Made by a program: the position numbers and the translations under genes
Notes under the pieces: generated by a model
What the model was told of the DNA's origin: nothing
What the model saw: the letters and a program-made list of their open reading frames with translations, nothing else
The model's database searches: none
Shown: piece after piece, positions 1 through 17,722 of the stretch
Numbering within the stretch: position 1 is the first letter of the stretch
How the letters are laid out: each line of letters opens with the position of its first letter
Virus record (IMG/VR): IMGVR_UViG_2695420708_000013
Coordinates: 1 to 17,722 of that record
Direction: 5' to 3' (one strand)
Origin: a virus
Lineage: Duplodnaviria; Heunggongvirae; Uroviricota; Caudoviricetes
DNA: 17,722 nucleotides

Positions 1-8609: not shown

Positions 8610-8855
8610 TTTCTAGGCTTCCACCACCAGCACGACAAGATGCCGCATACAGTGACCCAGTCAGTCCAGTTTTCAGACAACCAGTGCGTCACCTTTTTGA
8701 AGGCGCTTTAAAGCACGTTTTAATCCAGGTCGGCCTGTCCTTGTTCCGCTTAATTTATCTTCAAATATTTGTTCATATCCTGCACAAACAAGAGCGTTTC
8801 GTTGCAGGTCTGTATTCTGGTCATTTGTTGATACCCTTACATAGCCAATCAGCAC
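8610..8855 (-). pseudogene. Decayed second copy of the serine invertase (N-terminal ~60 codons intact, then stops)
   Basis: ORF 8673..8873 encodes LIGYVRVSTNDQNTDLQRNALVCAGYEQIFEDKLSGTRTGRPGLKRALKRLQKGDALVV then TGA; further downstream reads KLD*LGHCMRHLVVLVVEA*, recognisably related to KLDRLGRSMKHLISLVGEL of the intact copy. Confidence 0.7.
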
Positions 8856-8961
8856 GCTGAATCTCCCGTCCAAAAGCGCAAATCATGCCATGCAGGCCGG
8901 AAACGGCCATTATCTAAAACCTCGGTTTACAGGAAACGGTAAACAAGGCTGGTAACGCCGT
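8666..8961. repeat. Direct repeat copy B (~296 bp) of the invertase 5' end plus crossover site
   Basis: See copy A; same orientation. Confidence 0.85.
8910..8935. other. Invertase crossover site, copy R1 (boundary of the invertible fibre segment)
   Basis: Identical 26-mer to 7711..7736; the alternative fibre reading frame runs straight through it (..[12 protein letters not shown]..). Confidence 0.78.
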
Positions 8962-9823
8962 TCAGCGTTCCGGCGATAAAATGACCGGAGAACTGAAAAT
9001 TGGCACGGTGAATGCGCTGCGAATTTTCAATGATACCTTCGGTCTAATTTTCCGTCGTTCAGAAGATTTTCTTCATTTCATTCCGACGGCTGAAGGACAA
9101 GGCGAAAACGGTAATATCGGCCCATTAAGGCCATTCGCTATAAATCTGAGAACAGGTGCTATATCTGTCAGCCACGGGGCCAAAATTAAAGGAGGTCTAG
9201 CTATTGGAGCTACTGATAACGCACTGGGTGAAAACTCCATTGTTCTGGGAGATAACGACACCGGATTTAGGCAAGATGGAGATGGTATTATTAGCTTCTA
9301 TTCAAATGGTTCGCGCATCGGACATATTGATGAGTTAGGATTACATCTTTATAAAGATATTGAATCTAATGGCAGCAATTTTAGATTAAAAAGTAATTAC
9401 CGCCACCACATTACATTCGCCAACGAAGACGGAAGAATTCGTATGTTTTTGTGGAAAGATAACGGTGGTGATGGTGTTCATATTAATAACGGTTCAGATG
9501 GTGGTGGTGATTTCATTTTTAAAACAGATGGGGGATTTGCGCTGGGAAGTGGTGCGCAAGTTGCGTCTAGTGGCGATATTTATGGTTCAGTGTGGGAAAA
9601 CAACTGGTTAAGCACATGGCTGCATAATCATGTCGTTCGGGATATTCGTCTTGGCAGCATTGAATATAAAAACGTATGGCGCGACTACGGCTTTGGCGAT
9701 GCGTCAGGTTATGTTTTAACAGCCGCAATTAACAGCAATGCGGATGATATTGTCGACACTGTTGCCAGAAGGCCAATTCAGAAATTGATTGGGGGAATAT
9801 GGTACAACGTGGGGAGTGTTTAA
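8936..9823 (+). CDS. Alternative tail-fibre C-terminal cassette (Hv'), silent in this orientation
   Basis: Frame is open from the crossover site ([20 protein letters not shown], then the ORF-track start M at 8981); no SD of its own; ends ...[15 protein letters not shown] like P2 gpH; Gly-rich beta-rich body typical of fibre tips. Confidence 0.75.
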
Positions 9824-9824
9824 G

Positions 9825-10352
9825 ATGATGCACCTGAAAAATATTAAGGCCGGGAATCCGAAAACACCGGAACAATACCAGCTAACTAAAAAAGCGGGCG
9901 TGGTATGGCTCTTTTGCGAAGATGGCAAAAACTGGTATGAGGAACAAAAGAATTTTCAGCCAGACACCATAAAAATTGCTTACGATGAGAACAACATCAT
10001 CGTTGCTGTCAGTAAAGACGTTTCAACTATTAATCCTGAAGGGCTAAGCATAGTTGAAGTTCCTGATATTACGGCAAATCGTCACGCAGACAATAACGGA
10101 AAATGGATGTTTCTGGATGGTAAAGTAGTAAAGAGGGAATATACAGAACAGGAACTGCAACAACAGGCCGAATCACAAAAGGCCGCATTGCTTTCCGAAG
10201 CTGAATCAGTCATCCAGCCGCTGGAACGCGCTGTCAGGCTGAATATGGCAACAGACGAGGAACGCACACGACTGGAAGCATGGGAACGCTACAGTGTTCT
10301 GGTCAGCCGTGTGGATACGGCAAATCCTGAATGGCCACAAAAGCCTGAATAA
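9825..10352 (+). CDS. Alternative tail-fibre assembly chaperone (gpG/Tfa-like), partner of Hv'
   Basis: Starts [14 protein letters not shown] 1 nt after the Hv' stop, with GGGGAG SD; paralogous to the opposite-strand tfa ([14 protein letters not shown]...PEQPE). ORF-track start 9789 is an upstream extension. Confidence 0.85.
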
Positions 10353-10357
10353 AAATT

Positions 10358-10377
10358 AAGGCCCGATAGCGGGCCTT
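10358..10377. terminator. Bidirectional hairpin between the two convergent fibre-assembly genes
   Basis: GGCCCG-ATAG-CGGGCC stem-loop flanked by A/T runs on both sides. Confidence 0.5.
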
Positions 10378-10380
10378 CTC

Positions 10381-10914
10381 TCATTCTGGTTGTTCGGGAA
10401 ACGTTACTGGCAGGCTGGAGGTGTCTGTGGATTCGACCTTCTGCGCATAGAGCATCCACTCGGTTAATTTTTGTTTATTCTCATCGGAAATGATGCCCAG
10501 CTGTAGCTGAGAGTCCCACAGCTGGGTTTTATCCCTGACGAGCTGCAGCAGGCTCTGCTTTTCATTTTCCGCTTGTTGCCTTTGCTCTTCCTCGGTATAA
10601 GTTCGCTTTATCACCGCACCATCTTTGAACATCCAGTTGCCCGAAATATCAGCCCGGCGATTTGCTGTAATATCAGGCAACTCAACGACACTTAAACCTT
10701 CTGGATTAATTGCTGATACATCCTTGTCTATAGCAATAATTATTCCCTCAACTGTGTAAGCCAGTTTTATTGTATCCTCCTGAAAGTTTTTTAATTCCTC
10801 ATGCCAATTTTTTCCATCTTCGGACCATAACCAGATAACATCAAAATTCTTTGTTAGCTGGTATTGTTCAACGGTTTTTGGATTACCTGCGACAATGTTT
10901 TTTAAATGCTGCAT
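10381..10914 (-). CDS. G: Tail-fibre assembly chaperone (P2 gpG-like), partner of the currently expressed fibre tip
   Basis: 177-aa ORF; N-terminal 100 aa conserved with the + strand paralog, C-terminal half divergent, as expected for fibre-specific chaperones. Confidence 0.88.
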
Positions 10915-10916
10915 GA

Positions 10917-11066
10917 TTATACCTGCGATACGTTATACCATGTTCCGTTAATTAACTTTTGTATTGGTCTGAATACTGCCGGATCATCACCATCGACTTC
11001 ACCGATAATACCAAGCCCCGTGATTACATGGCCTGATTTTTCATACATCACGCCTTTCTTCATGGT
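10917..11066 (-). other. Orphaned last 50 codons of the expressed fibre gene, separated from it by an in-frame TAG
   Basis: Reverse-complement translation in H frame: [49 protein letters not shown], matching the conserved P2 gpH C-terminal end as I recall it; stop TAA 2 nt before the tfa ATG. Confidence 0.65.
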
Positions 11067-12857
11067 CTAAACAACTCGTGTGCCAAGTCTGACATCTCTC
11101 ACATAGCGGGAATCAAAGTTACCGTAATCCGAGGGATTAACACGTCCCGTAATATTTATGGTTTTATTACTTTGAATGCTTCCGGAGACAAAGCGCATAA
11201 CATGGACGTTATTAGCATAAACATCCAGATTACCATCGCCTTTTTGTTTAAAGCCCGTGTCATTATCACCCAATACAATCGAATTACCGCCAAGAGCACT
11301 GGATGTTCCGATACCCAGTGCACCATTCAGTTGACCACCAGATAACGGCAGTGCACCAACATCTCCTGCTGAAGGTTTTCTGGTGGTGTAAAATTCGGAC
11401 CAGTCGGCTTCAAAACCATAACCATCACGGGCTGAACGATAAAAAATACCGCCATTTTTATAATTAATCCGAAACTGAGCTGCAGGACAACTTCCTTCTC
11501 CCATATAAAAATGAATAATTAACGTTGATGCACCACTAATAGTTGCGTTATAGGCTCCGCTACTCCAGTTCCATCCAACTGCTTTATCATTCGCAACGGT
11601 GCTTCCTGTTTTCCCTAAGGCAAACGCACCAACATGACTTGCTTTTAATGTGATATCGGAGGAACCATCAAAAGCCACATTGCTTATTTTCCTGGCAGTT
11701 TTTAATTTTGCAGCTGTAGAAGCATTGCCGGATAGTTCACCAGAAAGGCCACCGCTGAATGTTTGTCGATTAGTCCAGGTATTCGCTGTACTGAGTAACG
11801 GTATTTTCTCCCCGCTTGTGCCGAGTTCTCGTAAACCGAGGTATTCGATAACGGCAGCAACGGTCGATTTCGCAAGAATATCCCGCCCGACTTTTGTCAG
11901 GGTTGCCAGGCTGGCGACATCATTCCCCGTAAAATACGGAAACTTGCCTGCCGCAGTAGTAAGTCCGGCCAGCGCCGTCAGGGTGGCATCTTTCGGTTGC
12001 TTACCCGCAAGCGCGTTAGTCATGGTGGTCGCAAAATTCGGGTCGTTGCCCAGCGCCGCCGCCAGCTCGTTCAGTGTGTTCAGTGCATCAGGCGAAGAGT
12101 CTACAAGTGCGGCAATCGCAGCCATAACGAAAGCCGTGCTTGCGATTTGGGTATTATTCGTTCCCTGTCGCGCAGTTGGTGTTGTTGGCGTTCCGGTCAG
12201 TGCAGGACTATTTAAGGGCGCTTTCTTGTTCGTTTCACCCATTACCGCCTTAACCGCTTTTGGCGTTGCCGCCAGTGACTCGGAAGTGCTGTTGGTCGCA
12301 CTGCTGAGCTGTACTATCCCCTTTTTCGTCGTGCTCGCATCCTCCAGCGCCACGGCGGATGCAATATCCTCTGCCCGTTTTGCTGCTGTCTCGGCGCGCG
12401 TTGCCGCGGATTCAGCAGCAACTTTGCTCTGAGATGCAGCCGTCGCACTGCCTGCCGCCTCTGATGCTTTCGTTGTTGCTGTCGTGGCACTACCTTTCGC
12501 TGCTGACGCTTGTCTGGTCGCCTCATCTTTTGAAGCAGACGCAGATGATGCCGATGACGCCGCTGAACTGGCTGACGATGCGGCTGCTGCCTTAGAGGAA
12601 GCAGCATTGTCTGCTGAAGTCTTTGCATTTGTTTCAGAGGTTTTTGCTGCAGAAGCAGACCTCGCTGCTGCAGTGGCTTGCTCAGTGGCTTTGCCAGCCT
12701 TCGTTGTGGCTGTTGAAGCGGATGATGCGGCGCTTTCTGCCGATTTTCCGGCGGCGGTGGCACTGGCTGAGGCCTGCCCGGCACTTGTTGACGCGGCACT
12801 GGCAGATAATGCAGCCGCTGTTTTTGAACCTGCCGCAGAGTGGCATCTTTCGGTTGC
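11067..12857 (-). CDS. H: Tail fibre gpH-like, Ala/Ser/Thr-rich middle region plus variable C-terminal part (frame B)
   Basis: My own translation shows this frame open from 12857 to the TAG at 11067, reading Ala-rich repeats (..AAKTSETNAKTSADNAASSKAAAASS..) into KAPLNSPALTGTPTTPTARQGT...IEYLGLRELGTSGEK... The ORF track only reports it from an internal GTG at 12353. Confidence 0.7.
   Translation of the reverse strand, partial: ATERCHSAAGSKTAAALSASAASTSAGQASASATAAGKSAESAASSASTATTKAGKATEQATAAARSASAAKTSETNAKTSADNAASSKAAAASSASSAASSASSASASKDEATRQASAAKGSATTATTKASEAAGSATAASQSKVAAESAATRAETAAKRAEDIASAVALEDASTTKKGIVQLSSATNSTSESLAATPKAVKAVMGETNKKAPLNSPALTGTPTTPTARQGTNNTQIASTAFVMAAIAALVDSSPDALNTLNELAAALGNDPNFATTMTNALAGKQPKDATLTALAGLTTAAGKFPYFTGNDVASLATLTKVGRDILAKSTVAAVIEYLGLRELGTSGEKIPLLSTANTWTNRQTFSGGLSGELSGNASTAAKLKTARKISNVAFDGSSDITLKASHVGAFALGKTGSTVANDKAVGWNWSSGAYNATISGASTLIIHFYMGEGSCPAAQFRINYKNGGIFYRSARDGYGFEADWSEFYTTRKPSAGDVGALPLSGGQLNGALGIGTSSALGGNSIVLGDNDTGFKQKGDGNLDVYANNVHVMRFVSGSIQSNKTINITGRVNPSDYGNFDSRYVRDVRLGTRVV
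11826..11851. other. Invertase crossover site L, inverted relative to 7711 and 8910, inside gene H
   Basis: TTCTCGTAAACC-GA-GGTATTCGATAA; core GA is the complement of TC; encodes IEYLGLRE at the constant/variable junction of H. Confidence 0.78.
11983..12345. repeat. Internal direct repeat in H, copy 2 (~0.36 kb)
   Basis: Aligns to 12840..13200 at offset 857; both copies encode KAPLNSPALTGTPTTPTARQGTNNTQIASTAFVMAAIAALVDSSPDALNTLNELAAALGNDPNFATTMTNALAGKQPKDATL. Confidence 0.8.
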
Positions 12858-13708
12858 TTACCCGCAAGCGCGTTAGTCATGGTGGTCGCAAAATTCGGGT
12901 CGTTGCCCAGCGCCGCAGCCAGCTCGTTCAGCGTGTTCAGTGCATCAGGTGACGAATCTACAAGGGCGGCAATCGCAGCCATAACGAAAGCCGTGCTTGC
13001 GATTTGGGTATTATTCGTTCCCTGTCGCGCAGTTGGTGTTGTTGGCGTTCCGGTCAGTGCCGGGCTGTTTAATGGGGCTTTCTTGTTCGTTTCATCCATT
13101 ACTGCCTTAACGGCTTTTGGTGTCGCTGCCAGCGTTTCAGACGTGCTGTTGGTGGCGTTGCTGAGCTGGACAAGGCCTTTTGCGGTCAGCGAGGCGTCCG
13201 GGTGACGTCGTGACTGTTCATGCTCTTTCAGTTTGTCATCCACGTAATTCACTGTGGCCATCACCATGGTGTTATCCACGGTAAGCGCCACAGTGGCAGT
13301 GCTGGATACGGTCAGAATGGTGCGAAATGTTTGTGCACGTCCGGATCCTTCGGCAACGGTTGGCTTGTAACTTTCGGCAGTATTGCCTACCGCGATCAAA
13401 TCGCCGTGCTCATCAAACACACCAATTTCCCGGATCCAGAATCCGCCCGTTTCAGGAGGAATAACCAGCTCCGCAATAATGTGGTTCTGATGTGTTGCGT
13501 CCAGGGTGACGCGATTAACGGTATGTCGCCACACCTCATGCACAAGACGGGTCTGCTTACTGTCTGGCGTGGGTAAAGTACCGCCGCCGTCACCCACGGC
13601 CATATGTGTCAGGCGGACAGGTTTCCCATCTGGCGCGGTTGCCTGCGCTAATTTTTTTGCACCCGTATCGGTGATAATGGTTTTAAATTTTCGTGTTGTG
13701 GTACTCAT
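12836..13708 (-). CDS. H: Tail fibre gpH-like, N-terminal conserved part (frame A)
   Basis: MSTTTRKFKTIITDTGAKKLAQA...ELVIPPETGGFW...HEQSRRHPDASLTAKG... resembles P2 gpH N-terminus. After ...KQPKDATL the same frame continues as Gln/Arg/Pro-rich text to 12314, which I interpret as out-of-frame. Confidence 0.8.
12840..13200. repeat. Internal direct repeat in H, copy 1
   Basis: See copy 2. Confidence 0.8.
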
Positions 13709-13710
13709 GC

Positions 13711-14241
13711 TTAATCGTCCGGATAAATGGTAATGACTTCACCGTCGTAAGTTGCTGCTGCCGCGAAAATATCTCCCTGAATCTCCTGAATGATATTCAG
13801 CCCTGTCATGTGGCGGCTGACCGGGCGGGCATCAGCAATCAACCGCTCCATTTCCAGATACATTTCCTCCGTCACGCCACTGTCCAGCGTGCCAACATCA
13901 ATCTTGAATGTTCCGGGTTCGCCGTTGAACTCCCACCACTCAGACACGCGAATGAGGTATCCCAGCGGCTCAATGGCCCGTCGCAGGGCGCTGATGGTTC
14001 CTTTGTGTCGGTGTATCAGCCATGCATCACGAATCACCTGTCGCTTTGTCTCTTCCGGCCAGTTGCGATCCCAGCGGTCAACGGAAAACGCCCAGGCGAG
14101 ATAAGGCAGCAGATGCACCGGGCAGGTGTCCGGCGACCACAGCGTGTTGAGGTCTGCCGGAATGTCTGTAATGCGTGTTCCGACGGCTTCGGCACAACGC
14201 ATGAAATTGCTGGCTGATGGTGGTAACAGTGAATTACTCAT
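13711..14241 (-). CDS. I: Baseplate protein gpI-like
   Basis: WSPDTCPVHLLPYLAWAFSVDRWD and EMERLIADARPVSRH motifs; start ATG 14239-14241 (MSNSLLPP) just upstream of the J stop; ORF-track start 14274 is an extension. Confidence 0.87.
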   Translation of the reverse strand: MSNSLLPPSASNFMRCAEAVGTRITDIPADLNTLWSPDTCPVHLLPYLAWAFSVDRWDRNWPEETKRQVIRDAWLIHRHKGTISALRRAIEPLGYLIRVSEWWEFNGEPGTFKIDVGTLDSGVTEEMYLEMERLIADARPVSRHMTGLNIIQEIQGDIFAAAATYDGEVITIYPDD

Positions 14242-15130
14242 TACGCCCACCTTCGCTGATGGTGAATGACTCACAGCGCGCCGCCTGTATGTCGCTGATG
14301 GCCATATTCTGTGTGGGTTCGATTATCTCCACGCGTTGCACACCGTGCACATGCAGTGCGGCAGCAATGGCGGACAACGCCACGTCCTGACCGATAAGCC
14401 CCTGCTCAGCCAGCCACTTCCTGAACGACGATTCAGCCGCAGCCAGAATAGGTTCGGATTCCGGACCGGGGTAAAAGTACAGTTTTGCATTCAGCCGCCA
14501 TGTCACGATTCTGGCACTCTGTACGGTCAGGCGGTCGGCCACCGGGCGGGTATCCTCTGCATTCAGAACGGCGCGAACGGTATTAAGCAACGCCTCCGTT
14601 GCTGTGCCGTCGCCCTCAGTGGACAGGATGGAAACCGTCACATTTGCCGGAGACGGACTGATGGCCCGCGCATCGCGCACCAGACCGCTGGCGCTGCGGG
14701 CAAAATACTCGTATGCGCCTGACGGGCCTGCAACACTCAGGCCGTCATACGCCCGCTGCGCCCGCAGTCTCAGCGAGGTGTCGTTCTCCATCACCACGTC
14801 GGTGGTATCCGTTGCCGGAGTGATAACCAGGCGCTTTGTGTTCATATTGCCCGCGAGGTTGTCCAGGTCTGTTCCGGCGCTGTGGCTCAACATGCAGGCG
14901 CGTGCGGCCTCATTGACCCGCTGGCGTAACAGCATTTCACGAAACGACATGGTTTGAGCGATAACGTTCAGGGGTTCCGATTCCAGTTCCAGTGCGGCGG
15001 AGACGACTTCACGCTGTTCGGCGGGATAAGCTGCAATCATCATGGCCTTTGTGTCAGCCAGAATTGCCTCAAAGTCAGGCTCCGCGATGATGGCGGGTTC
15101 CGGTAACTGGGAAAGGTCAACGGCAGGCAT
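14234..15130 (-). CDS. J: Baseplate protein gpJ-like
   Basis: 298 aa, MPAVDLSQLPEP... N-terminus and RPVADRLTVQSA / YFYPGPESEPI motifs as in P2 gpJ. Confidence 0.9.
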   Translation of the reverse strand: MPAVDLSQLPEPAIIAEPDFEAILADTKAMMIAAYPAEQREVVSAALELESEPLNVIAQTMSFREMLLRQRVNEAARACMLSHSAGTDLDNLAGNMNTKRLVITPATDTTDVVMENDTSLRLRAQRAYDGLSVAGPSGAYEYFARSASGLVRDARAISPSPANVTVSILSTEGDGTATEALLNTVRAVLNAEDTRPVADRLTVQSARIVTWRLNAKLYFYPGPESEPILAAAESSFRKWLAEQGLIGQDVALSAIAAALHVHGVQRVEIIEPTQNMAISDIQAARCESFTISEGGRNE

Positions 15131-15133
15131 GAT

Positions 15134-15484
15134 TTACTCCCTCAGCGTGATGGTTAATTCAACATTCTGCATGGTCTGCATGACAGTGCCCGACAGCGTC
15201 ACCCCGGCGTGGCCTCCTGCCTTCCAGACAACGTCGATGGCGTTCAGGGCAATGCGTGGTTCCCATCGTGTCAGTGCAATCACGGTAGCACTCATGCATT
15301 GCAGACGCGTGGTGTTATTCATGGGTTCGTCAATCAAATCAGGCACAAGGCTGCCATATTCCCGTCGCATAACCCGGCTTGCCAGCGGGGTGGTCAGGAT
15401 GTCCCTGACTGACTGTTTCAGGTGCGCCATATCGTTCAGGTTTCCCGTCCCGTCCGGGTTCATTCCTGTGTAGCGGGTTGTCAC
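15134..15484 (-). CDS. W: Baseplate wedge protein gpW-like
   Basis: 116 aa, MTTRYTGMN..., gp25/W-like; overlaps gene V stop. Confidence 0.87.
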   Translation of the reverse strand: MTTRYTGMNPDGTGNLNDMAHLKQSVRDILTTPLASRVMRREYGSLVPDLIDEPMNNTTRLQCMSATVIALTRWEPRIALNAIDVVWKAGGHAGVTLSGTVMQTMQNVELTITLRE

Positions 15485-16062
15485 TGCGGGCCTCCTGTCG
15501 AATCGCTGCCACCTTTAACGCCACCGTGCTTATGCGTATGCACTGTGATGCCGTTTGAGGTGAAATCGCCGCCGCTGTGCGTGATATTGCCGCTCATCGT
15601 TCCCCCTTTTGTGACGTCAAGCGTCGCTGTTCTCAGAAGGTCTGTGCATTCCACGACAGGCGTGTTCAGTGTCACGCTGATGGATGCCTGCAAAGTGGCC
15701 GTTTTCATGCCGCTTGCGCTCAGTGCGCCTGCGTCCGCGTCGTAGCGGAACACCGCGCCGTCCGGCGCGCTGACCACGATTTCTTTCAGGCTTTTGCCGG
15801 GTGCCGGAATGGCATCACTCCACAGGCTGCCGATTATCATGGCGGTTTCCGGGTTGCCGCCGATGCAGGCAATTGCCACCTGTTCGCCTGGTGATGGCGG
15901 AAACCACACGTTGAAGTCTCCCGCGCGCGTGGTGTTCCAGCGCAGCCAGCCTGTTTCCAGTTCGCCGCTGCGAACGCGCACGCACCAGGATTCCTCATCA
16001 ACTTCAGAGATGATCCCGGTGCGGATGATATTGCTCAGCAGTCGCATGAGTTCTGCGCTCAT
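15481..16062 (-). CDS. V: Baseplate spike/assembly protein gpV-like
   Basis: 193 aa; C-terminal GGTMSGNITHSGGDFTSNGITVHTHKHGG motif characteristic of P2 gpV. Confidence 0.87.
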   Translation of the reverse strand: MSAELMRLLSNIIRTGIISEVDEESWCVRVRSGELETGWLRWNTTRAGDFNVWFPPSPGEQVAIACIGGNPETAMIIGSLWSDAIPAPGKSLKEIVVSAPDGAVFRYDADAGALSASGMKTATLQASISVTLNTPVVECTDLLRTATLDVTKGGTMSGNITHSGGDFTSNGITVHTHKHGGVKGGSDSTGGPQ

Positions 16063-16694
16063 CGTACAGCCTCCGCAATCCGGCCCAGCACCGTGTTATA
16101 AATCAGGCGCTCATCTGCCTGGCTGATACCCAGCAGCTCACGTACCGGGTAATCGGTGAAAATGCCCGGCGCAACCTGATCGCGCTCACCGAACTGATGA
16201 ACGCGTGCAATACGTGCGGCCACGCCGCTGTAACCCACCGTCACACCGGAAGCATCTGCACGGGCTTTCAGGTAGCGGGCGGTGCGCAGTTTTACGAACA
16301 TGGAGACGCGCCTGGTGCTGTCCTGGTTGATGCGCCGGGTGCGTATTTCCAGAAAACGGTCGATGTCATCCCGGTAAAACGTGCGGATATTGTTTTTATC
16401 CTCATCCCACCCGGTGATGGTTCGCCCGTATTTCCCCGTGTCGTGATGCCAGTTTTTCAGCGTGCGTGCTTCGTTATTCCAGATAAAGCGAATGCGCTCC
16501 TGTATCCGGGTTACGCGGCGTCTGCGTGGTGTCCATGCGGTCCCGTCCGGCGCTTTCTGTGACCGGATACGCGCCTGCTGGGCGCGGCGTAAATCCTGTG
16601 CCAGCTTTCTGGCGATGTTATTAATGGCCTGCTGATTCAGGCTGTCGCGGATAGCCTCAAAGGTTTCATCCACGCGGGTGAATGCCTTATCCAT
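16059..16694 (-). CDS. S: Tail completion / virion morphogenesis protein, gpS-like with an internal insertion
   Basis: C-terminal ARIARVHQFGERD...RELLGIS motif of the gpS family; about 60 residues longer than P2 gpS as I recall it. Confidence 0.7.
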   Translation of the reverse strand: MDKAFTRVDETFEAIRDSLNQQAINNIARKLAQDLRRAQQARIRSQKAPDGTAWTPRRRRVTRIQERIRFIWNNEARTLKNWHHDTGKYGRTITGWDEDKNNIRTFYRDDIDRFLEIRTRRINQDSTRRVSMFVKLRTARYLKARADASGVTVGYSGVAARIARVHQFGERDQVAPGIFTDYPVRELLGISQADERLIYNTVLGRIAEAVR

Positions 16695-17154
16695 CGCTTT
16701 CCCCCCACGTCACATCCTGGAATACATGCGACCAGTCGCCTTCGGAAGAGGGCAGGCGGGGTTTTGGCTCCGGCAGGTGTTCTGCCTGCGGTGTGCCCTG
16801 ACTGCTGCGCGTGATGCGAACGCGTTCCCGCAGGGGGAGCGTAAACAGGAGATCGGCGCTGTCATCGTCATTGATAACGGCGGAAAATTTGATGTCCTGA
16901 TTACGCTCCGGATTGAGCAACAACTGTGGCTGATTTTCGGATAACCACGCCAGCAGCGGCAGCGTGAGGTCGTCCAGCTCTCCGGCGTAATCCATGACAA
17001 ACATCACTATCTGATAGCGGTAAACAAACGATGGGGTTTCTCCGGTCGTTTCAATGTTGCCGCTCTCCACGAAAATGGTGAATTTTTCCGGGTTGGCATG
17101 ACACCACCGGCATGAACGGGTCATGGCTTCACGCAGGGAATCAGTTTTCAGCAT
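16687..17154 (-). CDS. R: Tail completion protein gpR-like
   Basis: 155 aa, MLKTDSLREAM... resembles P2 gpR; 4-nt overlap arrangement with neighbours. Confidence 0.85.
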   Translation of the reverse strand: MLKTDSLREAMTRSCRWCHANPEKFTIFVESGNIETTGETPSFVYRYQIVMFVMDYAGELDDLTLPLLAWLSENQPQLLLNPERNQDIKFSAVINDDDSADLLFTLPLRERVRITRSSQGTPQAEHLPEPKPRLPSSEGDWSHVFQDVTWGESDG

Positions 17155-17431
17155 GGTTGTTGTCCTCGTTGTTCAGTCGTTGCAGCCTGCGCTGTTCCAG
17201 TAATTCAATGGCCCGCTTATCGGCGTTACAGGTTTCCAGTGCGTCCATGAGGCTGTCGCTCCATATCCCGATGTTTCCCCATGATGGCGTCACCGGAAAC
17301 GGCGGGGGAAGTACGGGGGCGGTCAGCCCTTCCGGGATGAAACGGAACGACGGCGGCGGCGCGGACGCGTTCTGCGTGCTGGTGCAACCGCTCAGTAAAG
17401 CGAGCGTCAGGAACAGCGCGGGCACATGCAT
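17141..17431 (-). CDS. lysC: Rz1-like outer-membrane lipoprotein spanin (P2 LysC-like)
   Basis: Starts MHVPALFLTLALLSGC (signal peptide plus lipobox LSGC), Pro-rich mature part; begins inside lysB in another frame and runs past its end. ORF-track start 17461 is an extension. Confidence 0.6.
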   Translation of the reverse strand: MHVPALFLTLALLSGCTSTQNASAPPPSFRFIPEGLTAPVLPPPFPVTPSWGNIGIWSDSLMDALETCNADKRAIELLEQRRLQRLNNEDNNHAEN

Positions 17432-17678
17432 CTGTCGTGATATCGTTGCGTAGCTGTTCACGTCGGATTTCCCCTTCCTGTTGTCGGTTCTGGCGCGCTG
17501 TCATGACGTCACGCAGTACACCGGATGCGGTGCTGATGATGGTGCCGGCCTCTTTCAGGGTCCGGCTGTAATCGTCCAGTTGCGCCTGTGTATAACGGTT
17601 GTGTCCGTCTTCCTGCCCCAGTCTGAATGTCTGCCAGAGTGTTATGGTCAGCAGCGTGAGGACGGTCAGTGCCATCAT
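17226..17678 (-). CDS. lysB: Rz-like inner-membrane spanin (P2 LysB-like)
   Basis: N-terminal hydrophobic segment ALTVLTLLTITLW followed by charged, helix-prone periplasmic region; overlaps the lipoprotein ORF. Confidence 0.62.
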   Translation of the reverse strand: MMALTVLTLLTITLWQTFRLGQEDGHNRYTQAQLDDYSRTLKEAGTIISTASGVLRDVMTARQNRQQEGEIRREQLRNDITTDACARAVPDARFTERLHQHAERVRAAAVVPFHPGRADRPRTSPAVSGDAIMGKHRDMERQPHGRTGNL

Positions 17679-17722
17679 CAGGATGAGGTAGCCTGAGTTT
17701 AACGGACACTCCTTCCTGAAAT

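Follow-up and report, generated by a model that had tools for sequence, protein, structure and literature searches.

A probable Mu-type invertible tail-fibre segment in a defective, chimeric P88-like prophage

The invertible tail-fibre region of the window, a whole draft contig of 17,722 nt, is best explained as a Mu-type G segment, a Fis- and enhancer-dependent host-range switch of the Gin/gix class, carried by a damaged, chimeric P88-like (Xuanwuvirus, P2 family) prophage; the probability of this reading is put at about 0.9. The flip-switch is a known, textbook phage Mu-style system, here located in a defective P2-family prophage. The observation made in the earlier note, of a host-range segment between inverted crossover sites, is real, and its interpretation is confirmed as supported but incomplete. 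The features concerned are listed in Table 1.

Table 1. Features of the invertible region and its surroundings, in order of position in the window
Feature	Position	Strand	Basis
Serine DNA invertase, intact, 195 aa; Gin-like catalytic and Hin-like HTH domains	7069-7656	-	Pfam; Gin/Hin alignments
Presumed Fis-dependent recombinational enhancer, copy 1 (first 191 nt of invertase gene)	7466-7656	-	188/191 nt to Mu gin
gix site A (TTATCTAAAACC-TC-GGTTTACAGGAA)	7711-7736	+	Identical to site B; 25/26 to Mu gix; adjoins intact invertase
Left junction, P88-like DNA / lambdoid block	7762-7763		2-3 nt microhomology
Sigma-70-like promoter of methyltransferase (TTGATT-17-TATAAT)	7777-7805	+	10/12 consensus match, nothing beyond consensus
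Class I SAM-dependent methyltransferase, intact allele of K-12 DLP12 ybcY	7806-8474	+	Pfam Methyltransf_12/23/25/11
Tail-fibre-assembly gene 3' fragment (tfaD-like)	8480-8626	-	Aligns to K-12 tfaD 3' end
Truncated second invertase copy, first ~63 codons, with presumed enhancer copy 2	8665-8855	-	185/191 nt to Mu gin
gix site B (left site of earlier note)	8910-8935	+	Pattern match; Mu gix comparison
Silent variable fibre tip (Sv'-type), intact, without own start codon at 5' end	8924-9823	+	T28R identity; Pfam gp37_trimer
Assembly chaperone of silent tip (Mu U type)	9825-10352	+	Caudo_TAP 7.9e-37
GC-rich terminator-like hairpin between convergent chaperone genes	10358-10377		8-bp stem, 6 GC pairs, then T-run
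Assembly chaperone of H-linked tip (Mu U' type)	10381-10914	-	Caudo_TAP 4.8e-34
H-linked variable fibre tip with amber codon	10918-11837	-	CAG>TAG at 11067-11069
gix site C in fibre gene (right site of earlier note)	11826-11851	-	22/26 to site B and Mu gix; TC core
Constant distal fibre part (Ala/Ser-rich and Phage_fiber_2 module), lambdoid Stf origin	11838-12835	-	NCTC86/ST131-type Stf 95.5-95.9%
Right junction, lambdoid block / P88-like H; out of frame	12832-12838		CAG/CTG microhomology; sequence comparison, three-frame translation
P88-like N-terminal (tail-collar, baseplate-binding) part of H	12836-13708	-	Pfam Phage_tail_fib N-terminal 5.5e-55

Crossover sites and tail-fibre cassettes

The two 26 bp sites had been described as inverted gix/cix-like sequences of 12+2+12 structure with matching cores, and this is borne out. 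Site B is TTATCTAAAACC-TC-GGTTTACAGGAA and the reverse complement of site C is TTATCGAATACC-TC-GGTTTACGAGAA; the two are inverted, are identical at 22 of 26 positions, and have the TC/GA core in common. Comparison with known serine-invertase sites gives 25/26 identity to Mu gix for site B and 22/26 for site C, and the centres of both Mu gix sites fall on the annotated boundaries of the G segment. Judged by sequence, the switch is more than gix-like, being a close relative of Mu Gin/gix, and the described phage P88 already carries it. A degenerate pattern fitting sites B and C has exactly three matches in the window, against 0.00 expected (200 shuffles). The two sites named as boundaries of the segment are real, but a third, identical site (site A) had been overlooked. 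Sites A and B are direct to each other and site C is inverted to both. Site A falls within a direct repeat of 263 nt with 98% identity (7500-7762 and 8699-8961). Repeats of 263 nt and 300 nt are both resolved inside the one contig, which is uninterrupted across all three sites and has one orientation only.

The codon phase is the same at sites B and C, ATC TAA AAC CTC GGT TTA and ATC GAA TAC CTC GGT TTA, so inversion would give an in-frame tip fusion, as had been worked out previously. The two opposed cassettes described between these sites are likewise present, with a tip and a Caudo_TAP chaperone paired on the + strand (8924-10352) and on the - strand (10381-11837). Fibre domains are detected in both tips. 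The chaperone of the silent tip has 82% identity to Mu U and 97% to T28R tfa', and that of the H-linked tip has 85% identity to Mu U'. The silent tip is indeed intact, having 97% identity over 298 aa to the copy in E. coli T28R, and in other genomes it occurs fused in frame to H (strain 4238) or to Stf (ST131-type). The premature TAG reported in the H-linked tip is a real nonsense change; Gln occupies this codon in the NCTC86 homologue, to which the tip is otherwise near-identical. Beyond the TAG, the frame runs for 50 more codons to WYNVSQV and a stop codon.

Invertase, presumed enhancer and comparative evidence of recombination

The invertase contains the Pfam domains Resolvase (1.5e-50) and HTH_7 (1.8e-13) and matches the Mu Gin structure (PDB 4M6F) with E=3.7e-101. 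At its N-terminus, 133 of 140 residues are identical to Mu Gin (95%), and Ser9 is present. The best alignment of the DNA-binding domain is to Hin (1HCR), with the equivalents of Q151, R154 and L155 conserved; the Fis-contact residues Q/R/L are named in PMC3798978. The gene has 98% DNA identity with the P88 invertase gene. In Mu, the 5' part of gin contains the recombinational enhancer. Over its first 191 nt, the gene in the window is 98% identical to Mu gin (188/191), against 78% (42/54) in the neighbouring non-coding spacer. Fis binding and enhancer function at this end of the gene are presumed purely from the homology to Mu gin. The truncated second copy has TGA in place of TGG at 8673-8675, and its homology is gone past 8665. 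The same truncated copy is found in the NCTC86 and ST131-type genomes, where it is annotated as 'recombinase family protein, missing C-terminus'.

As in other members of the family, invertase dimers would bind the 26 bp gix sites and, together with the Fis-bound enhancer in the 5' end of the invertase gene, would form an invertasome on supercoiled DNA. Both sites would be cut at the central TC/GA, followed by a 180-degree rotation and religation. Inversion between B and C would flip 2.9 kb and exchange the alternative tip and chaperone onto the constant part of H, in frame within the shared CTC codon. Since A and B have one orientation and C the opposite one, and there are two enhancer copies, a 4.1 kb inversion between A and C would be as feasible as that between B and C; its product would join H to a stub of 21 codons. 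The asymmetric core and the topological filter should keep the invertase from deleting the DNA between A and B.

The predicted junction of the constant part of H with the silent tip is contiguous, with at least 80% of the query covered, in 243 E. coli genomes (best 98.8%), and that of the invertase side with the H-linked tip is contiguous in 376 (best 99.0%). In the alignment to the ST131-type locus the flanks are forward and the site-proximal interior is reversed, the overlaps being limited to 8906-8930 and 11831-11855. The inner half-sites GGTTTACAGGAA and GGTTTACGAGAA are swapped reciprocally, exactly at the core, and the outer half of site C, TTATCGAATACC, is kept at the H-side site in P88, T28R, NCTC86 and the ST131-type loci. 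Between P88 and T28R, 2.06 kb are inverted with breakpoints at their own gix sites, and the invertases of both are intact.

The lambdoid block and the state of the prophage

Sites A and B are separated by the ybcY-type methyltransferase, the tfa fragment and the truncated invertase copy. Homology to P88/T28R stops at 7751-7762, and homology to the NCTC86 remnant and K-12 DLP12 begins at 7763, with 98.5% identity to the K-12 ybcY-tfaD region across 7763-8626. The methyltransferase matches phrog_2132 over its full length (1.9e-156), and the tfaD-like fragment also aligns with partial tfa CDSs annotated in the NCTC86 and ST131-type remnants. The original segment has probably been replaced, via two microhomology junctions, by a lambdoid-prophage block of ~5.1 kb (7763-12835) that contains the ybcY methyltransferase, the tfa fragment, the truncated invertase, gix B, both cassettes, gix C and the distal Stf constant region.

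The left junction is contiguous in 0 of 5,426 complete E. coli genomes, and neither the right junction (~12835) nor the three-site arrangement was found in any of these. Because the source is a single short-read draft contig, the three-site layout and both junctions of the block rest on one assembly. Joining of a P88-like prophage to the trp-ompW lambdoid remnant by the short-read assembly could then have produced the third site, the inserted methyltransferase and the frame-breaking H junction as artefacts, the real genome having two ordinary two-site segments. Such a chimera would fit a window that is the whole contig of a draft assembly, block boundaries that are switch points between P88-like and lambdoid similarity, and the lack of either junction among the complete genomes. 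It is nevertheless improbable, as both junctions link unrelated sequence sharing 2-3 nt only. Graph assemblers misjoin within shared repeats and not at points sharing 2-3 nt, so reads spanning both junctions must exist; in addition, the assembly carried both the 263-nt and 300-nt repeats in one contig.

It is harder still to credit that three gix sites and two enhancers make a functional, two-segment, shufflon-like system, toggling between two fibre tips and a state without a tip, and changing the orientation of the ybcY methyltransferase with respect to late transcription. In sequence, sites A and B are identical, and both are inverted to C; the A x C product with its H-stub fusion can be written out, and multi-site invertase systems are known: Min of plasmid p15B performs inversion at more than two crossover sites with one Gin-family invertase. 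However, the layout is unique to this contig when compared with the complete genomes, and the illegitimate junction that created it destroys H as well. The methyltransferase, a conserved lambdoid moron that lies outside invertible segments elsewhere, comes with a promoter-like site of its own. The p15B system has six sites, at each of which alternative fibre 3' ends are shuffled, whereas the third site here has no alternative tip and arose by partial duplication-like replacement.

The N-terminal part of H is 95.5% identical to P88 from 13104 onward, and three-frame translation places the point at which its frame goes wrong after KQPKDATL. The out-of-frame junction at ~12835 cuts off the baseplate-binding N-terminus from everything downstream, so that H is non-functional in every orientation. 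The cassette previously called expressed is joined to H, yet H itself is broken by this frameshift; inversion would bypass the TAG, as had been proposed, but would not restore a working fibre. Gene D has an amber codon. With three inactivating lesions (the D amber, the tip amber and the H frameshift) the prophage is decaying. Selection for switching is presumably gone here, and the switch in this genome is a relic without host-range consequence.

It could also be that inversion itself has ceased in this genome and that the Gin/gix-derived sites and cassettes are fixed in their present orientation, the invertase being unexpressed or inactive or the composite architecture interfering. Consistent with this are the decay of the prophage, the single orientation of the uninterrupted contig, and the occurrence of frozen derivatives among relatives, namely the NCTC86 and ST131-type remnants with their truncated invertases and strain 4238, which retains a C-terminal invertase fragment only. 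This is unlikely, however, given that the invertase ORF is full length, matches that of the inducible phage P88 at 98% DNA identity, and keeps Ser9 and the Fis-contact residues, and that neither the three sites nor the two enhancer-homologous regions are damaged. A single-colony short-read assembly shows one orientation even at normal low flipping rates. The Mu-type switch is probably still able to flip, and its invertase able to act in trans on other prophages.

Relation to known inversion systems

The segment resembles the Mu G segment in its 26 bp sites (25/26), in the N-terminal 140 aa of the invertase (95%) and the first 191 nt of its gene (98%), and in its chaperones (82-85% to U and U'). 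The layout is also alike, the invertase and constant fibre part being outside and two opposed variable-tip-plus-chaperone cassettes inside, as is the length (2.9 kb against 3.06 kb in Mu). It differs in being carried by a P88-like prophage of the P2 family and not by the transposable Mu, and in the DNA-binding domain of the invertase, which is Hin/Pin-like and not Gin-like. In addition, the mosaic tips have only a partial relationship to Mu S and S', there are 4 substitutions in the H-side site, and the region has a third site as well as a truncated copy of the invertase.

Gene order is like that of Escherichia phage P88 (Xuanwuvirus P88, Peduoviridae; KP063541) and E. coli T28R-type prophages, in which the common order is D, sheath, tube, E, E', T, U, convergent invertase, silent tip, tfa', tfa, H, I, J, W, V. 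Identity to P88 is 96.5% over 180-7751 of the window and 95.5% over 13104-16388. P88 and T28R share with the window an identical invertase-side gix and the outer half of the H-side site. Unlike the window, with its 5.1-kb lambdoid replacement block and three inactivating lesions, these carry two sites, lack both the methyltransferase and the truncated invertase, and have an H of 698-764 aa that is intact in a single frame.

The NCTC86/ST131-type lambdoid remnant at trpA-ompW is 99.1% identical over 7763-8930, a stretch spanning the methyltransferase, the tfa fragment, the truncated invertase and the gix outer half, and is collinear at 95.5-95.9% over 11831-12838 (distal Stf constant part). These remnants differ in having a lambdoid Stf N-terminus on the fibre and no intact invertase nearby, and in the ST131-type loci the segment is oppositely oriented.

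The P1 C segment (Cin-cix), e14 Pin-pix and Salmonella Hin-hix have the same enzyme subfamily and site architecture, but P1 Cin, e14 Pin and Salmonella Hin are more distant in sequence than Mu Gin, with P1 cin aligning to the invertase gene at 72% DNA identity. The C-terminal domain of the invertase has its best structural-sequence match in the DNA-binding domain of Hin, although Hin switches a promoter rather than a fibre tip.

Crossover sites, fibre cassettes and invertase

The two crossover sites that were proposed as the ends of an invertible tail-fibre segment are found exactly at 8910-8935 (site B) and 11826-11851 (site C, inside the fibre gene H). Site B has the sequence TTATCTAAAACC-TC-GGTTTACAGGAA and site C, in reverse complement, TTATCGAATACC-TC-GGTTTACGAGAA. 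The two are inverted relative to one another, are equal at 22 of 26 positions, and have in common a 12+2+12 layout with an asymmetric TC core. Both gix sites of Mu (NC_000929) are TTATCCAAAACCTCGGTTTACAGGAA, with centres that fall on the annotated boundaries of the G segment; site B matches both of these at 25 of 26 positions and site C at 22 of 26. The claim of the earlier note that these are inverted gix/cix-like sites with matching cores is borne out by these counts. A degenerate pattern for sites B and C has three matches in the window, against 0.00 expected from 200 shuffles. The third match, site A at 7711-7736, has the same sequence and orientation as site B, including its 25 of 26 match to Mu. 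The B and C pair bounding the segment is real; the third site had gone unreported. The codon phase of sites B and C is the same, as had also been noted, and each core falls within a CTC codon. Site C divides the fibre ORF: a constant part lies on one side of it, and alternative variable parts can be joined to this in frame. Core exchange between B and C would fuse ..AAVIEYLGL in frame to the silent tip on the plus strand, and such a fusion is seen in natural intact proteins.

Features of the fibre segment and its surroundings (window positions)
Feature	Position	Strand	Remarks
Intact serine recombinase, 195 aa	7069-7656	-	Resolvase and HTH_7 domains; just outside the interval (8910-11851) of the earlier note
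Class I SAM-dependent methyltransferase	7806-8474	+	Between the copies of the 263-nt repeat; good match to a sigma-70-like promoter at 7777-7805
Tail-fibre-assembly gene fragment			Between the copies of the 263-nt repeat
Truncated invertase copy	8665-8855	-	Between the copies of the 263-nt repeat; TGG>TGA at 8673-8675; homology gone after ~63 codons
Silent fibre tip, 299 codons	8924-9823	+	Between sites B and C
Chaperone behind the silent tip	9825-10352	+	Caudo_TAP domain
Chaperone of the H-linked tip	10381-10914	-	Caudo_TAP domain
H-linked tip, 306 codons	10918-11837	-	Between sites B and C; continues upstream into the constant fibre part

Two opposed tip and chaperone cassettes lie between these sites, as described from the sequence beforehand; a Caudo_TAP domain is present in both, and the chaperones have 82% identity to Mu U and 85% to Mu U'. 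The two convergent chaperone genes are separated by a GC-rich hairpin. The silent tip is indeed intact, and its counterpart in E. coli T28R, likewise silent, is 97% identical over 298 residues. The premature stop reported in the H-linked tip is a TAG at 11067-11069, where the near-identical protein of strain NCTC86 has Gln, and is followed by 50 more codons ending in ..WYNVSQV and a stop. For the methyltransferase, the tips and the chaperones, NCBIfam gave nothing specific.

The invertase matches the sequence of the Mu Gin crystal structure (4M6F) with E=3.7e-101. Its N-terminus has 133 of 140 residues in common with Mu Gin, including Ser9 within ..YVRVSTNDQ.., and its DNA-binding domain is nearer to that of Hin than to that of Gin. 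In an alignment to Hin (1HCR), the Q, R and L of ..EQIARLI.. correspond to Hin Gln151, Arg154 and Leu155, reported in a study of Hin (PMC3798978) as Fis/enhancer contacts that invertases conserve and resolvases do not. The first 191 nt of the invertase gene are identical to Mu gin at 188 positions, and the truncated copy at 185, while the spacer from start codon to site is only 42/54 (78%) identical to Mu. These first 191 nt are presumed to be the Fis-dependent enhancer, because the invertase genes of the Gin, Hin and Cin systems hold the enhancer in their 5' part. At 7045-7070, between the convergent U and invertase genes, there is a hairpin with a 10-bp stem and T-runs on both strands that resembles a bidirectional terminator.

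Inversion in related genomes

Both of the junctions predicted for B by C inversion were built and then searched for in 5,426 complete E. coli genomes. The junction of the H constant part with the silent tip is contiguous in 243 of these (best 98.8%) and that of the invertase side with the H-linked tip in 376 (best 99.0%). The exact predicted fusion peptide is found in the intact P88-like H of strain 4238 and in the intact lambdoid Stf of strain 4/1-1. When the ST131-type locus of strain 4/1-1 is compared with the window, the flanks of the segment align forward and the site-proximal interior in reverse, with the overlap of the two alignments confined to 8906-8930 and 11831-11855. Each outer half-site stays with its flank, TTATCTAAAACC with that of the invertase and TTATCGAATACC with that of H, and the inner half-sites GGTTTACAGGAA and GGTTTACGAGAA are swapped. 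This is the pattern that would be expected of cleavage at the core. Phage P88 and the T28R prophage, both with an intact invertase, differ by a 2.06-kb inversion with breakpoints at gix sites. Taken across genomes, these comparisons are strong evidence that recombination takes place at these sites; they speak for the related loci, and not for flipping in this particular strain. Strain AST205, a candidate for a P88-like prophage of opposite orientation, proved to carry another lambdoid remnant; the orientation comparison was made with P88 and T28R in its place.

The P88-like prophage of E. coli 4238 (NZ_CP103533.1; locus L008, 4055-6845) has H permanently fused to a QETVNK-type tip, the type of the silent tip, with a single chaperone behind it. 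Its invertase is reduced to a C-terminal fragment, and this prophage is therefore seen as a deletion-frozen derivative of the switch.

A probable lambdoid replacement and the decay of H

The window comprises the whole of contig CXAP01000091.1 in the draft assembly GCA_001260795.1. Its identity to P88, a described inducible P2-like coliphage of the genus Xuanwuvirus (PMC5285337, PMC6456863), is 96.5% over 180-7751 and 95.5% over 13104-16388. Between these lies DNA of lambdoid type. The sequence at 7763-8626 has 98.5% identity to the ybcY-tfaD region of the K-12 cryptic prophage DLP12, and the methyltransferase gene is an intact allele of ybcY (phrog_2132), which is a pseudogene in K-12 DLP12. 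Methyltransferase morons of the ybcY type recur beside tail-fibre-assembly gene fragments in lambdoid prophages. NCTC86 and ST131-type strains have at trpA-ompW a lambdoid remnant that is 99.1% identical to 7763-8930, and in which the same methyltransferase and truncated recombinase are found beside an invertible fibre segment. Likewise, 11831-12838 tracks the constant region of lambdoid Stf at 95.5-95.9%, and P88-like H resumes at ~12836. A stretch of 263 nt occurs twice as a direct repeat (7500-7762 and 8699-8961, 98%); it takes in the 5' end of the invertase gene, the gix site and the opening 26 nt of the silent tip.

At both ends the change between P88-like and lambdoid sequence occurs at 2-3 shared nt (..GCCGT/ATTCA.. 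and ..GCCGCAG/AGTGGC..). The simplest reading of this arrangement is a single replacement, in which illegitimate joining at microhomologies would have put ~5.1 kb of lambdoid DNA in the place of ~3.0 kb that was P88-like. Such an exchange of a 5-kb fibre module between a P2-family prophage and a lambdoid remnant would have duplicated a crossover site and the presumed enhancer, and would have killed the fibre gene. Searches with region 6900-12400, and then with each block junction, found a contiguous junction in none of the 5,426 complete E. coli genomes, and the exact left junction had no match in the species-representative genomes, a set with only one genome per species. That the junctions were instead made by misassembly is unlikely, because they lie outside the shared repeats. 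An origin of junction 7762/7763 in Gin recombination at a pseudo-site was considered and rejected, since this junction is 26 nt past the site and its partner sequence does not resemble gix.

The repeat copies (7657-7762 and 8856-8961) are 100% identical over a stretch that begins at the invertase start codon, takes in the gix site and ends 26 nt past it, and here they differ both from P88 and from the ST131-type remnant. In the coding part next to this stretch, the copies agree at only 182 of 191 positions. There may have been gene conversion between the repeat copies after the insertion. A second direct repeat, of 300 nt (93%), is a Phage_fiber_2 module in the fibre gene (11979-12278 and 12836-13135), lambdoid in one copy and P88-like in the second, with the Ala/Ser-rich Stf region between them.

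At the right junction (~12835) the reading frame is lost. Past ..KQPKDATL, translation from the P88-like N-terminal collar domain (PF12571) follows a wrong frame up to a stop at 12314, and the frame of the Ala/Ser-rich Stf region, with all that lies downstream of it, is another one. H is therefore non-functional in any orientation. A sequencing indel or homopolymer-type error does not account for this frameshift, because the offset follows from the point at which the parental frames meet at the CTG/CAG microhomology. The earlier note had proposed that switching would bypass the amber codon of the expressed tip. The amber would be bypassed, but the fibre would still not be restored, the frame of H being broken at ~12835.

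The late gene D (194-1300, minus strand) has an in-frame TAG at codon 125 (~926-928) where P88 has Trp (TGG>TAG); its protein is otherwise 98% identical to that of P88. With the D amber, the tip amber and the H frameshift there are three inactivating lesions, and on this reading of the sequence the prophage is defective. Stop-codon reassignment, considered in view of the two in-frame TAGs, is unnecessary, since each TAG is one GC>AT transition away from CAG or TGG, in genes of an E. coli-type prophage that are 98% conserved otherwise. Elsewhere in the tail genes, gene E contains AAATTTTTTGAG at 3517-3529, upstream of the E' frame (3502-3738) that overlaps it; this is presumably the slippery site at which the E/E+E' tail-chaperone frameshift usually takes place in P2-type phages.

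Family placement and behaviour of the three sites

The window system is laid out exactly as in P88 and the T28R prophage: sheath to U on one strand, a convergent invertase, a site, the silent tip, two chaperones, H with an internal site, and then I, J, W and V. An internal fibre site and two opposed tip and chaperone cassettes, as in the Mu G and P1 C type, are also present in the window. Systems of that type give a functional fibre in either orientation, which is not so here, where the frame of H is lost at ~12835 and the tip has an amber. The non-functional fibre is decay of this copy, rather than a difference of kind. The Min type of p15B has at least three sites, each bounding segments with alternative fibre 3' ends. 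There are three sites in the window too, yet it is unlike Min in that the extra segment (7737-8909) holds gene fragments beside the methyltransferase, and what follows site A is no more than a 21-codon stub. The window system is a member of the Mu Gin/gix host-range switch family, carried in a P88-like prophage. It is of a kind already known, using the textbook Mu G-segment mechanism and present in the described phage P88, and adds no new biology; the Gin/gix host-range switch can be recognised from the raw sequence.

Sites A and B are direct repeats and site C is inverted relative to both. Exchange between B and C would give the classical switch, and exchange between A and C would turn round 4.1 kb of DNA, with the methyltransferase and truncated invertase on it, joining H to the stub. 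Deletion between A and B by the invertase is unlikely, because the topological filter of the invertasome and the asymmetric core block recombination of directly repeated sites by Gin and Hin. The 263-nt repeat could serve ordinary homologous recombination, which would remove the insert and bring back the P88 layout. It is conceivable that the array of three gix sites and two presumed enhancers is a working two-segment shufflon, flipping both the 2.9-kb tip segment and the 4.1-kb A-to-C segment. This would generate a tip-less H state and put the ybcY-type methyltransferase in the late-operon orientation, making expression of a prophage moron phase variable. No reason is seen, however, for selection of a three-site array that is unique and whose formation killed H in the same event, and such a shufflon is very improbable. 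The favoured reading is that of a Gin/gix switch whose fibre gene has decayed. That flipping has ceased, leaving a frozen relic, is possible but not favoured, as the enzyme and the sites are intact.

The trpA-ompW remnant is widespread, being found in NCTC86, 4/1-1, IPCEC48 and AST205 (loci L001, L004, L005 and L010), with an invertible fibre segment and intact gix sites. Its invertase is a stub of ~60 codons only. Any inversion there would therefore need an invertase supplied in trans, for example from a P88-like prophage, and the intact invertase of the window may still act in this way on fibre segments that lack an invertase of their own in other parts of the genome.

What the first reader, a model, noticed from the sequence alone, without database searches (positions are those of the whole stretch)
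10917..11069. Second in-frame amber codon truncates the expressed fibre tip 50 codons before its natural end
After ...DVRLGTRVV the frame hits TAG (11067-11069) and then continues [49 protein letters not shown] to a TAA placed just before the tfa start. This tail resembles the conserved C-terminal end of P2-type fibres, so the TAG likely replaces a sense codon (possibly CAG). Together with the TAG in D, both premature stops in otherwise well-conserved structural genes are amber.
Basis: seen in the sequence. Interest (0 to 1): 0.5.

Follow-up and report, generated by a model that had tools for sequence, protein, structure and literature searches.

The report
Inherited amber stop in cryptic-prophage fibre tip
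The in-frame TAG is a real Gln-to-stop mutation, but it is an ordinary inherited defect in the tail-fibre tip of a decayed lambda-like prophage of Shigella sonnei, and it looks like a P2 fibre only because the window is a scaffold of three contigs.

Summary
On the minus strand a TAG lies at 11067-11069. The frame then runs 49 more codons to a TAA at 10917-10919, just before tfa. E. coli NCTC86 has CAG and phage P2 gpH has CAA (Gln) at this codon, so it is a C-to-T nonsense change.

- The window is contig CXAP01000091.1 of a draft assembly. The public record has N at 7763 and 12839, and the window shows A there.
- Those two positions are the exact borders of a 5.1-kb block that is 99.7% identical to the side-tail-fibre invertible module of a lambdoid prophage next to trpA in Shigella sonnei.
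- The flanks match the S. sonnei P2-like prophage at 99.9-99.99%. In seven other S. sonnei assemblies that prophage carries its own fibre module, with an intact fibre in six.
- All 20 S. sonnei places inspected carry the same TAG, always in the lambdoid prophage. That prophage is already broken: J is frameshifted, it has IS insertions, and its invertase is a 60-residue stump ending in TGA.

The TAG in gene D is a separate mutation private to this isolate. Two amber stops are expected by chance (P about 0.3). This is routine pseudogene decay.

The parts
11067..11069 (-). In-frame amber codon (CAG to TAG, Gln to stop) in the variable fibre-tip segment (Sv)
   Evidence: Searches give the sequence. 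One search shows CAG in NCTC86 and CAA in P2. One search shows TAG in 10 of 10 S. sonnei loci.
10917..11066 (-). The 49 codons plus TAA cut off by the amber codon. This is the conserved C-terminal end of the tip (...SGHVITG...[17 protein letters not shown]). Gene callers report it as a 48-residue ORF starting at the ancestral internal Met.
   Evidence: identical to NCTC86; motif shared by 7 intact tips. One search aligns it to the C-terminus of Mu S in 5YVQ. One search shows the ORF called in 2201 blocks.
11070..11825 (-). Upstream part of the variable tip (Sv) inside the invertible segment, open reading frame up to the TAG
   Evidence: gp37_C hit on the intact NCTC86 homologue.
11826..11851 (+). 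Crossover site at the right border of the invertible segment: TTCTCGTAAACCGAGGTATTCGATAA
   Evidence: 3 matches in the window against 0 expected. Searches show the orientation switching exactly here among genomes.
11852..12838 (-). Constant part (partial) of the lambdoid side tail fibre gene stf: an Ala/Ser-rich stretch plus a collar-like repeat. It ends at the scaffold gap.
   Evidence: It is 99.3-99.4% identical to S. sonnei lambdoid loci L007 and L012, and it is part of the 875-residue Stf of ATCC 29930.
12839..12839 (.). Scaffold gap: N in the public record, A in the window. It marks the border between the lambdoid block and the P2-like contig and creates the apparent frameshift in H.
12840..13708 (-). 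N-terminal part of the P2-like fibre gene H, from the S. sonnei P2-like prophage at pheT/ihfA
   Evidence: 99.86% to L017-L023. One search gives the Pfam Phage_tail_fib hit.
10381..10914 (-). tfa, the tail fibre assembly chaperone paired with the TAG-bearing tip
   Evidence: Caudo_TAP, E 4.8e-34. One search shows the exact protein in 4765 blocks.
9825..10352 (+). tfa', the chaperone of the alternative tip
   Evidence: Caudo_TAP.
8981..9823 (+). Alternative tip Sv', intact. When the segment is flipped it gives an intact 918-residue Stf.
   Evidence: (918-residue Stf in S. sonnei 53G).
8910..8935 (-). Crossover site at the left border of the invertible segment: TTCCTGTAAACCGAGGTTTTAGATAA
8673..8855 (-). 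Remnant of the lambdoid module's own serine invertase: 60 residues ending in a premature TGA (TGG to TGA)
   Evidence: One search gives the NCTC86 annotation 'recombinase family protein, incomplete'.
7806..8474 (+). Class I SAM-dependent methyltransferase gene carried in the lambdoid module
7763..7763 (.). Scaffold gap: N in the public record, A in the window. It marks the left border of the lambdoid block.
7711..7736 (-). Crossover site of the P2-like prophage's own invertible segment. The rest of that segment is missing from the window.
7069..7656 (-). Intact serine invertase (195 residues) of the P2-like prophage, a candidate to flip the lambdoid segment in trans
   Evidence: (Resolvase + HTH_7).
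926..928 (-). Amber codon in P2-like gene D (TGG to TAG), private to this isolate and unrelated in origin to the fibre TAG
   Evidence: One search shows it is the only difference in 7762 bases from L018/L020. One search finds it only in this contig and in a Logan assembly of run ERR024605.

Best explanation
The TAG is a fixed, inherited nonsense mutation (CAG to TAG, Gln to amber). It lies in one of the two alternative receptor-binding tips (Sv) of a side tail fibre gene (stf). That tip sits on an invertible segment of the Gin/Pin type in a decayed lambdoid prophage of Shigella sonnei, next to trpA.

When the segment is oriented as in this window, translation stops after residue 875 of a 925-residue fibre. 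The missing 50 residues are the best conserved part of this tip family and form the very end of the solved Mu S fibre. The truncated chain very probably cannot fold into a working tip or be handled by its Tfa chaperone (inferred). In the opposite orientation an intact 918-residue fibre is encoded.

The prophage is defective anyway, so the mutation is most simply neutral decay carried along clonally.

The tip appears to belong to a P2-type fibre only because the window is a scaffold. Two single-N gaps, shown as A in the window at 7763 and 12839, join the lambdoid block to two contigs of the S. sonnei P2-like prophage. That the scaffolder placed a paralogous contig there is an inference.

The amber codon in D is an independent, isolate-private TGG to TAG change. 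Two ambers is what GC-to-AT transitions are expected to give.
For: Sequence and homologues:
- TAG in frame, flanked on both sides by sequence homologous to intact fibres.
- Nine other tips or tip fragments read through this region. Six have Gln at this codon, and the three more divergent tips have another sense residue.

Inheritance:
- TAG in 10 of 10 loci found through tfa.
- It is present by construction in 10 further places, which include S. sonnei 53G and ATCC 29930 again.
- All of these lie next to trpA or lambdoid genes (J, lom, phage_tail_N).
- None of 5426 complete E. coli genomes has the TAG allele; the only 5 matches differ from the query at one base, and the one checked (NCTC86) has CAG.

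Scaffold:
- The public record has N at exactly 7763 and 12839.
- Window 1-7762 is 99.987% and 12832-17685 is 99.86% identical to the S. sonnei P2-like prophage, while 7763-12838 is 99.72% identical to the lambdoid module.
- The joins are abrupt, with no shared sequence.
- The P2-like prophage carries its own fibre module in all seven other assemblies, with an intact 656- or 678-residue H in six; in L020 H is called in two pieces.
- The chimeric 464-residue ORF exists in only one contig of the whole collection.

Invertible segment:
- Three crossover sites against 0 expected.
- Both orientations occur among genomes.

Prophage decay:
- J is frameshifted.
- IS elements are present and the constant part is deleted in many loci.
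- The invertase remnant ends in TGA.

Importance of the tail:
- It aligns to residues 424-502 of the 504-residue Mu S chain in 5YVQ.
- Tfa proteins bind and fold the distal C-terminal region of the fibre (PMC9608196).

Amber coincidence:
- 57% of nonsense-creating transitions in the window's genes give TAG, so P(both amber) = 0.33.
Against: - No reads were available, so the scaffold-artefact reading of the two N joins is an inference. A scaffolder needs read pairs to link contigs, and the two prophages share 297 bp at 97% and about 340 bp at 93% identity near the joins. Those repeats could also support real recombination.
- Loss of function of the truncated tip is inferred from conservation and from the homologous Mu structure. 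It was not tested.
- Absence of an amber suppressor in the host genome could not be checked beyond the window and seven flanking loci.
Confidence: 0.88

Rival explanations
1. The window is a true recombinant. In this isolate the lambdoid stf/invertible module has physically replaced the native fibre module of the P2-like prophage, so the TAG-bearing tip really sits behind P2-like gene H.
For: The scaffolder linked the three contigs, which normally needs several read pairs. The two prophages share homologous stretches near both joins: 297 bp at 97% and about 340-480 bp at 92-95%. Both also carry the same kind of crossover sites, so recombinase-mediated or homologous exchange is conceivable.
Against: - Both borders are N in the public record.
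- The joins lie outside the homologous stretches and share no sequence.
- The right join is out of frame.
- A true junction of unique sequences would have assembled without a gap.
- No other contig among thousands of S. sonnei assemblies has this arrangement.
- Even if it were true, the TAG would still be the inherited lambdoid allele and the fibre would be doubly broken.
Confidence: 0.1
2. The TAG is decoded at a useful level, by a host amber suppressor tRNA or by leaky termination. The full-length tip would then still be made, and amber codons would be tolerated in prophage structural genes of this strain.
For: Two amber codons sit in structural genes of one window. The 49 codons after the TAG are undamaged and identical to the intact NCTC86 version.
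Against: - The intact downstream codons are explained by the youth of the mutation: the DNA after the TAG is identical to NCTC86.
- The two ambers have different ages and lie in different prophages.
- The expected share of amber among transition nonsense changes is 57%.
- The same module also has a premature TGA, and the same prophage has a frameshifted J, which a suppressor would not rescue.
- No tRNA gene lies in the window, and none of the three found in seven flanking loci is a suppressor.
Confidence: 0.02
3. The gene is naturally split. The 48-residue ORF after the TAG would be a separate small gene, translated by re-initiation at the ATG two codons after the stop, and its product would complete the tip in trans.
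For: An ATG lies 3 bases after the TAG. Gene callers report the 48-residue ORF in 2201 blocks.
Against: - The ATG is an ancestral internal Met, also present in P2 gpH (VVQLMARGG) and in NCTC86.
- No Shine-Dalgarno sequence lies at a proper distance.
- The split is found only in the S. sonnei clone. All diverged homologues are continuous.
- The ORF has no Pfam family of its own.
Confidence: 0.02
4. The T at this codon is a sequencing or assembly error in this draft contig.
For: The window comes from a short-read draft assembly.
Against: The same TAG occurs at 20 other places, including several complete chromosomes.
Confidence: 0.005

Closest known systems
Invertible tail-fibre switches of phage Mu (G segment, Gin), P1 (C segment, Cin) and the e14 element (P region, Pin)
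   Same: A constant fibre part is joined to one of two opposed variable tips, each with its own tfa-type chaperone. The segment is flanked by inverted 26-bp crossover sites and served by a serine invertase. Both orientations are seen among genomes. The tip is homologous to Mu S and S' (5YVQ, 8JU3). The G(+)/G(-) switch of Mu is described in PMC11915804.
   Different: Here the module sits at the end of a lambdoid stf gene in a defective prophage. Its own invertase is a 60-residue stump, so inversion must depend on another invertase such as the P2-like prophage's (inferred). One of the two tips carries a nonsense codon. The likeness of the sites to the Mu gix sequence is recalled from memory and was not tested against Mu DNA.
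Phage P2 gpH / gpG (tail fibre and its assembly protein)
   Same: The last ~70 residues are clearly homologous (GNFDSRYVKDVRLGTRVVQLM...[31 protein letters not shown]), and the gene is followed directly by a tfa/G gene.
   Different: In all other S. sonnei genomes examined, the TAG-bearing tip is attached to a lambda-Stf-type N-terminus (phage_tail_N), not to a gpH N-terminus. In the window the link to the gpH-like N-terminus is an N gap.
Laboratory lambda (lambda PaPa) stf frameshift, which removes the side tail fibres (Hendrix and Duda 1992, listed as reference 18 in PMC9608196; content from my own knowledge)
   Same: A single small mutation in stf truncates the side tail fibre of a lambdoid phage.
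   Different: That case is a frameshift in a viable phage with a measurable adsorption phenotype. This is a nonsense codon in one of two switchable tips of a prophage that is already defective.
Prophage pseudogene decay in Shigella
   Same: The same prophage carries IS insertions, deletions, a frameshifted J, a truncated invertase and this nonsense codon.
   Different: Nothing that sets this case apart was found.

Membership tests
Nonsense-mutated (pseudogenised) tail-fibre tip of the Mu S / P2 gpH / lambda Stf tip family | Homologues carry a sense codon where this sequence has a stop | tested here: met
   CAG in NCTC86 and CAA in P2. Gln in 4 further partial E. coli proteins aligned at this position (P0001-P0004), plus P0005, whose tail is nearly identical to P2 gpH.
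Nonsense-mutated (pseudogenised) tail-fibre tip of the Mu S / P2 gpH / lambda Stf tip family | The frame after the stop still encodes the homologous C-terminal end | tested here: met
   The 49 residues are identical to NCTC86. The motif is shared with 7 intact tips and with Mu S in 5YVQ.
Nonsense-mutated (pseudogenised) tail-fibre tip of the Mu S / P2 gpH / lambda Stf tip family | The stop is reproducible in independent assemblies, so it is not an error | tested here: met
   Found at 20 other places, several of them in complete chromosomes.
Nonsense-mutated (pseudogenised) tail-fibre tip of the Mu S / P2 gpH / lambda Stf tip family | The truncated product is non-functional | not testable with these tools
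   Inferred from conservation of the missing 50 residues and from their place at the end of the solved Mu S fibre. No assay was possible.
Gin/Cin/Pin/Hin-type invertible tail-fibre segment | Serine invertase with Resolvase and HTH_7 domains nearby | tested here: met
   7069-7656 is intact (195 residues; Resolvase E 1.5e-50, HTH_7 E 1.8e-13) but lies on the P2-like contig. The module's own copy is a 60-residue remnant.
Gin/Cin/Pin/Hin-type invertible tail-fibre segment | Inverted ~26-bp crossover sites at the segment borders | tested here: met
   8910-8935 (-) and 11826-11851 (+). There are 3 sites in the window against 0 expected in 200 shuffles.
Gin/Cin/Pin/Hin-type invertible tail-fibre segment | Two opposed tip-plus-chaperone cassettes | tested here: met
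   Sv-tfa on the minus strand and Sv'-tfa' on the plus strand.
Gin/Cin/Pin/Hin-type invertible tail-fibre segment | Both orientations occur in nature | tested here: met
   The constant part is joined to Sv in ATCC 29930 (L013 and L033 are the same place) and in L014, L029, L030. It is joined to Sv' in L007, L012, L015, L026, L028, L032.
   They are joined through an N gap at 12839 and are out of frame if read literally.
   In seven other assemblies (L017-L023) the P2-like prophage has a different fibre module of its own, intact in six and split in L020. The TAG tip is always in the lambdoid prophage by trpA.
Suppressor-dependent or programmed-readthrough gene | The stop codon is conserved across diverged lineages | tested here: not met
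   It was found only in the near-identical S. sonnei copies. E. coli and phage homologues have Gln codons.
Suppressor-dependent or programmed-readthrough gene | A suppressor tRNA or a readthrough signal is present | tested here: inconclusive
   No tRNA lies in the window. Only ordinary Arg and Met tRNAs lie in seven flanking loci. The rest of the genome could not be scanned.

The most novel reading that the evidence does not exclude
The amber-bearing tip might be kept as one arm of a phase-variable switch. Inversion would toggle the cryptic prophage's side tail fibre between an intact 918-residue form and a form that is off, or made only at a low readthrough level. Some host benefit would hold both arms in the S. 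sonnei population. Alternatively, the isolate might really carry a P2-like/lambdoid hybrid fibre locus created by exchange between two resident prophages.
Probability: 0.03. Interest if true: 0.35.

Novelty: already known. Interest (0 to 1): 0.07.

Why it matters
It matters little biologically. It is one more inactivating point mutation in a cryptic prophage of a species known for gene decay.

The practical value is a warning about method. Single-N scaffold gaps that are silently turned into a base can create apparent chimeric genes, frameshifts and false co-occurrence patterns, such as 'two amber codons in one prophage'. Paralogous fibre modules of co-resident prophages are easy to mis-scaffold.

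Tried and rejected
- An exact-pattern scan of genome contigs for the 35-mer around the codon (Y at the variable base) found nothing. The tip type is evidently absent from the species-representative genomes, so the source was identified through exact-protein look-ups instead.
- The 55-mer query meant to force a match across the variable base still returned one-mismatch hits. It remains useful: no E. coli genome matched exactly, so none has the TAG allele.
- A homologue search with the 48-residue tail returned only 9 short partial proteins. It did not survey long fibres. The six fragments that reach the stop position read through it, five with Gln.
- A paper search for ERR024605, CXAP01 and the assembly accession gave no hit, and my extra term 'ERS' swamped the list. 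North and Davidson 2021 (PMC7811200) is not held.
- I first read the break at about 12838 as an illegitimate recombination junction with microhomology. I dropped this when the public record showed N at that position.
- I first took ORFs at 7053-7501 (+) for fragments of D. They are only antisense ORFs over the invertase gene; D lies at 191-1300 (-).
- An amber-specific pattern was rejected on three grounds: the mutation-spectrum count, the opal stop in the invertase remnant, and the frameshifted J.
Full report
**1. The observation**

On the minus strand the sequence reads GGC ACA CGA GTT GTT TAG ACC ATG AAG..., with TAG at 11067-11069. In this frame there is no stop for 589 codons upstream, back to 12836. 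After the TAG the frame continues for 49 codons (T, then [48 protein letters not shown]) to a TAA at 10917-10919. The tfa gene starts at 10914.

The intact fibre of E. coli NCTC86 is identical over these 49 residues and has CAG (Gln) at the stop position. Phage P2 gpH has CAA (Gln) there and a clearly homologous tail. The product lacks 50 residues.

**2. Where the window comes from**

An exact-protein look-up shows that the window is the whole of contig CXAP01000091.1 (17,722 bp) of draft assembly GCA_001260795.1. Neighbouring CX.. accessions are S. sonnei draft genomes of Holt et al. 2012 (PMC5447701).

Comparing the window base by base with the public record gives two differences. The record has N at 7763 and at 12839, where the window shows A. 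These are exactly the borders of a foreign block.
- Window 1-7762 is 99.987% identical (one mismatch) to a P2-like prophage at pheT/ihfA in S. sonnei 53G (HE616528.1) and other S. sonnei assemblies. Window 12832-17685 is 99.86% identical to the same prophage.
- Window 7763-12838 is 99.72% identical to a different place in S. sonnei. This is the side-tail-fibre module of a lambdoid prophage next to trpA, for example in ATCC 29930 (CP026802.1; identity confirmed in PMC9430107).
- In 53G the two prophages lie about 0.5 Mb apart.
- The joins are abrupt, with no shared sequence at either border.
- The chimeric 464-residue ORF that the right join creates is found in one contig only in the whole public collection.
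- In all seven other S. sonnei assemblies the P2-like prophage has its own fibre module. Gene H is intact at 656 or 678 residues in six of them and is called in two pieces in L020.

I conclude that the window is a scaffold of three contigs. The link between the P2-like H N-terminus and the TAG-bearing tip, including the apparent frameshift after ...KQPKDATL, is a scaffold join and not a gene. That the scaffolder picked a paralogous contig is an inference. A true recombinant is not excluded, and I give it about 0.1.

**3. What the TAG-bearing gene is**

In S. sonnei the tip is the end of a lambda-Stf-type fibre, with an N-terminal phage_tail_N domain, downstream of J and lom. The tip lies on an invertible segment, window 8910-11851.
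- The segment is bordered by inverted 26-bp sites, TTCCTGTAAACCGAGGTTTTAGATAA and TTCTCGTAAACCGAGGTATTCGATAA. With a third copy at the P2-like invertase, the window has 3 matches against 0 expected.
- The segment holds two opposed cassettes: Sv-tfa (with the TAG) and Sv'-tfa'.
- Both orientations occur among S. sonnei genomes. With Sv joined to the constant part, the fibre stops at 875 of 925 residues (ATCC 29930). With Sv' joined, it is an intact 918-residue protein (53G).
- The module's own invertase is a 60-residue stump ending in TGA where the intact P2-like copy has TGG. The intact 195-residue invertase of the P2-like prophage may do the flipping in trans. This last point is inferred.

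**4. Is the TAG an error, a polymorphism or fixed?**

All 10 loci retrieved through the neighbouring tfa protein, a route unbiased with respect to the stop, have TAG. The 48-residue ORF after the stop is called in 2201 blocks of the collection, and the 10 places shown are all in the lambdoid prophage by trpA. None of 5426 complete E. coli genomes has the TAG allele. Five (the NCTC86 group) have this tip type, each differing from the query at one base, and the one checked (NCTC86) has CAG. The DNA after the stop is still identical to NCTC86. The mutation is therefore young, real and clonally inherited in S. sonnei.

**5. Consequence**

The missing 50 residues carry the motif shared by every intact tip compared...RLG...SG(H/Y)V(I/L)TG...RP(I/V)QK.I.G.WYNV... 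The comparison set was P2 gpH, E. coli T28R, both native S. sonnei P2-like tips, Sv' and NCTC86. Partial E. coli proteins carry the same motif. None of these ends at this position.

The region aligns with residues 424-502 of the 504-residue Mu S chain in crystal structure 5YVQ, and with Mu S' in 8JU3. Tfa chaperones bind and fold the distal C-terminal part of the fibre (PMC9608196, citing North et al. 2019). Loss of the tail should therefore prevent correct folding of the tip. This is inferred, not tested.

The prophage is defective in any case. J is broken by a frameshift, with TAA and TGA stops following. Many genomes also have IS insertions or have lost the constant part of stf.

**6. The 'two ambers' idea**

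- D (191-1300, minus strand) has TGG to TAG at 926-928. The base at 927 is the only difference from other S. sonnei copies in 7762 bases.
- The truncated D product is found only in this contig and in an independent Logan assembly of run ERR024605. It is therefore real but private to this isolate.
- The two ambers thus differ in age. Unless the scaffold is a true recombinant, they also lie in different prophages.
- Both are GC-to-AT transitions. Over the window's coding sequences, 210 of 366 (57%) nonsense-creating transitions give TAG, so two ambers have probability about 0.33.
- The window also has a premature TGA.
- No tRNA gene is present in the window, and none with a suppressor anticodon was found in seven flanking loci.

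**7. The small-ORF alternative**

The ATG two codons after the TAG is an ancestral internal Met, also present in P2 gpH and NCTC86. It has no well-placed ribosome-binding site. The split occurs only in the S. sonnei clone. Nothing supports a separate gene.

**8. Comparison with known systems, and verdict**

The architecture is that of the Mu G, P1 C and e14 P invertible fibre switches, appended to a lambdoid stf. The defect is an ordinary nonsense mutation in a cryptic prophage, comparable in kind to the stf frameshift of laboratory lambda. Nothing here is new in kind. The most useful result is that the apparent P2-type chimeric fibre, and its frameshift, come from two N gaps written as A.

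Noticed in passing
window 7763 and 12839: The public record of this contig has N at these two positions, and the window shows A. They are the exact borders between P2-like and lambdoid sequence, so the window is a three-contig scaffold. The apparent frameshift in fibre gene H is a join, not a mutation.
   Followed up: yes
window 926-928 (gene D, minus strand): An amber codon (TGG to TAG) in the P2-like D gene is the only difference from other S. sonnei copies in 7762 bases. It is reproduced in a Logan assembly of run ERR024605, so it is a real mutation private to this isolate.
   Followed up: yes
window 191-7033 compared with P2 gene order: The FI-FII-E-T-U block is on the opposite strand to V-W-J-I-H-G and to D, whereas in P2 all run one way. 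D starts 157 bp from FI and diverges from it. The same layout is seen in S. sonnei and in about 159 complete E. coli genomes, so it looks like the normal order of this prophage group. No extra crossover site was found near FI.
   Followed up: partly
window 8673-8855 (minus strand): This is a remnant of a second serine invertase: 60 residues, then a premature TGA where the intact copy at 7069-7656 has TGG, followed by diverged sequence. The lambdoid segment still flips among genomes, which implies that an invertase acts in trans.
   Followed up: partly
window 7806-8474 (plus strand): A 222-residue class I SAM-dependent methyltransferase gene sits between old tfa and invertase remnants in the lambdoid fibre module. 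It is also present in E. coli NCTC86. Its function is unknown.
   Followed up: no
L028 and L029 (both from UGZB01000001.1, GCA_900457235.1): The same long contig carries the fibre module near both of its ends, once in each orientation. This suggests an overlap of a circular assembly built from a culture that held both orientations.
   Followed up: no
L013 3241-6402 (S. sonnei ATCC 29930 lambdoid prophage): The tail-tip gene J is called in two pieces (503 and 513 residues) because of a frameshifted stretch ending in TAA and TGA. This is another sign that the prophage is defective.
   Followed up: partly
window 11979-12278 and 12836-13135: A 300-bp direct repeat at 93% identity encodes the same collar-like fibre domain (APLNSPALTG...KQPKDATL) in the lambdoid stf and in the P2-like H. 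Together with the 297-bp repeat at 7466-7762 / 8665-8961 (97%), it is a likely cause of scaffolding confusion and a possible substrate for exchange between the prophages.
   Followed up: partly
L020 9927-11897 (S. sonnei assembly GCA_902502785.1): In this assembly the native P2-like fibre gene H is called in two pieces (377 and 247 residues). This may be a separate defect or an inversion intermediate.
   Followed up: no

Follow-up and report, generated by a model that had tools for sequence, protein, structure and literature searches.

A tail-fibre frame break that probably marks the seam of a chimeric Shigella sonnei prophage contig

The window, i.e. the whole stretch of 17,722 nucleotides analysed here, is contig CXAP01000091.1 in the Shigella sonnei short-read draft assembly GCA_001260795.1. 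Two parts of it, 1-7762 and 12836-17722, belong to a P88/P2-like prophage and match, at 99.8-100% identity, an E. coli prophage whose H tail-fibre gene (678 aa) is intact; they flank 5076 nt that are colinear with the resident defective lambdoid prophage of S. sonnei (Table 1). P2 gpH-type fibres are encoded directly after gene I and attach to the baseplate through a PF12571 domain. The H gene of the window likewise lies directly after a Tail_P2_I gene and encodes PF12571, the N-terminal collar-fibre domain, at residues 6-152 (E = 5.5e-55), followed at residues 173-213 by PF03406, the first copy of a conserved fibre-repeat domain. Its first 291 residues match those of the complete H (678 aa) in E. 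coli FDAARGOS_943; the 873 nt concerned differ at 6 positions. Intact relatives of H are 656-764 aa long. A gpH-type fibre is read in a single continuous frame from its N-terminal domain through to the receptor-binding end; this frame is interrupted here by a switch at 12836-12838 and by a TAG at 11069-11067.

The original prediction described H text in frame A that passes into low-complexity Gln/Arg/Pro-rich text, a TAA just upstream in frame B, and a shift between the two frames somewhere within 12836-12857. All of this is borne out, and the switch can be placed to the base. The minus-strand ORF 13708..12314 (464 aa) reads as a P2/P88-type H N-terminus to ...NALAGKQPKDATL and then as RQVQKQRLHYLPVPRQQ...; the H text in frame A ends in ...KQPKDATL, its last residue being Leu291, encoded by the CTG at 12838-12836. 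What follows is an out-of-frame reading of an Ala-rich shaft, whose −1 frame (a stop, then ATERCHSAAGSKTAAALSASAAS...) is the proximal shaft text of the NCTC86 Stf and has no stop between the TAA at 12860-12858 and the TAG at 11069-11067. A scan of the −1 frame found no ATG, GTG or TTG start codon before the GTG at 12353. An intact H would continue as ...GATGCCACTCTG joined to ACGGCGCTGG..., with the text ...CTGACGGCGCTGG...; the H of FDAARGOS_943 continues as ...GCCACTCTGACGGCGCTGGCGGGG..., and the stf continuation is GCCTCAGCTGCGGCAGG. The frame break is present in the deposited sequence, whose annotation lists CSN65174.1, a ‘tail fiber protein’ of 464 aa, with a partner of 428 aa. In a protein collection look-up, the 464-aa product was found on a single contig, the window itself. 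Ten junction-spanning or flanking products were also looked up, and the absence of all nine junction-spanning candidates among them is uninformative; protein J is widespread (1311 blocks of the collection).

Downstream of the break, the shaft segment begins within Stf codon 294 of the 934-aa NCTC86 homologue and shares 99-100% nucleotide identity with NCTC86 stf and with the S. sonnei resident prophage. Only the last ~170 codons of the Stf shaft are there: the phage_tail_N domain and long Ala-rich shaft that characterise the N-terminal part of a lambdoid side tail fibre are missing, and the Stf N-terminus is absent from the whole window, with the H N-terminus in its place. The distal part of Stf (hinge, distal domain and receptor-binding end) is followed by tfa, as is characteristic of lambdoid side tail fibres; aligned with NCTC86 stf-tfa over 2542 positions, it shows 25 differences, one of them a 3-nt gap (99.0% identity). 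The distal fibre carries PF03406 and PF12604, with a Caudo_TAP gene downstream. It ends at a TAG where relatives have CAG, and loses its last 49 residues. This amber codon is inherited: the identical 428-aa product occurs on 15 contigs of the collection, and seven of the eight places shown are the resident lambdoid prophage in other S. sonnei genomes. The tract as a whole (stf shaft, distal fibre, tfa, inverted tfa, alternative fibre end, crossover site, pin fragment and methyltransferase) has the same gene order as in the resident S. sonnei prophage and aligns to CP041511 with no gaps and 14 mismatches, 12 of them in three repeat-associated clusters.

Table 1. Features of the window that bear on the frame break
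Feature	Position	Strand	Basis or remark
H 5′ part, frame A, residues 1-291	12836..13708	-	Translation; Pfam; FDAARGOS_943 match
Six-SNP patch in copy 1, stf alleles	12917..12965		Differences from FDAARGOS_943 H and from seven S. sonnei/NCTC86 stf copies; identical runs
TAA closing frame B just upstream of joint	12858..12860	-	Reading-frame analysis
Left joint, CTG common to H and stf	12836..12838	-	Three-way comparison of window, FDAARGOS_943 H and NCTC86 stf
Ala/Ser/Thr-rich coiled-coil shaft of lambdoid side tail fibre, frame B	12315..12838	-	Nucleotide identity to stf
Frame-A read-through, 173 Gln/Arg/Pro-rich nonsense codons and stop	12314..12835	-	Translation
Tract colinear with resident S. 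sonnei lambdoid prophage at trp locus, 5076 nt	7763..12838	-	Comparison with CP041511
Distal-fibre ORF, 428 aa, GTG start	11067..12353	-	Translation
Second (stf-type) copy of conserved fibre domain, partner of 12836-13135	11979..12278	-	Repeat search; PF03406
Invertible host-range segment	8917..11844		Inverted crossover sites 8917-8928 (+) and 11833-11844 (-)
Second blunt joint, P88-like side onto sequence upstream of methyltransferase	7762..7763		Three-way alignment
Direct repeat, 297 nt, partner 8665-8961	7466..7762	+	Invertase 5′ end, gix-like crossover site, 31 nt beyond
Third crossover site	7718-7729		Adjoins invertase gene 7069-7656 (-)

At the left joint, similarity to H stops at 12836 and similarity to stf begins at 12838, so that only the CTG is common to both. 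This triplet is the last H codon and at the same time supplies the first three bases of the stf tract. There it falls on codon positions 2-3-1, and a join at this point necessarily shifts the frame. The base at 12839, 1 nt before the CTG, is a T, the H-specific allele. BLAST places the boundaries at 12832/12838, its H match reaching 12832 with one 1-nt gap at 12836. At the right joint, 0-1 nt are common to the two sides, compared with 3 nt on the left; the P88-like side contributes the invertase (supported by a homology match and Pfam Resolvase/HTH_7), a crossover site and 31 nt of an alternative fibre gene. Neither joint was found in the complete E. coli genomes: the left one is absent from all 5426 (86-nt and 1341-nt queries) and the right one likewise from the n=5426 set. 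A wider pattern search for the left joint, in frame or out (GATGCCACNCTGN{0,25}CGGCAGGTTCAAAAAC), returned no matches in GTDB species representatives, JGI metagenomes or IMG/VR.

Each seam has a further property in common: the flank ends in a repeat whose diverged second copy sits 857 or 1199 nt inside the middle tract. The 857-bp offset had already been given in the original prediction and corresponds to a single direct-repeat family (11979-12278 and 12836-13135, 300 nt, 93% identical), a pair far beyond chance. It was taken there to be consistent with unequal recombination involving a duplicated unit within a single gene. That origin does not hold: the two copies differ in ancestry, one being P88-like H and the other resident stf, they are only 93% alike, and the H-specific T at 12839 adjoins the joint, all of which speaks against a tandem duplication by unequal crossing-over within one gene. 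From the alignments, the parentage on each side of the seams is resolved to the base.

The alleles within the repeats are distributed in an unusual way. Copy 1 differs from FDAARGOS_943 H at just six positions over 873 nt, and these are the six SNPs of the patch listed in Table 1, while the partner patch in copy 2, at 12060-12108, carries the H alleles. The swap is reciprocal, lies 80-130 nt from the break and is bounded by runs of 95 nt and 77 nt that are identical in both copies; if the six SNPs are un-swapped, copy 1 becomes identical to FDAARGOS_943 H and copy 2 to S. sonnei stf. Recombination does not normally yield such a two-way exchange of patches between direct repeats on one molecule, whereas mis-phasing over the 95/77-nt runs does. 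Allele mixing is also seen at the second, 297-nt repeat, where both copies mix the alleles of the two parents and the last at least 123 nt are identical.

Taken as a whole, these observations favour a frame break that is the seam of a chimeric contig, i.e. a false join made during scaffolding or gap extension rather than a mutation inside one gene; we put the probability of this reading at roughly 0.6. The assembler would have been blocked at the repeats, where the copies agree fully over stretches of 77, 95 and at least 123 nt next to the seams. These stretches, together with k=31 Logan contigs of the prophage that stop at 7335, suggest that the contig was then built by scaffolding and greedy gap extension. 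Since the repeat copies differ by SNPs, the two extension fronts may have passed one another without being recognised as overlapping and would then have been butted together, producing what looks like a tandem duplication and, in two cases out of three, a shifted frame. The real H would then be unbroken at 12836, with either its own distal part or one common with the lambdoid prophage. Five sibling S. sonnei drafts have N-marked scaffold joins in the same zones: their contig fronts begin within the Ala-rich shaft, at stf coordinates 1942-2240 (1873 in the window), and stop inside the conserved domain or shortly beyond it, at 2629-2880 (2732 being the equivalent in the window), and close to the methyltransferase, at 6500-6936 (6996 in the window). 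Odd stf structures in other S. sonnei drafts were also considered as real rearrangements or as products of invertase quasi-sites, an explanation that was set aside because the joins are N-marked scaffold gaps. For a Sanger assembly pipeline that accounts for 299 public S. sonnei assemblies, its authors report 4-10 misassemblies per test genome and describe SSPACE and GapFiller as greedy tools that can make false joins (PMC5320598). The contig probably came from this pipeline.

Several points count against a false join. The window contains no N bases, although sibling scaffolds keep N at such joins. We know of no documented assembly step that butts contigs without N at an overlap of only 3 nt. 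Known scaffolding tools (SSPACE and GapFiller at their defaults) merge contigs only at an overlap of at least 10 nt, and a merge of this kind was rejected as the source of the seam: the longest seam match is 3 nt, and the 9-nt match 25 nt downstream gives another sequence. Moreover, the H-specific T at 12839 requires an H-stf k-mer in the reads unless the two sides were joined post-assembly, and it is not obvious how read pairs would connect the H domain, at its end, with the beginning of the Ala-rich tract.

A real chimera is possible, if rather unlikely. Here, a P88-like host-range cassette (distal H, tfa genes and alternative fibre end) would have been replaced by 5.1 kb of the resident lambdoid prophage, the joints having arisen by illegitimate microhomology-mediated recombination, e.g. 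template switching in break-induced replication, such that H codon 291 was fused out of frame and the fibre gene killed whichever way the invertible segment is turned. A microhomology of 3 nt is what one expects of an illegitimate joint, and the junction sequence is continuous, without an N, and carries the H-specific allele next to the CTG. The prophage is also decaying: gene D carries a TGG to TAG (amber) change that is confirmed by two independent Logan assemblies, SRR1814246 and ERR024605, whose contigs of the same prophage cover 14-7335 and 14-4187; because of this amber, nothing functional would be expected on induction even if the joint were real. Exchange of tail-fibre modules between P2-like and lambdoid phages, including uptake of stf/tfa from defective prophages, is documented (PMC3945230). 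Yet a single event would have to make two blunt illegitimate joints, the two breakpoints in the donor lie within the zones of the sibling contig fronts (a coincidence of a few percent if unrelated), and the reciprocal SNP swap nearby shows that the stretch was not read-resolved. In addition, a copied 5-kb tract, if a real second copy, would be expected to have broken a short-read contig at its ends, and the joint is found nowhere else in E. coli genomes, GTDB, JGI, IMG/VR or the protein collection. The original prediction allowed for either a real lesion that makes the gene a pseudogene or a sequence error in a region rich in repeats. The evidence leans towards the error, with a genuine illegitimate H x stf recombination as the possible form of the lesion. 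The frame break itself is ordinary whichever origin applies, artefact or real.

Improbable, by comparison, is an in-frame H-stf hybrid that formed first, by a crossover in the common CGGC (...KDATLTAGSKTAAA...) or the 9-nt CTGCGGCAG, and was broken later, whether through loss of 1 nt (A) or 25 nt or through a sequencing error at one base. The 1-nt gap with which BLAST extends H across the joint would suit such a history, as would the CTGCGGCAG that occurs 25 nt further on in H and is read there in the frame it has in stf, but two events are invoked where one suffices, the missing A lies outside any homopolymer and is unlikely as an Illumina indel error, and no in-frame version with 0-25 intervening bases turned up in GTDB, JGI metagenomes or IMG/VR. 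A functional break, be it a programmed −1 ribosomal frameshift, transcriptional slippage or a pair of separate working subunits, is scarcely credible: the shift required is indeed −1, and past the joint frame A runs on for 173 codons, but this tail is simply GCN-rich DNA read out of frame, the overlap 12857-12314 has no slippery X_XXY_YYZ heptamer in the zero frame (the only one lies outside it, at 13658) and no homopolymers longer than A5, the intact 934-aa homologue, 99% identical in nucleotides, reads straight through, and frame B lacks a start codon for 168 codons while the distal ORF lacks any baseplate-attachment domain, which also disposes of two separate functional genes.

If the frame break is a false join, the annotated structure of CSN65174.1 and its partner probably does not exist, and tail-fibre duplications or frameshifts in scaffolded short-read prophages need read support before they are called pseudogenes. 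If it is real instead, 5.1 kb from a co-resident lambdoid prophage took the place of a 3.3-kb host-range cassette of the P2-like prophage, a modest example of an out-of-frame joint between unrelated phage types that was kept only because the prophage was already defective. In Hendrix's model of phage mosaicism, illegitimate joints are said to be random and mostly lethal, and to be rarely seen since selection removes them; a real joint would be a direct snapshot of such an event.

Among known systems, the window resembles false joins from short-read scaffolding and gap filling with SSPACE/GapFiller (PMC5320598), with which it shares repeats longer than reads, seams at the repeat copies, mis-phased alleles and sibling assemblies mis-scaffolded at the same genes; its own seams differ in being without N and in having 0-3 nt in common. 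The stf gene of lambda PaPa (Hendrix and Duda 1992, as recounted in PMC12617516 and PMC3945230) is likewise split in the shaft into two ORFs and gives no fibre. That split is described there as a verified frameshift within one gene, whereas the break in the window is a joint between two genes and probably not real. Mosaic tail-fibre genes of P2, lambda, Mu, P1 and T-even phages also have the conserved H/Stf fibre-repeat domain and distal parts in common (Haggard-Ljungquist et al. 1992, Sandmeier 1994, PMC3945230). As in such mosaics, a P2-type N-terminus adjoins distal sequence of lambdoid type in the window. The known mosaics are in-frame and functional, with joints in or beside the common sequence; in the window, the common domain is duplicated and the joint is out of frame. 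Finally, as in the Gin/Cin/Pin/Min systems (Mu G, P1 C and e14 P segments), the window combines a serine invertase with gix-like sites (AAACCTCGGTTT), opposed tfa genes and an alternative fibre C-terminus, but the frame break lies not at a crossover site but ~1 kb upstream of the invertible segment, in the constant part of the fibre gene.

Translation together with a repeat search bears out what the original prediction had described: a reading-frame break in the tail-fibre gene H, a TAA beside it and a duplication offset by 857 nt. The -1 frame follows this TAA (12860-12858) with ATERCHSAAGSKTAAALSASAAS..., continues through the rest of the tail fibre and stops at a TAG (11069-11067). It holds no ATG, GTG or TTG start upstream of the GTG at 12353, which is why gene callers give a 428-aa ORF. 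The duplication is the single direct-repeat family found, with copy 1 at 12836-13135 and copy 2 at 11979-12278 (300 nt, 93% identity, spacing 857). The 464-aa product of the H frame occurs in one record only, contig CXAP01000091.1 of assembly GCA_001260795.1, and NCBI names this protein a tail fiber protein of Shigella sonnei.

The window covers that entire 17,722-bp contig and represents the tail module of a prophage of P88-like type (Xuanwuvirus, P2-like), with genes D, FI, FII, E, T, U, a DNA invertase, an invertible fibre segment, H, I, J, W, V, S and R. The two repeat copies descend from different parents: matches to P2-like phages are confined to the sequence upstream of the break and those to lambdoid side-tail-fibre (stf) genes to the sequence downstream. 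On the H side, the E. coli FDAARGOS_943 prophage matches 12832-17685 at 99.8% identity, and its intact H (678 aa) shares residues 1-291 with the window. On the stf side, 12838 to 10300 differs from the lambdoid stf-tfa region of E. coli NCTC86 at 25 of 2542 aligned positions, including one 3-nt gap, and the Ala-rich text corresponds to Stf's proximal coiled-coil shaft, known from Ur-lambda (PMC12617516). The NCTC86 stf is an unbroken 934-aa ORF; RefSeq (NZ_CP019778, 1593992-1596796) splits it into a pseudogene truncated at the C-terminus and an in-frame 'tail fiber protein' that overlaps this pseudogene, despite its single uninterrupted run of 934 codons.

At the left seam, H reads ...GATGCCACTCTG/ACGGCGCTGG, stf reads ...GCCTCAGCTG/CGGCAGGTTC and the window reads ...GATGCCACTCTGCGGCAGGTTC. 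The only sequence common to H and stf here is CTG, and since it forms one codon in H and codon positions 2-3-1 in stf, the junction is out of frame by construction.

The middle tract derives from the resident S. sonnei prophage. The exact 428-aa ORF, premature TAG included, is found on 15 contigs in the collection; seven of the eight places shown are other S. sonnei assemblies, among them the complete chromosome CP041511, and there the host element is a defective lambdoid prophage adjoining the trp operon. Window positions 12838-7763 (5076 nt) align to this prophage with 14 mismatches and no gaps, and both share the order shaft, distal fibre, 48-aa remnant, tfa, inverted tfa, 280-aa alternative fibre end, crossover site, pin fragment and class I methyltransferase. 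The tract ends at a second blunt joint (7762/7763), beyond which lie 31 nt of alternative fibre gene, a gix-like crossover site and an intact P88-type invertase. Ahead of this joint stands a 297-nt direct repeat (7466-7762 and 8665-8961), identical over at least its final 123 nt. The window is thus made up of a P88-like stretch, 5.1 kb of lambdoid prophage and a second P88-like stretch. Either flank stops, at its seam, inside a repeat whose diverged partner lies 857 or 1199 nt within the middle tract.

Features of the window and contig fronts near the stf locus (fronts in coordinates of the NCTC86 stf locus, L005, with the window's seam position under Position)
Feature	Position	Strand	Remark
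Serine invertase	7069-7656		Gin/Pin-type module
gix-like site AAACCTCGGTTT	7718-7729, 8917-8928, 11833-11844		in-fibre-gene site inverted, 1 mismatch
Methyltransferase cassette, class I SAM-dependent, 222 aa	7806-8474	+	between both 297-nt repeat copies
Alternative fibre C-terminus and two opposed tail-fibre-assembly genes	8981-9823; 9825-10349; 10384-10914		
Fibre ORF, 464 aa	13708..12314	-	opens as P2/P88-type H, reads ...NDPNFATTMTNALAGKQPKDATL, then Gln/Arg/Pro-rich to stop
Front starting in Ala-rich shaft	1873		sibling drafts 1942-2240
Front ending in or just past conserved domain	2732 (equivalent)		sibling drafts 2629-2880
Front ending beside methyltransferase	6996		sibling drafts 6500-6936

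We favour a false join as the source of the break, with a probability of roughly 0.6. Over 873 nt, the window H differs from that of FDAARGOS_943 at six positions, all within 12917-12965, and copy 2 differs from every S. sonnei or NCTC86 stf at the six homologous positions (12060-12108); at all six, the copies hold each other's allele. This patch is bordered by runs of 95 and 77 nt that are identical between the copies. Recombination does not normally yield a reciprocal patch exchange between direct repeats; an assembler does so when unable to phase a bubble. The second repeat shows P88-type alleles at 8878, 8899 and 8905 in copy 8665-8961 and a lambdoid allele at 7504 in copy 7466-7762, and 12 of the 14 tract mismatches fall in three repeat-associated clusters. 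Logan (k=31) assemblies of the same prophage from two runs (SRR1814246 and ERR024605) match the window perfectly and end at 7335 and 4187, meaning that a repeat starts before the right seam.

In five other S. sonnei drafts (FT... accessions), the locus consists of scaffolds with overlapping, misordered contigs joined by one or more N; their contig fronts are compared with the window in the table. At loci L011-L016 of these drafts (FTYZ, FTYB, FTXT, FTTQ, FTXX), two overlapping stf contigs enclose a methyltransferase contig in inverted orientation, with one N or a run of N at the joins, and the apparent stf duplications and rearrangements there are scaffolding products. The same methyltransferase cassette is multi-copy, lying at lambdoid prophage ends in many E. 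coli beside ompT or tfa fragments, and probably adds to the assembly problems. According to the paper on a Sanger pipeline that yielded 299 public S. sonnei assemblies, SSPACE and GapFiller are greedy and able to make false joins, and 4-10 misassemblies were counted per test genome (PMC5320598); this contig may well originate from that pipeline. Neither joint occurs in any of 5426 complete E. coli genomes, and GTDB representatives, JGI metagenomes and IMG/VR gave no match to the left one when 0-25 bases were permitted in between.

Less probable, yet the leading rival, is a real replacement of the cassette out of frame. The window is free of N, and an H-specific T at 12839 stands 1 nt ahead of the shared CTG, so that reads would have to contain the junction, unless it arose only after assembly. 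Only 3 nt are common at the left seam, whereas the contig-merging tools known to us require an overlap of at least 10 nt; microhomology of about 3 nt suits a real joint, being typical of illegitimate recombination. The prophage is also clearly decaying (gene D TGG to TAG at 928-926, in both Logan assemblies), and defective prophages are a known source of stf/tfa DNA for phages (PMC3945230). Against this, two blunt illegitimate joints would have to form simultaneously, both donor breakpoints would have to lie by chance in zones of sibling contig fronts, and the assembler would have had to cross a tract which, if copied, would exist twice. The false join demands only an unexplained loss of N at two joins. 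An in-frame hybrid that later lost its frame to a deletion (1 or 25 nt) or an error is improbable. Highly improbable is a functional frameshift or an arrangement of two genes, given A5 runs only, no slippery heptamer and no start codon.

No new kind of biological feature is present here; among true cases of a side-tail-fibre gene split by a frame change, lambda PaPa stf comes closest. Restoring the frame would still leave the fibre 49 residues short owing to an inherited amber codon: a CAG-to-TAG change (11067-11069, minus strand) removes its last residues (TMKKGVMYEKSGHVITGLGIIGEVDGDD...), and since other S. sonnei genomes carry the identical truncated ORF in their resident lambdoid prophage, this TAG is older than the contig. 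The Gin/Pin-type host-range inversion module is complete. Because the break lies upstream of the inverted sites 8917-8928 and 11833-11844, both segment orientations would be affected.

Gene D (late control/tail protein, 369 codons; 194-1300) has an in-frame TAG at 926-928 (minus strand), a codon that is TGG (Trp125) in phage P88 and in the FDAARGOS_943 prophage. Its presence in two independent Logan assemblies makes the nonsense mutation real and the prophage defective, which thus lacks a full gene D whichever reading of the break holds.

Relative to the FDAARGOS_943 prophage, identity is ~96% over 180-6022 (D, sheath, tube, E and most of the tape-measure gene) and 99.8-100% from ~6022 on (6022-7751 and 12832-17685), with a 6-nt indel cluster at 5997-6004; the jump at ~6022 marks a mosaic boundary within the tape-measure gene. 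Finally, TTTTTTG occurs at 3520-3526 (plus strand) inside E (3209-3574), near an overlapping ORF (3502-3738), at what we take to be the position of the programmed -1 frameshift of P2-family phages (E+E', tail chaperone gene); this motif is about as frequent in the window as chance predicts.

Follow-up and report, generated by a model that had tools for sequence, protein, structure and literature searches.

Duplicated shaft module and Ala-rich segment in the tail-fibre gene of a draft P2-like prophage contig: probable assembly chimera of two prophage fibre regions

P2-type and lambda-type fibre genes have been known for decades to exchange shaft modules, and the tail fibres of P2, Mu, P1 and lambda are reportedly mosaics whose shaft modules have been exchanged horizontally. 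The window presented here, which is the entire 17,722-nt contig CXAP01000091.1 of the short-read draft assembly GCA_001260795.1, resembles such mosaics in that it bears the module common to P2-type H and lambda-type Stf (...QLSSATNSTSETLAATPKAVK...KAPLNSPALTG...KQPKDATL), and the two repeat copies of its H gene rest on the homology of this conserved module. It also resembles the lambda Stf-type fibre, represented by the 934-aa stf of prophage L001 in Escherichia coli NCTC86, with which the 517-nt Ala-rich segment, copy B and the C-terminal part align colinearly at 95.8% DNA identity. Unlike that fibre, the window lacks the Stf N-terminal domain PF08400, which the lambdoid loci L001 and L006 do have, as well as about 60% of the Ala-rich region, and its C-terminus is truncated by an amber codon.

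Both flanks of the window are of P2-like origin. Positions 1,814-7,762 are 100.000% and positions 12,832-17,685 are 99.8% identical to the P2-like prophage of CP026802.1, which is Shigella sonnei ATCC 29930 (PMC9430107). Eight complete or near-complete relatives harbor an intact H of 656 or 678 aa from which the Ala-rich part is absent, and a continuous H of 656-744 aa was seen across the relatives examined. The element in the window is already degenerate: gpD is interrupted by an in-frame stop, the fibre by an amber codon, and the contig edge carries the end of an IS. Between the flanks lies a block that is colinear and ungapped with a lambdoid prophage located elsewhere in the complete genome CP041511.1 (Table 1). 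This block contains a methyltransferase cassette, an invertase remnant, an alternative fibre end, two tail-fibre assembly genes, the fibre C-terminal part, copy B and part of the Ala-rich region. The insert of about 0.5 kb described in the first-pass annotation is thus actually the margin of a 5,076-nt side-tail-fibre/invertible-region block. Copy B, the Ala-rich stretch and the C-terminal part are 99.7% identical to the lambdoid prophage of CP041511.1. ORF2 is recorded only once for GCA_001260795.1; the assembly therefore has one copy of the 5-kb block, which a simple mislocation of the lambdoid copy would predict.

Table 1. Location of the repeats, ORFs, segments and junctions in the window (positions count from the first letter of the contig).
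Feature	Position	Strand	Description
Repeat a1	7466..7762	+	297 nt; 5' end of intact invertase gene and gix-like crossover site at 7718-7738
Left junction	7762..7763	+	P2-like ...GGTAACGCCGT / ATTCATCGCC... methyltransferase cassette
Lambdoid-type block	7763..12838	.	5,076 nt; colinear and ungapped with CP041511.1 lambdoid prophage, 99.72%
Repeat a2	8665..8961	+	297 nt; invertase remnant and gix-like site at 8917-8937
ORF2	11067..12856	-	Ala-rich tail, copy B and fibre C-terminal part
Repeat copy B	11974..12314	-	Within lambdoid stf-derived ORF2
ORF1	12314..13708	-	464 aa; P2-type H N-terminus, PF12571 and PF03406 repeat
Ala/Ser/Thr/Lys-rich segment	12315..12831	-	Lambda-Stf-type fibre, AAGSKTAAALSASAAS...AEDIASAVALEDASTTKKG; 517 nt, one frame
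Repeat copy A	12832..13171	-	Joined to P2-like H N-terminal part
Right junction	12836..12839	-	Gene sense: P2-like ...GATGCCACT CTG / CGGCAGGTTCAAAAAC... lambdoid
Native P2-like H, 3' sequence			...CTGACGGCGCTGGCGGGGCTTGC...

A repeat search of the window returned 300 nt at 93% identity with a spacing of 857 nt, far above chance, and with self-BLAST the repeat grew to 340/341 nt (91.8% identity, a single indel at the edge), confirming that the block noted before as 0.36 kb is present twice. Both copies lie on the minus strand, as does the fibre gene, and encode ...QLS(N/S)ATNSTSE(T/S)LAATPKAVKAVM(D/G)ETNKKAPLNSPALTG...KQPKDATL. The Ala/Ser/Thr/Lys-rich spacer, estimated before at about 490 bp, is as described, with a length of 517 nt. 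The reported decay of identity from the 3' toward the 5' ends also holds in gene sense, with 35 differences in the 5' ~135 nt versus seven in the 3' ~225 nt, the latter stretch holding two exact runs (95 and 77 nt). On paper the repeat is a valid deletion substrate, since recombination between copies A and B removes 857 nt and leaves an in-frame H. Copy A and the N-terminal PF12571 domain belong to the P2-like H gene, while copy B, the Ala-rich stretch and the C-terminal part belong to the lambda-Stf-type gene. The idea of domain shuffling between fibre genes therefore stands as far as descent of the copies from two different fibre genes is concerned; a functional shuffle does not, the junction being out of frame with CTG as the only microhomology.

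Three features are missing from the first-pass annotation, namely a frame change, an amber stop in ORF2 and a second direct repeat. Relative to copy A, the Ala-rich segment is read in the -1 frame, and H is consequently split into two ORFs. ORF1 has a P2 gpH-type N-terminal part, with PF12571 at residues 6-152 (E-value = 5.5e-55) and PF03406 at residues 173-213, and continues after KDATL as about 170 aa of out-of-frame, P/Q/R-rich nonsense. The frame of ORF2 is open from 12,856, its first start codon is a GTG at 12,353 (428 aa), and an amber stop at 11,067-11,069 (CAG to TAG) ends it 50 codons early. It matches the frame of the L001 stf along the Ala-rich shaft (...ALEDASTTKKGIVQLSSATNSTSE...) and the C-terminal part, as in an Stf-type fibre. 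The N-terminal domain and the receptor-binding C-terminus are not encoded by a single ORF, owing to the frame change at 12,838/12,839 and the amber codon, and this is not a working mosaic H gene, as H is split and its second ORF is start-less and prematurely stopped. The RefSeq annotation of NCTC86 suggests a frameshift in the donor stf, but this is ruled out, as stf there is an intact single ORF of 934 aa.

The other end of the lambdoid block is marked by the direct repeat a1/a2. Repeat a1 is 100% the S. sonnei P2-like allele, while a2 has lambdoid alleles over its first 111 nt and P2 alleles at 8,878, 8,899 and 8,905. The context is a Gin/Cin/Pin/Hin-type invertible segment, which bears an intact serine invertase (7,069-7,656; PF00239 plus HTH_7) and gix-like crossover sites, two of them within the repeats and one near 11,823-11,846, and the relatives carry two H C-termini (656 versus 678 aa). 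The left junction, however, lies 25 nt past a site, and about 1 kb separates the right one from any site. With both junctions outside the crossover cores, they are not the work of the invertase, and site-specific recombination by it is ruled out.

At the right junction CTG alone is common to both sides, 1-4 nt beyond the 77-nt exact run (S2). At the left one the microhomology is 0-2 nt, and the P2 side is the last base of a multi-copy 56-nt inverted-repeat arm of the invertible segment. The P2-side positions of both junctions are branch points of an assembly graph. This coincidence of breakpoint and repeat end is confined to the P2 sides; on the lambdoid sides the breakpoints lie away from repeat ends. 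In-register homologous recombination between H and stf is ruled out, since only a single copy of the shared block would then remain and the frame would be unchanged. A natural module boundary of the methyltransferase cassette at 7,763 is likewise ruled out, as the homology extends upstream in L006 as well as in L024. An origin in two steps, in which an in-frame join at the 9-nt microhomology CTGCGGCAG was followed by the loss of 25 nt, is possible on paper but less parsimonious.

Informative SNPs were also phased against both parental prophages. Copy A carries P2-prophage alleles at 34 of 35 sites between 13,196 and 13,061, lambdoid alleles at six sites between 12,965 and 12,917, and the P2 allele again at 12,839. 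Copy B is its mirror image, being lambdoid, then P2 at six sites (12,108-12,060), then lambdoid, and the six SNPs reciprocally swapped between the copies are bounded by the 95-nt and 77-nt exact runs. The lambdoid block has 14 mismatches to CP041511.1, 12 of which cluster inside the repeats: six in copy B are the exact P2-prophage alleles, three in a2 are P2 alleles, and three where the methyltransferase cassette begins agree with a third genomic copy of it. Taken alone, the swap proves mis-phasing within the repeat, not the falsity of the larger arrangement. The reservation made in the first-pass annotation, an assembly duplication, is vindicated in that an artefact is best supported; a simple duplication of one sequence is ruled out, since 27 positions distinguish the copies and each copy is predominantly of one parental type.

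Among 153 billion indexed gene positions, the junction-bearing ORF1 was recorded for CXAP01000091.1 only. The right junction was not found among 5,426 complete E. coli genomes, GTDB species representatives, IMG/VR or JGI metagenomes, nor was it spanned by any protein fragment among 5.8 billion clusters; the left junction was not found in the complete E. coli genomes. The structure is thus limited to one assembly and conflicts with the finished genomes of its lineage, as a misjoin would. Sibling draft contigs at the lambdoid locus, one of them labelled S. sonnei, bear differing block duplications and inversions in seven of eight cases, and their breaks fall inside the two stretches shared between the prophages, "a" (the 297-nt repeat) and "b" (the conserved fibre shaft), and the Ala-rich region. 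All 14 sibling misjoins are marked by N (13 by a single N, one by a run of 24). The window holds zero N, both of its joins included, and thus does not show the mark of a scaffold join.

Considering these data, the duplicated block and the Ala-rich "insert" are probably a chimeric contig and not the chromosomal structure of the isolate. Such an artefact is best supported by the single short-read contig, the swapped alleles, the P2-side junctions at repeat ends and the occurrence of the junctions in no other genome. S. sonnei harbors two prophages whose tail-fibre regions are homologous and switched by an invertase: a P2/P88-like one, in which H is intact, and a lambdoid one, whose stf bears the Ala-rich region and the amber stop. 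Near-identical between them are "a", with the invertase 5' end and the crossover site, and "b", of ~340-484 nt. A lambdoid contig reaching from the methyltransferase to part of the Ala-rich region appears to have been set between two P2-prophage contigs ending at "a" and "b", the variants within the repeats being then arbitrarily phased. The outcome would be a doubling of both "a" and "b", an out-of-frame join, and loss from the contig of the P2 prophage's own 3.2-kb fibre segment. The data show directly the parentage of each segment, the swapped alleles, where the junctions lie and that the collections searched hold neither of them; from these we infer that software made the joins, at the scaffolding or gap-closure stage, rather than an event in the cell. 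Against a chimera count the N-free joins and a microhomology (CTG, or 0-2 nt) that is also typical of genuine illegitimate recombination.

These same points would suit a real event private to one isolate, in which a 5.1-kb lambdoid piece took the place of 3.2 kb of P2-like prophage DNA by way of two illegitimate joins at the level of microhomology (0-3 nt), for instance by replication template switching or end joining. The contig is continuous through both junctions, and a dead, out-of-frame H pseudogene would not be out of place in a prophage already decaying. Homologous stretches would be duplicated at both ends and their SNPs then mis-phased by the short-read assembler, which would explain the allele swap in a true duplication. 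We nevertheless consider this unlikely. It takes two non-homologous joins and, on their P2 sides, a chance match of one breakpoint with the last base of an inverted repeat and of the other with a point at most 4 nt from the end of an exact run; no known mechanism predicts these breakpoints. For a short-read contig to run through it, the block must also be single-copy and thus have left the lambdoid prophage. The arrangement is, moreover, absent from every other S. sonnei or E. coli genome searched. That the structure is both real and functional, giving a fibre with a P2 N-terminus, an Ala-rich shaft and a lambdoid tip through -1 slippage, or with the direct repeat serving as an on/off switch by RecA-mediated deletion of 857 nt, appears very improbable. 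The -1 frame is open for 540 nt past the junction, a CAA-AAA-C run just beyond it could let a Lys-tRNA re-pair in -1, and deletion between the copies restores an in-frame ORF. However, the long open -1 frame is intrinsic to the Ala-rich repeat, with the same alternative-frame ORF in the intact L001 stf, the amber stop still cuts the last 50 residues, and the junction is conserved in no other genome. Programmed -1 ribosomal frameshifting finds no support, as the overlap holds only A5 runs, without a canonical X XXY YYZ heptamer, and the junction is in no relative. Fainter still is the prospect of a genuine join whose broken H is expressed as a three-part fibre (P2 baseplate-binding head, lambda-type Ala-rich shaft, lambdoid tip) by CAAAAAC slippage plus amber suppression or by recombination at the 340-nt repeat; if true, it would be a cryptic, switchable host-range variant.

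The biological weight of the locus is small, since the exchange is long known and this instance is out of frame, carries an extra stop and occurs on one draft contig. Its value lies rather in what it says of draft genomes, where tail-fibre and invertible regions with exact stretches of 50-500 nt across several prophages per genome trap short-read assemblies, and apparent "mosaic" or "duplicated" fibre genes should be compared with finished genomes and with reads before they are called recombination footprints. A phase map of informative SNPs against both parental prophages is a quick, read-free test for such chimeras. Compared with repeat-induced misassembly of short-read drafts, the window differs in that its joins are without N while the sibling misjoins have it; it agrees with such misassembly in the one-contig structure, the P2-side breakpoints at repeat ends, the swapped or collapsed alleles and the sibling misjoins at the same locus. 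Natural fibre mosaics, in contrast, are in frame, hold one copy of the module and recur, whereas the arrangement in the window is out of frame, duplicated and seen once.

The tail-fibre gene H, encoded on the minus strand, contains a direct repeat that a repeat search of the window placed at 300 nt (93% identity, spacing of 857 nt) and that self-BLAST extended to 340/341 nt with 91.8% identity. Both members, copies A and B, encode the conserved shaft module ...QLS(N/S)ATNSTSE..LAATPKAVKAVM.ETNKKAPLNSPALTG...KQPKDATL and are separated by 517 nt with Ala/Ser/Thr/Lys-rich coding content. Read in gene sense, identity between the copies rises from low at the 5′ end to very high at the 3′ end, where two stretches, of 95 and 77 nt, match exactly. 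The first-pass annotation had described the two-copy block, the Ala-rich stretch between the copies and the gradient decaying toward the 5′ end; these observations are confirmed, and the repeat is real in the sequence and not due to chance.

Past the KQPKDATL end of copy A, the H frame continues into approximately 170 codons of P/Q/R-rich nonsense before its stop at w12314, and the Ala-rich sequence lies in the -1 frame relative to it; H is therefore split in two ORFs. ORF2 is terminated 50 codons early by an amber codon, as compared with the otherwise identical sequence of E. coli NCTC86, and the 50 codons past the amber are still identical to that strain. This is a real, lineage-wide lesion, because the truncated 428-aa product, amber included, is found on 11 contigs, the complete genome CP041511.1 among them. 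Wherever the upstream region is visible in these contigs, the window excepted, ORF2 lies in a lambdoid prophage. As a whole, the structure is neither an intact P2 gpH-type fibre nor a complete lambda Stf-type fibre. There is no support for a programmed -1 frameshift, since the 540-nt overlap contains no X XXY YYZ heptamer, only A5 runs; the long open alternative frame is intrinsic to the Ala-rich repeat and is also present in intact stf. The suggestion that the repeat is a substrate for deletion is formally right, as recombination between copies A and B would delete 857 nt and put H back in frame, with 594 codons ahead of the amber stop.

Positions of the features discussed (w, window coordinate)
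Feature	Position	Strand	Remarks
Repeat copy A	w12832-13171	minus	self-BLAST
Repeat copy B	w11974-12314	minus	self-BLAST
ORF1	w13708-12314	minus	464 aa; Pfam PF12571 + PF03406
ORF2	frame open from w12856; first start codon GTG at w12353	minus	reading-frame analysis
ORF2 amber codon	w11067-11069	minus	CAG -> TAG
Repeat a1 / a2	w7466-7762 / w8665-8961		297 nt
Methyltransferase cassette	w7806-8474		class I, SAM-dependent
gix-like crossover sites, invertase-proximal	w7718-7738, w8917-8937		same strand
gix-like crossover site, in fibre gene	about w11823-11846	minus	
P2-like segment	w1814-7762		S. sonnei ATCC 29930, CP026802.1; 100.000%
Lambdoid block	w7763-12838		5,076 nt; CP041511.1; 99.72%, ungapped
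P2-like segment	w12832-17685		S. sonnei ATCC 29930; 99.8%
FI-FII-E-T-U tail module	w1458-7033		
gpD	w191-1432		
gpD in-frame stop	w926-928	minus	Trp in relative L019
IS3-family IS end	w17684-17722		39 nt

The window is the tail region of a P2/P88-like prophage (FI, FII, E, T, U, serine invertase, invertible fibre segment, H, I, J, W, V, S, and R). Among complete genomes, its best matches are the P2-like prophage of S. sonnei ATCC 29930 (strain name according to PMC9430107) and, for the lambdoid block, a prophage in CP041511.1, where J, lom and an stf N-terminus disrupted by an IS lie upstream of the block. The block consists of a class I methyltransferase cassette, a remnant of an invertase and an alternative fibre end, together with two genes for tail-fibre assembly, the C-terminal part of the fibre, copy B and some of the Ala-rich shaft. 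What had been taken for a 0.5-kb insert is a mere edge of this 5.1-kb block; at the opposite edge lies another direct repeat, a (invertase 5′ end and crossover site), which flanks the methyltransferase cassette. The cassette between a1 and a2 measures 902 nt; it is also found beside ipaHe, a T3SS effector gene, in EIEC CFSAN029787 (locus L024, 3044-3712), which makes it a prophage-remnant module present in several copies in Shigella/EIEC.

At the right junction, in gene sense, P2-like GATGCCACTCTG meets lambdoid CGGCAGGTTCAAAAAC with only CTG in common, and at the left junction P2-like GGTAACGCCGT meets ATTCATCGCC with 0-2 nt in common. The P2 side of the left junction is the very last base of a 56-nt inverted-repeat arm common to all copies, and that of the right junction lies 1-4 nt past the 77-nt exact run common to both fibre genes. 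Neither junction coincides with the core of a gix-like crossover site, and therefore the invertase did not make them. The site inside the fibre gene (ATACCTCGGTTTACGAGAACTCGG) differs in subtype from the invertase-proximal pair (AAACCTCGGTTTACAGGAAACGG), the core ACCTCGGTTTAC being their sole common part.

The window spans the whole of contig CXAP01000091.1 (17,722 nt), which belongs to draft assembly GCA_001260795.1, and ORF1 is recorded for this contig only. The right junction was not found in 5,426 complete E. coli genomes, GTDB species representatives, IMG/VR or JGI metagenomes, nor were protein fragments spanning it, and the left junction was not found in complete E. coli genomes. H is intact in eight complete or near-complete Shigella genomes with identical gpI (656 or 678 aa, representing two inversion states), and in none of the eight does it contain the Ala-rich part.

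The most telling result on whether the structure is real is a phase map, in which sites distinguishing the two parental prophages were read across copies A and B. In the 5′ part (35 informative sites), copy A carries P2 alleles at 34/35 and copy B lambdoid alleles; past the 95-nt run, identical in both, the next six sites are lambdoid in copy A and P2 in copy B; and past the 77-nt run, again identical, the last site before the junction has the P2 allele in copy A and the lambdoid one in copy B. The loci compared bear this swap out: the 54-nt allele of copy B is that of 8/8 P2-type loci, and copy A's version is that of all lambdoid loci. Repeat a2 has P2 alleles at three sites past a 100-nt exact run, and within the methyltransferase cassette the opening 63 nt agree in their alleles with a third genomic copy, of the type beside ipaH in an EIEC genome; both patterns point the same way as the swap between copies A and B. 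Reciprocal swaps or collapses bounded by exact runs of approximately read length are the output of a k-mer graph assembler unable to phase repeat copies; to arise in a cell, they would take several additional double crossovers, each very short.

We consider the fibre-gene structure, which shows most of the testable marks of a misjoin, to be probably an assembly chimera. Seven of eight sibling contigs over the lambdoid locus (L008-L015, one named S. sonnei by its source) present differing block duplications and inversions, with breaks inside repeat a, the shaft repeat b and the Ala-rich region. These large rearrangements sit around the lambdoid stf and invertible region and were created by N-marked scaffold joins; this locus looks like a systematic assembly problem. 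However, all sibling misjoins are N-marked (a single N in 13 cases, a run of 24 in the other), whereas the window is free of N; true illegitimate recombination normally also leaves short microhomology, and an artefact would call for a software step that abuts contigs silently. A genuine private rearrangement is nevertheless the less likely reading, as it needs two non-homologous joins, with their P2 sides at repeat ends by coincidence, and breakpoints predicted by no known mechanism. It also requires cut-and-paste of the 5-kb block, because a short-read contig would have been broken by a two-copy block, and GCA_001260795.1 has a single record of ORF2. Most probably the feature is not real; were it real, it would be ordinary, the outcome still being a dead gene in a decaying prophage.

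The prophage is called decaying on account of the gpD in-frame stop, the fibre amber codon and the IS at the contig end; the gpD stop is another sign of a degenerating P2-like element. The IS end abuts the P2-like lysis region, is found at this position in 0/8 complete or near-complete relatives, and may reflect either an insertion specific to this isolate or a further misjoin. Compared with the canonical order of P2 genes, the tail module FI-FII-E-T-U is inverted (w1458-7033 against w13711-17154), with gpD on the opposite strand, a layout common to E. coli relatives (L002-L004) and P88-like phages.

Concerning the donor of the Ala-rich block, the suspicion of a side-tail-fibre gene proved correct. 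E. coli NCTC86 has the same architecture as the lambdoid block of CP041511.1, but with an intact Stf (934 aa), and therefore the donor is a lambda-Stf-type gene. In RefSeq, the stf of NCTC86 is divided into a pseudogene fragment and a separate tail fibre CDS; its DNA is one uninterrupted 934-aa ORF (L001, 6018-8822). The proposed domain shuffling is partly supported, as regards donor and homology. Sharing and exchange of the shaft module among the fibre genes of P2, Mu, P1 and lambda is classical knowledge, reportedly described by Haggard-Ljungquist et al. (1992) and Sandmeier et al. (1992).
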